From a bacterium (lineage in GTDB: Bacteria > Bacteroidota > Bacteroidia > NS11-12g > UBA9320), in contig JAAEYY010000006.1 in the NCBI GenBank assembly GCA_018223105.1, forward strand, positions 72,806 to 136,805: DNA of 64,000 nucleotides, written 5' to 3'. The position numbers and the translations under genes are program-made. Numbering within the stretch: position 1 is the stretch's first letter; each line of letters opens with the position of its first letter. Below are positions 1 to 64,000 of the stretch, one piece after another. A model generated the notes under the pieces. The model searched no databases, had not been told where the DNA came from, and saw only the letters and a list, made by a program, of their open reading frames with translations.

Positions 1-1
1 A

Positions 2-133
2 GCAAACTATATGGAAGTGCTTTTAACACAGCGAGATATGTTGGACGCAAGATTTGAGCTGGTAGAAACAAAGATGAAACAAATGAATGCTACCGTTAAT
101 GTTTATAGAGCACTAGGTGGCGGCTGGAAATAA
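2..133 (+). CDS. TolC-family outer membrane efflux protein, C-terminal fragment (5' part lies outside the window)
   Basis: Frame 2 translates to ...MEVLLTQRDMLDARFELVETKMKQMNATVNVYRALGGGWK*. The ...YRALGGGW C-terminus is typical of TolC/OprM-family proteins. Confidence 0.5.
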   Translation, partial: ANYMEVLLTQRDMLDARFELVETKMKQMNATVNVYRALGGGWK

Positions 134-223
134 TTGGTTTAGTGTAGGTAGGTGTTGATTGGACTAAGTTTAGTTCGCAATCAGTTTCATAGTCTTAGAC
201 ACCTATTTGGATCGATAAGCTAG

Positions 224-282
224 CGCGGGTAAAAGTGTAGGTTGCACGTATTAGTTCGATTTACTCGCGCTTAGCTTTTTTA
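224..282 (+). terminator. Long stem-loop (11-bp stem GCGCGGGTAAA/TTTACTCGCGC with a ~25-nt loop) followed by a T-rich run; possible terminator for the upstream TolC gene or a leader structure
   Basis: The inverted repeat 224-234 / 260-270 has one G-U wobble. TTAGCTTTTTTATT follows at 271-284. Confidence 0.3.
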
Positions 283-333
283 TTACGCTAATTGCAGATC
301 AAAAGATTGATTCGTATAATGCAGGTGTCTTAT

Positions 334-876
334 ATGGAATCGGTAAAAAGCCCCAATAAAAACCAAAAACCCATTATTGTCCAGAATAATTTCATGCTGC
401 CCTTGCACGCTGTAATTGGCGGAGTTATTTTTCTTGTTTTAGGAACCTATTATTTAATCACAGACCCCGGGCTATGGTGGTTCTACTCCATTGGAATTGT
501 ATTAGGATCGCTGGCCTTAACTGCTCGAACCGGTTTTGAATACGATATTAGGGGAGGGCGATTCAGAAATTTCAATAGCATATACTTCACTCGATTTGGC
601 AAGTGGTATTTTGTTCGGGATTACCCCGACATTGCCATCATCAGAAGGAGAGTGAGAGGCCGTTCGGGAAGAAATGCTTTTGCTACGGAAGTGATACAGT
701 ATTATCAGCTCACTCTGTTATCTGAAGATCACCGAAGAAAGATAGAAATGCTAAGAGTGCCGACAGAAAATGAAGCTCGAGAATTAATTGAGATTCTGGC
801 CGAAGATTTAGGCATGAATGCAACAGATTATAGCCCGGAAGTAAGCGAGGCTACCCGAAGAAGAAGGTATAGATAA
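334..876 (+). CDS. Hypothetical two-helix membrane protein, paralog A of a tandem pair (possibly bacterial PH-domain / YdbS-like)
   Basis: Two N-terminal hydrophobic helices are followed by a soluble domain (GFEYDIRGGRFRNF...GKWYFVRDYPDIAII) and a basic C-terminus SEATRRRRYR. The track places the start at TTG 292. ATG 334 aligns best with the paralog's N-terminus, and ATG 319 is also possible. Confidence 0.6.
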   Translation: MESVKSPNKNQKPIIVQNNFMLPLHAVIGGVIFLVLGTYYLITDPGLWWFYSIGIVLGSLALTARTGFEYDIRGGRFRNFNSIYFTRFGKWYFVRDYPDIAIIRRRVRGRSGRNAFATEVIQYYQLTLLSEDHRRKIEMLRVPTENEARELIEILAEDLGMNATDYSPEVSEATRRRRYR

Positions 877-1407
877 ATGGCGAAGTCCAATTTTAAAAAT
901 AGAACATTGTACTCTGATAATATTTTTGGATATTCCAGCAACCTTATGGGGCTTGGGATTATAGGATTTACCATATATGGCTATCTAAACTACAGTGATT
1001 TTAATACTTTTTTAGCGATTGGAGGGGTACTCTTTGGCCTGGCCTTTTTCTCTTTTCGATACGGAGTGGAGTACAATATTGCTGCTGGTCAGATACGACA
1101 TTTCACCATGTACTTTTATGTAAAAAGAGGGAAATGGCATTTTTTAAAAGACTTTACCGATATAGCTATTGTAAAGGATAGAGGCACAGGTCCGATCACA
1201 TCAAATCATGAGCGTTATGATTCTAGAAAAGAGCATTTAATAGTAATCCTTACAAAAAATCACTTAAGGAGAATTCCGGTTTCCAGCTTCTACTCCATGC
1301 CTCCTGCCAGAGCTAAAATGAGACAATTTGCAGAAGAATTGGGTTTAGAGATAACAGAGTATAAACCACAACTTAGTGAGGCAACAAAAGCTAAACGATA
1401 CAGATGA
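877..1407 (+). CDS. Hypothetical two-helix membrane protein, paralog B of a tandem pair
   Basis: Collinear with paralog A (GVEYNIAAGQIRHF...GKWHFLKDFTDIAIV; C-terminus SEATKAKRYR). Its ATG overlaps the stop of paralog A (TAAATG), which suggests translational coupling. Confidence 0.65.
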   Translation: MAKSNFKNRTLYSDNIFGYSSNLMGLGIIGFTIYGYLNYSDFNTFLAIGGVLFGLAFFSFRYGVEYNIAAGQIRHFTMYFYVKRGKWHFLKDFTDIAIVKDRGTGPITSNHERYDSRKEHLIVILTKNHLRRIPVSSFYSMPPARAKMRQFAEELGLEITEYKPQLSEATKAKRYR

Positions 1408-1474
1408 TCTAATTTTAGCGTCATTCCTCGATTATTTGTTCGAAATCAATTAAATCCTGCAATTTTTGCCCAAC

Positions 1475-1915
1475 ATGCGAGAACTACGAACTGAAATACA
1501 CATCAATGCCACTCCCGATGAAGTTTGGGAAGAGTTTAAAGACTTTGATTCCTACCACAGTTGGAATCCGTTCATTAAACAGATTAAAGGAGAGGTGGAA
1601 GAAGGGAAAAAGTTTGGAGTGGAGTTACAGCCACCCGGCGGACAAAAAATGGCCTTCAAACCAAAATGCCTTGAATTTAGACCGGGTAAATTGAGATGGT
1701 TGGGACATTTAGGTATGAAAGGGATTTTTGATGGAGAACACATCTTTGAATTAGAGAAACAGGAGTTTGGAACCTTATTCATTCAGCGAGAAAAATTTAA
1801 AGGGGTACTAATCCCGCTTGTATGGAAGCAACTCGATACTCAAACCAGGAAAGGATTTGAAGCCATGAACCTCGCTCTTAAAGAAAGAGTAGAAAATAAA
1901 ACAAAGGAAAGCTGA
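1475..1915 (+). CDS. SRPBCC (Bet v1 / polyketide-cyclase-like) family protein
   Basis: The N-terminus ...IHINATPDEVWEEFKDFDSYHSWNPFI is typical of the SRPBCC ligand-binding fold. The track starts at TTG 1466. ATG 1475 is taken as the start. Confidence 0.65.
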   Translation: MRELRTEIHINATPDEVWEEFKDFDSYHSWNPFIKQIKGEVEEGKKFGVELQPPGGQKMAFKPKCLEFRPGKLRWLGHLGMKGIFDGEHIFELEKQEFGTLFIQREKFKGVLIPLVWKQLDTQTRKGFEAMNLALKERVENKTKES

Positions 1916-1951
1916 TACCCAACATTTTATAGTTTCTGTTGTTCATACAAC

Positions 1952-2638
1952 ATGGGAAATTATCTAATTGTCGGTGGCTCTTCTGGTATTGGGTCATCCA
2001 TTTGTGAGAGCTTGGCTGAAGAGGGTCATAATGTCTATGCTACCTTCAACTCAAGGGAGAAAACATCAGATCGCATAAATTTTCAAAAATTCAATGTTCT
2101 TGAAGATGGAAAACTGGACTTACCGGAAACATTAGACGGCGTAGTATATTGTCCCGGTTCAATAAAACTCAAACCATTTCAGCGTTTGAAAAAAGAAGAT
2201 TTTCTGGAGGACTATCAACTTCAACACATCGGTGCAGTGAATGTAATTCAACAGGCGCTGCCTGCACTTAAGAAATCTGGTGAAGCTTCAGTAGTGGTGT
2301 TTTCAACGGTGGCCGTTAATAGAGGATTCAATTTTCACAGTTTAGTTGCGAGTTCTAAAGGCGCACTAGAAGGACTTACCAAATCCTTAGCGGCTGAGTT
2401 TGCACCCAAAATTAGATTTAATGCAATAGCACCATCGCTTACAGATACTCCTTTAGCTTCTTCTCTCTTAAGTTCAGATGATAAACGCGATGCAAACGCT
2501 AAAAGACATCCCATGAAACGTATCGGCACACCCCAAGATATGGCTTCTCTAGCCACATTTCTACTGGGAAAATCCTCTTCATGGATCACCGGTCAAGTTA
2601 TTCAGGTTGATGGCGGTATAACTTCAATAAACAGCTGA
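1952..2638 (+). CDS. SDR family oxidoreductase (short-chain dehydrogenase)
   Basis: It carries a Rossmann motif VGGSSGIGSSI, NVIQQA and the S...K catalytic region. Its 3' end overlaps the next gene by 1 nt (ATGA). Confidence 0.85.
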   Translation: MGNYLIVGGSSGIGSSICESLAEEGHNVYATFNSREKTSDRINFQKFNVLEDGKLDLPETLDGVVYCPGSIKLKPFQRLKKEDFLEDYQLQHIGAVNVIQQALPALKKSGEASVVVFSTVAVNRGFNFHSLVASSKGALEGLTKSLAAEFAPKIRFNAIAPSLTDTPLASSLLSSDDKRDANAKRHPMKRIGTPQDMASLATFLLGKSSSWITGQVIQVDGGITSINS

Positions 2639-3117
2639 TGGGAATCTACAAATTTGAAGCGGAGCAATTGCTCAATGCAGACTTGGATGAGCTATGGGAT
2701 TTTATCTCATCTCCGGCAAACCTTAAAAAGATTACACCTCCAAGTATGGGCTTCGACATAACGAGCGGAGATCTTCCCGAAAAAATGTATGAGGGCATGA
2801 TGATCAGCTATATTGTTAAACCCCTTGCGGGAATTCCAATGACTTGGCTTACCGAGATTACGCATGTTCAAGACCGGGAATTCTTTGTGGATGAGCAGCG
2901 TTCAGGGCCATATACAATTTGGCATCATGAGCACCATCTAATCCCAACAGAAAAGGGGGTCTTAATGAAAGATATCATCACCTATAAACCTCCCTTCGGG
3001 ATTTTGGGCAGTATCGCAAATGGTATTGTGGTCCGACCCAAGATTAAGCAAATATTTGAATATCGTAAAAAAGTCCTTGAGAAAGAATTCAATGGAAATT
3101 CTAACTTGCAAGGGTGA
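2638..3117 (+). CDS. SRPBCC family protein (second copy in the operon)
   Basis: It is about 159 aa with an SRPBCC-like pattern (LWDFISSPANLKKITPP...). It overlaps the downstream gene by 4 nt (GTGA). Confidence 0.65.
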   Translation: MGIYKFEAEQLLNADLDELWDFISSPANLKKITPPSMGFDITSGDLPEKMYEGMMISYIVKPLAGIPMTWLTEITHVQDREFFVDEQRSGPYTIWHHEHHLIPTEKGVLMKDIITYKPPFGILGSIANGIVVRPKIKQIFEYRKKVLEKEFNGNSNLQG

Positions 3118-4064
3118 GAACCGGTTTATCTATATTTCTTCTTTCTTTTCTATTAACAGCTTGTAACTCAGCGGACAATCAAGCAGAGACACATGAGTTT
3201 AAAGCAGGAGTTTCTGTAATAGTCCTTGGAAATGTGCAGGATGCAGGATCTCCACATATCGCTTGTGAGAAATCTTGTTGTACAGAACTCAGTGAAAAAG
3301 AAGCATTTAACAGACTAGTAAGTTGCTTGGGCTTGGTTGACTTCGAGCTTGAAGATAGCTATCTCTTTGATGCAAGCCCGGATCTAACACAACAATTGAA
3401 ACTTCTTCAGGATTTTTCAGATTTTGAAACTGAAATTCCCACAGGTGTATTTCTTACTCATGCCCATATTGGACATTATACAGGTTTGATGTATTTTGGG
3501 CGAGAAGCGGTTTCGGCAGATTCAGTGCCAGTGTACGTTATGCCGGGAATGCAGCAGTTCTTGGAATCCAACGGTCCCTGGGATCAACTAGTTAATTTAG
3601 GAAATATAAAACTAAAAGGATTAGATACAACTGGATTAACCCTCAATAAGAATATTAGAGTAACTCCTATTTGTGTGCCTCATCGTGATGAATATTCCGA
3701 AACAGTGGGTTTCTTAATTGATGGTCCTAATAAAACGCTATTATTTATTCCTGATATCGACAAATGGGATAAGTGGATTTATAAGATTGAAACCTTAATC
3801 GAGAATGTGGACTATGCCTTAATTGATGGAACCTTTTACGATAATGAAGAGCTCCCCAATAGAGACATGTCGGAAATTCCACATCCTTTTGTAATTGAAA
3901 GTATGGCTTTGTTTCAAGATTTACCAGCAGAGGAAAAGAACAAAGTGTGGTTCATACATTTTAACCATACCAATCCTTTATTAGATCAGAATTCTTCTGC
4001 TACCAAAGAAGTAGAAAAACTTGGGTTCAATGTGGCTCGCTTAGGCGATACTTTTCAACTTTAG
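3114..4064 (+). CDS. PqqB-like MBL-fold metallo-hydrolase carrying a lipoprotein signal peptide
   Basis: The signal peptide and lipobox are MRTGLSIFLLSFLLTAC. By eye it is collinear with PqqB across VLGN..AGSPH.ACE.SCC, DASPD, the THAHIGHYTG region and the KVWFIHFNHTNPLLDQNS C-terminal block. It has a GTG start. Confidence 0.7.
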   Translation: MRTGLSIFLLSFLLTACNSADNQAETHEFKAGVSVIVLGNVQDAGSPHIACEKSCCTELSEKEAFNRLVSCLGLVDFELEDSYLFDASPDLTQQLKLLQDFSDFETEIPTGVFLTHAHIGHYTGLMYFGREAVSADSVPVYVMPGMQQFLESNGPWDQLVNLGNIKLKGLDTTGLTLNKNIRVTPICVPHRDEYSETVGFLIDGPNKTLLFIPDIDKWDKWIYKIETLIENVDYALIDGTFYDNEELPNRDMSEIPHPFVIESMALFQDLPAEEKNKVWFIHFNHTNPLLDQNSSATKEVEKLGFNVARLGDTFQL

Positions 4065-4771
4065 TCAATAGGTGCAGGAGGTGAAGATCGAGTCAGACTA
4101 GGGTTGTAGAATAAGGCCAATTGACCATTATACTCATAGTCACTACTCACCTTTTGATGAAGAATACCGGCTTGTATACCAAGATTATTTCGGATTTGAT
4201 AACCCACTGCAGCATAAGCTCTGTTTTGATCAAAATAGTTGGCATCACCTTTAATGAAAATCTCATCATAAGCCGCCAAGTAAAAGCTGCCTTTGGAGAT
4301 TTTGGGATTATTCAGTGGAAAGGCAGTATAAAGGCGATATCTCAACCTGTTTTTGTAGTCCTTCTCAATCCAACGCTGTTCCGTTCTGTAACGATGTTCA
4401 AATGCAAACCGACCTACGTTTTGTCGAAGAATTAGTTGTTGCCAAATCCGGTGTTCCAGAACAGGAGTACCACTGAGTCTTGTATCTATATAAGCATAAC
4501 CGGCAGTGACCATAGCCTGCTCAGTTAAGTTGTAATTGAGTCCAACGCGAGTCAATAGCTGTTCATACTTGATTTCATCAAAAGAATTAACTCGATGCTG
4601 TATTTCATGGTGTATGCTGAAGTTCTGATTCAGCTTAAACTGACCAAAATACATCAGCCAGTATCCCGGTCGGTCATAGGCTTGAACAGAACCTGATGAA
4701 CCAATGATCATCAGGCCTGTTATACATAATTTAATAAGAGGATTCTTAATTAGCTCACTTAGTATCATCAA
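4061..4771 (-). CDS. DUF2490-like secreted or outer-membrane protein
   Basis: It has an N-terminal signal peptide and Tyr/Arg/Asn-rich beta-strand-like content (GYAYID, AAVGYQIRNNLGIQAG). It sits immediately downstream of sulP and overlaps it by 17 nt. Confidence 0.5.
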   Translation of the reverse strand: MMILSELIKNPLIKLCITGLMIIGSSGSVQAYDRPGYWLMYFGQFKLNQNFSIHHEIQHRVNSFDEIKYEQLLTRVGLNYNLTEQAMVTAGYAYIDTRLSGTPVLEHRIWQQLILRQNVGRFAFEHRYRTEQRWIEKDYKNRLRYRLYTAFPLNNPKISKGSFYLAAYDEIFIKGDANYFDQNRAYAAVGYQIRNNLGIQAGILHQKVSSDYEYNGQLALFYNPSLTRSSPPAPID

Positions 4772-6353
4772 TCATTCTATTAAACCTTTCCACCGGATTA
4801 GCATCTTTATTTGCAATCGATAAACCTCTCACCTCGAAAATGATATTTTTAGACTTGGCATTCTCAGCAAAGTTTTCAAGAATCTCGGTAACATCGGGAT
4901 GTATACTTACAGTTTTAGAACCATCAACTATTACCGTACTATCCTCCGGCATAAGCTGCAATGTTCTTTGGAGTCTCGCTTTATTTAAGAAGCTCACTTC
5001 TTGTGCAAGTTGTATGGTTATAGGTTCACCTTTTTTATGGTCATCGAGGCTCACTCTATAAGGATTCATATAGTTTTTCCATAGAATGAATATGATAGCT
5101 ACGGCCATACCCATTCCAATGCCCCATAATAAATCACTGAATACAATAACCACTATAGTTACAATGAAAGGTAAAAACTGTTCCCAACCCGCTTTGTACA
5201 TTAATTTAAATAAACTGGGCTTCGCGAGCTTATAGCCTACTATAAATAGAATTGCTGCTAAACTTGCCAAGGGGATAAGGTTTAAGATTTCAGGTATAAA
5301 TGCGGCTGTAACTAATAATAATATCCCGTGTATAAATGCTGATGCTTTGGTCTTTCCACCTGATTGAATATTAGCTGAACTTCTTACGATTACCTGGGTT
5401 ATAGGCAAGCCACCAATAAATCCACTTACGATATTACCAACTCCCTGCGCCATTAGTTCACGGTTGGTTGGAGTCACTCTTTTTTGAGGATCGAGTTTAT
5501 CTGTAGCTTCCACACAAAGCAGAGTTTCCAAACTTGCAACTAAAGCCATAGTCGCAGCGAGAATATAGATTTTAGGGTTGTCCCATGCACTAAAATCAGG
5601 AGTAGTAAATTGATCAATAAAACCATTGAAAGATTCTGCAACCGGAATATTTACTAGATGAGAAGGGTCTAATGTCTTTCCCGTAGACTGAAAATAAAGA
5701 TTAAGTCCTATACCGGAAAGTACAGCAACTAATGGACCTTGTATAATGTTAAAAATGGCTTTTTTCTTCATGAAAGGCCGTTCCCAAAGCAGTAAAATAC
5801 CAAGAGCCACCATGCTAATAATTGTGGCTTCCATATTGGTTTGATCCAACATGTTACCTATTTCTGTGAAGGTGTTCTCTCCGTCGCGCTGATGGAAATT
5901 GATATCACCTTCGTAGTCTTGGTCGTAACCAAATGCATGTGGTATCTGCTTTAGAAATATGATAATTCCTATGCCAGACAACATTCCTTTTATTACAGAG
6001 GAAGGAAAATAATATCCTATAACTCCTGCTTTAAGGATAGAGAATAGAATCTGGATGACTCCTGCAACTACCACAGCAAATAAAAATACCTCGAAAGTTG
6101 GCAAGTCTTGAATGGCACTGTAGACTATTGCGGCTAATCCCGCGGCCGGCCCCGAAACTCCCAAAGGAGATCCACTGAGCAAGGCTACAACAGTACCTCC
6201 AACAATACCGGCAATGATTCCGGAGAAAAGAGGTGCTCCGGATGCCAAAGCAATTCCTAAACAAAGTGGCATGGCCACAAGAAAGACTACAAGTGATGCC
6301 GGTGCATCAGACTTAATGTTGGAAAAGAATCCTTCTGATTTTTTTGGACTCAT
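4755..6353 (-). CDS. SulP family inorganic anion transporter (sulfate permease with C-terminal STAS domain)
   Basis: It has about 11 transmembrane segments, SulP signature regions (GPAAGLAAIV, VGNIVSGFIGGLPIT) and a C-terminal STAS-like domain. Confidence 0.9.
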   Translation of the reverse strand: MSPKKSEGFFSNIKSDAPASLVVFLVAMPLCLGIALASGAPLFSGIIAGIVGGTVVALLSGSPLGVSGPAAGLAAIVYSAIQDLPTFEVFLFAVVVAGVIQILFSILKAGVIGYYFPSSVIKGMLSGIGIIIFLKQIPHAFGYDQDYEGDINFHQRDGENTFTEIGNMLDQTNMEATIISMVALGILLLWERPFMKKKAIFNIIQGPLVAVLSGIGLNLYFQSTGKTLDPSHLVNIPVAESFNGFIDQFTTPDFSAWDNPKIYILAATMALVASLETLLCVEATDKLDPQKRVTPTNRELMAQGVGNIVSGFIGGLPITQVIVRSSANIQSGGKTKASAFIHGILLLVTAAFIPEILNLIPLASLAAILFIVGYKLAKPSLFKLMYKAGWEQFLPFIVTIVVIVFSDLLWGIGMGMAVAIIFILWKNYMNPYRVSLDDHKKGEPITIQLAQEVSFLNKARLQRTLQLMPEDSTVIVDGSKTVSIHPDVTEILENFAENAKSKNIIFEVRGLSIANKDANPVERFNRMIDDTK

Positions 6354-6431
6354 AAAATATTATTATGCTTTAAAATATAGACTAAGGTTTTGTGAAAAAT
6401 GCCAGGTATTGGCTGAAGTGATTTTGAAATA

Positions 6432-6773
6432 TTAGCAAGAAAATTCCGGTGGAGGAGTATAGATCTCCAAAAGTGGAGGCATTTCTGCTTTGAAACTTCG
6501 CTCTTTAATTAATGTCTTTTGTTCTGATTTTTCTTGAGATAAGCTGCGGTGCTCCGATAAAAAGATCTCAAAGTCTTCGTCTAGTTCTGATTCACTACTC
6601 TCAGTATCAGTCTCAACTTCTTCCGATAATTCCATAGAATTATCCCAAAGAAAATGCATGCTGTTGATTAGAATCGTAGGTACTGCAATCATTAGCAAAC
6701 CATAGATCAAAAGCACTTTGGCATTTGCTTTAAGTACTGTAGAAAATGATCCTTGAGAATGCTGCTTTGACAT
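6432..6773 (-). CDS. Hypothetical small membrane protein with an acidic Ser/Glu-rich segment
   Basis: The ORF has one predicted transmembrane helix (VLLIYGLLMIAVPTILI) followed by EEVETDTESSESELDEDFE. The start is uncertain: the track gives 6815 and an internal ATG lies at 6773. Confidence 0.3.
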   Translation of the reverse strand: MSKQHSQGSFSTVLKANAKVLLIYGLLMIAVPTILINSMHFLWDNSMELSEEVETDTESSESELDEDFEIFLSEHRSLSQEKSEQKTLIKERSFKAEMPPLLEIYTPPPEFSC

Positions 6774-6846
6774 ATAAATCCCAACAAAGGAAGCAGTAAC
6801 GGTAGTCAAATGCAAACTATTTAACGCTCAAAAATATTAGTGCAAT

Positions 6847-7242
6847 ATGTATTTTTACAAAATGAGATTTCTAACGCTTGCCCTGACATGCTTCTGGTTT
6901 AGTTGCTTTGCGCAGCAAGATTCATTATATAGTGATTATGATACGATGCCTCAGTATGAAGAAGGACTTCATGCACTTTATATATTCTTTTCTGAAAATA
7001 TTGCCTATCCTGAGGAAGCAGTTTCAGACAGCGTTGAAGGTACGGTTCGCTTATGTTTTAATATTGATACCAATGGCAATGTTGAGTTTAAGCAATTTGT
7101 TTCAGATCGCATCGGATCAGGTTTAGAGGAAGAGGCTCTAAGAGTTCTTATGTTAACAGACGGGCATTGGCTTCCTGCTACAAAAGATGGAAAAGCAGTT
7201 ATTGGTAGTCTTAGTCTTCCAATACGTTTTCAATTAGAGTAG
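6847..7242 (+). CDS. TonB C-terminal domain protein (energy-transducer TonB family, short form)
   Basis: It has a signal peptide, then AYPEEAVSDSVEGTVRLCFNIDTNGNV, which is the classic TonB_C motif. An alternative start is ATG 6862. Confidence 0.6.
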   Translation: MYFYKMRFLTLALTCFWFSCFAQQDSLYSDYDTMPQYEEGLHALYIFFSENIAYPEEAVSDSVEGTVRLCFNIDTNGNVEFKQFVSDRIGSGLEEEALRVLMLTDGHWLPATKDGKAVIGSLSLPIRFQLE

Positions 7243-7259
7243 GTAATTGTGATAACCTG

Positions 7260-7685
7260 CTATAATCCTAGCAGTTGCTCAGATTTTAGCTTATGATAAT
7301 GCAATGCCGCGTGAATACATTTTTTAATTAACGGTTTAGGAGGATCTTCATTTAACAGCATCACTACGGCCCTGTTTCCTTCATATCTCAGTTCATCACC
7401 AAAAACAGCTTTAAAACTCGATACAAGTTTACTTGAACAACTAAAATACAAAGCATACTGCTCAGGCGACTTCTCTTTCCAATCCATTCTTAAAGTACTA
7501 CCTATCTTGGTGATATAACTAGGCTCACCCCATTTTAAGGTTTCTTGTACTTCTGCTATTTGGTCGGACTCTTGAGCTACAAGTTCTATTAAATTTCGTA
7601 TTTCTTGAAGTTTGGTTTGTACCAGATCCGGATAGGATTTAATGATAGCTAAAGTAGCAGGGTTTGATTTAAGTTTAGAGCTCAT
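7260..7685 (-). CDS. DUF1801 (YdhG-like) domain protein
   Basis: It is about 141 aa. The pattern ETLKWGEPSY...MLLNEDPPKPLIKKCIHAAL resembles the DUF1801 family. Confidence 0.5.
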   Translation of the reverse strand: MSSKLKSNPATLAIIKSYPDLVQTKLQEIRNLIELVAQESDQIAEVQETLKWGEPSYITKIGSTLRMDWKEKSPEQYALYFSCSSKLVSSFKAVFGDELRYEGNRAVVMLLNEDPPKPLIKKCIHAALHYHKLKSEQLLGL

Positions 7686-7755
7686 TTTTCTTAACGATGC
7701 TCAAATTATATTAGAAACTCAATCAAATCAAGTATGAACACCAGAATCAGTATTT

Positions 7756-8643
7756 TTACTTTAAATGCTTCTCAGCATGATAGCTGGATCGAACCAATGG
7801 CCCACTTTCAATATAGTCGAATCCAAGATCTTCACCGATAGCTTTGTACTTCGCGAATTGATCCGGATGTACATATTCCGCCACCTTCAAATGACGACCC
7901 GTTGGTTGCATATATTGTCCTAATGTGATGATCTCAACCCCTACGTTTCTCAAATCTCGCATGGTTTCAATAACCTCTTCTTCAGTTTCTCCCATTCCGC
8001 ACATTAAACCGCTTTTCGTTTTCATGCCCTGAGACTTCAAGTATTCAAGCACAAATAAACTTCTGTCATACTTAGCCTGAACTCGAACTTCTTTAGTAAG
8101 TCTTCGTACAGTTTCAATATTATGAGAAACAATTTCCGGATGAACGGCAACAATGTTATCAATTTGGTCTGTTTTTCCTTGAAAATCGGGAATAAGAGTC
8201 TCCAAAGTAACGTCCGGATTAAACTCGCGAATAGCCTGTACTGTTTTTGCCCAGTGTCCTGATCCTCCATCCGGTAAGTCGTCTCTATCTACTGAGGTAA
8301 TTACAGCGTGTTTGATGCCCATCATGTTAATAGATTGCGCCACTTTAAATGGCTCTAAACTATCGAGAATATCGCCTTTTCCGGTTGCTACATTGCAAAA
8401 CTGACATGAACGGGTACAGGTATTACCCAAAATCATGAAAGTAGCAGTTCCTACTCCCCAACACTCCCCAATATTCGGACACTTTCCGCTTTCGCAAATC
8501 GTGTGTAATTTGTTTTCACGGACAAGTTTAAGCATGTCGCGGTATTTCCCGTCGCCCGGGATTTGAGTTTTCAACCAATCAGGTTTAACCCTCTTATTTT
8601 GCTTAATCTTTACTTCCGGTTTGTTCTCAATCTTGTTCGGCAT
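7756..8643 (-). CDS. lipA: Lipoyl synthase
   Basis: It has CxxxCxxC radical-SAM motifs (CTRSCQFC) and the lipoyl-synthase N-terminal cysteine cluster (CESGKCPNIGECW). Confidence 0.95.
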   Translation of the reverse strand: MPNKIENKPEVKIKQNKRVKPDWLKTQIPGDGKYRDMLKLVRENKLHTICESGKCPNIGECWGVGTATFMILGNTCTRSCQFCNVATGKGDILDSLEPFKVAQSINMMGIKHAVITSVDRDDLPDGGSGHWAKTVQAIREFNPDVTLETLIPDFQGKTDQIDNIVAVHPEIVSHNIETVRRLTKEVRVQAKYDRSLFVLEYLKSQGMKTKSGLMCGMGETEEEVIETMRDLRNVGVEIITLGQYMQPTGRHLKVAEYVHPDQFAKYKAIGEDLGFDYIESGPLVRSSYHAEKHLK

Positions 8644-8752
8644 AATTGCGTTGCAAATGTAATATTGCTATCCTGTAATTACATTTTAATACCATTTTTG
8701 TTTCTCTTTATACGATGAGCATTTCAACATCGTTAGATTTGTGCAATTCAGA

Positions 8753-11029
8753 ATGAGAAAGCTAGGCATATTTATATTCGTCTTTATTATTTCTATCACA
8801 TCTTTCGCTCAAGAGACGATCAAGATCGGAGGTTGGCGTATTCATTTACCCTACAACTCAGTAGAGCAGCTCGTTGAGACTCCAAACCTGATTTATGTTA
8901 TGGCAGAGATTGGTATATACAGTTTTAATAAGGTAAGCGGAGAAATCGAACTTTACTCCAAAGTGAACGGACTCTCAGAAACTGCTGTTGCTTGCATGGA
9001 GTATTCTGAGGAGCACAATGCCCTTGTTATTGGCTATGATAACACTAATGTAGATATACTCAAAGACGGAAAGATTATTAACTTACCGGGTATACTAAGG
9101 AAGACCATTGTTGGTAAAAAAGAAATTAATGAAATCCGGATTTTTGGCGATAAAGCATATTTAGCTACTTCTTTCGGGGTAGTAGTAGTAGACCTTGCGA
9201 ATGACGACATTTTCGATAGCTATTTAAATATTGGTGCCGGAGGATCTAACCTAGAATTATATTCCGCAGCGGAATATCAAGGAAATTTATATCTGGGAAC
9301 TGAACTTGGAATCTATAGAGCGCCATTGACAGGAAAGAATTTGAGCGACTTTAATTCATGGTCGGTTTTTAAACCTAATGGTGGAGGTGCAAACTTGATG
9401 AGGGTATATGATAATAAACTCTTTTTTGTAGAAGATAGCATCCTGCGATACTATGATGGCAATACCTACCAGGACTTGGAAGCTGGTGCCCAGCATGAGT
9501 ATCAATCTATTACATTAGATCATGGTAAAATGACGGTATGTAAGACTGAAGGAATCACGGTTTATGAAAATACCAATGTCTATCGGGAGGTGAATGAGCG
9601 CTTCAAATTCGCTGCAATTTTTGATCATGAAGACAATGTTTGGACTGGTGGATTTTATTCAGGATTGATTAAAATAAGTCCTGCCAACCAGTATTCCTTC
9701 CTGCGACCACAAGGGCCATTTGGTCCAACAAGTTATGCAATGGAATCTATTGGAAATCAAATTTGGGTAACCAGTGGAGGTAGAGCAACTAATTATAGCC
9801 CTACGTTTAACAATTTTGGCTACTATGTTTTTGAAGATGGAAAATGGACGAATAGGGATCCCAATGAACCAGTTGTAGGAACCATGTTCGATTTCACTGC
9901 AATCGCTACAAATCCAACTACAAATGAAGTATGGATGGGTACTTTCGGTACCGGGATCGCTAGAATTAAAGACGGAAAATTTGTAGAGAGATTTGATCAT
10001 ACAAATTCCATCCTCCAACAATATGTGAACGATTGGACCATTTCAATGGGGATGGCCTTTGATCAGAATCAAGATCTATGGATGACCAACTTTGAATCTT
10101 CTAATGCATTAGCCGTTCGAAGAAACGATGGAACTTGGGAGTCCTTTAATTTGAGGTATAAAGGTACAGAATACAGAAGAGTTGGAAGAATTATTGTGGA
10201 TGAAAATAATACCAAATGGATGTTGGTAGAAAGAAGCTCATCGGCGGGGGGGACACGTGGAATGCTCGTTTTTAATCATAATGAGGATGGCCAACCTATT
10301 ATTCGTGCTTTAAGTGAGGGTGAAGGGAATGGTGGTTTACCTAATAATACGGTGAATGTTGCAATTCTGGATAAAGATGGTGAAGTATGGGTAGGAACGG
10401 AGAGTGGCTTGGCTATTTTTTATAACCCAAGCCTGGTTTTTCAAAGAGGGGATGTGAATGCAGATGCTCAACAAATCATTATCGATGATGGTGAAGATGT
10501 GGGCTACCTCCTTGGTAATGAAGTAATAAATGATATTAAGATAGACGGAGCTAATAGAAAGTGGGTGGCTACGAATAATGGTGTATGGCTAATTAAAGCA
10601 GATGGCTCTGCTGTAGTTCAACATTTTACAACATCCAACAGCCCATTGCCTTCAGACCAAGTGAATTGTCTCGCAATAAACCCAATTTCAGGGGAGGTGT
10701 TTTTTGGAACCACGGCCGGAATTATATCTTATAGAAGTGATGCTACAGAAGCTAGTAACCTTCATGAAAACACCTTGGTATATCCAAACCCGGTACACGA
10801 AGGGTATGATGGACCAATCACCATAACAGGCTTGCCGGCAAATGCTACAGTTAAGATAGCAGATGTTGCAGGAAGAGTGGTTTATGAACTGATCGCTACT
10901 GGAGGAACTGCCGTTTGGGATGGTAGAAACTTCGCGGGCGAGCGGCCTCAAACCGGAGTTTATCTCATTTTTTCAGCGAATGAGGATGACGAGGATGCGC
11001 TGGTTAGCAAGCTTTTAATCGTTAGATAG
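8753..11029 (+). CDS. T9SS cargo protein with two-component-regulator propeller (beta-propeller) repeats and a C-terminal T9SS sorting domain; PorZ-like
   Basis: The signal peptide is MRKLGIFIFVFIISITSFAQ. Repeated GTxxGxxxx motifs (GTELGIYRA, GTESGLAIF, TNNGVWLI) are present. The C-terminal roughly 80 aa (YPNPVHEG...GVYLIFSA...KLLIVR) matches the T9SS type-A C-terminal sorting domain. The track start GTG 8741 is replaced by ATG 8753. Confidence 0.6.
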   Translation: MRKLGIFIFVFIISITSFAQETIKIGGWRIHLPYNSVEQLVETPNLIYVMAEIGIYSFNKVSGEIELYSKVNGLSETAVACMEYSEEHNALVIGYDNTNVDILKDGKIINLPGILRKTIVGKKEINEIRIFGDKAYLATSFGVVVVDLANDDIFDSYLNIGAGGSNLELYSAAEYQGNLYLGTELGIYRAPLTGKNLSDFNSWSVFKPNGGGANLMRVYDNKLFFVEDSILRYYDGNTYQDLEAGAQHEYQSITLDHGKMTVCKTEGITVYENTNVYREVNERFKFAAIFDHEDNVWTGGFYSGLIKISPANQYSFLRPQGPFGPTSYAMESIGNQIWVTSGGRATNYSPTFNNFGYYVFEDGKWTNRDPNEPVVGTMFDFTAIATNPTTNEVWMGTFGTGIARIKDGKFVERFDHTNSILQQYVNDWTISMGMAFDQNQDLWMTNFESSNALAVRRNDGTWESFNLRYKGTEYRRVGRIIVDENNTKWMLVERSSSAGGTRGMLVFNHNEDGQPIIRALSEGEGNGGLPNNTVNVAILDKDGEVWVGTESGLAIFYNPSLVFQRGDVNADAQQIIIDDGEDVGYLLGNEVINDIKIDGANRKWVATNNGVWLIKADGSAVVQHFTTSNSPLPSDQVNCLAINPISGEVFFGTTAGIISYRSDATEASNLHENTLVYPNPVHEGYDGPITITGLPANATVKIADVAGRVVYELIATGGTAVWDGRNFAGERPQTGVYLIFSANEDDEDALVSKLLIVR

Positions 11030-11754
11030 TGTTATTTAAAACCCGGGCAATAGTTCTAAAAAATACCTTTTTCGGAGATCATGCCGTGATCTCAAAAATG
11101 TATACCCGAGAGAATGGTTTGCGCTCATATATGATCAATGGCGTACGTAAACCCAAGAGCAGGATAAGCATGGGAAGCCTTCAACCACTGAGTCTTTTGG
11201 ATTTAGAGGCATATGAGAAAAGCAATTCCGGTATACAAAGAATAAAAGAACTAAAATGTAGACCCATCTTAATTGATACCTTTCAGGATTTCAAAAGAAG
11301 AGCTGTGGCTATGTTTCTAATCGAACTACTAAATTCTTGCATTGTAGCTGAAGACTGTGAGCATGAGCTATTCGACTTCCTTGAAGCTTCTATATTAAAA
11401 CTTGAGACCGACGATCATATATCTAATTTCCCGCTTCAGTTTATGGTAGATTTCAGCAGGATGTTAGGGATAGATCCTCAATCTAATTACTCAGAAGACC
11501 AACCATATTTAGATCTGCAAACCGGCACTCACACTGCTGTAGCACATGAACTTTGTGCAGATCGGGATGTGAGCAGAATAATACACGTTTTAAGGAATGC
11601 CGATGATAAGCAACATCTCAATATGAGTGCAGGCTTGAGAAAGAAGACACTGGATACCTTAATTTTGTACTATCAGCAGCATCTCATGCATGTGAAACGC
11701 TTTAATTCTACCGAAATATTAGGGGAAGTGATGGAAGCGTGGCATAAGGTTTGA
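11029..11754 (+). CDS. recO: DNA repair protein RecO
   Basis: The N-terminus MLFKTRAIVLKNTFFGDHAVISKMYTRENGL is typical of RecO. It is about 241 aa. Confidence 0.85.
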   Translation: MLFKTRAIVLKNTFFGDHAVISKMYTRENGLRSYMINGVRKPKSRISMGSLQPLSLLDLEAYEKSNSGIQRIKELKCRPILIDTFQDFKRRAVAMFLIELLNSCIVAEDCEHELFDFLEASILKLETDDHISNFPLQFMVDFSRMLGIDPQSNYSEDQPYLDLQTGTHTAVAHELCADRDVSRIIHVLRNADDKQHLNMSAGLRKKTLDTLILYYQQHLMHVKRFNSTEILGEVMEAWHKV

Positions 11755-11780
11755 TGTTTATTTATTAAATTTATAAGATT

Positions 11781-12350
11781 ATGAAAAAGTTTCTCTTGGC
11801 ACTTATAGTACTCATTTCAGCAACAGATCTCATGGCACAGTCTGCCAAAGACAGTATTAAGATCGTGCGGAGAGTAGTTATGGATGGAGATACCTTCTAT
11901 GTATATGAGTTTGATGAGTATATTCATAAGGAGTTTTTGTCCAAAGAGGAACTCGAAGAATACGAAAAGCTGGTTAAGAGAGTGAAGAAGGTACTTCCCT
12001 ACGCCAAACTAGCTGCTTTCAGATTGCAGATGATGGAAGATAATTTGAATCAGCTTAAAACTAAGCGTGCAAAAAGAAAGTACATTAAGGAAACTGAGGA
12101 AGCAATTAAGAAAGAGTTTATGGGGCAACTCAAAAACTTATATGTGGAAGAGGGTAAATTACTTTTGAAGCTGATCCATAGAGAAACAGGTAACACTACC
12201 TACGAAATTCTTAAGAAATACAGAGGAAGTGCATCTACTTTCTACTGGGGCCTTCTGGCTTCATATTACGATGCCGATATTGAAGTTACATATGATCCGA
12301 TCAAGGATTATCAGATAGAATACATTATTAAAAGTGCCAAACTGGAATAA
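11781..12350 (+). CDS. Secreted hypothetical protein (possibly DUF4294 family)
   Basis: It has a signal peptide. The protein is Lys/Glu-rich and about 189 aa. The family assignment is from memory only. Confidence 0.45.
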   Translation: MKKFLLALIVLISATDLMAQSAKDSIKIVRRVVMDGDTFYVYEFDEYIHKEFLSKEELEEYEKLVKRVKKVLPYAKLAAFRLQMMEDNLNQLKTKRAKRKYIKETEEAIKKEFMGQLKNLYVEEGKLLLKLIHRETGNTTYEILKKYRGSASTFYWGLLASYYDADIEVTYDPIKDYQIEYIIKSAKLE

Positions 12351-12371
12351 GTTTTATTTGTTTTGCACTGA

Positions 12372-13091
12372 ATGAAGTTAGATGTTCTGGCCTTCGCGGC
12401 CCATCCGGATGATGTAGAGTTAGCCTGTTCAGGTACACTCATAAAGCTAAAGAAATCAGGAAAACGAATTGGTATTGTTGATCTCACCGAAGGTGAAATG
12501 GGCACTCGTGGCACACCTGAAATAAGAAAGGCAGAATCAAAAGCTTCTTCGGAAATCATGGGCTTAGATGTTCGTGAAAATTTAAATCTTGGCGATGCAT
12601 GGTTTGAAATTTCAAAATCGAACCAATTAAAGGTGATTGAGTCTATCCGTGCATATCAACCCGATATTATTCTCGTCAATGCCAAAAACGACAGACATAC
12701 AGATCACCCCAAAGGAGGCGAATTAGTTAAGCAGGCTGCTTTTCTTTCAGGTTTGGCTAAGGTTGAAACTGAGAGGGAAGGAGTGAAGCAAGATGCTTGG
12801 CGACCTAAGCATATCTTCCATTATATTCAGTATCTTATGGATACACCGGATTTCATTGTAGATATATCCGACGAGTTTGAAACCAAGATGAAGGCGATTC
12901 AGGCGTACAAGTCTCAGTTTTACAATCCGGAATCCGATGAGCCCAAAACCTTAATCTCTTCTCAAGAGTTTCTAAAGTACATTGAAGCAAGGGCAAGAGA
13001 ATGCGGATCTGCAATTGAGTCTACCTACGGTGAAGGTTTTCACGTAATAAGACCATTGTCGCTCGACATGGCAGATTTACTTCCAAAATAA
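12372..13091 (+). CDS. bshB1: Bacillithiol biosynthesis deacetylase BshB1 (PIG-L/LmbE family)
   Basis: AHPDDVELACSGTL is the LmbE-type zinc-deacetylase motif. Length and the HTDHP motif are consistent. Confidence 0.8.
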   Translation: MKLDVLAFAAHPDDVELACSGTLIKLKKSGKRIGIVDLTEGEMGTRGTPEIRKAESKASSEIMGLDVRENLNLGDAWFEISKSNQLKVIESIRAYQPDIILVNAKNDRHTDHPKGGELVKQAAFLSGLAKVETEREGVKQDAWRPKHIFHYIQYLMDTPDFIVDISDEFETKMKAIQAYKSQFYNPESDEPKTLISSQEFLKYIEARARECGSAIESTYGEGFHVIRPLSLDMADLLPK

Positions 13092-13976
13092 TTTTAAAAA
13101 GCGGTTTGGGGTAATTGAGTATTCGTAGAAATATTCAGTTTCTGAGCCGAAGCTGTTAAAGAACTTCGCTACCGATTCAATTTTAGATCCTTCAAAGTCG
13201 AGAATATACTCCGTCTCTGCGTATAGTTCTATCAAGTGGTCTATTAAGATAGATAGGGCATTTCGTTTCTTACCAAGTTTAGATGGTGCACCCATCACAT
13301 AATGTAATCGTCCATGACCTTTTACGAAGAATGCTGAAGCAAGACATTGATCTTCGAGATATACCTTGATATGTTCAAGTTGTTCATTCTCCGCCATAAT
13401 TTTCATAAGGTCATTAAATCGACTATAGGCATATTCATCCAAATGCAGATTCATCTTGCCGTAGGCCTTAATATACATTACCACAGTTTCCGATATTGAT
13501 TGTTCGACAGGAGCCGGGTTTCGTACAATCGTAAGTTCGTCGTTCTTCTTTTTCCGGAGGTTTTTAGATAAGTCGGATCTATAATTAGATCTTAAGTCAT
13601 CAATAGATTGGTTTAGATCGAGAATAATATTGGGTCTCTTTTCATAGGAGTGGTTCAGTTTAATATTGGAATTAAACCGGATTCGGTCGAAGTGTTTGTT
13701 CAGAAGAATTTCTATATCTGATATAATCGACTCATTAATGGGCCCAATCCATGGACATAATTGAATGAAGGGAGGCTGATATAATTCCTTAAACCATACC
13801 CTCATTCTTCGGGGTAGAGGAAGTCCTCCTTCATAGTCGTTCAATATGAGGGCATCCCAAGTGCTAAATGCGCTTAAATAAGCAGACTCTCCAAAAACAG
13901 AAGCGCCTTTTTGATCCCTCAACATAAGGTCCCAGCGATTAAAATCAATTTCTTCGTGTTTTAGATAGTTCAGCAC
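13077..13976 (-). CDS. Hypothetical protein with a FemAB/GNAT-like acyltransferase fold
   Basis: The C-terminal half (HGRLHYVMGAPSKLGKKRNALSILIDHLIELYAETEYILDFEG) resembles FemAB / Acetyltransf_6-type proteins. It is convergent with bshB1 and overlaps it by 15 nt. Confidence 0.4.
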   Translation of the reverse strand: MLNYLKHEEIDFNRWDLMLRDQKGASVFGESAYLSAFSTWDALILNDYEGGLPLPRRMRVWFKELYQPPFIQLCPWIGPINESIISDIEILLNKHFDRIRFNSNIKLNHSYEKRPNIILDLNQSIDDLRSNYRSDLSKNLRKKKNDELTIVRNPAPVEQSISETVVMYIKAYGKMNLHLDEYAYSRFNDLMKIMAENEQLEHIKVYLEDQCLASAFFVKGHGRLHYVMGAPSKLGKKRNALSILIDHLIELYAETEYILDFEGSKIESVAKFFNSFGSETEYFYEYSITPNRFLKLFWK

Positions 13977-14166
13977 GCCGACAAAAATAAGAGCTTATGT
14001 TAGACTTACTTAGCATTAATATCACAGAATAATAATATCGCTAAACTCTTATATAGCAACATCTTATTTATATTTGCACTCTCTTAAAAGGGCAATTCTT
14101 TTTAGACAATATAATAGGCTTTAAAATCACTCATCTAAAAGCCTTCAAATTTTTTTTTCAAAGCCC

Positions 14167-14196
14167 TTGCAAACTTACCAATTAGTGCTACTTTTG
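14167..14196 (+). promoter_or_regulatory. Bacteroidota sigma-A-type promoter (TTG -33 / TACTTTTG -7, 19-nt spacing) upstream of rpsL
   Basis: TTG lies at 14167-14169 and TACTTTTG at 14189-14196, matching the TTG-N19-TAnnTTTG consensus. Confidence 0.35.
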
Positions 14197-14225
14197 CAGA
14201 CCTTTTTAGAAACTGCAGAATTTAT

Positions 14226-14600
14226 ATGCCAACGATACAACAATTAGTTAGGAAAGGGAGGAAGCAAATCACCAAGAAAAGCAAGTCGAGAGCACTTGAC
14301 TCTTGTCCTCAGCGTCGAGGTGTTTGCACTAGAGTGTACACCACTACTCCCAAGAAACCAAACTCAGCAATGAGAAAAGTAGCCAGAGTAAGGCTTACCA
14401 ATGGAAATGAAGTGAATGCTTACATCCCTGGAGAAGGCCATAATCTACAAGAACACAGCATCGTTTTGGTGCGAGGTGGAAGGGTAAAAGATTTACCCGG
14501 TGTGAGATATCACATTGTACGTGGAGCTTTGGATACTGCAGGAGTTGAAGGTAGAACTCAGAGAAGAAGTAAGTACGGAGCTAAAAGACCTAAGAAATAA
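14226..14600 (+). CDS. rpsL: 30S ribosomal protein S12
   Basis: [12 protein letters not shown]...KRPKK. Confidence 0.95.
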
Positions 14601-15070
14601 TGAGAAAGTCACAAGCCAGAAAACGCGACATCACACCAGATCCAAGATTCAATGATATCTTGGTTTCTCGCTTTATTAATAATATGATGCTTCAGGGCAA
14701 GAAAGAAAAAGCGAGAAAGATTTTTTATGATGCGATTGACATTGTTGAAACTAAAGTTGAAGAAGAACCTGGAATTGAGGTTTGGAAAAAAGCTTTAAAT
14801 AATATAATGCCGTCTGTAATGGTAAAGAGTCGTAGAGTAGGAGGTGCCACTTTCCAGATTCCAATGGAAGTAAAGCCACATTTAAAAGTGTCTTTCGGAA
14901 TTAAGTGGATGATCAAATACTCAAGAAGCAGAAACGAGAAATCAATGGCAGGAAAATTAGCCGGAGAAATCGTAGCAGCTTCAAAGGGTGAAGGCGCTGC
15001 AGTGAAGAAAAAGGAAGATACCCATAGAATGGCGGAAGCGAATAAAGCATTTTCACATTTTAGAGTTTAG
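14600..15070 (+). CDS. rpsG: 30S ribosomal protein S7
   Basis: [19 protein letters not shown]... Confidence 0.95.
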   Translation: MRKSQARKRDITPDPRFNDILVSRFINNMMLQGKKEKARKIFYDAIDIVETKVEEEPGIEVWKKALNNIMPSVMVKSRRVGGATFQIPMEVKPHLKVSFGIKWMIKYSRSRNEKSMAGKLAGEIVAASKGEGAAVKKKEDTHRMAEANKAFSHFRV

Positions 15071-15076
15071 AGTAAG

Positions 15077-17182
15077 ATGTCAAAAAGAGACTTAAAATAT
15101 ACAAGAAATATAGGGATTGCCGCTCACATCGATGCCGGTAAAACAACTACTACCGAGCGTATCCTTTATTACGCGGGTGTTTCTCACAAAATTGGTGAGG
15201 TACACGATGGAGCAGCAACCATGGACTGGATGGAGCAAGAGCAGGAAAGAGGTATTACTATTACTTCTGCTGCAACTACTATCTTCTGGCCATACAGAGA
15301 CAATCAATACCATGTGAACATTATCGATACTCCTGGTCACGTTGACTTTACAGTAGAGGTGAATCGTTCTCTTCGTGTATTAGATGGATTAGTATTCTTA
15401 TTTAGTGCAGTTGATGGTGTTGAGCCACAGTCTGAAACTAACTGGAGATTAGCAAATAACTATAACGTTGCCAGAATTGGTTTCGTAAATAAAATGGACC
15501 GTCAGGGTGCCGACTTCCTTAACGTGTGTAAGCAAGTAAAGGAAATGTTGGGAAGTACTGCAATTCCTTTGCAGTTGCCTATCGGTGCTGAAGATACTTT
15601 CAGAGGAGTTGTTGATTTGATCAACTTCAAAGGAATCGTATGGAATGAGGAAGACATGGGTATGACCTTTAGCGAAGTACCTATTCCTGATGACATGATG
15701 GAAGAAGCTACTGCATACCGCGAGCAATTGCTTGAGGCTGTAGCTGAATTCGACGATTCTATCATGGAAAAATATTTTGAAGATCCTACTTCAATCACTG
15801 AGCGTGAAATTCTTGATGCATTAAGAGAAGCTACCATCGCGATGAAAATCGTTCCAATGATGTGTGGTTCTGCATTTAAGAACAAAGGTGTTCAGGCGAT
15901 GTTGGATATGGTAATGGAAATTCTTCCATCTCCATTGGATCAAGAAGCAATTAAAGGGATCAACCCTAAAAATGATGAGCCTGCATTCAGAAAGCCTTCT
16001 GTTGAAGAGCCATTTGCATCTCTTGCATTTAAAATTGCTACAGATCCTTATGTAGGTCGTCTTTGCTTTACTCGTGCGTACTCAGGAGTACTTGAGTCTG
16101 GTTCTTATGTATTCAACACAAGAACAAATAAGAAAGAGCGTATTTCACGTATCTTCCAAATGCACGCTAATAAGCAAAATCAAATTGAGAAATTACAAGC
16201 GGGTGATATCGCTGCACTTGTAGGATTTAAGGATATTAGAACAGGTGATACGCTTTGTGCTGAGAATGCACCAATCGTACTTGAATCTATGGACTTCCCG
16301 GATCCTGTAATTGGTGTTGCAATTGAGCCTAAGACTCAAGCAGACGTAGATAAATTGGGTATGGCTTTAGCGAAACTTGCTGAAGAAGATCCTACATTCC
16401 AAGTAAGAACGGATGATGAAACCGGCCAAACTGTAATTAGCGGTATGGGTGAGCTTCACTTGGAGATTATCATCGATCGTCTTAAAAGAGAATTTAAAGT
16501 AGAAGCGAACCAGGGTGCACCTCAGGTTGCTTATAAAGAAACTATCACTGGTAGTATTACTCACAGAGAGACTTACAAGAAGCAATCAGGTGGTAAGGGT
16601 AAATTCGCCGATATTCAGGTTGAAATTTCTCCTGCATCTGAAGGTAAAGAAGGTCTTGAGTTTGTAAACGAGATTGTAGGTGGTGCGATTCCTAAGGAAT
16701 TTATCCCTGCAGTTGAGAAAGGATTCAAAGAAGCTATGAAAAACGGTGTACTTGCAGGTTATCCTGTAGAGAACTTGAAAGTACGTCTTTTTGATGGTTC
16801 ATTCCACGCGGTGGATTCGGATTCTCTATCATTTGAGCAAGCTGCAAAATTTGCATTTAGAGATGGTTGTAGAAATGCCAATCCGGTATTGCTAGAGCCT
16901 ATCATGAAATTAGAAGTTATCACTCCTGAAGAAAATATGGGTGATGTGATGGGTGACCTTAACAGAAGAAGAGGTCAGATGCAAGGTGTTGGAGAGAAAA
17001 GTGGAGCACAAGTAATTAAAGCTATGGTTCCTCTTTCAGAGATGTTCGGATATGTAACTGCATTGAGAACTATTACTTCAGGTAGAGCCACTTCAACTAT
17101 GGAGTTTGATCACTACGAAGAAGTTCCAAAGAATATTGCAGAGGGAATTTTAGCAAAAGTTAACGGTACAATAAAGGCATAA
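15077..17182 (+). CDS. fusA: Elongation factor G
   Basis: The GTPase G-motifs AHIDAGKTT and DTPGHVDF are present. It is 701 aa. Confidence 0.95.
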
Positions 17183-17184
17183 AC

Positions 17185-17493
17185 ATGATTAATCAGAAAA
17201 TCCGAATAAAGTTAAAGTCTTACGACCATAACCTGATTGATAAATCAGCGGAGAAAATTGTGAAGTCTGTAAAGGCAACAGGTGCTGTAGTTAGTGGTCC
17301 TATTCCATTGCCTACCCAGCGCAAGATCTTTACAGTATTGAGATCTCCGCACGTAAATAAAAAATCACGTGAGCAATTCCAATTGAACTCTTACAAGAGA
17401 TTGCTCGACATCTATAGCTCTAGTGCTAAAACAGTAGACGCTTTGATGAAGTTGGAATTACCTAGTGGAGTGGATGTAGAAATTAAAGTATAA
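17185..17493 (+). CDS. rpsJ: 30S ribosomal protein S10
   Basis: [21 protein letters not shown]... Confidence 0.95.
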
Positions 17494-17500
17494 CAGGAAG

Positions 17501-18118
17501 ATGTTAGGTTTTATAGGAAAAAAAGTAGGAATGACTTCAGTGTTTACCGAGTCTGGTAAATTGGAGGCATGTACCGTAGTTGAAGCGTTACCAAACGTAA
17601 TCACACAGATTAAAACTGTGGATACGGATGGTTACAATGCGGTTCAAATTGCTGCATTCGACAAGAAAGAAAAAAGCGCTACCAAAGCTGAATTAGGACA
17701 TTTTGCTAAAGCAAAGACTGCTCCTAAAAGAATGGTAGCTGAGATCCGCGATTTTGATAAAGAAGTGAATCTAGGTGATTCTCTTGGCATCGATATTTTC
17801 GTTGAAGGAGAATTCGTAGACGTAGCAGGAACTTCAAAAGGTAAAGGTTTTCAGGGTGTTGTAAAAAGACATGGTTTTAGCGGTGTGGGTGAATCAACTC
17901 ACGGTCAGCACAACCGTCTAAGAGCTCCCGGATCACTTGGTGCGGGTTCTACACCATCAAGAGTATTTAAAGGTACTCGTATGGCGGGAAGAACCGGAGG
18001 TACTAAAGTGAAAATGCAAAACCTTCGCGTATTGAAGATTGATGCGGAAAATAATGTATTGGTAATAAGCGGTGCGATTCCTGGTCATAAAGGATCGTAC
18101 ATAATGATCGAGAAATAG
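17501..18118 (+). CDS. rplC: 50S ribosomal protein L3
   Basis: [15 protein letters not shown]... Confidence 0.95.
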
Positions 18119-18120
18119 CA

Positions 18121-18747
18121 ATGAAAGTAAAAGTATTAAATACTTCAGGTGCAGAAACCGGTAAGGAAGTAAATCTTCCTAAGGAGATCTTCGGTTTGGA
18201 GCCGAACGACCACGCTATTTATCTTGACGTTAAGCAATATCTTGCTAATCAACGTCAGGGTACACATAGAACAAAAGAAAAAGGCGAGATCATAGGTTCT
18301 ACAAAGAAATTGAAGCGTCAGAAAGGTACCGGTACTGCAAGAGCAGGTAGTATCAAGTCTGGTTTGTTCAAAGGGGGAGGACGTTTTCACGGGCCAAAAC
18401 CTAGAGACTACGGTTTCAAATTGAACAAAAAGCTTAAAACTTTGGCTAGAAAATCAGCGCTTAGCCACAAAGCAAACGATAAAGCTATTTACGTAGTAGA
18501 TTCAGTAAGCTTTGATGGACCAAAGACGAAAGCGTATCTCGACATGCTTACAAGCTTGAAATTGAACGACGGAAGAACTTTAATGGTAATTCCTGATTAC
18601 GATAATAATGTGTATCTCTCAGCTAGAAACCTGCCAAAAGCAGAAGTGTTAGCAGCTCGTGATTTGAATACTTATCAAATCCTTAAAGCTAAGAACTTAA
18701 TTCTTGTTGAAGGATCTATTGATAAAATTAAAGAAACCTTGAACTAA
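18121..18747 (+). CDS. rplD: 50S ribosomal protein L4
   Basis: KRQKGTGTARAGS motif. Confidence 0.95.
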   Translation: MKVKVLNTSGAETGKEVNLPKEIFGLEPNDHAIYLDVKQYLANQRQGTHRTKEKGEIIGSTKKLKRQKGTGTARAGSIKSGLFKGGGRFHGPKPRDYGFKLNKKLKTLARKSALSHKANDKAIYVVDSVSFDGPKTKAYLDMLTSLKLNDGRTLMVIPDYDNNVYLSARNLPKAEVLAARDLNTYQILKAKNLILVEGSIDKIKETLN

Positions 18748-18748
18748 A

Positions 18749-19039
18749 ATGGGAGTACTAAAGAAACCTTTGATCACTGAGAAAATGTCGAATCTATCCG
18801 AGCGACTAAACCAATACGGTTTCCGTGTGGATTTAAAAGCGACTAAGCCTCAGATAAAAGAAGAGATCGAGAAAATGTACAATGTTGAAGTGGAATCAAT
18901 CAGAACCATGGTTGTACAAGGAAAGAAAAAGTCTCGATTTACTAAGACTGGAATTGTAAACGGAAAGAATTCCAATTACAAGAAAGCGATTGTGAAGTTA
19001 AAAGAAGATCAATCTATAGACTTCTACGAAAATATTTAA
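18749..19039 (+). CDS. rplW: 50S ribosomal protein L23
   Basis: [16 protein letters not shown]... Confidence 0.95.
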
Positions 19040-19043
19040 GAGC

Positions 19044-19868
19044 ATGGCTGTAAAGAAAATAAAACCGGTTACCCCAGGACAGCGATTTAAGCTGGCAAAT
19101 ACCTTTGAAGAGCTTACTGCTAGTAAGCCTGAGAAGAGCCTTTTGGCTCCGATGAGAAGCAAAGGTGGTAGAAATAACACCGGAAAAATGACCATTAGAA
19201 ACGTAGGGGGTGGTCATAAAAGAAGATACAGAATAATCGACTTCAAACGTAATAAGCACGAAGAAGCAGAAGTATTAACTATCGAGTACGATCCAAACAG
19301 AACTGCATTCATTTCTTTGGTTCAGTATGGAGATGGCGAGAAAAGATACATCATCGCTCCTAAAGGCTTAAAAGTTGGTCAGAAGATTAACAGTGGTCCC
19401 GGTGTCGGTCCTGAATTAGGTAATGCTTTACCTCTTCAAGAGATTCCATTGGGAACCATGGTACACAATATTGAAATGCAGCCGGGTAAAGGTGCTGAGA
19501 TCTGCAGAAGTGCAGGATCCGGAGCGCAGTTACTTGCAAGAGACGGTAAATACGCGGTTGTTAAGTTGCCTTCAGGAGAATCGAGAATGATTCTTACAAG
19601 ATGCTTAGCTACTGTTGGTGTTGTGTCTAATGGAGATCATCAGTTGGAGATTTCGGGTAAAGCCGGTCGTTCAAGATGGTTGGGACGCAGACCAAGAACC
19701 AGACCTGCTGCTATGAACCCGGTTGATCACCCACAAGGTGGTGGTGAAGGTAGATCTAAAGGTGGTCAGGCAAGATCGCGTAAGGGTATTCCTTCTAAAG
19801 GTTTGAAGACAAGAAGTAAAAAGAAGAATTCGTCAAGACTTATATTAGAGCGTAAGAAGAAGAAATAA
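19044..19868 (+). CDS. rplB: 50S ribosomal protein L2
   Basis: [15 protein letters not shown]... It is 274 aa. Confidence 0.95.
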
Positions 19869-19871
19869 GCT

Positions 19872-20135
19872 ATGCCAAGATCATTAAAGAAAGGACCTTT
19901 TGTTCATTATAAACTCGATAAAAAGATCGAGGCGATGAACAATTCAGGAAAGAAAACAGTAATCAAAACATGGAGCAGAAGCTCATTGATTACTCCTGAA
20001 TTTGTAGGACACACCTTCGCTGTTCACAACGGAAACAAATTTATTCCGGTATATGTAACAGAGAACATGGTAGGTCATAAACTAGGGGAATTTGCTCCAA
20101 CAAGAACATTTAAAGGTCACCCGGTTAAAAAGTAA
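19872..20135 (+). CDS. rpsS: 30S ribosomal protein S19
   Basis: [15 protein letters not shown]... Confidence 0.95.
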
Positions 20136-20140
20136 GAACA

Positions 20141-20533
20141 ATGGAAGCGATAGCTAAATTAAATAACTGTCCGATGTCTCCGCGCAAAATGCGCCTGGTA
20201 GTTGATCAAATAAGAGGTCAGCGAGTAGAAGATGCATTGAATGTATTGAAATACAACCAGAAAAGAATGTACGCAGAGCATGTTGAGAAGCTTTTGAAAT
20301 CTGCAATTGCAAACTGGCAGCAGATTAACGATGAGCGAATCGATGAAGAAACCGGACTTATTGTGAAAGATGTATTTGTAAACCAGGGAAGAACACTTAA
20401 GAGAATCCAACCTGCACCGCAAGGACGTGCTCACAGAATTCGCAAAAGATCTAATCACATCACAATTGTGGTAGATACTCTGCAAGTGGCAGAAGAAGTA
20501 ACTGAAGTGGAAGAAATAAACGAAGAAGCATAA
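20141..20533 (+). CDS. rplV: 50S ribosomal protein L22
   Basis: [26 protein letters not shown]... Confidence 0.95.
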
Positions 20534-20536
20534 GAA

Positions 20537-21256
20537 ATGGGACAAAAAGTTAATCCAATAGGTTTACGACTTGGAATCATCCGAGGATGGGAAAGTAACT
20601 GGTTCGGAGGAAAAGAATTCGCTACTAAACTAGCTGAAGACAATAAAATCCGTAACTACCTAAGAGCTCGTATCCCAAGAGGGGGTATCTCAAAGATCGT
20701 GATCGAGCGTATGCTTAAGCGTATCATCATTACTGTTCATACTTCTCGTCCTGGTATCGTAATCGGTAAAGGTGGATCTGAAGTTGATAAACTAAAAGAA
20801 GAGGTTAAGAAATTGACGAAGAAAGATGTTCAAATCAACATCTTCGAAATCAAACGTCCTGAACTAGATGCTGTATTGGTAGGTCAATCTATTGCCAACC
20901 AAATCGAGGGTCGTATCTCTTATAAAAGAGCAATTAAAATGTCGATTGCTTCAACCATGAGAATGGGAGCACAGGGAATCAAGGTTATGGTTTCCGGCCG
21001 ATTGAATGGTGCAGAGATGGCTCGTACTGAGCAATTTAAAGATGGAAGAATTCCATTGCATACTTTCAGAGCTGATGTTGATTATGCATTAAGCGAAGCT
21101 CAAACCGTATACGGTAAGATCGGAGTGAAAGTATGGATATTTAAAGAAGAAGTTTACGGTAAACGCGATCTTTCCATTAACATGGGAATGGGCGAGCCAA
21201 AACAAAAGGATCGTAAAAGAGGTGGCGGTAGAGATCGTCATAGAGTAAGAAAATAA
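20537..21256 (+). CDS. rpsC: 30S ribosomal protein S3
   Basis: [20 protein letters not shown]... Confidence 0.95.
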
Positions 21257-21268
21257 TAGGCTTGAATT

Positions 21269-21688
21269 ATGTTATCTCCAAAAAGAGTAAAATATAGAAA
21301 AAGACAGAAAGGCCGGGTAAAAGGAGTTGCAGGCAGAGGTCATAGAATTGAATTCGGCGACTTCGGTTTGAAATCACTCGAGCCACACTGGATCACTTCT
21401 CGTCAGATTGAGGCAGCGCGTATTGCACTGAACCGTTACATGAAAAGAGAAGGTAAAGTTTGGATCCGCATATTCCCGGACAAACCTGTAACTAAGAAAC
21501 CTGCAGAGGTTCGTATGGGTAAGGGTAAAGGATCTCCTGAATATTGGGTAGCGGTAATTAAACCGGGAACCATCATGTTCGAGATCGACGGAGTGAGTGA
21601 AGAAGTAGCAAGAGAAGGAATGAGACTTGCAGCTCAGAAACTTCCTGTAACTACAAAATTTGTTGTTAGACCTGATTATAGTGAATAA
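21269..21688 (+). CDS. rplP: 50S ribosomal protein L16
   Basis: [16 protein letters not shown]... Confidence 0.95.
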
Positions 21689-21690
21689 AA

Positions 21691-21906
21691 ATGGAATACT
21701 CTGAATTAACAAGTATGACGGAAAAGGAGCTTCATCTTAATTTAAGAGATGAGAGAGCTCAATTGCAAAAGCTGAAATTCAGCCATGCGGTATCTCCGGT
21801 TGAGAACCCTCATAAATTGAGAGCTTCCAGAAAGCTGATCGCAAGGTACCTGACCGAAATAAACAGAAGAAGAATCGAAAATCAAAGCAACGATGGAGCG
21901 CAATAG
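21691..21906 (+). CDS. rpmC: 50S ribosomal protein L29
   Basis: It is 71 aa with an L29-like coiled helix. Confidence 0.9.
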
Positions 21907-22147
21907 TAGAAAAGCAATCATTGGAACGGTGTTCAGTAACAGAATGGATAAGACCATCACTGTTTCTGTAGAACGTAAAGTGAAACACCCTAAATATGGG
22001 AAGTTCGTAAAGGCAACTTCTAAATTTACTGCACACGACGAAAAGAACGAGTGCAATATCAATGATGTGGTTCGTATTATGGAAACACGTCCATTGAGCA
22101 AGAATAAACGATGGAGATTGGTTGAAATTTTAGAAAGAGCGAAATAA
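21893..22147 (+). CDS. rpsQ: 30S ribosomal protein S17
   Basis: [28 protein letters not shown]... It overlaps rpmC by 14 nt. Confidence 0.9.
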
Positions 22148-22148
22148 G

Positions 22149-22517
22149 ATGATCCAGCAAGAATCTAGATTAAAGGTTGCAGATAACAGCGGTGCTAAGG
22201 AAGTACTTTGTATCCGTGTACTCGGTGGTACTCGCAGAAGATACGCAAGCGTAGGAGATCGTATCGTAGTAACCGTGAAGGAAGCATTACCTGCAGGAAA
22301 CATGAAAAAAGGAGCTGTTTCTACCGCGGTAATCGTTAGAACCAAGAAAGAATATAGAAGACCGGATGGTTCATACATCCGCTTCGACGATAACTCATGT
22401 GTATTACTCAACGCTCAAAACGAGCCGAGAGCAACCCGTATCTTCGGACCGGTAGCACGTGAGCTGAGAGATAAGAAATTTATGAAGATTGTTTCATTAG
22501 CTCCAGAAGTATTATAA
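22149..22517 (+). CDS. rplN: 50S ribosomal protein L14
   Basis: [27 protein letters not shown]. Confidence 0.95.
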
Positions 22518-22518
22518 G

Positions 22519-22857
22519 ATGAACAGGAAATTTAACAAAATACCAAAGTTACACGTTCGCAAAGGCGATACAGTTAAAGTACTTTCCGGTGAAGACAAAA
22601 ACAAAACCGGTGAAGTTAAACTAGTAAACCTTCAAGAAGGGACTGCTATCGTTGATGGTGTAAATATGGTGACTAAACACCGCAAGCCGGATGCTGACAA
22701 TCCTAACGGATCTATCGTGAAGTTAGAAGCACCAATCAGAGTGAGCAAGCTTCAGGTTATGGTGAACGGAGAACCTACCAGAGTGGGTAGAAAAAGAAAC
22801 GAACAAGGAAAACTTCAAAGGTATTCGAAGAAGACCGGAGATTTTATAAAGAATTAA
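22519..22857 (+). CDS. rplX: 50S ribosomal protein L24
   Basis: KOW motif [21 protein letters not shown]. Confidence 0.95.
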
Positions 22858-22858
22858 A

Positions 22859-23404
22859 ATGAAACCGAGACTTAGAGCACAATACGAGCAAGAAATTGCG
22901 AACACGCTTAAGGAAAAGCATTCATACAAGAATGTGATGGAAATTCCTAAGCTAACTAAGATCTGTTTAAACCAGGGAATAGGTGCTGCTGTTGCAGACA
23001 AGAAACTTGTTGATACTGCGGTTGAAGAAATGTCGATCATCGCGGGTCAAAGAGCAGTTCCTACTTACTCTAAAAAGGCAATCTCTAACTTTAAGTTGAG
23101 AGAAGAAATGCCAATTGGTTGTAAAGTTACCCTAAGAGGAGACAAAATGTATGAGTTCCTCGATAGATTGGTGAACGTTGCACTTCCAAGGGTAAGAGAT
23201 TTCCGCGGAATTAGTGATAAAGGTTTCGATGGAAGAGGAAACTACACCGTGGGTGTACCTGAGCAAATCATTTTCCCTGAAATTGATATTGACAAGGTTT
23301 CCAGAATGAACGGAATGGATATCACTTTTGTGACTACTGCTAAGACGGATGTTGAGTGTCACAGTTTATTAAAAGAATTAGGACTCCCATTTAAAAAGAA
23401 TTAA
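22859..23404 (+). CDS. rplE: 50S ribosomal protein L5
   Basis: [20 protein letters not shown]... Confidence 0.95.
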
Positions 23405-23409
23405 GGAAT

Positions 23410-23679
23410 ATGGCTAAAGAATCAATGAAAGCGCGCCAGCGCAAACGTGAACACATGGTAAAGACCTACGCTGCTAAGAGAGCTGCGTTAAAGGAGGCCG
23501 GTGATTTCGAAGGACTTCAAAAGTTGCCTAGAAATGCATCACCTACTCGTCTGAGAAACAGATGTTCTTCTACTGGAAGACCTCGTGGTTATATCAGACA
23601 ATTTGGGGTTTGCCGTAACGTGTTCAGAGAAATGGCTTCTCAAGGTCTTATTCCAGGAGTAACAAAAGCAAGTTGGTAA
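23410..23679 (+). CDS. rpsN: 30S ribosomal protein S14
   Basis: [14 protein letters not shown]...W is the long, non-zinc form at 89 aa. Confidence 0.95.
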
Positions 23680-23683
23680 GAAG

Positions 23684-24091
23684 ATGAGTAAAATTACAGA
23701 TCCAATAGCAGATTATTTGACTCGTATCCGCAACGGTATTAAAGCAAATCACCGTATCGTGGATATCCCTGCGTCAAACCTTAAAAAAGCAATCACTGAA
23801 GTGTTGTTTGAAAAAGGATACATCCTCAACTATAAGTTTGATGATGCTGCAGGTCCACAAGGAACGATTAAAATCGCATTGAAATATCACCCGGTAACTA
23901 AGCTTAGCGCAATCCGGGAATTGAGAAGAGTAAGTAAACCAGGCCTGCGTCAGTATAAAGGAAACTCTGAGCTTCCAAGAGTATTGAACGGTCTTGGTAT
24001 CGCTATCATCTCTACTTCTAAAGGTGTAATGACCGATAAAGAAGCGAGAAAAGAGAATGTTGGCGGTGAAGTATTGTGTTACGTTTCATAA
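23684..24091 (+). CDS. rpsH: 30S ribosomal protein S8
   Basis: [18 protein letters not shown]... Confidence 0.95.
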
Positions 24092-24100
24092 AAGAGAAAG

Positions 24101-24652
24101 ATGTCACGGATAGGAAATAACCCAATAAAATTACCTCAAGGAGTTGAGGTGAAGTTAGACAATCAACTAATTACCGTAAAAGGTCCTAAAGGTGAATTGC
24201 ACCAGGAACTAAAAGAAGGTATTAGCCTAAACATCGAAGATGGTCAGGTTGTCTTAAATAGAGCTTCAGATTCTAAGGAGCACAGAACTATGCACGGTTT
24301 ATGTCGTTCACTTGTGAACAACATGATCACCGGTGTAAGTGAAGGCTTCAAAACAGTACAGGAGCTTGTAGGTGTTGGATATAGAGCAAATGTTCAAGGT
24401 CAGGTATTAGAACTAAACCTAGGATATTCACACTCTATCTTTATGAAGGTTCCGGATGAAGTTAAAGTATCTGCGGAAGCTGAAAAAGGTAAAGCACCTA
24501 AGGTAATTTTAGAGAGTTTTGATAAACAATTAGTGGGCCAAGTTGCAGCTAAAATCAGATCTCTAAGACCACCTGAGCCTTACAAAGGAAAAGGTATCAA
24601 GTTTGAAGGAGAACAATTAAGAAGAAAAGCAGGTAAAACTGCAGCTAAATAA
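24101..24652 (+). CDS. rplF: 50S ribosomal protein L6
   Basis: [20 protein letters not shown]... Confidence 0.95.
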
Positions 24653-24660
24653 TCATAGTC

Positions 24661-25005
24661 ATGATCGCTAGCAAGACAAGAAGAAGAAATAAGATCAAAC
24701 AAAGGGTAAGAAAGAGAGTATTCGGTACTTCAGAAACCCCTAGATTGTCAGTGTTCAGAAGTAACAAGGCAATCTATGCTCAGATCATCGATGATACTAA
24801 AGGAGTTACTCTTTTAGCAGCTTCATCGCAAGGAATGGATAAAGGAACCAAAGTTGAAATGGCTGCTCAGGTTGGAAAAGCAATTGCTGAAAAGGCAAAA
24901 GCTAACGGAATTGAGCAAGTTGTTTTCGATAGAAATGGTTACTTATACCACGGTAGAGTTCAAAGCCTTGCAGAAGGTGCACGTGAAGGAGGTTTAAAAT
25001 TTTAA
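24661..25005 (+). CDS. rplR: 50S ribosomal protein L18
   Basis: It is 114 aa with a C-terminus ...GAREGGLKF. Confidence 0.95.
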
Positions 25006-25008
25006 GAT

Positions 25009-25527
25009 ATGGCAACGCAAACATTAAAAAGAATAAAAACTACAGATCTCGAACTTAAAGAGACTGTTGTAAACATCAACCGAGTAGCAAAAGTTACAAA
25101 AGGGGGTAGAACCTTTAGCTTTAACGCTATTGTAGTTGTTGGTGATGGTAATGGAATTGTGGGTCATGGATTAGGTAAAGCCGGAGAAGTGATCGATTCA
25201 ATCCAAAAAGGAATTGAAGATGCTAAAAAGAACTTGATTAAAGTTCCAATCATCAATAACACTATTCCTCACGAGCAGTACGGTAAGTACTCAGGAGGTA
25301 AAGTGTTTATGAAGCCTGCTGCAAACGGTACCGGTGTAATTGCCGGTGGTGCGATGCGTGCTGTATTCGAGAGTGCAGGTATTCACGATGTATTAGCAAA
25401 ATCAAAAGGATCATCAAACCCTCACAACGTGGTAAAAGCAACAATCGACGCTCTTTCTAAATTAAGAGATCCTTATACTGTTGCTGAACAAAGAGGAACT
25501 TCATTGTCTAAAGTTTTTAACGGATAA
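25009..25527 (+). CDS. rpsE: 30S ribosomal protein S5
   Basis: [26 protein letters not shown]. Confidence 0.95.
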
Positions 25528-25531
25528 GAAG

Positions 25532-25711
25532 ATGGCGAAATTGAAAATTACTCAAATTAAAAGTGCGATTAAAAGACCTGAGTCTCAGAAGCGTACTTTG
25601 GTGGCTTTAGGCCTCAATAAGATCAATCGCAGTAAAGAGGTTGAAGAATCTCCTGCTGTGATGGGAATGATAAAGAAAGTTGAACACTTGTTAAAAGTAG
25701 AAAAAGCATAA
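25532..25711 (+). CDS. rpmD: 50S ribosomal protein L30
   Basis: MAKLKITQIKSAIKRPESQKRTLVALGL... The true ATG is at 25532; the track ORF beginning at 25481 over-extends the 5' end. Confidence 0.9.
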   Translation: MAKLKITQIKSAIKRPESQKRTLVALGLNKINRSKEVEESPAVMGMIKKVEHLLKVEKA

Positions 25712-25712
25712 G

Positions 25713-26162
25713 ATGGACTTAAGTAGTTTAAAACCTGCAGAAGGCGCTGTTATTAAGAAAGGTAAACGCGTAGGACGTGGTCAGGGATCAGGAAAAGGCG
25801 GAACCGCCACTCGTGGTCATAAAGGAGCACAGTCTAGAAGCGGATACTCCAAGAAGCTTGGATTCGAAGGAGGTCAAATGCCATTGCAGCGACGCGTACC
25901 AAAATTTGGTTTTAAAAACCCAAATAGAGTAGAGTACGTAGGTATAAACCTGGATCGTTTGCAGGAATTTGCAGATAAATACAAATTGAGCGAAGTAACC
26001 GCTGAAGATTTAGCAGCTAAGAAAATGGTGAAAAAATCTGATGTAGTTAAAATCCTTGGAAGAGGTGAGCTTAAATCTAAACTGAACGTAAAAGTTCACG
26101 CATTTACGAACGCGGCTAAAGAGGCTATTGAGAAAGCAGGTGGTTCGGTAGAAACGATCTAG
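25713..26162 (+). CDS. rplO: 50S ribosomal protein L15
   Basis: MDLSSLKPAEGAVIKKGKRVGRGQGSGKGGT. Confidence 0.95.
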   Translation: MDLSSLKPAEGAVIKKGKRVGRGQGSGKGGTATRGHKGAQSRSGYSKKLGFEGGQMPLQRRVPKFGFKNPNRVEYVGINLDRLQEFADKYKLSEVTAEDLAAKKMVKKSDVVKILGRGELKSKLNVKVHAFTNAAKEAIEKAGGSVETI

Positions 26163-26163
26163 T

Positions 26164-27522
26164 ATGAAGAAATTTATCAGTACATTAAGAAATATTTTCT
26201 CTATTGAGGAGCTCAAGACCAGAATATTAAATCTGGGTCTTTTGCTTTTGGTATACAGACTCGGAACTTTTATTGTTCTTCCGGGAGTGGATCCTAACGT
26301 TCTGGCAGACATTAATGCCGGAAATGAGTTAGGTGGACTTCTTGGTTTGATCAATACCTTCTCAGGAGGTGCTTTCGAGCGAGGCTCAGTGTTCGCACTG
26401 GGTATTATGCCCTATATCTCAGCATCGATTGTAATTCAGCTTCTAACCATTGCGGTTCCTAGCTTCCAAAAGATGCAAAAAGAAGGAGAAGACGGTAGAA
26501 GAAAATTAAACTTAATTACTCGATATCTAACTATTGCTATTACCGCAGTTCAAGGTTTTGCTTACTTAGTAAACCTTAAAAGTGAAAAAGCTGCCGCTAT
26601 AATTAGTGTTACTGATCCTACCGTAATGGGAGATGCAACATTTATGATTACCGGTGTACTTGTGCTTGTTGCAGGTACTATGTTCACAATGTGGTTAGGA
26701 GAAAGAATTACAGATCGTGGTATTGGTAACGGTATATCTATCATCATCATGGTGGGTATTATCGCGAGATTACCACTTGCATTACTTGCCGAGATTCAAT
26801 CAACTTTTGAATCTTCTTCAGTAATTCTTTTGATCATCGAATTTATCATCTGGATATTGGTAATCCTGGCAGTAATTGCCCTGGTTCAAGCAACCAGAAG
26901 GATTCCGGTTCAGTATGCGAAACGAATTGTTGGAAACCGTCAGTACGGCGGAGTAAGACAGTACTTACCATTAAAAGTAAACGCGGCTGGTGTAATGCCG
27001 ATCATCTTTGCTCAAGCTTTGATGTTCTTACCTGCCAGCGCAACTCAGCTTGAGTTCTTGCAAGATTCATCCGTTTTGATGTCGCTTGCAGATCCTTATA
27101 GCTGGACCTATAACATCATCTTCTTTATTATGATTGTGTTGTTCACGTATTTCTATACTGCAATTACAATCAACCCAAATCAAATCGCAGACGATTTGAA
27201 AAGAAATGGTGGATTTATTCCCGGAGTTAAACCCGGAAAGAAAACAGCAAACTTTATCGGATCGGTAATGTCTAGAATTACTTTACCGGGATCTATATTC
27301 CTAGGTTTTGTAGCAATATTTCCGGTGTTCGCAATAATGTTTAATGTGAACGATCAGTTTGCACAGTTTTACGGAGGAACATCATTATTAATTATGGTGG
27401 GAGTGGTATTGGACACTTTACAGCAAGTGGAGCAATACTTGATGATGAGACATTATGACGGCTTAATGAAGACCGGTAGAATAAAGGGAAGAACATCGGT
27501 TGGAGGAGCTGTAACAGGATAA
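26164..27522 (+). CDS. secY: Preprotein translocase subunit SecY
   Basis: It has 10 transmembrane segments. Its position after rplO is conserved. Confidence 0.95.
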   Translation: MKKFISTLRNIFSIEELKTRILNLGLLLLVYRLGTFIVLPGVDPNVLADINAGNELGGLLGLINTFSGGAFERGSVFALGIMPYISASIVIQLLTIAVPSFQKMQKEGEDGRRKLNLITRYLTIAITAVQGFAYLVNLKSEKAAAIISVTDPTVMGDATFMITGVLVLVAGTMFTMWLGERITDRGIGNGISIIIMVGIIARLPLALLAEIQSTFESSSVILLIIEFIIWILVILAVIALVQATRRIPVQYAKRIVGNRQYGGVRQYLPLKVNAAGVMPIIFAQALMFLPASATQLEFLQDSSVLMSLADPYSWTYNIIFFIMIVLFTYFYTAITINPNQIADDLKRNGGFIPGVKPGKKTANFIGSVMSRITLPGSIFLGFVAIFPVFAIMFNVNDQFAQFYGGTSLLIMVGVVLDTLQQVEQYLMMRHYDGLMKTGRIKGRTSVGGAVTG

Positions 27523-27567
27523 GTTTGATAAGAAGAAAAATAAAGTTAATTTTGCACCCCTTTTAAA

Positions 27568-27786
27568 ATGGCGAAACAACAATCAATAAAGCAAGATGGA
27601 GTGATCACCGAAGCACTTTCGAACGCAATGTTCAGAGTGAAGTTGGAGAATGATCATGAGATTATTGCAACGATTTCCGGTAAGATGCGTATGTATTATA
27701 TCCGGATTTTGCCAGGTGACAAAGTACAGGTGGAGATGTCTCCATATGATTTGTCTAGAGGGAGAATAACTTATAGATATAAATAA
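27568..27786 (+). CDS. infA: Translation initiation factor IF-1
   Basis: [32 protein letters not shown]... Confidence 0.95.
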
Positions 27787-27818
27787 GCGTCCTTGGGACA
27801 AACCAATATATTAAACAC

Positions 27819-27935
27819 ATGAAAGTTAGAGCATCTGTTAAGAAGAGAAGCGCCGATTGTAAAATCGTGAAGAGAAAAGGACGTGTTTACGTCATTAACA
27901 AGAAGAATCCAAAATTTAAACAAAGACAAGGATAA
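27819..27935 (+). CDS. rpmJ: 50S ribosomal protein L36 (not in the ORF track because it is short)
   Basis: The 38-aa translation is [38 protein letters not shown]. It sits between infA and rpsM, which is the canonical position. Confidence 0.85.
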
Positions 27936-27938
27936 GAA

Positions 27939-28316
27939 ATGGCACGAATTGCTGGTATAGATTTACCTAGAAACAAACGTGGAGTCATCGGATTGACTTA
28001 CATCCACGGAATTGGCTCGAGCAGAGCTGCGTTCATTCTCGATCAGGCGAAAGTTGATCAGAATAAGAAAGTGGAAGATTGGACCGATACCGACATTGCC
28101 GGTATTCGTCAGGTTATTGGAAATGAGTTCAAGGTAGAAGGTGAATTGCGCTCTGAGGTTCAGATGAACATTAAGCGTTTGATGGATATTGGTTGTTACC
28201 GTGGACTAAGACATAGAAAAGGTCTTCCGTTAAGAGGACAACGTACGAAAAACAATGCTCGTACCAGAAAAGGTAAGAAGAAAACTATTGCTGGTAAGAA
28301 GAAGGCACCTAAATAA
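27939..28316 (+). CDS. rpsM: 30S ribosomal protein S13
   Basis: [14 protein letters not shown]... Confidence 0.95.
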
Positions 28317-28326
28317 TCCCTGATCG

Positions 28327-28716
28327 ATGGCAACAACAAAGAAAAACACGAAGAAAAGAAAGGTTAATGTTGAAGCAAATGGTTTTGCTTATATCAAATC
28401 AACATTTAACAATATAATCATTTCAATTACCAATGCACAAGGACAGGTTATTTCCTGGAGTAGTGCAGGTAAGATGGGATTCAGAGGTTCTAAGAAGAAC
28501 ACTCCGTATGCAGCGCAAGTTGCAGCTTCGGAATGTGCTAAAGTAGCCTTGGATGCCGGATTGAGAAAAGTTGAAGTAATGGTAAAAGGACCCGGTGCCG
28601 GTAGAGAATCTGCGATTCGTACCCTTAACCAAGCAGGTCTTGAAGTTTCCGCTATTCGCGATGTTACTCCATTACCTCACAACGGATGTAGACCACCAAA
28701 AAGAAGAAGAGTATAA
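28327..28716 (+). CDS. rpsK: 30S ribosomal protein S11
   Basis: It is 129 aa with a C-terminus ...[13 protein letters not shown]. Confidence 0.95.
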
Positions 28717-28727
28717 AGAATTAGGAA

Positions 28728-29330
28728 ATGGCAAGATACAGAGGACCCAAAGCGAAAATTGCACGACGGTTTAGAGAGCCTATTTTCGGCCCTTCAAAGG
28801 CGCTTGAGAAAAAGAATTACCCTCCGGGAATGCATGGCAATTCTCGTAGAAGAGGTAAAAAATCTGAGTATGCTATTCAGTTGGCTGAGAAGCAAAAAGC
28901 AAAATACACTTACGGTGTATTAGAAAAGCAATTTGCCCTTACCTTCGATAAAGCTGCTAGAAAGAAAGGAATTACAGGTGAAAACCTTTTGAAATTCCTA
29001 GAATCTCGTTTAGATAATACCGTGTTTCGTCTAGGAATCGCTCCTACTCGAAGAGCTGCTCGTCAGTTGGTATCACACAAACACATTAAAGTAAATGGTG
29101 TTTTAACCAACATTCCTTCTTACTCACTTAGACCAGGTGATAAAATTGAAGTGCGTGAGCGTTCAAAATCACTTGAGCTTATCAGCGATGCTTTGACCGG
29201 AAGAAAACAATTTTCATGGTTAGAGTGGGACAATGGATCTTATACAGGTACATTCCTGAACTATCCTGAAAGAGAAGAGATTCCTGAAAACATTAAGGAA
29301 CAATTGATCGTAGAACTTTATTCTAAATAA
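28728..29330 (+). CDS. rpsD: 30S ribosomal protein S4
   Basis: [15 protein letters not shown]... Confidence 0.95.
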
Positions 29331-29336
29331 TAAAAT

Positions 29337-30329
29337 ATGCCAATATTAGATTTTCAACAGCCTGACAAGGTAATCATGCATAAAGAAACAGACAACTACG
29401 GTCTGTTTGAATTTAGCCCACTTGAAAAAGGTTACGGTGTAACTGTGGGTAATGCCATGAGAAGAATCTTGCTATCTTCTTTGGAAGGATGGGCAATTAC
29501 TTCTATCCGAATTCCGGGAGTTGACCACGAATTCGCAACTATCAAAGGCGTATTGGAAGATGTAACAGAGATTGTGCTTAACATGAAGCAAGTTCGATTC
29601 AAGAAATTGATCGACTCGAATGAAAGCGAAAAAATCTTTGTAAGCCTAAAAGGAAAAGAGCAATTCACTGCAGGTGAAATTGCACGTTATACAAATGCAT
29701 TCGAAATCCTTAACCCGGATTTCGTAATCTGCTCAATGGAACCATATGTAAACCTTGAAGTTGAACTTACAGTTGAAAAAGGTAGAGGTTATGTTCCTGC
29801 GGAAGACAATGAGCAAGAAAATGCTCCTATCGGAGAAATTGCTATTGACTCTATCTTCACACCTATAAAGAACGTTACTTATAAGGTAGAAGATTTCCGT
29901 GTTGAGCAAAGAACTGACTTTGAAAAATTAATCTTCGAAGTAAAAACTGACGGGTCTATTCACCCGGAAGAAGCTTTGAAAGAAGCTGCGAAGATTATGA
30001 TTCGTCACCTTGTATTATTCTCAGACGAGAGTATCCTTCTAGATACTCAAGTTCAGTCTCAGAAGAACGAGGTTGATGAAAATATGCTTCACATGAGAAA
30101 GATCTTGAAAACTCCACTTTCTGATCTAGACCTTTCTGTTCGTGCTTACAATTGCTTGAAAGCTGCGGAAATCAGAACTCTAGGTGAACTAGTGAGCTAC
30201 CAGATCGAAGATCTATTGAAGTTTAGAAACTTTGGTAAGAAATCACTTACTGAATTAGAAGATTTTGTAAAAGAAAAAGGATTGAACTTCGGAATGGATA
30301 TTTCTAAGTACAACCTTGACGACGAATAA
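29337..30329 (+). CDS. rpoA: DNA-directed RNA polymerase subunit alpha
   Basis: It is 330 aa with the N-terminal and C-terminal domain architecture of RpoA. Its position after rpsD is conserved. Confidence 0.95.
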
Positions 30330-30334
30330 GAATC

Positions 30335-31063
30335 ATGAGGCACGGAAAGAAATTTAATCACTTAGGACGCAAGAAAGGGCATAGAGATGCTATGCTTAGC
30401 AATATGGCAAGCAGCTTAATCTTGCACAAGCGTATCTTTACTACCACTGCTAAAGCAAAAGCGTTGAGAGTATACGTAGAACCTTTGATCACCAGATCAA
30501 AAGATAATACAACTCACTCTAGACGTGTGGTATTTAGCTACCTTCAAGATAAAGATGCAGTAAATGAACTTTATACCACTGTTGGTCCTAAAGTAGCTGA
30601 TCGTCCCGGAGGATATACCAGAATCCTAAAAACACACAATCGTTTGGGAGATAACGCAGACATGTGTATGATGGAGTTGGTTGATTTTAACGAACTTATG
30701 CTAGAAGCTCAAGAGAAATCTACAGCAAAGAGCGGTTCTAAACGTACACGTAGAGGTGGCAAGAAATCAACAGGTACATCTACTCCTAAAGCAGCAGCAG
30801 AGAAAGTAGCTAAGAAAGCAGAGGAAGTAGCCGAAGAGGTTAAAGATACTGCCGAAGAAGTTGTTGAAACTGCAGCTGAAAAAGTAGAAGAAGTAGCAGA
30901 AAATGTTGCCGAAACTACAGAAGACGTTGTTGAAGAAGTGAAAAATACGGCAGAAGAAGCAGTAGAAGCTGTGGAAGATGCGGTTGAAGATGCTACTGAT
31001 TCTAACGACGATTCATCAGATGATTCTTCTGAAGAAGATTCAGACGAGAAAAAAGACAAATAG
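30335..31063 (+). CDS. rplQ: 50S ribosomal protein L17 with a roughly 120-aa acidic, repetitive C-terminal extension
   Basis: The L17 core is [21 protein letters not shown]...MELVDFNE. The tail is rich in AEEV / VEEV repeats and ends [17 protein letters not shown]. Confidence 0.9.
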
Positions 31064-31086
31064 TAAAACAGAAATTAAATACAGAA

Positions 31087-31116
31087 AGTCTCGCTTTACG
31101 GCGGGACTTTTTTTTG
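31087..31116 (+). terminator. Rho-independent terminator of the ribosomal superoperon
   Basis: The hairpin is GTCTCGC-TTTAC-GGCGGGAC, followed by TTTTTTTT. Confidence 0.7.
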
Positions 31117-31117
31117 C

Positions 31118-31483
31118 CTAAATTTTATAGATATCCGTGGGATTGTCGAGGATAATGGCCTTATTTCCGCGCACCGCTATAGGGCTTCTAACCAGATGCG
31201 GATTATTCATGAGTAAATAGACCCAATCTCGCTCCTCAAAATCCCGTCCTCTAATATTAGCTTGGTAATAGGGAAGGCTTTTATCTAGCAATTCCTTTGG
31301 CGACTTATTCAACTTACTTAGGATACTGTGCCAGATGGTTCCTGTGCCTTTCGTCTTTTGAATATCAAAGGCGTTTACATTGGATGAAATACTTCGGGCG
31401 TATGCCAGCGCCTTCTTAGCTTTTGAACATTCAGGATTGTAATAGATCTGAATTTCGGCAGTGGATGTGATGGTTTTATGCAT
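31118..31483 (-). CDS. ArsC/Spx-family protein (arsenate-reductase-like thioredoxin fold)
   Basis: The N-terminal CxxS motif is YYNPECSKAKKAL. It is about 121 aa. Confidence 0.6.
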   Translation of the reverse strand: MHKTITSTAEIQIYYNPECSKAKKALAYARSISSNVNAFDIQKTKGTGTIWHSILSKLNKSPKELLDKSLPYYQANIRGRDFEERDWVYLLMNNPHLVRSPIAVRGNKAIILDNPTDIYKI

Positions 31484-31672
31484 GAGCGTCTAGTTTTAGT
31501 CCTTATTAAGGTAATATACTGCTGGGAAAATTCAAAGTGGCTCTGTATAAGTAACTGATAAATAGCGTTCCAAATTTTCCACCATTTGTCAATTAGGAGC
31601 AATATTCAGTGAGTTGAGGGGCGGATTTAAATCTGAGCTTAACTTCCTTTGAAAACGCTCCACTTCCGAAAA

Positions 31673-32139
31673 ATGATATCTGTACTTATATTATTTGTAG
31701 TCATTATGCAACTGCCTAAGACAATATAGCTCAAGATACTCTATTAGAAGCAGGCATTATTCTCTATGCCACCTCTGTCCAGAAGTATTTTATAGACAAT
31801 AGCTATTTATCAGAAAATATATCTACTGAGACCTTTACAGTAGGGGCTTTTCTTAAGTTTAATGCTGGACTGTGGGCCATGCGATTTGGTGTGAGATTTG
31901 ATGAGATTAGCTACGTAAATACACAATCTAATCCGGAGGTAAAACTATTTTTTAGCTCATAACAACTCACCTTTGGTGGCCAAAACCTATTCAATGTTGG
32001 AAAGATTATGCCTATGCTTGCGCTTGACATTAGCTACAGCGAAAGTAGAATTGATGGCAATATGTTATCTAATCGTATAGCTGATTTCGAGTACTTGGAT
32101 ATAAACGCTCGATTCGGATATTTTGGCGGAATCTTCTAA
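31673..32139 (+). pseudogene. Disrupted gene for a small outer-membrane beta-barrel-like protein, with one frameshift and one in-frame stop
   Basis: Frame 1 reads a signal-peptide-like MISVLILFVVIMQLPKTI, then TAG. The +1 frame continues DNIAQDTLLEAGIILYATSV...PEVKLFFSS, then TAA, then QLTFGGQNLFNVGK...INARFGYFGGIF*. The terminal aromatic residue is typical of OMPs. No intact ORF longer than 80 aa is present. Confidence 0.4.
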
Positions 32140-32310
32140 ACAGGAGTGCGATTTCATATGACGAGTCTCCTAACCTTAACCTAAGAGACTGCTTTGCACT
32201 TACATTATCATAAATACAGAAATTATGAATTTGCAGCCAAGATAAAACCTTTGTTCATTTCGAATTCACCAATACAAACCTTCGGTTTGAGTTATAGGAT
32301 TGATGTGTGA

Positions 32311-32892
32311 TTAGTAAATTGAGTCAAATATTCTATAACTAATGTTTATTTGGCCTTGTACTATAGGTGATAGGTTGTAGTAAGTTCTACGTCTTTGAAA
32401 CTCATAGCCAAATGGGATAAGAAAACCTATACTAGGTTCAATTTTCACTCTTGATGTGGTTCTGATCGTATAGTTTATTCGGACTTCGGGTTCGAATGAG
32501 ACATAAGTTGAACGGAAATTAATTCCCCATGAATATAGATCTTCCTTAATTAAATTGAACGAGAGATTTGCGGAGACTGACAAATTGTTATTTCGTGATG
32601 CTTCTTTGAAGTAGATTCGCCGCTCTAACATACTTCCTATTTTTATAGCATGATTGTTTTGATATTCTAGAGGTACGACCCAACCTGTATTGAATGAAAG
32701 TATCGTACTTACAAAGCTGTTGTTTTGATGTTCAAAGAACAACCCGAAGGATCCAACAAAGGAGATTGGATGATGTAGATCTAAGCTTGGAGGACCATGT
32801 ACAACGGACGCTTGTGTCTTCGATGAATAAACAACCAAAACTAAGAGTAGAATCTTTTTCACAGAATAGGCATTATCAGTTAAAATTAGCAA
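32311..32892 (-). CDS. Putative small outer-membrane beta-barrel protein
   Basis: It has a signal peptide (KKILLLVLVVYSSKTQA), alternating-hydrophobic beta-strand patterning and a C-terminal aromatic residue (…DSIY). It is convergent with the pseudogene. Confidence 0.4.
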   Translation of the reverse strand: MLILTDNAYSVKKILLLVLVVYSSKTQASVVHGPPSLDLHHPISFVGSFGLFFEHQNNSFVSTILSFNTGWVVPLEYQNNHAIKIGSMLERRIYFKEASRNNNLSVSANLSFNLIKEDLYSWGINFRSTYVSFEPEVRINYTIRTTSRVKIEPSIGFLIPFGYEFQRRRTYYNLSPIVQGQINISYRIFDSIY

Positions 32893-33035
32893 AATAATTA
32901 CTGTAAACCACTAAAGATTGAAATAGATAACACTTTCTTAATAATGAAAAACTTAAACAAAATATTTCTACAAATACTAAAATCATATTTCCAATCTACT
33001 TTCTTCCTATTTTTGCTCTAGCAACCAAATAATCA

Positions 33036-33389
33036 ATGAAATACTTATATATCCTAATTCTAGCTCTGTTTCTAAGCGCGTGTTTCGGAGCGAAAACAAC
33101 ATCTAACCTGAGTCAAACAGATGTAGACCGTATGCAAGACAAGTACCCGGGCTATACATTGGAACAACTTCAAAAAGGCCATACCCTTTACACTGAACAT
33201 TGCGGTAACTGTCACGGACTTAAAGACCCAAAATCTGAACCCTTAGAAGAATGGGAAGAAATCGTTCCTGAAATGGCGGAGAAAATTGAAAAGAAAAAGG
33301 GATATACACTTTCACAAGATCAGCAAGATCTTATTTTGAAATATGTTATCACCATGGCTACTGCTGAGGAAGAGCAGAGTGAAGAATAA
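33036..33389 (+). CDS. Small lipoprotein with a CxxCH heme-binding motif (putative monoheme c-type cytochrome)
   Basis: It has a signal peptide and lipobox (LFLSACFG) and the motif HCGNCHG. A downstream Met is available as the sixth heme ligand. Confidence 0.45.
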   Translation: MKYLYILILALFLSACFGAKTTSNLSQTDVDRMQDKYPGYTLEQLQKGHTLYTEHCGNCHGLKDPKSEPLEEWEEIVPEMAEKIEKKKGYTLSQDQQDLILKYVITMATAEEEQSEE

Positions 33390-33413
33390 AAAAGGCCATG
33401 CTTTCACACGGCC
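33380..33413. repeat. Copy 1 of a 34/35-bp direct repeat containing a bidirectional terminator hairpin (GGCCATGC-TTTC-ACACGGCC)
   Basis: TGAAGAATAAAAAAGGCCATGCTTTCACACGGCC is repeated at 34841-34875. On the minus strand the hairpin is followed by a U6 run, terminating the 404-aa gene. On the plus strand it follows the CxxCH lipoprotein gene. Confidence 0.7.
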
Positions 33414-33447
33414 CTTGGGTTTTAATCTTTCTTTAATCTACGGGACT

Positions 33448-34662
33448 CTAATACCTATATAATGCGTTTGCTTTAGCGCTATCTATCGGCATATATTTTT
33501 TCTCTAAAAGGTAAACATCACCACCTGTATTCAAAACCTTCATGGCCAGAAGGTTTAATAAGGATACGTTGGGAGCTTCATGTTTCTCGTCCACACGTAA
33601 TTCTTGATTCTTAGGATCATAGACTCCAAAGACATCAGCTTTGTTTTCCAAGAATAGGGTATCGATTCTACCTGCAAAAGCAGCCGGTAAGATGTCATTA
33701 AGGTTTGCAGACGCTTTTCCGGTTCCAATCAATTCTGAGAATTGTTTCAGCTTTTTTGTTCTCTTCTCATCAAAGTAAGGTTGGACTAAATTCCATGCTT
33801 CTTCATGGAGCATTAAACTGTCTTTATCTGCCGGATTTCCAGAGATATGTTTTGAGAACACATTGCCATAAGAGCTGATCTCTTTATAAATTGGATAATA
33901 ATAGTCTAACGATGCAATAATTAAAGGTGTTTGTTGTTTGTCATGCAATAGATTTAAGATTCCGTTGTCTATGGCTCTGAAGTAACGCTCAAGTTCCTTT
34001 TTTTCTGTGCTTTCGGTGTCTTCCTGACCATGAAAAGTTCCAACACCTTGATTTCCTTGCTGTGTCCTAAATTGAACGCCTTTGTCTTCGTAGTCATAGC
34101 CTACACGGTCCTCTAATTGCCCCGGAATAAGGTCATCGATATTAATTTCAGTGATTTGATGTCTACTGCCTTCAAAGAACTTCACATCGTCCTTTTGTAA
34201 GGTTAAAAGATAGAACAATCCGTCACCATTGAAAAGTGGAATCAACGGTTTTAAGTAGAACTCGTTTGATAGGTAATTATAGGCTTCGAAATGAACAGGT
34301 ACAGTATGCATCTGAAATAGTTCTTCTGATAAGAAAATGGCTAAGCCATCGGATTGATATCTCCAGAATGTGCTGTCTTCAATTAATTCAGATATTGGTT
34401 TGGTGAAGGATTCAATTTCATCATCACTCATACCTTGATCTGATAATTTCGTCCTGATTGACTTTAGTTGATTCTTCAGGTTTATTGCATCTTTTCCTTC
34501 CATAGTCTCAGCTCCGGATCGATGGGTAGGTATAAAGATCGACACACAGAAACTACTGTGATGGTCTGATAATTTCAGTACTTCATTCTTTGTAAGGATT
34601 TCTTTGTTGTATTGACTTGTTCTATTCATAATGTTTTTTTCAGTTTTAGATGAGTTGTACAT
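33448..34662 (-). CDS. Hypothetical protein with an eRF1/Dom34-like (aeRF1-type release-factor fold) central and C-terminal region; possible baeRF / VLRF1-type
   Basis: Three regions resemble the release-factor fold. The central loop GVGTFHGQEDTE sits where the GGQ loop would be. EKKELERYFRAIDNGI follows it, like eRF1's EKRHNYVRKVAE. The C-terminus NTGGDVYLL...ANALYRY resembles eRF1 domain 3 (GGIGGILRY). There are no transmembrane helices or signal peptide. Confidence 0.45.
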   Translation of the reverse strand: MYNSSKTEKNIMNRTSQYNKEILTKNEVLKLSDHHSSFCVSIFIPTHRSGAETMEGKDAINLKNQLKSIRTKLSDQGMSDDEIESFTKPISELIEDSTFWRYQSDGLAIFLSEELFQMHTVPVHFEAYNYLSNEFYLKPLIPLFNGDGLFYLLTLQKDDVKFFEGSRHQITEINIDDLIPGQLEDRVGYDYEDKGVQFRTQQGNQGVGTFHGQEDTESTEKKELERYFRAIDNGILNLLHDKQQTPLIIASLDYYYPIYKEISSYGNVFSKHISGNPADKDSLMLHEEAWNLVQPYFDEKRTKKLKQFSELIGTGKASANLNDILPAAFAGRIDTLFLENKADVFGVYDPKNQELRVDEKHEAPNVSLLNLLAMKVLNTGGDVYLLEKKYMPIDSAKANALYRY

Positions 34663-34840
34663 AGCCAGATATATTTCAAGAAGAACTTTTATCGATCTTC
34701 CATTGTTGGTTGAAGGCTGTTAAACTAGTACAGCTGATATCCTTATAAGATACAAAAAAAAGCGCGTAAAGCCAAGTGTTTCCGACCTTCGTTTGCAGGT
34801 TTGACTCCATTAATGAAGTATACATTCTTCTTACTTGTAA

Positions 34841-34875
34841 TGAAGAATAAAAAAAGGCCATGCTTTCGCACGGCC
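34841..34875. repeat. Copy 2 of the 34/35-bp direct repeat and terminator hairpin (GGCCATGC-TTTC-GCACGGCC)
   Basis: It matches copy 1 at 34 of 35 positions, with one extra A and an A-to-G change in the loop region. On the minus strand it forms a perfect 8-bp stem with a GAAA loop and a U7 run, terminating the M42 peptidase gene. Confidence 0.7.
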
Positions 34876-34901
34876 TTTTAATTTCTAGTTTCCTGTCTTT
34901 C

Positions 34902-35972
34902 TTATTTAAAGTATCTGAAATCGTGATCTGCTTTTAACTGAATCACAAATTCATACATCAATTTAATAACGCTTTCTATGTCGTCATAAGCTACTGTTTC
35001 AACCGTAGTATGCATGTACTTCAATGGTAAGGAGATTAATGCAGAGGCTACTCCAATATCGCTGTATGCAAAAGCATCGGTATCAGTTCCTGTAGATCTG
35101 CTTGCTGCCATTCTTTGGAATGGAATCTTCTTCTTCGTGGCAACATCAATCACCATCTTCAAAAGATTGTTCTGAACAGCAGGCCCTGTAGTAATACAAG
35201 CACCACCGCCACATTTCGTGTCGCCTTGCTCTTTCTTGTTATACATAGGAGAGTGGGTGTCATGACAAACGTCGGTAACAATAGCCACATTAGGCTTTAT
35301 ACGACGTGAAATCATTTCTGCACCTCTTAATCCAATCTCTTCTTGAACGGCATTGACGATGTATAGACTAAAAGGAAGTTTTTTCTTGTTCTCGTGAAGC
35401 ATGCGTGCTACTTCGGCAATCATAAAACCACCTGCACGGTTATCTAATGCTCTTCCAACCACATATTTCTTGTTGAGTTCCATTACATCAGCATCAAAAG
35501 TGACAACCGTTCCTACATGGATGCCCATTTTCTCAACTTCTTCTTTAGAATCAGCTCCAACATCAATGCTTAAATTTGATAAACTTGGTTGAGGTTCTTT
35601 AGAACGATCTCTAACGTGAATAGCAGGCCATCCGAAAACGCCATCTACCATTCCTTTGTCTGTATGGAGTTTAACCCTCATAGATGGTGCAATCTGATGA
35701 TCACTTCCACCGTTTCGGATAACGTAGATGTATCCTTTATCATCGATGTAGTTCACAAACCAAGCAATTTCGTCGGCATGAGCCTCTAAAACCACTTTGT
35801 ACTCTTTCCCTGGATTAATAACACCCATGGTTGATCCGTAAACATCCACCTCATACTCATCAATATAAGGCTTTAAGTACTCCAACCACAATTGCTGTCC
35901 TGGAGTTTCAAATCCGGTTGGCGAATTGTTGTTTAAATATGCATGTAAAAATTTCTTGCTTGCTTTTCTCAT
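34902..35972 (-). CDS. M42 family metallopeptidase (glutamyl aminopeptidase / FrvX-like)
   Basis: It is 356 aa with M42 metal-binding regions (HADEIAW, DNRAGG, QEEIGLRGA, and a D..H region). Confidence 0.8.
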   Translation of the reverse strand: MRKASKKFLHAYLNNNSPTGFETPGQQLWLEYLKPYIDEYEVDVYGSTMGVINPGKEYKVVLEAHADEIAWFVNYIDDKGYIYVIRNGGSDHQIAPSMRVKLHTDKGMVDGVFGWPAIHVRDRSKEPQPSLSNLSIDVGADSKEEVEKMGIHVGTVVTFDADVMELNKKYVVGRALDNRAGGFMIAEVARMLHENKKKLPFSLYIVNAVQEEIGLRGAEMISRRIKPNVAIVTDVCHDTHSPMYNKKEQGDTKCGGGACITTGPAVQNNLLKMVIDVATKKKIPFQRMAASRSTGTDTDAFAYSDIGVASALISLPLKYMHTTVETVAYDDIESVIKLMYEFVIQLKADHDFRYFK

Positions 35973-36016
35973 AATCAGTATTTCCTAATTTGGTTCAAAA
36001 TTATCTTTTTGAATGA

Positions 36017-39000
36017 TTAATCACGGTCTTTGGCTGTTTCACTTTCCACAGATCCTTTTTGAGGACCCAAATCGTCGTAGGCCATTTCAAGATCTTCAAA
36101 AGTTTTAGGTTCAGTTTTCGATTCGCCTCGAACTATTCTTTTAGTCCAGGCAGTCAATTGATCACTTAGATAATACATCACCGGAACAATTACAAGTGTC
36201 ATGAAGGTAGCGAAGATTAATCCGAAGATTACCGTCCAAGCCATAGGACCCCAGAATGAAGCATTATCACCTCCAACATAAAACTGTGCATCAAATTTTG
36301 TGAGTAAGGTGTAGAAGTTCACATTCATTCCTATCGCCAAAGGCACCAGACCTAGTACCGTTGTGATTGCAGTAAGTAAAACCGGTCTCAATCGGGTTCT
36401 ACCACCGTCGATGATGCTATTCAATACATCTTGCTCCGGAAGTCGATCACCCGGCTTTAAACCGAGTTCAACACGTTTTCTTTTTCTCAAGAGATTGGTA
36501 TAGTCTATCAATACAATCGCATTGTTTACAACAACCCCTGCCAGTGAGATAATTCCAATACCACTCATCATGATAGAGAACGGCATTCCGGTGATACCAA
36601 ATCCGAGGAATACTCCGATGGTACTAAAGAGTACAGAGAACATAATAATCAATGGACCTACTACCGAGTTAAACTGGGTTACAATAATCAAGAAGATGAT
36701 AAAAACTGCGAGAAGCATAGCACCCGCTAAGAACTCTGTTGAAGCAGTTTGCTCCTCTTGCTCACCTGTGAACTTAAACTCATATCCGGGCTTGGTTTCG
36801 TGGTCTGCTAAAACTTCTTTGAATTTTGCCACAATCTCATTTGCGTTAGCACCTTCTTCTACTTCAGAATAAATTGAGATTACACGATCCATATCTTTTC
36901 GTTTAACCGTACCGTAGGTAGAGTTGTAGTCAATATTGGTTACTGCTGAAATAGGTACCTGAGAAATCTGACCGGTAGCCATGTTTCTGAACGTGATGAC
37001 TGTGTTGAGGAGGTTTCCTAAATTGTATCGATAATCTTCTTTAAATCGAAGTTGAATCTCATAATCATCCTCACCTTCTTTATATTTTCCAATCTCCTTA
37101 CCTAACAATGCAGTTCTCAAAGTACTCGCAATTTGAACGGTACTCAAACCAAATCTTCGGGCAGCTTCTCGGTTGATGGTAATCTCCAACATGGGTTTAC
37201 CTAACTCAAGATCCGTCTTTAATTGGTCAACACCCGCAATATCGGCGTCCTCCATTTTCTGTTTAATTTTCTCGACCTCGTCGATCAAGGTAAGGTAATC
37301 TTCACCTTTCACTTCAACATTAATCGGTTTTCCTACAGGAGGTCCTACAGCATCCTTGCTAAAGGTAAGTCTAGCTTCCGGGAAATCTTTACATGCATTT
37401 TTTATTTCCTGCATGATGATGGAAGTAGATACATTATCTTCAATAAAAACCCTATCGCTGTACTCGAGGAAGGAAACAGTAATACGCGCTTTATGTGGAG
37501 AAGAACCATTCTGTGGACCTTCGTTTGGATCTGAAGTTTTCTCACCAACTTGGGCTAACATAGCTTCCACTAAGGTGTCATATGGCTGAATAGCGGCATC
37601 TATGCGCTCTTCTAATTTCTTCGTGATCTTATCTGTTTTATAGATATCCGTTCCTAATGGCGCTTCAACAAAAATGTTAACGTACTTCGGCTCATTATCA
37701 GGAAAGAACACAATCTTAGGGTTGCTCATTCCGAAGAACATCAATGAAAAAATCATTAAAAGTATAGTACCTACGAAGAAAACAATGGGACGACGCTTGC
37801 TTAATGCAAACCTTGCAAAATTGGCATAACCATTCTCTAGTTTCGGCATGAGGTTCTCCATGAAGTAATCTCCGCCTGGTGATAAAACATATCTGCTCAA
37901 CAACGAGAAGAAAATCCCGGCAAAAAAGAGTCCACCAATCACTTTAAAGGTAGGAGTGAAGAAAAACAGCATTCCCACAATAAACATGATTGCAATCCTC
38001 AACCAGAATCTATTGCCTTTACTTACTTTATTCTTTCCTACCTTCATTAGGTCAGCGGTAAGCACCGGATTCACAACCAATGCCACAAAGAGAGAACTCG
38101 ACAGCACAATTATTAAGGTGATTGGCAGGTACTTCATGAACTCACCCATAAGGTCTTTCCAAAACAAGAGTGGAACAAATGCTGCTACGGTAGTTGCAGT
38201 AGATGAGATGATAGCTGATGCTACTTCACCAGTTCCTTGTTTAGAAGATTCTTCCGCATCAAGTCCAACTTCACCCCGCAATCGGTAGATGTTTTCAACG
38301 ACCACAATTCCATTATCCACCAGCATACCTAGAGCCAGGATCAAAGAGAAAAGTACCATCATGTTGAGGGTAGTTCCTGCAAAATGCAAGATTGCAATAC
38401 CCATAAGCATGGATAGAGGAATAGCAATACCTACGAACATCGAGTTTCTTACACCCAAGAAGAAAATGAGAACGATAACCACGAGAATTACCCCCATAAT
38501 TATACTGTTCTCCAAGTTATCTACCATCATCGTGGTAAACTTCGACTGGTCATTCGTAACTACTATTTCCAGATCTTTTGGAAATACATCTGCTTCAGCT
38601 TTTTTGATTATGCTTTGAATTCCGGCTGCGGCGTCCAATAGGTTTCCACCACTTTTTTTCTTTACATCCAGAGTAACAACGGGGCGCTGATTTAATCTCG
38701 CGAAACTGGTGGGTTCTTTCTGTCCGAAATGAACTTCGCCAATATCTCTTAGGTATACAATGTTCTGGAACTCATTTTTAATAATGACATTCTCAAGTTC
38801 CCTGTAATCATCAAATTCTCCATCAATACGTATCGATCTTCTTGTGATATCTGAGCCTTCTACACTCTTAATGTCACCACCACTCATGGTGATGTTTTCT
38901 CCTGAAATGGCTTGCTCTACATCGTTCAATGAAATCTCAAGCGCTTCCATCTTCACACGATCAATGGCAATTTCAACTTCTTCTTCGGTTAAACCGGTAA

Positions 39001-39553
39001 TATCTACTGATGAAACTTCAGGTAAATTCTCAAACTCGTCTTTCAGATACTCTGCATAGTCTTTTAATTTATCCTGAGAGTAATCACCACTTACGTTTAC
39101 GTTCATTACCGGGAACTCAGAAAAGTCGAGCTCCATTACATTAGGATCTGCCGGTAAATCATTCGGTAAATCGGGTTTAGCCCGGTCTACTGCGTCTTTT
39201 ACTTCTTGAAGAACCTCATTTGACGGTAAGTCTAACTCAAACTCTGCTACTATAATCGAAAAATCTTGTATCGAGGTTGATGTGAGTTTCTTAAGGCCAC
39301 TAATAGTGTTGATCTCCTTTTCTATAGGACGCGTAACCAGATTCTCCATATCAATAGGAGAGTTACCCGGGTAAGGAGTGTTTACATATATCGTAGGCTG
39401 TTTTATCTCAGGAAAACTTTCCTTAGGCATGCTACTGTAGCTCGAGAAACCAATGATACTGATGATTACGATCATCACATATACACTGATTCTGTTGTTC
39501 ACAGCCCAAGATGAAAGTTTAAATTCCTTTATTACTTCCTTTATTTTGCTCAT
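36017..39553 (-). CDS. Efflux RND transporter permease subunit (AcrB/HAE1-like) with a C-terminal tail
   Basis: It is 1178 aa with 12 transmembrane segments and two large periplasmic loops, which is the typical RND architecture. Confidence 0.9.
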   Translation of the reverse strand: MSKIKEVIKEFKLSSWAVNNRISVYVMIVIISIIGFSSYSSMPKESFPEIKQPTIYVNTPYPGNSPIDMENLVTRPIEKEINTISGLKKLTSTSIQDFSIIVAEFELDLPSNEVLQEVKDAVDRAKPDLPNDLPADPNVMELDFSEFPVMNVNVSGDYSQDKLKDYAEYLKDEFENLPEVSSVDITGLTEEEVEIAIDRVKMEALEISLNDVEQAISGENITMSGGDIKSVEGSDITRRSIRIDGEFDDYRELENVIIKNEFQNIVYLRDIGEVHFGQKEPTSFARLNQRPVVTLDVKKKSGGNLLDAAAGIQSIIKKAEADVFPKDLEIVVTNDQSKFTTMMVDNLENSIIMGVILVVIVLIFFLGVRNSMFVGIAIPLSMLMGIAILHFAGTTLNMMVLFSLILALGMLVDNGIVVVENIYRLRGEVGLDAEESSKQGTGEVASAIISSTATTVAAFVPLLFWKDLMGEFMKYLPITLIIVLSSSLFVALVVNPVLTADLMKVGKNKVSKGNRFWLRIAIMFIVGMLFFFTPTFKVIGGLFFAGIFFSLLSRYVLSPGGDYFMENLMPKLENGYANFARFALSKRRPIVFFVGTILLMIFSLMFFGMSNPKIVFFPDNEPKYVNIFVEAPLGTDIYKTDKITKKLEERIDAAIQPYDTLVEAMLAQVGEKTSDPNEGPQNGSSPHKARITVSFLEYSDRVFIEDNVSTSIIMQEIKNACKDFPEARLTFSKDAVGPPVGKPINVEVKGEDYLTLIDEVEKIKQKMEDADIAGVDQLKTDLELGKPMLEITINREAARRFGLSTVQIASTLRTALLGKEIGKYKEGEDDYEIQLRFKEDYRYNLGNLLNTVITFRNMATGQISQVPISAVTNIDYNSTYGTVKRKDMDRVISIYSEVEEGANANEIVAKFKEVLADHETKPGYEFKFTGEQEEQTASTEFLAGAMLLAVFIIFLIIVTQFNSVVGPLIIMFSVLFSTIGVFLGFGITGMPFSIMMSGIGIISLAGVVVNNAIVLIDYTNLLRKRKRVELGLKPGDRLPEQDVLNSIIDGGRTRLRPVLLTAITTVLGLVPLAIGMNVNFYTLLTKFDAQFYVGGDNASFWGPMAWTVIFGLIFATFMTLVIVPVMYYLSDQLTAWTKRIVRGESKTEPKTFEDLEMAYDDLGPQKGSVESETAKDRD

Positions 39554-39574
39554 CGCTTTTTGCTTTAGCTATTC

Positions 39575-40708
39575 TTATTCAATAATCTTTACTTCATCGC
39601 CTTCAATTACTGCATTGTAACCTTCGGTGATGATAATATCTTCCGGGTTTAAGCCGGACTTTATGATCGTTTCTGAAGCAAACTCCTCTTGTATTTCTAT
39701 ATATGACTTTTGAACGATTCTCTTTTCGCCCTGACTCTTTAAGGTTAAGATATAATCTCCTTTGGCGTCAGTGTTAATCAATTTAGTTGGAACAGCAATT
39801 ACATTGTCCTCAGCAAAATCGTAAGCTGTAATGATGGCCAATAAGTTTGGCTTCATTTTATCGAGATGAGACGTAGGTTTTACATAAACTGAGAAAGTTC
39901 TGTTATTCACATCAATCACATTTCCAACCGCATCAATTTTCTCCGTAAGTTCCAAATCAAGAGAAGGGAAATAAACTTTTACCTGATCTCCTTTTTTCAT
40001 CTGACCTACATAGCTCTCAGAAACTGATGCTTTGATTTTAATATCTGAAAGATTTACGATTCTAGCTACAGGTCCACCGGTCATGCTACCAACGAGTTCA
40101 CCTTCATTCGCCATAATCTCATCAACAGTTCCATTGATAGGAGAGATGAGTGTGTATTTCCCGAGTTGAGTTCGCGCTGTTTTAATGCTGTTTTGTAGAT
40201 TCTCGTAATTGTTCTTAGCTTGAAGATATTGCATTTCAGAGCCTATGTTCTTCTCCCATAAACTTTTTTGCTTTTCGTAATTGGTTTTAGCCAAGGTTAA
40301 GGCATTCTCCAATTCTGCAATTTGAGATTGAGCAACTGAACCATCAAGGCTAGCAATGGTTTGTCCTTTGCTAACTCGTTGGCCTTCAGAAACATAGATC
40401 TTAACTATTTTTCCCGGCACTTCTGGTGTAATCATCACGTTTTGATCAGATTCTACCAAACCTTGAATTTGGAAAGGGTTTTTAAAGGTACCTTTAGATA
40501 TTGCCTCAGCACGAACAGCAATAGCATTGCTTCTCATGTTAGTGTCTATTGCTGCAATCTCTTCTTTTAAAGTAGCGATAGAATCTTTTAATGCTACAAG
40601 ACGAGCTTCTTGTTCTTTAAGTAAGTTCTTCTTTGCATCAAGTGTGCTCTCTTCTCCGGTGCCACATGCTACTAGAAAGAGAATAAAAACTGGGATTAGG
40701 TATTTCAT
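39575..40708 (-). CDS. Efflux RND transporter periplasmic adaptor subunit (MFP/HlyD family), lipoprotein
   Basis: It has a lipobox (LVACGTG) and coiled-coil plus barrel-sandwich regions. It sits between tolC and the RND gene. Confidence 0.85.
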   Translation of the reverse strand: MKYLIPVFILFLVACGTGEESTLDAKKNLLKEQEARLVALKDSIATLKEEIAAIDTNMRSNAIAVRAEAISKGTFKNPFQIQGLVESDQNVMITPEVPGKIVKIYVSEGQRVSKGQTIASLDGSVAQSQIAELENALTLAKTNYEKQKSLWEKNIGSEMQYLQAKNNYENLQNSIKTARTQLGKYTLISPINGTVDEIMANEGELVGSMTGGPVARIVNLSDIKIKASVSESYVGQMKKGDQVKVYFPSLDLELTEKIDAVGNVIDVNNRTFSVYVKPTSHLDKMKPNLLAIITAYDFAEDNVIAVPTKLINTDAKGDYILTLKSQGEKRIVQKSYIEIQEEFASETIIKSGLNPEDIIITEGYNAVIEGDEVKIIE

Positions 40709-40726
40709 TGTTTTGTGTTCGGCTGT

Positions 40727-42115
40727 TTATAGGTTTCCGTAAGCTTTGTCTAAATTGATTTTCGCTACACTTAATTCGTAAAGTGCATTGAGGTAGTTGG
40801 TTTGAGCTATAGTTAAATCACGTTCTGCATTCACCATCTCGAAGGAGCTACCTACGCCTTCTTGAAATTTAATTTTTGTGGTATTATAAATGGATTCTGA
40901 TAATTCAATGTTTTTCTTTTGGATTTCCAGATTTCGATATGCATTTCTGTAAGTAGTTTGCGCTTGCGCGATTTCAAGGGCAATACCGTTTTTGGCTTGC
41001 TCCAAAGAGTTAGTGGTTTTTAAGATGTCAACTCTTGCCTGGTCTGCTTTTGATTTCTTATACAATCCATCGAAAATGGGGATGCTCAGACTTAGACTGT
41101 ATGAAGACAATCCAAACCATTCATTTCCTAATTGATCGAACTGGTCTTTCTGACCGAAAGTGTTAAAACCGTAGTTTGCATTTAGATAAATGGTTGGAAT
41201 GTATCCTACTTGATATCTTTTGAGATCTAACTCATTTAAAGCTTGCTGTTGCTCCAAAATTTGTATTTCTATTCTGTTTGATAGGTCAGCGCTCTCAACA
41301 AATTCAGGAGAAAATGTAGTCTCATCAAACTCGGGAAGCGCTGTTGTTAAACTGATTTCCTGATTCACGTCTAAGCCCATGCTGTTTAACAATAACTTCT
41401 TCGTTAGCTCCGCCTGGTTTTGAAGATTGTTGATATTGATTTCCACCTGTGATACAGATAATACAAGTCGATCTACATCTAGTTGCTCTGCATAACCGGC
41501 ATCGTATAATTCTTGAGTTTCTTTTTTCAGTTTCTGCAAGTTCTCTAAACTCTTTTCAAGCTGTCCAAGGTTCTGTTCTGAAATCAAAGCCATGTAATAC
41601 GCTTTATAAACTCCTTCTTTAACATCTATGGCAGATTTAGACAGGAGGAGCTGACTCACATTCACAAACTCAGACGCCGCTTTCAATCCTAAAAAGAAGG
41701 TTCCGTCGAAGATGAGCTGCTGCATACCAACCGTTGCCTGTAAGGAGTATGGAACTCCAAATTGCGCAGGGAAAGATCCGAAACTTCTATTGGGGTCGGG
41801 TTGCACAAGACCTTCTTGAATCAGAACTCCGTAAACTGAAGGAGAAATGAAATCAGGAAATACCTGCGTTGCAATTTCCAGGTTATGGGTGAAATTTACA
41901 TTTCCATTGACTTGGGGTAGTCCCATGGATCGAACTTCATCTACCTGATTTTCAGCATACTCAATGTCGAGTGCTGCATTTCTGTGAGCTTGATTATTGG
42001 CTAAAGCGGTGCTTATGGCTTCGTCAAGGCTTATCTCGAGCACGTCACCCGGCTCTTGTTGAGCGAATGCTATGCTAAATGGTAGAAGTAAAACTAAGCT
42101 TAAGAGTTTTTTCAT
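40727..42115 (-). CDS. TolC-family outer membrane efflux protein
   Basis: It has a signal peptide and the two-repeat TolC architecture. It is 462 aa. Confidence 0.85.
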   Translation of the reverse strand: MKKLLSLVLLLPFSIAFAQQEPGDVLEISLDEAISTALANNQAHRNAALDIEYAENQVDEVRSMGLPQVNGNVNFTHNLEIATQVFPDFISPSVYGVLIQEGLVQPDPNRSFGSFPAQFGVPYSLQATVGMQQLIFDGTFFLGLKAASEFVNVSQLLLSKSAIDVKEGVYKAYYMALISEQNLGQLEKSLENLQKLKKETQELYDAGYAEQLDVDRLVLSVSQVEININNLQNQAELTKKLLLNSMGLDVNQEISLTTALPEFDETTFSPEFVESADLSNRIEIQILEQQQALNELDLKRYQVGYIPTIYLNANYGFNTFGQKDQFDQLGNEWFGLSSYSLSLSIPIFDGLYKKSKADQARVDILKTTNSLEQAKNGIALEIAQAQTTYRNAYRNLEIQKKNIELSESIYNTTKIKFQEGVGSSFEMVNAERDLTIAQTNYLNALYELSVAKINLDKAYGNL

Positions 42116-42756
42116 AATTTCAAATGTTCGTTGAGGTAGTCTGTTCCTTTGTTAGTACAAATACTATTTAAATGATAATGAATTGCTTCTGCTTGTAAAT
42201 TGGGGATTTCAATGTTTTGACCAATTGCAAAACCGGGTTGAACCATGTTTTGAACCAGGCATACATAGATGGAAGCAACAATGTCAATATTGAAATTTTC
42301 TCTGTATAGGCCTTCTTTACGACCTTGTATTATATTCTGTTTAATATTTTTAAAGATGAATTCTGTGGTGAAGTTTTGGAATTTTTGCCAGCAATTAGGA
42401 TAATACTTTTGTATATCATACATAACAGCCGGATTCATCCCTTCAAGGCTTTTATGAACGTACTTACTCATTTCTAGCACTTGCTCTATAGCATTTGTTG
42501 CTTCCTCAAAGCAAGTATTGCAAACATCCTTGTCGTTACTGAGGTGGTTGTCGAATACCGTATTCACCAATTCTCTTTTGTCCTTAAAGTGCTGATAAAT
42601 GGTTTTCTTGCTCATACCCAACTCACGAGCGAGATCGTCCATACTCACACTTTTAATGCCGATTCTCATGAAAATCGACTCGGCTTTTTTTATAATGAGG
42701 TCTCTCGTTTCCAAAATTCGGTGCAAATGTATACGCAGGAAACTTTCAAAATGCAA
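42112..42756 (-). CDS. TetR/AcrR family transcriptional regulator
   Basis: The HTH region is SVSMDDLARELGMSKKTIYQHFKDKRELV. It overlaps tolC by 4 nt. The start may be internal. Confidence 0.8.
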   Translation of the reverse strand: MHFESFLRIHLHRILETRDLIIKKAESIFMRIGIKSVSMDDLARELGMSKKTIYQHFKDKRELVNTVFDNHLSNDKDVCNTCFEEATNAIEQVLEMSKYVHKSLEGMNPAVMYDIQKYYPNCWQKFQNFTTEFIFKNIKQNIIQGRKEGLYRENFNIDIVASIYVCLVQNMVQPGFAIGQNIEIPNLQAEAIHYHLNSICTNKGTDYLNEHLKL

Positions 42757-42817
42757 ATCGTTTCCAATGTTTTTGATGATTATCGACGAGATTCACTTCT
42801 CGTTCTATATTTGAGCC

Positions 42818-43438
42818 GTGAATTCATCTTTCATAGTGGGCCTGTCGGGTGGTAGTGCCAGTGGTAAAACCTCCTTTATTCATGCGCTTCGCAAAGAATT
42901 TAGTGCAGAGGAATTATGTGTGATTTCACTGGATCATTACTATAAACCACTTTCGGCTCAAATAAGGGATGAAAACGGAGAAGTTAATTTTGATCACCCG
43001 GATGGAATCGATTTCGCTCGAGTAAAGAGAGATCTTAGGCTGCTTTTAAAGGGCAAAACGGTAAAAATTGTAGAGTATACATTTAATAACCCGGCACTTT
43101 TTCCTCAGCAACTTACTTTTAGACCAACTCCTATTATCTTAATTGAGGGCCTTTATGTGTTTGCAGACGCCGGACTAAGGAAAATGTTAGACTGGCGCTT
43201 GTTTCTTGAAGTTCACCAAGATGAAGCTTTTAGAAGGCGTTTAGAACGAGATCTCGAAGAACGAGGTATGACCGAAGAAGAAGTTCATTATCAATGGAAG
43301 AACCATGTAATTCCTTCTCACAAAGAACATCTTCAACCACACCTTAAAGATGTTCACCTGTTTATTGATAATAATCGCGATTTTAGGGAAGGCCTTGAGC
43401 AGGTTTGTTTGAAATTTAGAGAAATACTAAATTCTTAA
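42818..43438 (+). CDS. udk: Uridine kinase
   Basis: The P-loop is GLSGGSASGKTS. It is about 206 aa with a GTG start. Confidence 0.8.
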   Translation: MNSSFIVGLSGGSASGKTSFIHALRKEFSAEELCVISLDHYYKPLSAQIRDENGEVNFDHPDGIDFARVKRDLRLLLKGKTVKIVEYTFNNPALFPQQLTFRPTPIILIEGLYVFADAGLRKMLDWRLFLEVHQDEAFRRRLERDLEERGMTEEEVHYQWKNHVIPSHKEHLQPHLKDVHLFIDNNRDFREGLEQVCLKFREILNS

Positions 43439-43509
43439 TCACTTTAGACGCTTTATTATCAAAGCATTTCGTCATTTTTATGCCTTCATTTTATTCCGGC
43501 AATAATTAA

Positions 43510-43540
43510 TTGTCGAATTGACTGAATAAATTTACTTTTG
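43510..43540 (+). promoter_or_regulatory. Candidate Bacteroidota promoter upstream of secDF (TTG-N20-TACTTTTG)
   Basis: TTG lies at 43510-43512 and TACTTTTG at 43533-43540. Confidence 0.3.
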
Positions 43541-43578
43541 CAACCTTTTAAAATTAGCAAACAAGCACTTTACCAATA

Positions 43579-46500
43579 ATGAAGAATAAAGGATTTATTC
43601 AGGTTATTACCCTTCTACTATTACTGGCTAGTATTTATCAGCTTTCGTTTACATTCATTACCAACGGTGTTGAGAATGATGCAGAACGAGTAGCTACTCT
43701 CAAGTATCCTTCAGAAGATCAAACAAATCTTCGCGATTCATTCGAGAAGGAATACCTAGACTCAATGAGAGGTGTAGACGTTTACAATCTCGGGATTGGA
43801 AGTTTCACCTATTCAGAATGTTTGGAAAGAGAGTTAAATCTTGGACTGGATTTACAAGGGGGGATGAACGTAACCTTAGAGGTGGCAACTCCTGACATCA
43901 TCGATGCATTGTCTAACGAATCGGATAACAAAGAATATCGCGAAGCATTCGAGAAAGCAAAAGAAGAATATTTAGGTCAAAGAAACTTTGTTGACGTATT
44001 TGCAGAAAACTATAAGGAAGTGGCTCCAGAGGGTCAGCTAGCTTCAATTTTCTATTCTAGAGAGTTGGAAGACTATTTGCCGAATAAGTTCAATTCTACC
44101 AACGAAGAGATTTACGAATACCTTAAGATCGAAACTGAGTCGGCAATCGACAGAGCATTTGAAATTATCAGTACTCGTATCGATAAATTTGGTGTTGCTC
44201 AGCCGAACATTCAGCGTTTGGAAAACGGCCGTATTCTGGTTGAATTACCGGGTGTTGATGATCCGAGCAGGGTGAGAAAGATTTTACAAGGTGCAGCCGA
44301 ACTTCAGTTCTGGTTTATGTATCCTTTAAACGATGCATATGAGCACCTTTCTAATGTAAACAAGATCGTTTATTCATTAGAAAAGCCGGCAGGTGATTCT
44401 GCGGCTGCAGAGAATACAGGCTTGAGTTCAAGCTTGGATGGAGGTTTAACTTCAACAGAGTCCGAAGAAAGTACAGACTCAACTGAAGAAGGAAGTCTAA
44501 CAGGTTCTCTTGAATCTACAGATTCTCTGGACCAACCAGACAGCACTAAATCTCAGGAACAACTACAGGCAGAAAATCCAGTACTATCTAAATTTACTCC
44601 TAACATTGACCAGGAAAATAATACTTGGAGACCTAATGGAATCTTGGGATATGTTCAAGAAACGGATAAAGACGACTTTGATAAATGGTTTAATCTACCT
44701 GAAGTGAAAGATGCATTACCTGTAGATATTCACTTCAAATGGAGCTTTAAGCCAATTGATGAAGCGGGTACGATCTGGGCATTATACGCGCTTAAGTCTA
44801 ATAAAGATGGCGATCCTGCATTAGAAGGAGATGTAATTACCGATGCAAGACCTTCTCGTCAGGCAAACGGTGAACTTTCTGTAAGCATGACAATGAACCA
44901 GGAAGGAGCGAAAACTTGGAGATTAATCACTGCTCAAGCAGCCAGCGCTAATCCAAAAGAAGCAATTGCAATTGTTCTTGATAATCAAGTATACAGTGCT
45001 CCTACGGTAAACGGTGAGATTCCAAACGGAATGTCAGTTATTGAAGGTAACTATACTCAGAATGAAGCGGAAGATTTAGCGAATATTTTGAAAGCGGGTA
45101 AATTACCTGCACCGGCAAGAATTACAGGTGAGAGTACTGTTGGACCAACTTTGGGTGCGAAAGCAATCGCAAGTGGTCAAACTTCATTAATCATCGGTTT
45201 CCTTTTGGTAATCGTGTTTATGATATTCTACTACGGAAAAGCCGGTATTTATGCGGATATCGCCTTGCTTGTAAACTTACTCCTAATTGTAGGTGTTCTT
45301 GCGGGTTACGGTGCTGCCTTAACATTACCGGGTATGGCAGGTTTAGTATTGACCATCGGTATGGCGGTCGATGCGAACGTACTTGTATTTGAAAGGATAC
45401 GGGAAGAGTTTAAAAACGGAAAGTCATTTAAGATGGCGGTTCGCGATGGTTATAAAGGAGCTTACTCTTCAATTATAGATGCGAACATTACAACAGCAAT
45501 TGCAGGTATTATTCTATTGGTTCTAGGTAAAGGGCCGGTTATGGGATTTGCTGTGATTCTTGTTATTGGTATCGCTTCTTCTCTTTTTACCTCTATCTTC
45601 TTAACCAGACTCTTTATTGAAAGAGACATTGATAAAGGAAGAGAAACTACATTCTACACTAACTTCTCTAAGAATATTTTCCAATCATTTAATTGGAACT
45701 TCATCGGTAAACGTAAGATTTTCTATATCGTTTCCGGATTGATTATAACGGCAGGAATTATTTCACTTTCTACCAAAGGTTTGAGTAGAGGTGTTGATTT
45801 TGACGGGGGATGGAGTTACACCATTCAGGTAGATGATGCTAGTGTTGGCGAGATTCGAAATGCTTTAAATAGCGGATTAGGTCAGGAAGCAAATAACCAG
45901 GTGAAAACTTATGGTGGAGATGGTCAGTACAGAGTTACTACTACCTACATGATCAACAGCACCGATAAAGAAGCTGCTGAGAATGTTCAGGCCAAAGTGA
46001 TTGAATCTCTTAGCGACTTTAAAGTTTCAACGGATGATATTTTGTCTTCAGATAAAGTTGGACCAACCATTGCAGAAGATATTAAAAACAGATCTACCAT
46101 TGCGATTATCGTTGCATTGATCGGTATCTTCCTATATATTATCGGCAGGTTCCGTAAATGGGGCTTTGGACTTGGTGCAACAGTTGCTTTGTTCCACGAC
46201 GTTTTAATCGTATTCTCACTATACTCTATCTTAGATGGTATATTGCCATTTAGCTTAGATATAGACCAGGCCTTTATTGCGGCAATCCTTACGGTTGTGG
46301 GTTACTCTATTAACGATACGGTGGTTGTATTTGACCGTGTAAGAGAGTTCCTTGCACTGAACAAACACGAATCTGATCTCGGAGCTGTAATTAACGATGC
46401 GATCAACCAGACCTTGAGTAGAACGATGATTACATCATTAACAACCTTGCTTGTAATTGTGATTCTATTCGTTGCGGGTGGTGAGGGTCTTAAAGACTTT

Positions 46501-46602
46501 ACTTTCGCACTCTTGATAGGTGTGGCAGTTGGTACTTATTCATCGGTATGTATTGCAACTCCAATTGTGGTTGACTTCTTAAAATCAAGAAAGAAGAAAT
46601 AA
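43579..46602 (+). CDS. secDF: Protein translocase subunit SecDF (fused SecD-SecF)
   Basis: It is 1007 aa, with SecD and SecF membrane domains and a Ser/Thr/Glu-rich low-complexity insert in the periplasmic domain. Confidence 0.9.
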   Translation: MKNKGFIQVITLLLLLASIYQLSFTFITNGVENDAERVATLKYPSEDQTNLRDSFEKEYLDSMRGVDVYNLGIGSFTYSECLERELNLGLDLQGGMNVTLEVATPDIIDALSNESDNKEYREAFEKAKEEYLGQRNFVDVFAENYKEVAPEGQLASIFYSRELEDYLPNKFNSTNEEIYEYLKIETESAIDRAFEIISTRIDKFGVAQPNIQRLENGRILVELPGVDDPSRVRKILQGAAELQFWFMYPLNDAYEHLSNVNKIVYSLEKPAGDSAAAENTGLSSSLDGGLTSTESEESTDSTEEGSLTGSLESTDSLDQPDSTKSQEQLQAENPVLSKFTPNIDQENNTWRPNGILGYVQETDKDDFDKWFNLPEVKDALPVDIHFKWSFKPIDEAGTIWALYALKSNKDGDPALEGDVITDARPSRQANGELSVSMTMNQEGAKTWRLITAQAASANPKEAIAIVLDNQVYSAPTVNGEIPNGMSVIEGNYTQNEAEDLANILKAGKLPAPARITGESTVGPTLGAKAIASGQTSLIIGFLLVIVFMIFYYGKAGIYADIALLVNLLLIVGVLAGYGAALTLPGMAGLVLTIGMAVDANVLVFERIREEFKNGKSFKMAVRDGYKGAYSSIIDANITTAIAGIILLVLGKGPVMGFAVILVIGIASSLFTSIFLTRLFIERDIDKGRETTFYTNFSKNIFQSFNWNFIGKRKIFYIVSGLIITAGIISLSTKGLSRGVDFDGGWSYTIQVDDASVGEIRNALNSGLGQEANNQVKTYGGDGQYRVTTTYMINSTDKEAAENVQAKVIESLSDFKVSTDDILSSDKVGPTIAEDIKNRSTIAIIVALIGIFLYIIGRFRKWGFGLGATVALFHDVLIVFSLYSILDGILPFSLDIDQAFIAAILTVVGYSINDTVVVFDRVREFLALNKHESDLGAVINDAINQTLSRTMITSLTTLLVIVILFVAGGEGLKDFTFALLIGVAVGTYSSVCIATPIVVDFLKSRKKK

Positions 46603-46624
46603 ACCCATAAAAAGTATAAATAGA

Positions 46625-46655
46625 AAATCCCGCCGTAGGCGGGATTTTTTTTGTT
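46625..46655 (+). terminator. Rho-independent terminator after secDF
   Basis: The hairpin AATCCCGCC-GTAG-GGCGGGATT is perfect and is followed by TTTTTTTT. Confidence 0.8.
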
Positions 46656-46732
46656 TCAAATTCTAGATCACTCTTTGACTACGTTCCTCCGCAAACCCTC
46701 TCCGCCGGCTGGCGGATTCGTAGATCGAAGGA

Positions 46733-46784
46733 AAGCTACGTAGAATGTAGATGTCTACTAAGCTGAAGCTACGTAGAATGTAGA
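46733..46784. repeat. Two direct copies of the 19-nt AAGCTACGTAGAATGTAGA at 33-bp spacing, each containing the palindrome CTACGTAG
   Basis: The copies lie at 46733-46751 and 46766-46784 in the convergent secDF / recG intergenic region. Confidence 0.6.
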
Positions 46785-46816
46785 CCCTTTGTGTCGTGGT
46801 GTCTTTGTGAGAACTC

Positions 46817-48910
46817 CTACGCTATCTTACTCCACTCCTCAAACCCATTCCTATGCTCCAAATACCGCCTCAAGCCTTGTTGTTGCGGTAATTTCAATTC
46901 CGGGTCCTCTGTAAATAGATGCTCTAAAGAGGTTCTTGCAGCCAACGCTATATCCCGATCTTCACTTAAAGAGGCTAACTTAAGCTGATCTAAACCACTC
47001 TGTCTGGTCCCGCTAATATCACCAAAACCCCTTAATTGCATATCAATCTCGCTGAGTTCGAACCCGCTGCTACGTTTAACCATAGCCTTCAATCTAATTT
47101 CAGCATTCTCGCTCAGCTTTTTAGAACTCATTAAAATACAATAGGATTGATCTGCACCTCGACCAACTCTTCCGCGTAACTGATGTAACTGACTTAATCC
47201 AAATTTCTCAGCGCTCTCAATTACCATGATACTCGCGTTCGGAACATCTATACCAACTTCAATCACGGTAGTACTTACCAGTATTTGGCAGCCTTTGTCC
47301 TTAAATCTTTTCATCACCGCCTCTTTGTCTTCGCTGTTCATTTGTCCGTGAAGCATGTCTACCTGGTATTTGGGTCTCGGGAAAGCTTTAAGTAATTCAT
47401 CATAGCCGTTATTGAGATCTTTGTAATTGAAATTGTCGCTTTCTTCAATTAATGGGTAAACGATATAAGCTTGCTTTCCTGCATCAACTGCAGATCGAAT
47501 AAATTCCCAAACTTTGGGTCGTGCAAAACCAAAGCGATGCACTGTTTTAATCGTTTTCCGTCCTTTGGGTAGTTCATCTATTACTGAGTAGTCAAGATCA
47601 CCATAAACGCTCATTGCAAGGGTCCTGGGGATAGGCGTAGCAGTCATCACTAGCACATGTGGGTCTTTACCACCTTTTGCTTGTAATTTGGCTCTTTGTG
47701 CCACACCAAAGCGATGTTGTTCATCAATTACCACTAATCCCTGCTTGGGAATCTGAACTTTATCTTCAATTAGGGCATGAGTTCCTATTAGTATTTTGAT
47801 TTCTCCAAGCTTCAATAGCCTGTGAATCTCTTTTCGTTCTGCTGCAGAAGTAGATCCTGTTAGCAAGGCAATTGGAATGTTCTGTTTCTCTGCTAGCTGT
47901 TTAAGTCCTATATAATGCTGGCTGGCGAGAATTTCAGTGGGGGCCATTAGTGAACATTGATAACCTGAATCTATAGCCATTAACATGGATAGAAATGCTA
48001 CTATCGTCTTGCCGCTTCCTACATCACCCTGAAGTAAGCGGTTCATCTGTTTACCTGAGCATAAATCTGTCTTGATTTCTTGAAGCACCCGGGTCTGAGC
48101 GCCTGTGAGATCAAAGGGGATATGCTGTTCAATGAACTCCTGAAACAGCGGCATGTTTTTTTCAAACACCAAGCCTTCTTTTGCTTGTGAACGATTAATT
48201 CTTTGATGTATAAAGGGGAATTGCAGAAAAAACAACTCCTCAAATTTAAATCGCTGTCGAGCAGCGATGCTTTGCTTGGTGCTATTTGGACGGTGGACTT
48301 GACGAAAAGCCTCTGCTCGTGATAACAGTTTATACTTTTCAAGAATCCATGAAGGCAAAATTTCCGGGATATCTAATTTTTCGTGGTCCAATAAATTACT
48401 CATCATTCCCCGAATTGATTTGCTGTCAATACGAGACTTTCTCATTCGCTCGGTGAGAGAATATATTGCGTATAAGCCACTATTTTTCTTGGCTTCTTCC
48501 AGACTAATAATTTCAGGATGCGGAAAATTTAGTTTGCCATTAAAAGAATTAGCTTTTCCATACAGTACCACTTCCTCATTGGTTTTAAGGCTTTTATTGA
48601 GCCATTGTACCCCCTTAAACCAAACTAATTCAGTTTCTTCTTTGCCGTCGCTGAAGATTGCAGAAAGTCTGCTGTTTCTTTGGAAGCCGATCATGTTCTT
48701 AGAAAGAATTCTTCCTTTGATTTGGTATGGACCTGCATCGGGCACAACATCCTTAATCATACTAAATTTTGAGCGGTCTTCGTATCGGAAAGGGAAGTAC
48801 ATTAATAAATCTTCAAAAGTGCGAATACCAAGTTCGGTTTGAAGGATCTTAGCCCTTGTTTCACCTACACCTTTTAAGTACGTAATCTCACTATTTAAAA
48901 ACTCATTCAT
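46817..48910 (-). CDS. recG: ATP-dependent DNA helicase RecG
   Basis: It is 697 aa with Walker A GDVGSGKT, a DEQHRFG box and an N-terminal wedge domain. Confidence 0.9.
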   Translation of the reverse strand: MNEFLNSEITYLKGVGETRAKILQTELGIRTFEDLLMYFPFRYEDRSKFSMIKDVVPDAGPYQIKGRILSKNMIGFQRNSRLSAIFSDGKEETELVWFKGVQWLNKSLKTNEEVVLYGKANSFNGKLNFPHPEIISLEEAKKNSGLYAIYSLTERMRKSRIDSKSIRGMMSNLLDHEKLDIPEILPSWILEKYKLLSRAEAFRQVHRPNSTKQSIAARQRFKFEELFFLQFPFIHQRINRSQAKEGLVFEKNMPLFQEFIEQHIPFDLTGAQTRVLQEIKTDLCSGKQMNRLLQGDVGSGKTIVAFLSMLMAIDSGYQCSLMAPTEILASQHYIGLKQLAEKQNIPIALLTGSTSAAERKEIHRLLKLGEIKILIGTHALIEDKVQIPKQGLVVIDEQHRFGVAQRAKLQAKGGKDPHVLVMTATPIPRTLAMSVYGDLDYSVIDELPKGRKTIKTVHRFGFARPKVWEFIRSAVDAGKQAYIVYPLIEESDNFNYKDLNNGYDELLKAFPRPKYQVDMLHGQMNSEDKEAVMKRFKDKGCQILVSTTVIEVGIDVPNASIMVIESAEKFGLSQLHQLRGRVGRGADQSYCILMSSKKLSENAEIRLKAMVKRSSGFELSEIDMQLRGFGDISGTRQSGLDQLKLASLSEDRDIALAARTSLEHLFTEDPELKLPQQQGLRRYLEHRNGFEEWSKIA

Positions 48911-49851
48911 TAATTATACATGTTTCCAATTAAAGCGCCTAACTCCATCAGCCAGGCAATACCCACGTGCACTATAATTCCACCAATAATGGATCTACTG
49001 TAATAAGTAACAATTCCCAGAATACTTCCCCCGAATAATGAACTTACAAGCTCTCCGGCCGGCTTACCCCAGTGTATGGTGCAATAAAATAAGGCCATTG
49101 GCAATAATACCCGAGGACCTGCAACTTCAAGGAAGGCTAATATTAAAAATCCCCGAAAGAAGAACTCAACATTCAGGAAATCTGAACCGTAAAATATCTC
49201 ATAAATGATGAAGTACCATTTATGGTCCGGGTTATTTATATCAAGATCTTGAAAATTTGCTCCTCTTGGGTATGCTCCTAGAAAGTCGGCCTGAGTAGAG
49301 GCTACAACTATTAATGGTAGCATGAGCAGCAACATAGCGAAGTAAGGCTTAGTTGAAAATTTCTTTAACGTGAATCCATAAAAGGAGTATTTCCTGCGGT
49401 CTCCGGACCATATCCAATATATCCAGATAACTCCAAATACGATTGCAGCCCTCAGTACGGTACAAATAATTCGATAATAGAAAAGTGAATGCTCGATGTT
49501 CTGGTATTTATCCCACCATAAGTTAGCCAGTAAATTAACATTGCTTCTTAAAGCGAAAACAAGTAAAGCGAAGAAAAATAGAAACCAGAATTTCTGATTT
49601 TTAAGAAAGCCTGTGTCCTTATGGTTAAATGCACTAAAAAGGTAACCGATTAAAAAAGGAATCCCGTAAAGCACCATGTGAAATACAATCATTTCAGGGC
49701 TGTGTCTATGTTCATTTGCAATATTGTCTATAAAGTCAGTGCCGTAATTCAGGTAGGCAAAAAGGGCGGTATAAACAAAAGCAAAAATGTAATCATAACC
49801 GTTTAGATGGTCCTTGTGAAAAGCTTTTAAATACCCAATGATTGTTCTCAA
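48910..49851 (-). CDS. CPBP-family intramembrane metalloprotease (CAAX protease / Abi-like)
   Basis: It has multiple transmembrane segments and the conserved EE...FR and H motifs (FFFRGFLILAFLE, TIHWG). It overlaps the recG start by 1 nt. Confidence 0.7.
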   Translation of the reverse strand: MRTIIGYLKAFHKDHLNGYDYIFAFVYTALFAYLNYGTDFIDNIANEHRHSPEMIVFHMVLYGIPFLIGYLFSAFNHKDTGFLKNQKFWFLFFFALLVFALRSNVNLLANLWWDKYQNIEHSLFYYRIICTVLRAAIVFGVIWIYWIWSGDRRKYSFYGFTLKKFSTKPYFAMLLLMLPLIVVASTQADFLGAYPRGANFQDLDINNPDHKWYFIIYEIFYGSDFLNVEFFFRGFLILAFLEVAGPRVLLPMALFYCTIHWGKPAGELVSSLFGGSILGIVTYYSRSIIGGIIVHVGIAWLMELGALIGNMYN

Positions 49852-49958
49852 TATGCTCGATTTCAGGACAATACTATTTATTCCATTCTATATTTCAAAA
49901 ACCGTGTTCAAAATGTGAACATTTAGCTCAATCTGCACCTTATACTTGTAGCTCAAAT

Positions 49959-52900
49959 ATGCCAAGTTTTTCACATCTACACTGTCACAGTCAATTTAGT
50001 TTACTCGATGGAGCAGCTCGTATTGAGGATATGTTTCTCAAAGCTAAGAACGATAACATGCGCGCGGTTGCACTTACTGATCATGGCAACATGTTCGGCG
50101 TATATAAATTCGTAAATGAAGGTTTAAAGCAAAATGTTAAACCTATTGTAGGTTGTGAGTTTTATGTAGTTGAAGATCGACACAGAAAATCATTTATCGG
50201 CGATACGAAAGACCACAGGTATCATCAGTTGATTCTGGCTAAGAATCAGGAAGGCTACCAAAACTTGGCTAAACTTTGTTCGCTTGGATTTACGGAAGGG
50301 ATGTACTCTAAGTGGCCGCGAATTGACAAGGAATTACTCAGAAAATTCAGTAAAGGCTTAATCGCAACCTCTTGTTGTATTGGTGCGGAAATACCACAAG
50401 CTATTTTACATAAAGGCGAAGAGGAAGCGGAAAAACTAGTAAAAGAATACATCGAAATATTTGGCGATAATTATTATATCGAACTTCAAAGGCACGGTAT
50501 TGAGAATATTGATGGAACCGGAATGAGTCAGGAGGCGGTGAACCAGGTTCTGATAAAATTTGCCAATAAGTACGATCTAAAAGTTATTGCAACTAACGAT
50601 TCACATTACGTTGAAGAAGATGACTGGAATGCCCATGATATCCTTCTTTGCGTAAATACAGGCTCCAAGCAATCTGAACCTATCGGAGACGGGAAAGGAT
50701 TTCGTTTTGGGTTTCCTAATCATGAATTTTTCTTCAAAACTCAAGAGGAAATGGGGCGCATTTTTGCCGACATCCCGGAAGCCCTCGACAATACCAACAT
50801 TATTGTTGATTCCATAGAAACACCACAATTGTCGCGAGATGTTTTACTTCCTAACTATACCCTGCCGGCAGGGTTCACTACTCAGATTGAGTATTTGCGA
50901 TATTTAACCTTTGAGGGTGCAAGAAAGCGTTACGGAGCCATAACTGCAGAGATTGAAGAACGCCTAAACTTTGAATTAAAGGTTATTGAAGATTCGGGAT
51001 ATCCGGGCTACTTCTTAATTGTTCAAGATTTTACATCGGTTGCAAGAACCATGGGAGTTTGGGTTGGTCCCGGCCGTGGCTCTGCAGCAGGTTCTGTGGT
51101 AGCATATGCTTTGGGAATTACCAATGTGGATCCGATAGCATATAATCTACTTTTTGAGCGTTTTCTGAATCCGGAAAGGGTTTCTATGCCCGATATTGAT
51201 ATTGATTTTGATGATGATGGTCGACAAAAAGTAATTGACTACGTACTCGACAAATACGGCGAGCAACAAGTTGCTCAGATTGTTACCTATGGTTCAATGG
51301 CAGCGCGATCCTCACTTCGGGATGTTGGCCGTGTACTGGATGTACCTCTTCCGGTGGTAGATAAGGTTGCGAAAACCTTTCCAAATCATCTTAAAGCAAC
51401 ACTTCAAAAGGTACTTCACGCCGAAGGTGTGGAAGAAAAGCTAAAGTCTGATTTTAACTCAGAACAACTGCATAGTGCCGAAGAGTTTCGAGCCCTCGCA
51501 TCAAAAGAAGATGAAGTAGGACAGATGATTCGAACTGCGGCTAAACTTGAAGGCTCTGTTCGTAATACCGGAATCCACGCTTGTGGGGTTATTATTACTC
51601 CGGATGAAATCACGAATTATATCCCGGTTACAAAATCGAAAGATAGTGGGCTCTTGGTTACCCAGTTCGATAACTCAGTAGTTGAGAATGCAGGGTTGCT
51701 AAAAATGGATTTCTTGGGACTTAAAACCCTGAGTATTATAAAATCTGCTGTAGAACTAGTGAAGGAAAAGCACAATGTAGATATAGTGCCGGATGATATT
51801 CCATTAGATGATGCCAAAACACTTCAATTATTTGCCAAGGGTGAAACCAATGGAATCTTCCAGTTTGAATCACCCGGTATGCAGAAGAACTTAAAGGCAT
51901 TGGTTCCGGATAAGTTTGATGATCTAATCGCCATGAACGCTTTGTATCGTCCCGGACCAATGGAGTACATCAAAAACTTTATTGCTCGTAAACACGGAAG
52001 AGAAGAAATAAAATACGATCTGCCTGAAATGGAAGAGTATCTGGCAGAAACGTATGGAATTACAGTATATCAGGAGCAGGTGATGCTACTTTCTCAAAAA
52101 CTTGCCGGCTTCACCAAGGGGCAGGCAGATTCGTTGCGAAAAGCAATGGGTAAGAAGAAGAAGGAGGAGATGGACAAGCTTCTGGATATCTATTTGAGCC
52201 AAGGAAAAGATTTAGGTCACCCCGAGGATGTTCTTAAGAAAATCTGGAAAGATTGGGAAGCCTTTGCTTCATACGCCTTCAATAAATCACACTCTACCTG
52301 TTATGCATATCTCGCATTTCATACCGGATATCTCAAAGCTCACTATCCGGCAGAATTTATGGCATCAGTGCTAACGCACAACATGAACGACATTAAGAAG
52401 GTGAGTTTCTTTATGGATGAATGTAAGCGCCAGAATATTGATATACTCGGTCCTGATGTAAACGAAAGTGCCATCAAGTTCAGTGTTAATCACGAAGGCG
52501 CAATCCGTTTTGGCTTGGCGGCGATTAAAGGAGTAGGGGAGTCTGCAGCTGCAGAAATTTTGAGGGAAAGAACAGAGAACGGTACCTATAGCTCAATCTA
52601 CGATCTAACGCACAGACTAAACCAAAGAGCAGTTAATAAGAAGGCTTTGGAGAATCTAGCAATTGCAGGAGCATTTGACACATTTGGAATTAACAGATCT
52701 GCCTATATAGAAGAAGTTGACGGAAGCACAGGCCTAGAGAAAGCGATCAAATTTGGCGCTCGGGTGCAAGCCCAGGCCAATAGCGCTCAAGCATCGTTAT
52801 TTGGAGGATCGAGTGAGTCTGATTTAACAACGCCGGAATTACCTAAAATGGAACCCTGGAGTTTACTCGAACGGCTTCACAGAGAGAAAGAACTCATTGG

Positions 52901-53498
52901 AGTCTATATCAGCGGGCATCCACTCAATAAATTCAAATTCGAAATAGAATATATTGCTACTCATTCACTTCAAGAATTGGAGCAGCTCAATCTGCAATTA
53001 CTGGATAAGGAGATCCTAATTGCCGGACTCGTTACAAAGACCAGGGAAGCGGTTACAAAAACTGGAAAACCCTTTATTATTTTCACTATTGAGGATTTCT
53101 CAGGAAGCAGGGAGTTTGCACTATTCGGCGAGAAATGTGCATCTTTCAAAGGCTATATAGAACCTAATGCCCAAATCTATATCAAGGGAAAGGGAGAGAG
53201 GGCCTATAGAGATGAAAGTATGTTGGAGGTGAATGTTACTAACATCATGTTTTTGGAAGATTTAGTTGAAAATGAGTTGAAGTCGCTCACAATAAATCTC
53301 CCGGTTGAAAAAATAGATGAAGGTCTAATGATGGATCTATTTGATCTTTCAGACGAACGAGGTAAAATCCAATTACTGTTTCGAATTATGACCCGTGATA
53401 AGCTGATTTCTGCTGCATCAAGAAAGTATAAACTGCGCCTTGATGAGATGACAAAACAGAAATTACAAAGCCTCGATCTCAGCTTTAGGCTGAACTAA
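49959..53498 (+). CDS. dnaE: DNA polymerase III subunit alpha
   Basis: The PHP domain begins MPSFSHLHCHSQFSLLDGAA. The track start at 49842 is an upstream over-extension. Confidence 0.95.
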   Translation: MPSFSHLHCHSQFSLLDGAARIEDMFLKAKNDNMRAVALTDHGNMFGVYKFVNEGLKQNVKPIVGCEFYVVEDRHRKSFIGDTKDHRYHQLILAKNQEGYQNLAKLCSLGFTEGMYSKWPRIDKELLRKFSKGLIATSCCIGAEIPQAILHKGEEEAEKLVKEYIEIFGDNYYIELQRHGIENIDGTGMSQEAVNQVLIKFANKYDLKVIATNDSHYVEEDDWNAHDILLCVNTGSKQSEPIGDGKGFRFGFPNHEFFFKTQEEMGRIFADIPEALDNTNIIVDSIETPQLSRDVLLPNYTLPAGFTTQIEYLRYLTFEGARKRYGAITAEIEERLNFELKVIEDSGYPGYFLIVQDFTSVARTMGVWVGPGRGSAAGSVVAYALGITNVDPIAYNLLFERFLNPERVSMPDIDIDFDDDGRQKVIDYVLDKYGEQQVAQIVTYGSMAARSSLRDVGRVLDVPLPVVDKVAKTFPNHLKATLQKVLHAEGVEEKLKSDFNSEQLHSAEEFRALASKEDEVGQMIRTAAKLEGSVRNTGIHACGVIITPDEITNYIPVTKSKDSGLLVTQFDNSVVENAGLLKMDFLGLKTLSIIKSAVELVKEKHNVDIVPDDIPLDDAKTLQLFAKGETNGIFQFESPGMQKNLKALVPDKFDDLIAMNALYRPGPMEYIKNFIARKHGREEIKYDLPEMEEYLAETYGITVYQEQVMLLSQKLAGFTKGQADSLRKAMGKKKKEEMDKLLDIYLSQGKDLGHPEDVLKKIWKDWEAFASYAFNKSHSTCYAYLAFHTGYLKAHYPAEFMASVLTHNMNDIKKVSFFMDECKRQNIDILGPDVNESAIKFSVNHEGAIRFGLAAIKGVGESAAAEILRERTENGTYSSIYDLTHRLNQRAVNKKALENLAIAGAFDTFGINRSAYIEEVDGSTGLEKAIKFGARVQAQANSAQASLFGGSSESDLTTPELPKMEPWSLLERLHREKELIGVYISGHPLNKFKFEIEYIATHSLQELEQLNLQLLDKEILIAGLVTKTREAVTKTGKPFIIFTIEDFSGSREFALFGEKCASFKGYIEPNAQIYIKGKGERAYRDESMLEVNVTNIMFLEDLVENELKSLTINLPVEKIDEGLMMDLFDLSDERGKIQLLFRIMTRDKLISAASRKYKLRLDEMTKQKLQSLDLSFRLN

Positions 53499-53581
53499 AA
53501 AGACGCATTTTTCAGTTCTAAGCGCATTATAGTTCAAATAATTTATGTTATTTTTACAAAGAACTAATACGCTGTTATTTT

Positions 53582-54403
53582 ATGGATAAAGAAAAGGCTT
53601 TCAAAAAAATTCTCGTTGCCTTTGATAATTCTGAGTCGTCTCGGAAGGCAATGCAAAAGGCTTGTGACATAGCCGAAAAATTTAATTCAAGTATCACCGC
53701 ACTTTTTGTAACTACCGATGCCAACAAGCAATTTGAAGATGCTAAGACATTTTTAGAGCAATTTTCAACGGCTAAAGGAATTGAAGTTGAGATCGAAGAG
53801 ATGAAAGGGGGTAAGGTTTACGAGCAAGTAATTAAAATGGAAAAGTCGGGTGCTTTCCAGCTTATTCTCATTGGAGCTCATGGTAAAAGTGGGTTTATCC
53901 AATCCTGGATCGGAAGTAATGCATTTAGGGTTGTAAGCTCGTCAAATTGTCCTGTTATTACAATTCAGGAGCATACAAGTGAAAGTACCTTTAAAAACAT
54001 TGTAGTGCCTTTGGCTGATTCTAATACTACGCGGCAAAAAGTGCCTTATGCTGCAGTTTTAGCTCAAGCATTAGGAGCAACTTTGCACATTTTTGGCGTA
54101 AGTAAATCCGACAGTAATGATGCAGTTAACCATGTTACCGCATATGTTAGACAAACGGAGCGTTACTTTATGGAGCGAAACATAAAGTATACCGTAGATT
54201 CTGCTTTTGGAGTGAAAGTACCGGAAGCATGCATTGAACATGCAAAGAAAGTGGATGCAGGTTTGTTGCTGATTATGACAGAAACTGAAAGTGCCGGTGT
54301 GTTTATGGACAGCTATTCACAACAACTAGTGAATACTAGCCCTATACCGGTTATGTCTATTCACTCTAGAGATACTATGCTCACAGGAGCAGCAGGATAT
54401 TAA
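53582..54403 (+). CDS. Universal stress protein (tandem UspA domains)
   Basis: Two UspA-like halves are present (ILVAFDNSESS...; LILIGAHGKSG). Confidence 0.8.
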   Translation: MDKEKAFKKILVAFDNSESSRKAMQKACDIAEKFNSSITALFVTTDANKQFEDAKTFLEQFSTAKGIEVEIEEMKGGKVYEQVIKMEKSGAFQLILIGAHGKSGFIQSWIGSNAFRVVSSSNCPVITIQEHTSESTFKNIVVPLADSNTTRQKVPYAAVLAQALGATLHIFGVSKSDSNDAVNHVTAYVRQTERYFMERNIKYTVDSAFGVKVPEACIEHAKKVDAGLLLIMTETESAGVFMDSYSQQLVNTSPIPVMSIHSRDTMLTGAAGY

Positions 54404-55174
54404 TTATAATCCTTTATTCCGGATAATTACTCCGGCAGCAGGTTGCGCTTTTGGCATAATGATGAGCTCATTGATGTTAACATGTGCAGGTCTGCTAATG
54501 ATGTACCAGATCGCGTCGGCAATGTCTTCAGCAACCAGATTTTCAAAACCTTCATAGACTTTGCCGGCTCGTTCCTCATCACCATCCATCCTTACAATAC
54601 TAAATTCTGTTTCAACTGCTCCCGGATTTACACTGCTAACTTTAATGTTAAATTCCGCTAGCTCTCTGCGCATAGATTTATTCAGGGCATCAACCATATG
54701 TTTTGTGCCGCAATAAACATTTCCATTGGGGTAAACCTCTTTGCCTGCTATTGAACCGACGTTCACAATATGTGGATTTGCGGTTTTCTTCATCAGAGGA
54801 ATTAAGGTCTTGCTCATGTATAACAGACCTTTGATATTGGTGTCTATCATTCGGTTCCAATGATCAATATCTCCATTCTCAATATTGTCTAAACCTGCAG
54901 CTAGCCCAGCATTATTTACCAGAACCTCAATATTCTTCCATTCATCAGGTAAAGCCAAAACAGATGCTTTCACTTCTTCGTAATCTCTAATGTCTATTGG
55001 CATAATTACACTTGCGGTGCCATACTCAGATGCTAGTATCGTTGCCAATTCCTCCAGGCGATCTCTTCTTCTGCCGTTTAAAATTAGATTAAAACCTTGT
55101 TGTGCGAGTAATTCAGCAGTTGCTTTACCTATGCCGGCAGTAGCGCCGGTAATTAATGCGATTTTCTTAGCCAT
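54404..55174 (-). CDS. SDR family oxidoreductase
   Basis: MAKKIALITGATAGIGKATAELL, NNAG and the Y..K catalytic region are present. The true start is ATG 55174; the track start 55306 over-extends. Confidence 0.8.
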   Translation of the reverse strand: MAKKIALITGATAGIGKATAELLAQQGFNLILNGRRRDRLEELATILASEYGTASVIMPIDIRDYEEVKASVLALPDEWKNIEVLVNNAGLAAGLDNIENGDIDHWNRMIDTNIKGLLYMSKTLIPLMKKTANPHIVNVGSIAGKEVYPNGNVYCGTKHMVDALNKSMRRELAEFNIKVSSVNPGAVETEFSIVRMDGDEERAGKVYEGFENLVAEDIADAIWYIISRPAHVNINELIIMPKAQPAAGVIIRNKGL

Positions 55175-55748
55175 GCGGCGAAGATATGAAATATGGTCTA
55201 TTGGGATTTTTTCGATAAAATATCTCTTGATCAATTCGGTAATACAATGAATCCGGAATTCCTTCACAGATATCCTCTTTCCAAAATTCCATACCGCATT
55301 TTTCAATCACCTTAACTGAAGCAATATTGTGTTTTGATGTTCTTCCTAGGACTTCACCTAATTCAAGCACAGAAAAACCATAATCTAAACAGGCTAGTGC
55401 AGCTTCAGATGCATACCCCTGATTCCAGTATTTACGGTGGTATCTATAACCTAAATCTATGCTCTGATCTGAATGTCTCTTAAATCCGCAAAAACCCAAG
55501 GTTTCTTGTGAAGAAAGAGAATCTACCATAAACCTACCCAAACCTTTATTTCGATATAATTTCACATAAGAACGAATAAATTCTCGGGCCTCCTCTTGAG
55601 AAGAAAAAGGAAAATCACCGGTGTATCTTAATACTTCAGGGTCCTGATTTAACATGTAGAATCCTTCTGCATCTTTGTTTGGGTCCATATATCGAAACCC
55701 CATCCTCGAACTTTTAAAAATGTAGCACACTATTAAGATTGATATCAA
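55167..55748 (-). CDS. GNAT family N-acetyltransferase (RimJ/RimL-like)
   Basis: The region RHSDQSIDLGYRYHRKYWNQGYASEA is an acetyl-CoA-binding motif A-like region. It overlaps the downstream SDR by 8 nt. Confidence 0.7.
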   Translation of the reverse strand: MISILIVCYIFKSSRMGFRYMDPNKDAEGFYMLNQDPEVLRYTGDFPFSSQEEAREFIRSYVKLYRNKGLGRFMVDSLSSQETLGFCGFKRHSDQSIDLGYRYHRKYWNQGYASEAALACLDYGFSVLELGEVLGRTSKHNIASVKVIEKCGMEFWKEDICEGIPDSLYYRIDQEIFYRKNPNRPYFISSPHG

Positions 55749-55793
55749 ATTTACAATCCTGCAATGATCAAGCTAGAATTTTCTTAAACTTGT

Positions 55794-56150
55794 ATGATGA
55801 CAGCATTGAAAAAGCTAGAGAATCACTTTGAATTAAGTATGGATGTGAGTACTCTAAATGCTTTAGACAAATCCGATGCAGAAAAACTTATAGATTCTTG
55901 CAAGGATTTACCTTTTCTTTTGATTTCCATAAATAACCCGGATCAGTATTTATCTATAAATGTTGAAGTATTAAATCATTTAAATGATTTGATTGTTGAA
56001 TTCAATGGAGCTTTGGTTGTTGTTCTAGATAAGGAAGATACCAAAGAGATAGACTGGAATATAAATATTGTACCTTCCTATGATGAAGGTGTAGATTTTA
56101 TTTATATGGAAAAGCTAGAAAAGGAATTACTCGACGGATTTGGAGAATAG
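55794..56150 (+). CDS. Hypothetical small acidic protein, overlapping rnz by 11 nt
   Basis: The 118-aa ORF has no recognisable motif. Its location suggests translational coupling to RNase Z. Confidence 0.4.
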   Translation: MMTALKKLENHFELSMDVSTLNALDKSDAEKLIDSCKDLPFLLISINNPDQYLSINVEVLNHLNDLIVEFNGALVVVLDKEDTKEIDWNINIVPSYDEGVDFIYMEKLEKELLDGFGE

Positions 56151-57048
56151 AAGTTTACATATCTTAGGCAGCAGTGCTGCAGTGCCTACAAAAGACCGAT
56201 GGCATACAGCTCAGGTTTTAGAGATGGGTCAGTATAAATTTTTGTTGGACTGTGGTGAAGGGACACAATATCAGCTCATTCGCTACGGTGTTAAATACAA
56301 TAAAATTCAAGCCATATTCATCTCTCATCTTCACGGAGATCATTTTCTCGGTATTTTTGGTCTTCTCAATTCGATGTCCTTAGGAGGCCGTAACAAGCCT
56401 TTAACAGTTTATGGTCCAGAAGGCTTGCAAGCGCTTGTAGAAAATCATTTAGAGACTACAGGATCCAAACCTGAATATGAATTAAACTGGGTTACTCTTA
56501 AAGATCAACCTGAAATGTTGATTGACGAAAAAGACTTAGAGGTTTGGTCTCACCCGGTGCAACATCGAGTGCCATGTTTTGCTTTTAAATTTATTCACGG
56601 TAATAAACAGAGAAACCTAAATGTAGAAGCTTGCCTTGAGCATGAAATACCGGTGGATTGGTATCCAAAGATTAAAGAAGGTGAAGATTATGTGAAAGGG
56701 GATGTGAGGATAAGAAACGAGGAATTAAGCTATGATCCTAAACCCGGCGTCTCTTACACATTTGTTACAGACACTCTGTACTCCGAAGCATTAATTCCAT
56801 TTGCTTATGAATCAACCTGGATGTATCACGAATCCACTTTTTTACACGAGGAAGTTGAAAGAGCACATGCAACGTTCCATAGCACTGCACAAGAGGCCGG
56901 AATGTTTGGAGCATTAGCTAAAGTGAAGCATCTTATTCTCGGGCATTTCTCATCCAGATACCTTTATTTGGAAGATCATAAGAAGGAAGCAGAACAATTT
57001 ATGAAACCTGTTTTTCTTGGACTCGATGGTCAAAAATTCAACTTATAG
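56140..57048 (+). CDS. rnz: Ribonuclease Z (tRNA 3' endonuclease, MBL fold)
   Basis: The motif HLHGDHFLG is HxHxDH. It has the N-terminal LHILGSSAAVPT and is 302 aa. Confidence 0.8.
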   Translation: MENRSLHILGSSAAVPTKDRWHTAQVLEMGQYKFLLDCGEGTQYQLIRYGVKYNKIQAIFISHLHGDHFLGIFGLLNSMSLGGRNKPLTVYGPEGLQALVENHLETTGSKPEYELNWVTLKDQPEMLIDEKDLEVWSHPVQHRVPCFAFKFIHGNKQRNLNVEACLEHEIPVDWYPKIKEGEDYVKGDVRIRNEELSYDPKPGVSYTFVTDTLYSEALIPFAYESTWMYHESTFLHEEVERAHATFHSTAQEAGMFGALAKVKHLILGHFSSRYLYLEDHKKEAEQFMKPVFLGLDGQKFNL

Positions 57049-57120
57049 TACACTTCTTTCCAATTGTAGATAAACCCCTGTAAAATCAGAAGGTGCAGAT
57101 TTAAATTTGAGCACTTTAGG

Positions 57121-59496
57121 ATGGGTTTGTTCAGCAAGAAGACAAAGAAGAAAAAAACAGCCAAGAAAAAGGCAGCTAACACCGAGTTTAGGGATAAGAT
57201 AGTAGGGAGTGCAATTCTGCTTTTTACTGTTTTTATTTTCCTGGCATCAATTAGCTATATGTTTTCATGGAAGGCAGATCAAAGTGTGTTGAATGCCAGA
57301 TTGAATGAATTCTTGTTTGACTTTCAAGGGACAGAAACCCAAAACTTTATGGGGAAAATTGGGGCTTGGCTTGCACATCTCATGATCTACAATGGATTTG
57401 GCCTTGGCGCATTTTTACTCTATCCAATACTTTTCCTTTTTGGAATCAATGTATATTTCAAGCAGCAGTACGGTTTAAAAATAAAAACGGTTAGCAAGTA
57501 TCTCATTTCCGCGATATGGCTTTCCATGGCTTGCGCAGTTCTGTCGTTTGGCAAAGTTCCGATTCTCTCAGGCTTAATGGGCTATGGTATTTTCATGTTT
57601 TCAAAATCTTTGATTGGCTTGATTGGGGTCATTATGGTTTTGGCATTGGTTACCATTCTATTTGCCTATGTGGCTTTTGGTGTAGATTTGCTTAAAGCAT
57701 TTAAGTCTAAACCAAAACCGGATAAAGTGACAAGTGCACATGGAGAGGTTGACGATGACAATGACTATGTAGTTCCGCCGGAAGAGACATTATTTGAGAA
57801 GGATCAAATTGAAGTGGTGGAAGATGAATCTGATGCTGAACCTGAATCCGCGGGAATAGATTTGAGTACGGATGTTCCCCTTGCCGAAGATGAACCTGAA
57901 GACAATCTGGAACTTCAGATTGAGGAGCAAAAAGAAGAAGAGGAGGAGGATGATCCGTCTCCCGAGAAAGAGCATTACGGCATAGATCAACAGTACGACC
58001 CTACCTTAGATCTCAGGGACTATAAATTTCCTAAACTTGAGTTTCTAAATGATTACGGTAGTTCCAATAAGACGGAAGTAACTAAAGACGATCTGGAGAA
58101 AAGCAAGAACATGATTGTTCAAACGCTTGAGAATTACAAAATAGCGATTTCACAGATTAAAGCTACCATTGGTCCAACCGTTACACTTTTTGAAATTGTG
58201 CCTGAAAAGGGCGTGCGTATTTCGAAGATTAAAAACCTGGAAGATGATATTGCCTTGAGCTTAGCCGCATTGGGTATTCGAATTATTGCACCAATCCCCG
58301 GTAAGGGGACTATCGGTATTGAGGTGCCGAATAAGAAACCGGAGATTGTGAGTATGCATTCGATGATTGCGAGTTCTAAGTACAACAATACTAAAATGGA
58401 GCTTCCGGTCTGCCTTGGTAAAACCATTGCCAACGAAGTATACCTGGCAGATCTTACAAAGATGCCTCACTTACTTATGGCAGGTGCAACAGGTCAGGGT
58501 AAATCGGTAGGCTTAAACGCAATTATCGTTTCTCTCCTCTACAAGAAACATCCCGCCGAATTGAAATTTGTAATGGTGGATCCAAAGAAAGTGGAGTTAA
58601 CGCTATTCAATAATATTGAACGTCATTATTTGGCGAAACTCCCCGGAGAAGCGGATGCGATTATTACGGATAATAAGCAGGTTATAACTACGCTTAACTC
58701 TTTGTGTGTGGAGATGGATCAGAGATACGAGCTTTTACAAAACGCCTTAGTGAGAAACATTAAGGAGTACAATGTGAAGTTCATGAATCGAAAACTTAAT
58801 CCGGAAGACGGACATCGTTTCTTGCCATATATAGTAGTAGTAATTGACGAGGTGGCGGATTTGATTATGACAGCGGGAAAAGAAGTGGAACATCCAATAG
58901 CTAGATTGGCACAACTTGCACGAGCCATCGGTATTCACTTAATCCTGGCAACTCAAAGACCATCTGTGAACATCATAACCGGTACAATCAAGGCGAACTT
59001 CCCGGCGAGAGTTGCTTTCAGGGTTTCATCTAAAATAGATTCAAGAACTATTTTGGATACCAATGGCGCTGATCAATTGATTGGTAAAGGAGATATGCTT
59101 TACTCAACCGGTTCTGAGATTGTACGCTTACAGTGTCCTTTTGTAGACACACCCGAAGTATCGGAAATTACAGACTTCATAGGTGCTCAAAGAGGATATC
59201 CGGATGCATTTATTCTCCCTGAAGTGAGAGATGAAGAAGGTGGAGAGTCCGAAGGCTTTGATCCTTCAGACCGCGATGCACTCTTCGAAGATGCCGCTAG
59301 AATTGTAGTTCAAAACCAGCAGGGTAGTACTTCTTTACTTCAAAGACGACTCAAAGTAGGATATAATCGGGCAGGTCGCTTGATTGATCAGTTAGAAGCA
59401 GCTAATATTGTAGGTCCGTTCGAAGGCAGCAAAGCGAGAAGTGTTTTATTACCCGACGAATATGCCTTGGAACAGTTTTTGTCTACTTTAAACTAG
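57121..59496 (+). CDS. ftsK: DNA translocase FtsK
   Basis: It has an N-terminal transmembrane region, an acidic linker, a RecA-like motor (Walker A GATGQGKS) and a C-terminal gamma domain. Confidence 0.9.
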   Translation: MGLFSKKTKKKKTAKKKAANTEFRDKIVGSAILLFTVFIFLASISYMFSWKADQSVLNARLNEFLFDFQGTETQNFMGKIGAWLAHLMIYNGFGLGAFLLYPILFLFGINVYFKQQYGLKIKTVSKYLISAIWLSMACAVLSFGKVPILSGLMGYGIFMFSKSLIGLIGVIMVLALVTILFAYVAFGVDLLKAFKSKPKPDKVTSAHGEVDDDNDYVVPPEETLFEKDQIEVVEDESDAEPESAGIDLSTDVPLAEDEPEDNLELQIEEQKEEEEEDDPSPEKEHYGIDQQYDPTLDLRDYKFPKLEFLNDYGSSNKTEVTKDDLEKSKNMIVQTLENYKIAISQIKATIGPTVTLFEIVPEKGVRISKIKNLEDDIALSLAALGIRIIAPIPGKGTIGIEVPNKKPEIVSMHSMIASSKYNNTKMELPVCLGKTIANEVYLADLTKMPHLLMAGATGQGKSVGLNAIIVSLLYKKHPAELKFVMVDPKKVELTLFNNIERHYLAKLPGEADAIITDNKQVITTLNSLCVEMDQRYELLQNALVRNIKEYNVKFMNRKLNPEDGHRFLPYIVVVIDEVADLIMTAGKEVEHPIARLAQLARAIGIHLILATQRPSVNIITGTIKANFPARVAFRVSSKIDSRTILDTNGADQLIGKGDMLYSTGSEIVRLQCPFVDTPEVSEITDFIGAQRGYPDAFILPEVRDEEGGESEGFDPSDRDALFEDAARIVVQNQQGSTSLLQRRLKVGYNRAGRLIDQLEAANIVGPFEGSKARSVLLPDEYALEQFLSTLN

Positions 59497-59499
59497 ATC

Positions 59500-60165
59500 A
59501 TGAAAAAACTGAAACTTACAATGTTTGCACTGGGAATTTTGGCAATGATAGCTGTATTACCTTTACAGTCTATTTCCGAGTCTCAGGATAGCAGAAGTAC
59601 TGAAATACTCAATAAAGTAAGTCGTACCTACAAAAACTACAAGTCGATAAAAGCAGGCTTTACGATTGAAGTAAATAACAAAGCATCACAATCTTCGGTA
59701 AAGCAATCCGGAACACTTTACGTGAAAGGAAAGAAATTTCGTGTAAATATGTCAGGTCAGGAAATATACTGCGATGGCAAAACTATTTGGACCTATCTCA
59801 AAGATGCCAATGAGGTTCAGATTACGAAATACGACGAAAAGACCATGGAGATTAACCCTTCAGAAATCTTCACTATCTACCAGAAAGGGTTTTTACATAA
59901 ATACGCCGGACAGAAAACTGTAAATTCTAAAAACTGCGATGTAATCGAACTCACACCTGAAGACAAATCTAAACCTTATTTTAAGGTTAAGCTGGCTGTG
60001 GATGGTGTCGCTAATAAAGTAGAAGAGATGGAGATTTACAGCAAGAATGGAGTTACTACAAAGTATAAGATTACTTCATTCAGAGGAAATGTAGATATCA
60101 ACGATAATTTCTTCAAGTTCGATCCTAAACTGAAGCCTGGAGTTATTGAAATAGATCTTAGATAG
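59500..60165 (+). CDS. LolA-like outer-membrane lipoprotein carrier protein
   Basis: It has a signal peptide and is about 221 aa. Its position immediately after ftsK is conserved in Bacteroidota. Confidence 0.65.
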   Translation: MKKLKLTMFALGILAMIAVLPLQSISESQDSRSTEILNKVSRTYKNYKSIKAGFTIEVNNKASQSSVKQSGTLYVKGKKFRVNMSGQEIYCDGKTIWTYLKDANEVQITKYDEKTMEINPSEIFTIYQKGFLHKYAGQKTVNSKNCDVIELTPEDKSKPYFKVKLAVDGVANKVEEMEIYSKNGVTTKYKITSFRGNVDINDNFFKFDPKLKPGVIEIDLR

Positions 60166-60166
60166 T

Positions 60167-60637
60167 ATGCTGAGATTCTCTTTTTATTTACTTACAACTC
60201 TCATCTTCCTAGCTTGCGGTAATTCGAACCAAATTTCTCGAAGAGCGATGAAGCATGTTTATATGGAGGTTCAAACCTATCCGTGCTTTGGAGCTTGTCC
60301 TATTTATAAAATACAAGTGTTGCCCGGAGGCGAAATGTTGAAAGAAGCCATTCGCTTTAATAAAGATAGTGGTTCTTTCAAAGGGCAACTCAGTGAAGAA
60401 GCTCACCGCGAACTAGCTACAATGTATCACAATGCAAAATGGACTGAGTATGAAGGTTCTTATAAATCCGGATATACCGACTTAGCATTAACCACATTGC
60501 GATACTCTGAGGAGCCTGGAGATACTTTTAAAGTAACATTTGAATTAGAGGCTGCTCCAAGCGAATTAAAAGATATTGCTTTACACATGGACAGTCTTAG
60601 AAGACGAGCTGAGTGGAAAAGCACTATGAATTATTAA
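60167..60637 (+). CDS. Hypothetical lipoprotein with a CFGxCP motif
   Basis: It has a lipobox (LIFLACGNS) and YPCFGACPIY. It is about 156 aa. Confidence 0.5.
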   Translation: MLRFSFYLLTTLIFLACGNSNQISRRAMKHVYMEVQTYPCFGACPIYKIQVLPGGEMLKEAIRFNKDSGSFKGQLSEEAHRELATMYHNAKWTEYEGSYKSGYTDLALTTLRYSEEPGDTFKVTFELEAAPSELKDIALHMDSLRRRAEWKSTMNY

Positions 60638-62544
60638 GAATCAATGAGCTGCTTATCAAGCTCTTCATAGATTGAATTATTACTCACGTATTCTGGTACA
60701 ATTCGCTTCATGGTTTTTACCAAGAATCGATTTGTTAGGGTATCTTTCTCTTTATAGAGCTTGCTAATCACTTCATTTACCTCCAGGTAATTATACTGGG
60801 GTACTTTGGCAATCATAATCTTTGGATTGTGGGTGCCGATTGTGTTCTCCTTATCACTGAGTAACTCTTCTTTTAGCTTCTCTCCGGGACGCAAACCGGT
60901 GTAGACAATATCAATGTCTTTACCTTCGTCTAAACCACTTAATCGAATCATTTTACGCGCCAAGTCTACAATCTTTACACTTTCACCCATATCGAAGATG
61001 TAGATTTCACCTCCTTTACCCATTACACCCGCTTCTAAAACCAGCTGACATGCTTCAGGAATAGTCATGAAATAACGAGTAATATCCGGATGGGTTACCG
61101 TTACCGGTCCACCTTCTTCAATTTGACGTTCAAATAGAGGTATAACGGAACCATTACTTCCCAATACATTTCCAAAGCGTGTTGTTATGAATTTCGTGTG
61201 AATATCCGTTTCAAGCCTCAGTTTTTCGTTTAAAGACTGAACATAAATTTCACCGATTCTCTTAGAAGCGCCCATAATATTGGTTGGGTTTACCGCTTTA
61301 TCCGTACTTACGTATACAAACTTCTCAACTTTATAAGCCACAGCCATATTGGCCAGGTTTTGAGTGCCAAATACATTGGTGTTAATAGCTTCGTACGGAT
61401 TGTTTTCCATCAAGGGCACATGTTTATATGCTGCTGCATGAAAAACGTAGGAGGGATTGAAATATTCAAATACTTTTTTAACTCGGGCAGGATTACAAAC
61501 ATCAGCTATAACAATCTCTACTTGAGTTGAATTTTTTAGCTCGTTTTGTAGATCGTAAAGCGCAGATTCTGCTTGATCTAATAAAACCAGTTTTCTGGGA
61601 TTAAATGCAAGCGACTGCCTCGCAATCTCAGATCCAATCGAACCGGCAGCTCCGGTAACAAGAATTACTTTGTCATTGAGTTCGCTGCTAATGGTTTCTT
61701 TGTCTAGCTGGATAGGATCGCGTTGCAAAAGATCCTCAATTTTAACCTTCTTAATTTGTCGAGGGTTAAATTCGCCATTAAACCATTTGCCCACTGAAGG
61801 AATGGTTTTAACCGCTATATTAAATGCCAGTGATTTCTCAATGATTCTTTTCTTCCTCCACGGTTTAAGTTGTTGTATTGCTATTACAAGCTCAACTACT
61901 TTGCCGTTAATAGGGAGCTGATTAAAATCAATATCAGCACTGTGTATTTTGACACCTTCTAAGGTTTTGCCGTGAAGTTTTGCATTGTCGTCTAGAAAAG
62001 CAACTACTTTGGAATTCAACTTAGGGTCTCCTTCCAGTGAGCGTTTAACGAGCACACCAGTTTCTCCCGCACCGTAAATGATAATCTGCTTTTTCTCTAG
62101 TGATTTGTAAGGAGAATAATGATTATACATCAGTTTAAAACTGATTCTGAAAGCAGAAAGCAGGCAAACCAGTATGAAAGCATCAATTACAATGATCTCC
62201 GGCTGTAGGATATGAGAACCTGTCGCAAATCGATAGAGAATTTCTACCAGGCTAATTCCTGCAGTACTGATAATAACTGCAAAAAATATCCTTACTGCAT
62301 CTTGTGTGCTGGTATATTTAAGAATACCGGTGTAGGATCTGGTAATAAGAAAGCCCTTTGCTCTGAAAATTAATACCACAAATAGCGGATACATCATATT
62401 GGATGAAAAGCCATATTCTGTGGAGTATACATCTAAAATATATGATGCCAACAAAAATGAAAAAGTGGCAATGAAAAGATCGAAGAGCAGTATCACCCAT
62501 CTAGGGGTATTTTTTTGGGCTATTTTCTTGAGGTTGACAAGCAT
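60634..62544 (-). CDS. Polysaccharide biosynthesis protein: membrane-anchored nucleoside-diphosphate-sugar 4,6-dehydratase/epimerase (CapD/PglF/WbpM-like)
   Basis: It has four N-terminal transmembrane helices, a Rossmann motif VTGAAGSIGSEIARQ and the Polysacc_synt_2 pattern. Confidence 0.85.
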   Translation of the reverse strand: MLVNLKKIAQKNTPRWVILLFDLFIATFSFLLASYILDVYSTEYGFSSNMMYPLFVVLIFRAKGFLITRSYTGILKYTSTQDAVRIFFAVIISTAGISLVEILYRFATGSHILQPEIIVIDAFILVCLLSAFRISFKLMYNHYSPYKSLEKKQIIIYGAGETGVLVKRSLEGDPKLNSKVVAFLDDNAKLHGKTLEGVKIHSADIDFNQLPINGKVVELVIAIQQLKPWRKKRIIEKSLAFNIAVKTIPSVGKWFNGEFNPRQIKKVKIEDLLQRDPIQLDKETISSELNDKVILVTGAAGSIGSEIARQSLAFNPRKLVLLDQAESALYDLQNELKNSTQVEIVIADVCNPARVKKVFEYFNPSYVFHAAAYKHVPLMENNPYEAINTNVFGTQNLANMAVAYKVEKFVYVSTDKAVNPTNIMGASKRIGEIYVQSLNEKLRLETDIHTKFITTRFGNVLGSNGSVIPLFERQIEEGGPVTVTHPDITRYFMTIPEACQLVLEAGVMGKGGEIYIFDMGESVKIVDLARKMIRLSGLDEGKDIDIVYTGLRPGEKLKEELLSDKENTIGTHNPKIMIAKVPQYNYLEVNEVISKLYKEKDTLTNRFLVKTMKRIVPEYVSNNSIYEELDKQLIDS

Positions 62545-62612
62545 AGTTCAAGGAGTTAGCGGTTTTGCGAAGATACGATAATAAAGCCAAACATTGTTTT
62601 TTTATCCAATTG

Positions 62613-64000
62613 TTAATAGTCTGTAGTCCTGAGTTTAGCAAATTTTAAAACCAAGGTCTTTTTACCGTATTCTAAGAAGTCAATGATTGCTTTTTGCTGT
62701 TCCTGATTTCCCTCCAATTTTACAATTTGACCTTTGCCAAACCTTTGGTGTTCAATTTTCATTCCTTCCTTAAATTCTCGTATTTCCTCAGCTTCAAAAT
62801 TGTCAATTTTAGGAGGTTTAATTCTTTCACTTATGGGTTTGGTTTGTCTACTAATCGCCCTCTTTAGATTTGAAGGCTGTCTCGCTGTACTCCTTTCAAA
62901 TCGGTCGGTTCCGGCGGGTCGAACTTGTTTTGTTTGCTGCAACATCCTGCGATCCATTTGAAGAAATTCTTTGTCAATTTCATCGATAAATCTACTGGGT
63001 TCACAAGGGAGTAAAGAACCAAATCTAAACCTTGACGTGGCAAAAGAAAGGGTCAGTTTTTTTTCTGCTCGCGTAATAGCAACATAAAATAATCTGCGTT
63101 CTTCTTCCAGTTCACTTTGCGATCCCAAAGACATTTGAGAAGGAAATAAATTTTCCTCCATTCCAGAAACATAGACATATGGGAACTCCAAACCCTTTGC
63201 CATGTGGATAGTCATGAGCGCCACTTTGTCTTTGTCGTCATCATCTTTATCCTGATCTGTTAATAGCGCAATATCCTGAATGTAACTACCTAGATCCTTT
63301 TCAGACTCATTAGTATCGTCTTCCACAAACTCCTTTATACCATTGAGTAGCTCAGAGACGTTTTCATACCTGCTTATTCCTTCTATGGTTTTGTCTTCGT
63401 TTAAAATTTTAAGTAAAGAAGTAGATCGTGCGATATGCATAGCAAGATCATAGGCATTATGCGATTCAGCCATAACAGCGAAACTTTTGATCATATTTAC
63501 AAAGTCTCGCAATTTTGGAATAGCAGACTTTAACTCAGCATGATGATGTGCTTCAGAGATCAGTTCCCACGGCGTCTTATTTTCGGAACTCGATAAAAGG
63601 GTAACTCTCTCTAATGTAGTTTTCCCTATTCCTCTTGCAGGATAATTAATAATACGTCTGAGCGCTTCTTCATCGTTGTGATTTAAGGTAAGCCTCATGT
63701 ATGCAAGCAGGTCTTTGATTTCTTTTCTTTGATAAAAACTAACCCCACCAAAAATTCGATATGGAATATTCCGTTTTCTAAGGGCTTCCTCCAAACTACG
63801 TGATTGTGAGTTGGTGCGATATAAAATGGCAAAATCGGAGTTGTTCTTCTGCTCATTCATCTTCGTCTCAAAGATGCTCTCGGCGATCATTTTACCTTCC
63901 TCATTATCCGTTACAGCACGAAGAATCGAGATCAACTCGCCAGTATCATTGTCGGTCCAGACATTCTTCTCTAACTGATCCTTGTTCTTAGCAATTACGG
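62613..64000 (-). CDS. UvrD/PcrA-family ATP-dependent DNA helicase, C-terminal part (5' end beyond the window)
   Basis: Helicase motifs V and VI lie in ...YRTNSQSRSLEEAL...VALMTIHMAKGLEFPYVYV... The reading frame stays open to the window edge. Confidence 0.8.
   Translation of the reverse strand, partial: VIAKNKDQLEKNVWTDNDTGELISILRAVTDNEEGKMIAESIFETKMNEQKNNSDFAILYRTNSQSRSLEEALRKRNIPYRIFGGVSFYQRKEIKDLLAYMRLTLNHNDEEALRRIINYPARGIGKTTLERVTLLSSSENKTPWELISEAHHHAELKSAIPKLRDFVNMIKSFAVMAESHNAYDLAMHIARSTSLLKILNEDKTIEGISRYENVSELLNGIKEFVEDDTNESEKDLGSYIQDIALLTDQDKDDDDKDKVALMTIHMAKGLEFPYVYVSGMEENLFPSQMSLGSQSELEEERRLFYVAITRAEKKLTLSFATSRFRFGSLLPCEPSRFIDEIDKEFLQMDRRMLQQTKQVRPAGTDRFERSTARQPSNLKRAISRQTKPISERIKPPKIDNFEAEEIREFKEGMKIEHQRFGKGQIVKLEGNQEQQKAIIDFLEYGKKTLVLKFAKLRTTDY

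Follow-up and report, generated by a model that had tools for sequence, protein, structure and literature searches.

A repeated predicted terminator brackets a Balon-like gene in a variable spot of a Bacteroidota genome

Introduction

A gene that stands alone between two direct repeats raises the question of whether the repeats are the ends of a mobile unit or a trace left by ordinary genome evolution. An islet of this kind occurs in the window (the whole 64-kb stretch of Bacteroidota DNA that was analysed), where a first-pass annotation had noted a 404-codon gene between 34/35-bp direct repeats, had read the repeats as bidirectional terminators and had proposed that the gene was inserted between an M42 peptidase gene and its original terminator, with duplication of a target or att-like site. 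The identity of the repeats, the nature of the enclosed gene, the state of the locus in related genomes and the signs of mobility are considered here in turn, and the ways in which the repeat may have been doubled are then weighed.

The direct repeats and their terminator hairpins

The repeat, detected by reading of the sequence and by a repeat finder, has the consensus TGAAGAATAAAAAA(A)GGCCATGCTTTC[A/G]CACGGCC and is present in the same orientation at 33380-33413 and 34841-34875. The copies (34 and 35 nt, respectively) differ by one indel in the A-tract and one substitution, as annotated at first; the two terminators are ~94% identical overall, non-functional tail bases included, and the longest perfect run common to both is 18 nt. 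The repeat finder returned them as a 29-nt pair at 93% (D1) and a 14-nt pair at 100% (D10), with a spacing of 1461/1462. The pair is unique in the 64 kb: a 26-mer with up to 3 mismatches matches exactly two sites, compared to 0.00 expected from shuffles, and a degenerate hairpin pattern recovers the identical two. A probe for the repeat, beside the full 35-mer, is AAAGGCCATGCTTTCNCACGGCC. Copy 1 (33380..33416, with a 34-nt core at 33380-33413 and similarity that fades by 33416) covers the final 10 nt of a cytochrome-c lipoprotein ORF, including the stop codon, and copy 2 (34841..34878, with a 35-nt core at 34841-34875) lies 26 nt past the stop codon of the M42 gene. An independently built Logan contig (L001/L082) has the identical structure with both inter-copy differences, which makes an assembly artefact unlikely.

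The repeat has the form of an intrinsic terminator (8-bp stem, GAAA loop and U-tract), and both copies are strong predicted terminators on the minus strand, which is the strand of the M42 and islet genes. T1 (33391..33416, minus strand), assigned to the Balon-like gene, has 11 pairs, in which a stem of GGCCGUGU/GCAUGGCC is lengthened by flanking pairs, closes on the GAAA loop and is followed by UUUUUUAUU. T2 (34852..34879, minus strand, 12 pairs), assigned to the M42 peptidase gene and located where relatives carry their M42 terminator, is the same hairpin with a loop-closing C-G instead of U.G and is followed by UUUUUUUAUU; the single substitution between the copies thus preserves minus-strand pairing (C-G to U.G). 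The distance from stop codon to hairpin is 34 nt for the Balon-like gene and 26 nt for M42, and TTTTTT(T)ATT is directly 3' of both stems. Minus-strand folding gives -19.2 kcal/mol (z -4.0) for T1 and -21.7 kcal/mol (z -6.6) for T2, with none of 200 shuffles as good. Only six sites of such strength are present in the window, and both copies are called as terminators on the minus strand. Rfam returns sub-threshold matches only, and these are caused by the hairpin.

The description of the copies as bidirectional needs to be qualified. Copy 2 gives a good fold on either strand (-17.3 kcal/mol on the plus strand, where no gene ends at this point), but copy 1 is weak on the plus strand, at -10.5 kcal/mol and a z of -0.2, which is no better than shuffled sequence, and is without an adjacent U-tract.

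The identity of the copies does not stop at the A/T-tract but takes in 8 nt of non-functional sequence beyond it, and its edges are sharp. The tail TGAAGAAT, which is dispensable for terminator function, is identical in both. The proposal that the copies share descent, rather than being terminators of independent origin, is borne out by this extension and by the sharp boundaries. In alignments of the flanks, similarity ends no more than ~3 nt outside the 35-mer (p=0.3-0.65); a remnant of the M42 spacer to the right of copy 1 and a remnant of the cytochrome-c 3' end to the left of copy 2 were both non-significant.

The enclosed Balon-like gene

The repeats bracket a single gene with its upstream region, as first annotated, and 20 further ORFs examined across the window are all housekeeping. 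The enclosed gene (33448..34662, minus strand) is assigned by profile and PDB matches to the Balon-type (baeRF/aeRF1-like) putative ribosome hibernation factors. Its longest ORF is 404 aa, compared to 393 aa in the Logan contig (start 34629) and 383 aa in the NCBI record (MBR9860138.1, GYB22_05215). The protein matches Pfam baeRF_family7/3/6 with E-values of 1e-41 to 1e-32 (2.6e-41 for baeRF_family7) and, over its full length, PDB 8RD8_B (E 9.7e-15, residues 21-384 against 9-361). The NCBIfam model of the AOC03_06830 family, NF052287, is matched by residues 30-404 over positions 3-361 of 361 at 144.5 bits, which is below the equivalog cutoff of 330 bits; thus, the protein is a homologue and not an equivalog. 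Neither NIKS nor GGQ is present, and the lack of these two aeRF1 motifs is a criterion for Balon (PMC10901736). No 'HP' dipeptide occurs anywhere in the protein. Judged by its sequence, the enclosed gene encodes a full-length homologue of Balon and a putative ribosome hibernation factor.

Upstream of the gene, 178 nt of non-coding DNA (34663..34840, minus strand) separate T2 from the first ATG. This region has no similarity to the related loci or to the cytochrome-c 3' end and presumably carries the promoter of the Balon-like gene. The homologues of the protein number 713; the nearest is only 64% identical, whereas the M42 peptidase reaches 88%. The neighbours of Balon-family genes differ from one examined genome to the next, as also reported in the Balon paper (PMC10901736). 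A tandem duplication is rejected, as the second Balon-like copy expected under that model is absent from the window.

The variable spot between M42 and the ribosomal protein genes

The islet is part of a larger variable segment. To its right is the M42 family aminopeptidase gene (34902..35972, minus strand), which is preceded by an RND efflux operon (36017-42756) and forms the conserved right-hand anchor of the spot; the left-hand edge is an ArsC/Spx-family gene (31118..31483, minus strand) that adjoins rplQ-rpoA. Between them, and convergent with the Balon-like gene, is the gene for a 117-aa CxxCH lipoprotein of the small mono-haem cytochrome c family (33036..33389, plus strand), the closest homologue of which resides in an unrelated genomic context.

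Four syntenic relatives (L005-L008) have the order RND-M42-terminator-(ArsC)-rplQ-rpoA and are without the Balon-like, cytochrome-c and orf193 genes; the ArsC gene adjoins M42 in L005 and L008 and is absent from L006 and L007. The three genes are, therefore, lineage-specific occupants, and the proposal that the Balon-like gene is an addition to the locus is supported by its absence from all four relatives. The empty site predicted by the first-pass annotation, in which the cytochrome-c gene would be joined to M42 through a single hairpin, was not found; M42 instead abuts ArsC or rplQ in the four relatives. Compared to L005 and L008 (M42-terminator-ArsC), the lineage-specific segment spans 31484..34840 and includes an 830-nt non-coding gap, orf193, the cytochrome-c gene, T1 and the Balon-like gene with its upstream region. 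The relatives lack the CxxCH gene and orf193 as well, so the variable segment is ~3.4 kb and four genes deep. Among related genomes, the M42-rplQ interval holds zero, one or four genes. Relatives with at least 90% protein identity are absent from the collections, the 90% clusters having no other members, and the search for population variants by exact-protein look-up returned only the Logan contig. With no relative close enough, an empty site is not seen, nor is an ancestor with one copy in the order cytochrome c-terminator-M42.

The M42 terminators of the relatives share the position of T2, an architecture of 8 bp and 4 nt, and an invariant ATGGNC followed by a T-tract, a comparison that rests on the conserved 3' arm and T-tract, as the 5' arms were misaligned by MAFFT. 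The tail of the L005 terminator (TTTTTTTATTTTCAT) resembles that of the window (TTTTTTTATTCTTCAT). By these sequence features, the hairpin is one of the M42-terminator lineage. The lipoprotein's last codons (...SEE*), which were annotated as part of copy 1, do overlap the repeat; given the lineage of the hairpin, they may derive from the terminator tail. The C-terminal tails are variable across the cytochrome-c family and thus cannot polarise the duplication.

Origin of the duplicated terminator

The explanation that best fits these findings, and that is rated somewhat better than even, is that one terminator was duplicated locally, most probably as the Balon-like gene inserted into the variable spot. 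T2, beside M42, would be the Rho-independent terminator of M42 itself, and T1 would be a second copy that now ends the Balon-like transcript. The gene would have been added, with its own upstream region (~180-240 nt), between M42 and the end of the rpoA-rplQ/ribosomal protein cluster, and recombination at the terminator, or next to it, would have produced the duplication in the same event. A circular fragment with the same terminator may have entered by a single crossover (Campbell-type), or DNA from a related strain may have been joined by a one-sided homologous step plus an illegitimate one; by either candidate route, the new gene would end up with the 35-nt junction on each side. As efficient RecA recombination is quoted to need 23-27 bp of perfect identity (PMC12074656) and the islet repeats, at 18 nt, are below this threshold, the Campbell-type route would be inefficient. 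The outcome would be an insulated monocistronic unit. T2 would block transcription that reads through from the RND operon and M42, which would leave the hibernation factor gene dependent on a promoter of its own, presumably one that responds to stress. T1 would keep the Balon-like transcript from extending in antisense into the cytochrome-c gene that converges on it. We infer the promoter and terminator activities of the islet, as well as the recombination route and the coupling of duplication to insertion; an att-like or TSD mechanism is likewise hypothetical.

A check of composition and codon usage for foreign origin, as suggested by the first-pass annotation, revealed no deviation of the islet from the host. 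The baeRF gene has z-scores of -1.2 for GC, 0.25 for GC3 and 0.11 for codon score, and its tetranucleotide distance is within 1 sd. This host-like composition fits an old or intra-lineage event, but the near-identity of the repeats would in that case need selection or a recent origin. In an unlikely alternative, the Balon-like gene was already present, with another terminator or none, and 35 nt of the M42 terminator were later copied over 1.46 kb by template switching or short-patch gene conversion and kept as a good terminator. In its favour, the host-like gene suggests long residence and the near-identical repeats a recent event; what was duplicated is little more than a functional terminator with 8 nt added, and its hairpin is of the M42-terminator lineage. 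Such copying, however, has no flanking homology to guide conversion, duplicative movement of a bare 35 nt over 1.4 kb is without a well-established mechanism, and a landing that also supplies the stop codon of the cytochrome-c gene would be a further coincidence.

Improbable, and more so than later copying, is a dispersed repeat family, in which a REP/MITE-like terminator element has many genomic copies and two of these flank one gene by chance. In a 64-kb window of a several-Mb genome, a third copy would usually be missing even if the family had up to ~100 members. The hairpin core is also seen as a terminator in other, unrelated organisms: a metagenome scan found it at two unrelated loci (L083 and L084), neither from the source organism. 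Yet the two metagenome matches share the hairpin and not the TGAAGAAT tail, and no third copy of the repeat is detected in the 64 kb at 3 mismatches, in ~1.2 Mb of related loci or in the viral collection (0 hits). Two members in the same orientation 1.46 kb apart would also be unlikely if the family were sparse.

A site-specific att system might be suggested by the direct repeats at both ends, as an att-flanked island would have: a recombinase encoded at another place would act on the hairpin as its core site, or the islet would be what is left of a larger integrative element, and in both cases a unit of promoter, gene and terminator could excise as a circle and re-insert. The repeats are of att length, have dyad symmetry and surround a single accessory gene, and there is a precedent in the recombinase-less wzy locus of Salmonella Typhimurium, which excises between direct repeats (PMC12074656). 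The evidence against makes this reading very unlikely. Domain searches uphold the annotated absence of an integrase or transposase from the 64-kb window, whose genes also lack tyrosine/serine recombinase domains, and no tRNA or tmRNA gene is present in it. Terminal inverted repeats, which an IS or transposon insertion with target-site duplication would have, are absent (the only match is of 15 nt, 53-67 nt inside the interior ends), as is compositional deviation, and the interior consists of the gene plus 178 and 34 nt, with no pseudogene debris. Five other loci with Balon homologues (L085, L086, L087, L089 and L090) are without flanking repeats beyond weak AT-rich chance matches, and plasmid or phage homologues are rare and distant. 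A reading as an integron attC site is likewise rejected: attC sites are far longer than this hairpin, and the integrase is absent. Least credible among the mobile readings is a terminator-targeted system of single-gene cassettes in Bacteroidota, with a recombinase acting in trans and units that excise and re-insert at terminators; if real, it might provide reversible gain and loss of a ribosome hibernation factor. The islet is most likely a product of ordinary genome evolution and not a new mobile element.

Independent or convergent terminators have in their favour that the combination of a GC-rich 8-bp stem with a GNRA loop is a favoured one and that an identical 30-nt terminator occurs in an unrelated contig, but are effectively refuted by the shuffle expectation of 0.00 and by identity that passes the functional part, as is an assembly artefact by the agreement of two assemblies.

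Implications

Local duplication of the terminator upon insertion, if correct, would make the locus a clean small example of a stress-gene transcription unit that entered a hot spot of the core genome, in which a new gene beside the ribosomal protein cluster re-uses the terminator of its neighbour. A literature search for 'duplicated terminator' as a described phenomenon found nothing relevant. With the locus comes a Balon-type factor of Bacteroidota whose gene is predicted to be monocistronic and insulated from neighbouring transcription; this may help studies of its regulation. No new class of element is proposed; the main value is a documented negative, namely that single-gene islets bounded by repeats need not be mobile.

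Comparison with known systems

Similarly to the islet, the wzy locus of Salmonella Typhimurium is a single accessory gene in the core chromosome between direct repeats (attL/attR), with no associated recombinase gene, and loop-out would leave one copy of the repeat in both. At wzy, 113-bp repeats that are identical and asymmetric flank the gene, and its excision and circular form are demonstrated (PMC12074656). By contrast, the islet has 34/35-nt repeats with two differences, a longest perfect run of 18 nt and a terminator hairpin.

REP/BIME and MITE-type repeats are, like the islet repeat, short, palindromic and intergenic, are found in more than one copy and overlap with terminator function. 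Unlike these families, the islet repeat is present as two adjacent copies in the same orientation, lacks inverted ends and has no further members in the sequence that could be searched. Rho-independent terminators, including the bidirectional ones of convergent genes, share with both copies a GC-rich stem and tetraloop flanked by A- and T-tracts. Copy 2, like the bidirectional terminators, is predicted to fold well on both strands, whereas copy 1 is predicted to be effectively unidirectional. Ordinary neighbouring terminators are normally unrelated in sequence; those of the islet are ~94% identical.

Balon of Psychrobacter urativorans (AOC03_06830; PDB 8RD8) aligns end-to-end with the islet protein, and both are without NIKS and GGQ. 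Balon has an HP motif that contacts the decoding centre, a lasso loop and an EF-Tu beta-loop; the islet protein is without the HP dipeptide. Close homologues of the islet gene adjoin genes of RaiA/HPF type, as reported for Balon, whereas the islet gene itself is monocistronic and outside a stress operon.

Integration hot spots between core genes are filled by homologous recombination of the flanks. The M42-rplQ interval is similar in that its content varies between conserved genes; however, flank-mediated replacement alone yields no duplicated junction, and the 35-nt repeat therefore needs an extra step.

Repeat pair and enclosed gene

The islet consists of a Balon-like open reading frame (ORF; 33448-34662, minus strand) and its upstream region, bracketed by two direct repeats, copy 1 (33380-33413, TGAAGAATAAAAAA-GGCCATGCTTTCACACGGCC) and copy 2 (34841-34875, TGAAGAATAAAAAAAGGCCATGCTTTCGCACGGCC). 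Sequence reading and a repeat finder both give a spacing of 1461/1462 nt and place the repeats exactly where the first-pass annotation had, in direct orientation. The left neighbour of the gene encodes a 117-aa CxxCH lipoprotein of the small cytochrome-c family (33036-33389, plus strand), and the right neighbour is an M42 aminopeptidase gene (34902-35972, minus strand), followed by an RND efflux operon.

By homology, the enclosed gene adds a member to the known Balon/baeRF family. Its product (MBR9860138.1, GYB22_05215, from an uncultured 'bacterium' MAG) matches Pfam baeRF_family7/3/6 (E 1e-41 to 1e-32) and, over its whole length, the NCBIfam model NF052287 'AOC03_06830 family ribosome hibernation factor', at 144.5 bits under an equivalog cutoff of 330. 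It also aligns end to end (E 1e-14) with PDB 8RD8 chain B, the Psychrobacter urativorans protein Balon, an aeRF1-like hibernation factor (PMC10901736). In keeping with Balon, the islet protein lacks both NIKS and GGQ; it does not, however, contain an HP dipeptide anywhere. Three start calls within 34599-34662 (minus strand) yield 404 aa (longest ORF), 393 aa (Logan, Met12) or 383 aa (NCBI). The last of these is the length of most homologues; thus, the non-coding stretch upstream may in fact measure about 240 nt rather than 178 nt.

The best Balon-like homologue is 64% identical, and the neighbourhood of the closest homologues differs in every contig examined. In two contigs (L086, 4573-6152; L087, 2052-3631), a 64%-identical homologue directly follows a Ribosomal_S30AE (RaiA/HPF-type) gene, in line with the Balon paper (PMC10901736), and DUF1451 and mechanosensitive-channel genes are nearby; this is a stress/hibernation neighbourhood, unlike that of the window. 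Flanking repeats at five Balon-homologue loci amount to weak AT-rich chance matches, and homologues on plasmids or phages are few and distant, at no more than 37% identity. The window holds no second Balon-like copy, which rules out a simple tandem-duplication origin of the islet. A tandem universal stress protein gene (Usp, two domains; 53582-54403, plus strand) lies about 19 kb from the Balon-like gene and is thus unlinked.

Hairpins as predicted terminators

Copies 1 and 2 are both predicted by a terminator caller as minus-strand terminators (T1 and T2) and make up two of the six terminator-type sites found in the whole window under stricter, author-set criteria. The minus-strand RNA of each has an 8-bp GC-rich stem with an A-U extension and a GAAA tetraloop, followed by UUUUUU(U)AUU, and folds at -19.2 kcal/mol in copy 1 (z -4.0 against shuffles) and -21.7 kcal/mol in copy 2 (z -6.6). 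The sole substitution between the copies turns the loop-closing C-G into U.G on the minus strand and thus keeps the pairing. On the plus strand, wobble pairs become A.C mismatches; copy 1 folds no better than shuffles (-10.5 kcal/mol, z -0.2) and runs into CTTGGG instead of a U-tract, while copy 2 folds well (-17.3 kcal/mol) at a place where no plus-strand gene ends. The 'bidirectional' of the first-pass annotation therefore holds in part: both copies fold stably on the minus strand, and copy 2 also does so on the plus strand. The strand bias points to T1 and T2 as terminators of two minus-strand genes, the Balon-like ORF and M42, and the hairpin appears to be M42's terminator and to be essentially unidirectional.

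The first bases of the repeat recur in inverted form over 7 nt (ATTCTTC ... GAAGAAT, 34824-34848) immediately to the left of copy 2, which on the minus strand could allow a small additional hairpin past T2; in such AT-rich sequence this is probably chance. A JGI metagenome scan finds the hairpin core in two unrelated contigs, both without the tail; thus, the GNRA-loop core can recur independently. In one of the two, L083, an alcohol dehydrogenase gene is followed by a 30-nt terminator that matches copy 2 exactly (AAAAGGCCGTGCGAAAGCATGGCCTTTTTT, 7815-7844).

A variable spot downstream of M42

With the M42 protein as anchor, the window's genes were mapped onto 80 loci from species-representative genomes. 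Four relatives (L005-L008; M42 79-80% identical) keep the frame RND-M42 ... rplQ-rpoA, with no gene between M42 and rplQ in L006 and L007 and an ArsC-family gene alone in L005 and L008; the Balon-like, cytochrome-c and orf193 genes are absent from all four. The M42-closest genomes, L002 (88%) and L003 (85%), are rearranged downstream of M42, and a 15-billion-protein collection holds no protein at least 90% identical to any of the three gene products. Given zero or one gene in the relatives' interval, this is a variable spot, with ~3.4 kb extra (31484-34840) in the window's lineage. The earlier proposal of a single-gene insertion with junction duplication is reasonable in outline, if unproven: the gene is indeed absent from these relatives, but the variable segment extends over more than one gene, and the relatives' loci do not show the expected empty site, in which a single hairpin would separate M42 from the cytochrome-c gene.

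A terminator built like those of the window also lies after M42 in L005, L006 and L008: its stem has 7-8 bp and its loop 4 nt, the 3' arm, ATGGNC, is invariant, and a T-tract is present. The L005 tail TTTTTTTATTTTCAT resembles the window tail TTTTTTTATTCTTCAT. Judging by this likeness, the hairpin is probably of the M42-terminator lineage, with copy 2 in the ancestral position. On the same grounds, the cytochrome-c gene may have taken its final codons from the terminator tail, rather than the reverse; C-terminal tails of this family vary after a conserved '...KYVITMxxA', and thus protein comparison cannot say which came first.

Elsewhere in the variable spot, the 830 nt between the ArsC-family gene (31118-31483, minus strand) and orf193 (31484-32310) are filler with no credible ORF, Rfam match or similarity to the relatives' loci. 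The orf193 gene (32311-32892, minus strand; 183 aa in Logan) has no Pfam match, and its sequence looks like that of a small outer-membrane beta-barrel. In GC and codon score it lies about 2.3-2.6 sd lower than the genes of the window, and it may have been acquired separately. Outside the spot, ribosomal protein L17 (gene 30335-31063, plus strand) is 242 aa long, of which roughly 100 aa form an acidic, Ala/Glu/Val-rich C-terminal extension; relatives' L17 match residues 1 to about 145-195 only.

Origin of the islet

The most economical account, favoured somewhat above even, is that the M42 terminator junction was duplicated locally upon insertion of a Balon-type gene with its own upstream region into the variable spot. 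Two routes are each plausible: single-crossover entry of a circular fragment with the same terminator, or entry of DNA of a related strain by homologous recombination on one side and illegitimate joining on the other. The outcome would be an insulated single-gene transcription unit, in which T2 would block M42 read-through and T1 would protect the convergent cytochrome-c gene. The copies share at most 18 nt of uninterrupted identity, less than the 23-27 bp that efficient RecA recombination is quoted as needing (PMC12074656); thus, the islet is expected to be fairly stable by now.

The leading rival, though an unlikely one, is that the terminator alone was copied at a later time. Similarity outside the repeats, in 200-nt flanks and in lenient gapped alignments of the 35-60 nt beside the hairpins, is that of shuffles (p = 0.2-0.65); thus, the duplicated unit is short (34/35 nt, at most about 38) and sharp-edged. 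Less probable still is a dispersed REP-like family with other members outside the 64 kb; within the window, a 26-mer search allowing three mismatches returns copies 1 and 2 only (no site in any of 100 dinucleotide-preserving shuffles), as does a degenerate stem pattern. That the repeats serve a trans-acting recombinase as att sites, or are remnants of a decayed island, is improbable. No inverted repeats occur at the islet ends and no tRNA gene in the window, and the reported lack of an integrase or transposase is upheld, with no recombinase domain inside the islet or among 20 ORFs sampled elsewhere along the window (SecDF, RecG, DnaE, RecO, PorZ, UvrD and similar housekeeping proteins). A comparison of composition, as the first-pass annotation had suggested, sets the islet apart from the rest of the window in neither GC (z -1.2), GC3 (z 0.25), codon usage (z 0.11) nor tetranucleotides. 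Chance or artefact is scarcely credible, since the gene order, both copies and their spacing recur in a Logan contig that was built independently (SRR7663132, L001/L082), and since the 8-nt stretch TGAAGAAT past the A/T-tract, unneeded for terminator function, is identical in both copies, which argues, as first proposed, for common descent over convergence.

Comparison with known systems

No new kind of element is needed to explain the islet. Among documented cases, the Salmonella wzy locus comes closest: there, one gene flanked by 113-bp direct repeats is excised with no recombinase known for it (PMC12074656). The likeness lies in a single gene between direct repeats; by contrast, the repeats of the islet are much shorter, imperfect and themselves a predicted terminator.

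Follow-up and report, generated by a model that had tools for sequence, protein, structure and literature searches.

Organization of the Balon-like locus

The window, which is the whole 64,000-nucleotide stretch of DNA analysed here, comes from a Cytophagales-like bacterium and carries on its reverse strand a coding sequence (33448..34662) for a Balon-like protein of the baeRF-1 clade, 404 aa in length when counted from the first ATG. Two alternative starts are present, an ATG at 34629 (M12) and an ATC at 34599 (I22), and the latter is the start of the NCBI gene call, which gives a protein of 383 aa. The product is acidic (pI 5.1), as is Balon (pI 4.9). A pseudogene or a spurious ORF was rejected on the basis of the intact reading frame, the full-length homology and the high-confidence fold. 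Neither Bacteroidota-type (TTTG-N17-23-TAnnTTTG) nor sigma-70-type promoter patterns are found 5´ of the gene between 34663 and 34850. Downstream of it, before a convergent cytochrome c-like gene, lies an intrinsic-terminator hairpin (33391..33416, reverse strand), in line with the terminator originally noted for the gene.

The gene is bracketed by two direct copies of a hairpin of about 38 nt (33380..33416 and 34841..34879), which agrees with the earlier description of an islet bounded by repeats. The cytochrome c-like gene runs into copy A, the first 10 nt of which form its last codons and stop codon. Copy B lies between the Balon-like gene and the M42 peptidase gene upstream, for which it provides the terminator hairpin. 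The idea of a dispersed REP/MITE-like or attC-like element was rejected, since the hairpin occurs twice in the window and in none of the 14 loci scanned for it. Across the whole metagenome collection it has two exact matches, and the one inspected (locus L015) proved to be a normal gene terminator within unrelated surroundings. As the hairpin is an ordinary terminator rather than a dispersed mobile repeat, the pair is read as a local duplication.

The Balon-like gene resides in a variable segment of 3.4 kb (31484..34902), which is absent from a close relative (L008), where the distance between the M42 and ArsC genes is 171 bp. The segment holds an ORF (32311..32892, reverse strand), the cytochrome c-like lipoprotein gene (33036..33389, forward strand), the Balon-like gene and 827 bp without an intact ORF, and its GC content is slightly lower (0.35–0.37 versus 0.39–0.40). 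Relatives of the neighbouring M42 protein are 88–90% identical, whereas the nearest homologue of the Balon-like protein is 64% identical. The Balon-like gene is accessory and patchy in its distribution, and it occupies a variable spot beside a conserved block of RND-efflux and M42 genes.

The original prediction had offered the protein as a candidate conflict factor. On such a reading it would be directed against ribosome-targeting toxins or phage and would have been acquired horizontally in a mobile islet. The patchy distribution, the location in a segment missing from L008, the hairpin bracketing, the lower GC and the gap in identity between the M42 and Balon-like proteins all fit such an origin, and conflict contexts have been proposed as the source of the baeRF-1 proteins (PMC6514570); the content of the segment argues the other way, because it contains no integrase, transposase, toxin or defence gene, and neither a tRNA nor an att-like feature. 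A tRNA-targeted island was rejected on the same ground, Rfam having returned only sub-threshold chance matches in the segment. No PADLOC-DB family matches the protein at E values up to 10, and no defence genes adjoin it in the window or adjoin its homologues in nine annotated contexts, which show stress and housekeeping genes instead. Together with the ordinary nature of the terminator hairpin, these results make a defence-associated function highly improbable, and this part of the original prediction is not upheld.

Domain architecture and fold

Pfam matches, the predicted structure and structure searches identify the product as a three-domain protein of the aeRF1 superfamily within the bacterial baeRF-1 clade, which bears out the aeRF1-type fold that had been proposed from the sequence. 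The N-terminal domain (approximately residues 22–145; 34228..34599, reverse strand) is the equivalent of the aeRF1 N domain and lacks a NIKS motif. The middle domain (approximately residues 146–310; 33733..34227, reverse strand) has an RNase H fold and is the region covered by the Pfam baeRF models. The C-terminal domain (residues 311–404; 33451..33732, reverse strand), which contains a conserved GG (380–381), is Pelota/eRF1-domain-3-like, in line with the earlier reading of the C-terminus. Within it, a two-strand β-hairpin is predicted at residues 345–358 (33589..33630, reverse strand) from the model and the alignment; its strands (345–349 and 354–358) sit between a strand at 333–339 and a helix at 368–378 in the predicted structure. 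By secondary structure and alignment to the C domain of Balon, rather than by 3D superposition, this predicted hairpin corresponds to the baeRF-1/Balon insertion. Such a β-hairpin insertion is a feature of baeRF-1 proteins (PMC6514570) and in Balon forms the 'β-loop' that contacts EF-Tu(GDP) (PMC10901736 supplement). The mycobacterial Balons have larger insertions in the C domain (PMC10901736 supplement).

Structure searches with the model, a check that had been suggested, placed the protein in the superfamily and returned Balon, Msmeg1130 and Rv2629 as the nearest solved relatives. Compared with these, aRF1/eRF1 and Pelota/Dom34 are structurally much more distant from the window protein, which has neither GGQ nor NIKS. 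It is not a class-1 aRF1/eRF1 protein, having HGQ instead of GGQ, an unconserved Gln and no NIKS, and it is not a Pelota/Dom34 protein, which would have an Sm-like β-barrel as its N-terminal domain and Pelota as its closest fold match. Vms1-like RF (VLRF-1) membership was rejected because the Pfam matches are to baeRF families only, the C-terminal Pelota-like domain is present and the Gln is unconserved. The gene is also bacterial, in contrast to those of aRF1/eRF1 and Pelota/Dom34, with no gene for a GTPase partner in its vicinity. Bacteria normally have the RF1/RF2 system, which would co-exist here with the Balon-like protein.

Another possible role is that of a non-catalytic adaptor of the Dom34/Pelota kind, which would bind stalled ribosomes and recruit a factor that recycles them by rescue or splitting, instead of storing them. 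The superfamily and the A-site geometry are common to Pelota/Dom34, an adaptor role is among the options listed for baeRF-1 proteins by Burroughs and Aravind (PMC6514570), and a 2026 Synechocystis preprint raises the Pelota-like analogy for Balon (bioRxiv 10.64898/2026.07.03.736309). A splitting adaptor is very unlikely here.

Placement in the Balon family

Balon (AOC03_06830) from Psychrobacter urativorans is represented by PDB entries 8RD8, 8RDV and 8RDW and by the NCBIfam model NF052287, and falls in Pfam baeRF_family3. The window protein matches Pfam baeRF_family7 (E = 2.6e-41), family3 (1e-40) and family6 (1.8e-32). Over the central RNase H-fold domain, its scores for family7 (141.6 bits; gathering cutoff 27.2) and family3 (140.3 bits; cutoff 31.5) are so close that the assignment is tied between the two. 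Family7, the best Pfam match in this domain, and family6 belong to the same clade (baeRF-1; Burroughs and Aravind 2019).

NF052287, the 'AOC03_06830 family ribosome hibernation factor' model, matches nearly the full length of the window protein (residues 30–404; E = 5e-42). The score of 144.5 bits lies far below the equivalog cutoff of 330, which denotes a homologue rather than an equivalog by the NCBI criterion; Balon itself scores 489.7. A phmmer search of the PDB matched Balon (8rd8_B) at 1e-14 over residues 32–395, and a profile of 46 family sequences matched it at 3e-23. By BLASTP, the two proteins share 22% identity over 375 aa (E = 1e-17). The mycobacterial Balons Msmeg1130 and Rv2629 (PDB 8V9J, 8V9L and 8V9K) show marginal sequence similarity, as NF052288 gives an E value of 0.01 and 14.8 bits (cutoff 480); they are not reached by the family profile in the PDB and are linked by structure searches only.

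The Balon family sensu Helena-Bueno et al. 2024 comprises iterative HMMER homologues of AOC03_06830 of at least 300 aa with three domains. The window protein exceeds this length, has N, M and C domains and is similar to P. urativorans Balon over its full length. Within the family it is a rather typical new member that falls between Pfam families 3 and 7. The query family contains approximately 7,000 cluster representatives (50% identity) at E values up to 1e-3 and 2,455 at E values up to 1e-30, and its members are named 'baeRF7 domain-containing protein' or 'baeRF3 domain-containing protein' in the data sources. Carriers in culture include Psychroflexus spp. and Peijinzhouia sedimentorum.

The N-domain loop

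The best-conserved segment of the N domain is a loop, P45-T46-H47-R48-x-G50...D58 (34489..34530, reverse strand), in which P45, T46, H47, G50 and D58 are conserved. It aligns with the 'KTHREHPANDQD' segment of Balon (THREHPANDQD), which we infer to be the 'HP motif' loop because it contains the only His-Pro dipeptide of Balon; the position of the motif was thus taken from this dipeptide rather than from coordinates, as the text of the papers gives no residue positions. The window protein lacks this dipeptide of the decoding-centre motif, and its loop is longer by two residues and reads S-G-A-E. Its sequence contains neither a NIKS-type nor any other codon-reading motif.

The M-domain loop at the GGQ position

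The original prediction had pointed to a Gly-Gln loop at the position of the GGQ motif. Such a loop is indeed present in the M domain (residues 186–215; 34018..34107, reverse strand), where it takes the place of the eRF1 GGQ loop and is a candidate counterpart of the Balon lasso loop; the H211-G212-Q213 codons (34024..34032, reverse strand), positionally equivalent to GGQ, precede a conserved helix according to the secondary-structure layout of the model and the alignment with Balon rather than a superposition. In Balon, the middle domain has a lasso loop around A2602 and a bL27-trap loop (Helena-Bueno et al. 2024). The loop of the window protein is of low confidence in the predicted structure, although the subfamily conserves it in both sequence and length. 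The tip reads [F/Y]-H-G-[H/Q]-G, compared with T-G-D-G-G-S in Balon, and its conservation equals that of the most conserved core positions; an L-Q-F-R segment is conserved as well. Across relatives of 31–50% identity, the tip positions are H in 88%, G in 95%, H or Q in 87% and G in 79%, and the loop is 34–35 residues long in 112 of the 119 close relatives.

A GGQ motif is absent from the window protein, and the consensus of its relatives at the equivalent tripeptide is H-G-H. The catalytic Gln that had been envisaged does not hold up: position 213 is Gln in 15 of the 119 close homologues and in 48 of the 148 divergent ones, His being the usual residue. His or Gln occupies the position in 129 of the 148 divergent representatives, and His accounts for 55–71% across the close and divergent sets. 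The HG pair is near-invariant, which puts a near-invariant His where GGQ has its first Gly. Substitution of either single Gly of GGQ is sufficient to abolish release by eRF1.

A rival reading is a catalytically active release or rescue factor, which corresponds to the ribosome-rescue idea of the original prediction. The position of H211-G212-Q213 just ahead of the conserved helix and the constraint on the tip would suit a catalytic loop, as would the uniform length, because a narrow range of loop lengths marks the catalytic families (Burroughs and Aravind, PMC6514570). Mutation of the GGQ motif abolishes the release activity of eRF1 (Frolova et al. 1999; ref 13 of PMC6514570), which, with a His in place of the first Gly and Gln in a minority at position 213, argues against release by the window protein. 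By structure its nearest relatives are without exception non-catalytic hibernation factors, one close homologue is encoded in a cluster with HPF, and a codon-reading motif is lacking. Catalysis of release or rescue is therefore unlikely.

The conserved tip nevertheless sets the subfamily apart. In the widespread baeRF-1 families the 'catalytic' loops are poorly conserved and variable in length (PMC6514570), whereas both the tip and the length are well conserved in the window subfamily; this is atypical for baeRF-1 and could indicate a different activity. The loop on the side of the peptidyl-transferase centre is also nine residues longer than that of Balon and could reach further. It is conceivable, if doubtful, that the loop of the Bacteroidota/Ignavibacteria subfamily enters or senses the peptidyl-transferase centre with a distinct activity that Balon lacks, which may be peptidyl-tRNA hydrolysis with a nucleophile-positioning His/Gln residue or the specific recognition of either the nascent chain or the tRNA in the P site. 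The constrained H-G-[H/Q]-G tip at the GGQ position is a feature worth following up.

Apart from the tip, the window protein also differs from Balon in host, Balon being from the Gammaproteobacteria. Points that speak against a Balon-type assignment are the NF052287 score far below the cutoff, the identity of approximately 22%, the absent HP dipeptide, the longer conserved loop and, in the window, the lack of stress-gene neighbours and of a recognizable promoter.

Putative role in ribosome hibernation

The fold, the family placement, the absence of NIKS and GGQ, the conservation pattern and the genomic contexts were established by computation only. Considered together, they indicate that the gene most likely encodes a Balon-family, non-catalytic ribosome hibernation factor that acts at the A site, and hibernation is favoured over ribosome rescue, which is less likely. 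The original prediction regarded the bacterial aeRF1-like families as essentially uncharacterised, but cryo-EM has shown Balon, Msmeg1130 and Rv2629 to be hibernation factors that sit in the ribosomal A site (PMC10901736), and NCBIfam models exist for them. Binding of this type is described for vacant or translating 70S ribosomes under stress, together with EF-Tu(GDP) (Helena-Bueno et al. 2024). A Synechocystis homologue with 30% identity also binds the A site, through different contact residues (bioRxiv 10.64898/2026.07.03.736309). For the baeRF-1 proteins, including families 6 and 7, a non-catalytic, A-site-binding and HPF-linked role was predicted (PMC6514570).

By homology, the protein would sit in the ribosomal A site during stationary phase, cold or osmotic stress. 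There the N-domain loop P45–D58 would touch the decoding centre but read no mRNA, and the C domain with its predicted β-hairpin would point towards the site of factor binding, at which Balon touches both EF-Tu(GDP) and the L7/L12 stalk. Such a plug would block access of tRNA and factors and shield the rRNA until regrowth. For the window protein we infer ribosome binding, the inducing conditions, any involvement of EF-Tu and the lack of hydrolase activity. Provided that the assignment is correct, a Cytophagales-like bacterium uses the Balon mode of hibernation, in which an aeRF1-like protein plugs the A site, and the Balon family gains a Bacteroidota/Ignavibacteria branch that is large, coherent and experimentally untouched. 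The annotation would change from 'hypothetical protein' or 'baeRF7 domain-containing protein' to 'putative Balon-type ribosome hibernation factor', and no new category of biology is opened.

Genomic context of homologues

In the window, no HPF, MscS or other stress gene neighbours the Balon-like gene, and a Pfam scan of ten small window ORFs found no HPF/RaiA. A single-protein pattern search of genome contigs returned one homologue locus, L005 (Ignavibacteriae). At another locus (L011), HPF (PF02482), MscS and Balon-like genes follow one another on one strand, separated by 15 and 23 bp, and adjoin two cold-shock-domain genes and a desaturase gene. An MscS gene also lies upstream of the Balon-like homologue in three further loci (L003, L013 and L017), and this recurrent partnership with MscS, with or without HPF, points to a connection with osmotic or cold stress and likewise merits follow-up. 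The homologue in locus L001 is surrounded by BON, DJ-1, Cu-SOD and lipocalin genes.

Family placement and fold of the Balon-like protein

The Balon-like protein is almost certainly a member of the broad Balon/baeRF-1 family. Its central domain (residues 150–295/332) matches the Pfam bacterial archaeo-eukaryotic release factor families 7 (E-value 2.6e-41), 3 (1e-40) and 6 (1.8e-32), and residues 30–404 match NCBIfam NF052287, 'AOC03_06830 family ribosome hibernation factor' (E 5e-42). AOC03_06830 is Balon, the hibernation factor discovered on Psychrobacter urativorans ribosomes (PMC10901736). The window protein scores 144.5 bits on NF052287, under the equivalog cutoff of 330; a control Balon sequence (residues 2–361, rebuilt from the phmmer and profile alignments to the PDB) scores 490 bits and matches Pfam family 3 (4.5e-30). 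Balon is also the sole significant phmmer match in the PDB (chain B of 8RD8/8RDV/8RDW; E 1e-14, residues 32–395), and a 46-sequence family profile matches it at 3e-23. The pairwise identity is 22% across 375 aa. The molecule name of these chains in the PDB copy used is 'Methyl-accepting chemotaxis protein', which is misleading if the name alone is read. A phmmer search of 1.84 billion cluster representatives recovers 7,065 relatives with E-values of 1e-3 or lower, 2,455 of them at 1e-30 or lower.

From the family alignment, AlphaFold2 gave a confident model (pLDDT 81, pTM 0.74), with pLDDT values below 50 only at residues 1–20, which are disordered, and in loop 190–215. In a Foldseek search of the PDB with this model, the three Psychrobacter Balon chains rank first (E about 4e-22), followed by Msmeg1130 (1e-18), archaeal aRF1 (4e-14) and Rv2629 (1e-13), and then by eRF1 and Pelota/Dom34. 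Fold and family placement are thereby established computationally, and the eRF1/Dom34-like fold of the original prediction is confirmed. The nearest characterized relatives, however, are hibernation factors rather than release or rescue factors. That the protein is a Pelota-like recycling adaptor is very unlikely.

The gene occupies 33448..34662 on the minus strand, exactly as predicted, and is the only copy in the window. It encodes 404 aa counted from the first ATG, and the three peptide segments singled out earlier correspond to residues 202–217, 220–235 and 378–404. A hydrophobic stretch suited to a transmembrane helix is found nowhere in the protein, in keeping with the earlier description. 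The translation start is ambiguous. The 'MITK' with which homologues open aligns with I22-L23-T24-K25, and the codon at the position of their ATG is here ATC (I22). The identical NCBI record P0001 ('hypothetical protein GYB22_05215 [bacterium]', 383 aa) has its start placed on this ATC codon, and in-frame ATGs lie 21 and 10 codons upstream of I22, at M1 and M12 (window 34599–34662).

Balon hallmarks and the GGQ-like loop

Balon, Msmeg1130 and Rv2629 share the absence of NIKS and GGQ, an insertion in the C domain (β-hairpin or larger), and an extended N-domain loop, on the face opposite NIKS, which binds the decoding centre and carries the 'HP motif' in Balon (PMC10901736 supplement). Neither NIKS nor GGQ is present in the window protein sequence. 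In the model, residues 345–358 of the C domain form a two-strand hairpin that aligns inside the Balon C domain and fits the 'two beta-strand insert in the Pelota domain' of baeRF-1 proteins (PMC6514570). The N-domain loop P45-T46-H47-R48-S-G50-A-E-T-M-E-G-K-D58, which is the best-conserved segment of this domain among close homologues, aligns with Balon K-T-H-R-E-H-P-A-N-D-Q-D, the site of the only His-Pro dipeptide in Balon. The two loops have T-H-R and the closing Asp in common, but the window version has two additional residues and no His-Pro, and is thus a candidate counterpart of the HP-motif loop.

The Gly-Gln loop of the original prediction corresponds to H211-G212-Q213, at the end of a long M-domain loop and directly before a conserved helix (216–239); GGQ occupies this place in eRF1 and 'G-G-S' in Balon. 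Conservation was determined by computation in 119 close homologues (at least 48% identity) and 148 cluster representatives (31–50% identity). H211 and G212 are invariant in the close homologues (119/119 each) and are found in 88% and 95% of the representatives, respectively. Q197 is present in 116/119 and 86%, and G214 in 68/119 and 79%. Position 213 is His in 84, Gln in 15 and Ala in 9 of the close homologues, and His in 55% and Gln in 32% of the representatives, so that the Gln cannot be upheld as a conserved catalytic residue. A catalytic rescue factor acting through an HG(Q/H)G tip would account for a maintained loop end. However, the Gln is not conserved, a His stands in place of the first Gly of GGQ, and eRF1 GGQ mutants are inactive (ref 13 in PMC6514570), which together argue against canonical release-factor chemistry and make such a factor unlikely.

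The window protein is instead predicted, with good though not full confidence, to plug the A site in the manner of Balon, without catalysis. Such a protein would be expected to bind the ribosome under an inducing stress, possibly with the involvement of EF-Tu(GDP), and to lack hydrolase activity. A reported fourth experimental case is the Synechocystis Balon, which shares 30% identity with the Psychrobacter Balon. It adopts the same pose on hibernating ribosomes loaded with HPF, but makes its decoding-centre and peptidyl-transferase centre (PTC) contacts through other residues (bioRxiv 10.64898/2026.07.03.736309). Loop divergence is thus compatible with a hibernation function. The conserved loop tip is the one feature that the Balon-type reading does not fully explain. 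The M-domain loop is 34–35 residues long in 112 of the 119 close homologues, compared with 25 in the equivalent stretch of Balon, and the alignments clearly point to selection on its tip in this subfamily. In contrast, baeRF-1 loops in general are described as varying in length and showing little conservation (PMC6514570), and the conserved tip sets the subfamily apart from Balon too. Only this conserved, longer PTC loop and the MscS/HPF partnership of the homologues go beyond routine annotation.

Gene neighbourhoods of the homologues

In four of the nine annotated contexts sampled, an MscS gene precedes the Balon-like gene (L011 4820–7170; L017 4977–6992; L013 4861–7152; L003 6571–9143), immediately in L013 and L017, and with one gene in between in L003. 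The L011 homologue (64% identity) is the last gene of a one-strand cluster of HPF (Ribosomal_S30AE, 99 aa), a 15-bp gap, MscS and a 23-bp gap, adjoined by a fatty-acid desaturase gene and two cold-shock-domain genes. Neighbours elsewhere include BON, DJ-1/PfpI, Cu-SOD and lipocalin genes (L001), a LigD end-joining operon with a Macro-domain gene (L012), and glyoxalases (L014 and L018). These contexts agree with published work, which places Balon genes among stress-response genes, with RaiA/HPF as the most frequent neighbour (PMC10901736), and which had linked baeRF-1 proteins with HPF earlier (PMC6514570).

The pairing with MscS, together with the HPF, cold-shock-domain and desaturase genes of L011, suggests an osmotic- or cold-stress connection. 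To our knowledge, no such connection has been described for Balon. Beside the Balon-like gene in the window there is no stress, HPF or MscS partner, and no HPF is encoded among the 10 small window ORFs checked. A role in conflict or defence, the other function proposed originally, has very little probability: a PADLOC search of the window protein gave no match, and no defence gene adjoins the Balon-like homologues in the nine annotated contexts.

A variable segment flanked by conserved blocks

The local context, likewise established computationally, is a variable spot with a conserved block of RND-efflux and M42 genes on one side and, on the other, the ribosomal-protein superoperon, which ends in rpoA and rplQ (29337–31063). 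Upstream of the Balon-like gene on the same strand lie an M42 peptidase gene (34902..35972, minus strand) and a complete TetR-OEP-MFP-RND efflux operon (36017–42756). Multidrug-efflux genes are occasional Balon neighbours (PMC10901736); here the operon is probably incidental, with a terminator in between. Relatives of the M42 protein reach 88–90% identity, versus 64% for the nearest Balon-like homologue. The best named matches of the M42 protein are from Cytophagales (Marinigracilibium, Mangrovivirga, Algivirga, Cyclobacteriaceae), which points to a probable Cytophagales-like origin of the DNA within the Bacteroidota. The related locus L008 has the order TetR-OEP-MFP-RND-M42-ArsC-rplQ-rpoA with a 171-bp M42-ArsC gap, and in blastn it is collinear with the window over two stretches, 42793 to 34903 and 31483 to 29001 (the ArsC gene is 31118..31483, minus strand), so that 31484–34902 (3,418 bp) lacks an L008 counterpart. 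Since the relatives L006, L007 and L009 carry other genes after M42, this site is variable. The segment has a slightly lower GC content (0.35–0.37 versus 0.39–0.40) and contains no tRNA, credible Rfam match, integrase or transposase.

The Balon-like gene has its own terminator, as had been proposed, in the form of a canonical intrinsic hairpin with a GC-rich stem and U-run 3′ of the stop codon (33391–33416; −19.9 kcal/mol, z −3.2). The upstream M42 gene is terminated by an almost identical hairpin (34852–34879; −21.7 kcal/mol, z −4.7). The repeat-bounded arrangement is also borne out, the hairpin being duplicated on both sides as a direct repeat of ~38 nt. Its copies A (33380–33416) and B (34841–34878) lie 1,462 bp apart and are the only two in the window (0 expected); two substitutions and an indel in an A-run distinguish them. 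A dispersed repeat family was considered and rejected: exact hairpin matches number two across the whole metagenome collection, and inspection of one of them (L015) showed a usual gene terminator with unrelated surroundings. The pair thus arose by local duplication. The L008 M42-ArsC spacer lacks the hairpin. The 3′-terminal 10 nt of a small cytochrome c-like lipoprotein gene (33036..33389, plus strand) fall within copy A, an overlap that makes A the probable source of copy B.

In the remainder of the segment, 31484–32310 (827 bp) has only short broken ORFs, some of which resemble β-strand-rich outer-membrane protein fragments, and an unannotated 193-aa ORF (32311..32892, minus strand) has a hydrophobic N-terminus and no Pfam match. 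Together (31484–32892) they may represent a decaying or novel outer-membrane protein gene. The rplQ gene (30335–31063) encodes a 242-aa L17, far longer than typical bacterial L17, with an Ala/Glu/Asp/Lys-rich C-terminal tail of ~100 residues; the L008 orthologue (253 aa) shows faint matches to YtxH and apolipoprotein-like helical models. In L006 and L007 (5284–7884), a dCMP/cytidine deaminase-like gene and a gene for a 667-aa AAA_15/AAA_21 ATPase, a type common in defence systems, lie between the RND pump and M42. Unlike these loci, the window and L008 have no inserted gene at this junction, a possible further site of variation or of defence genes in this neighbourhood.
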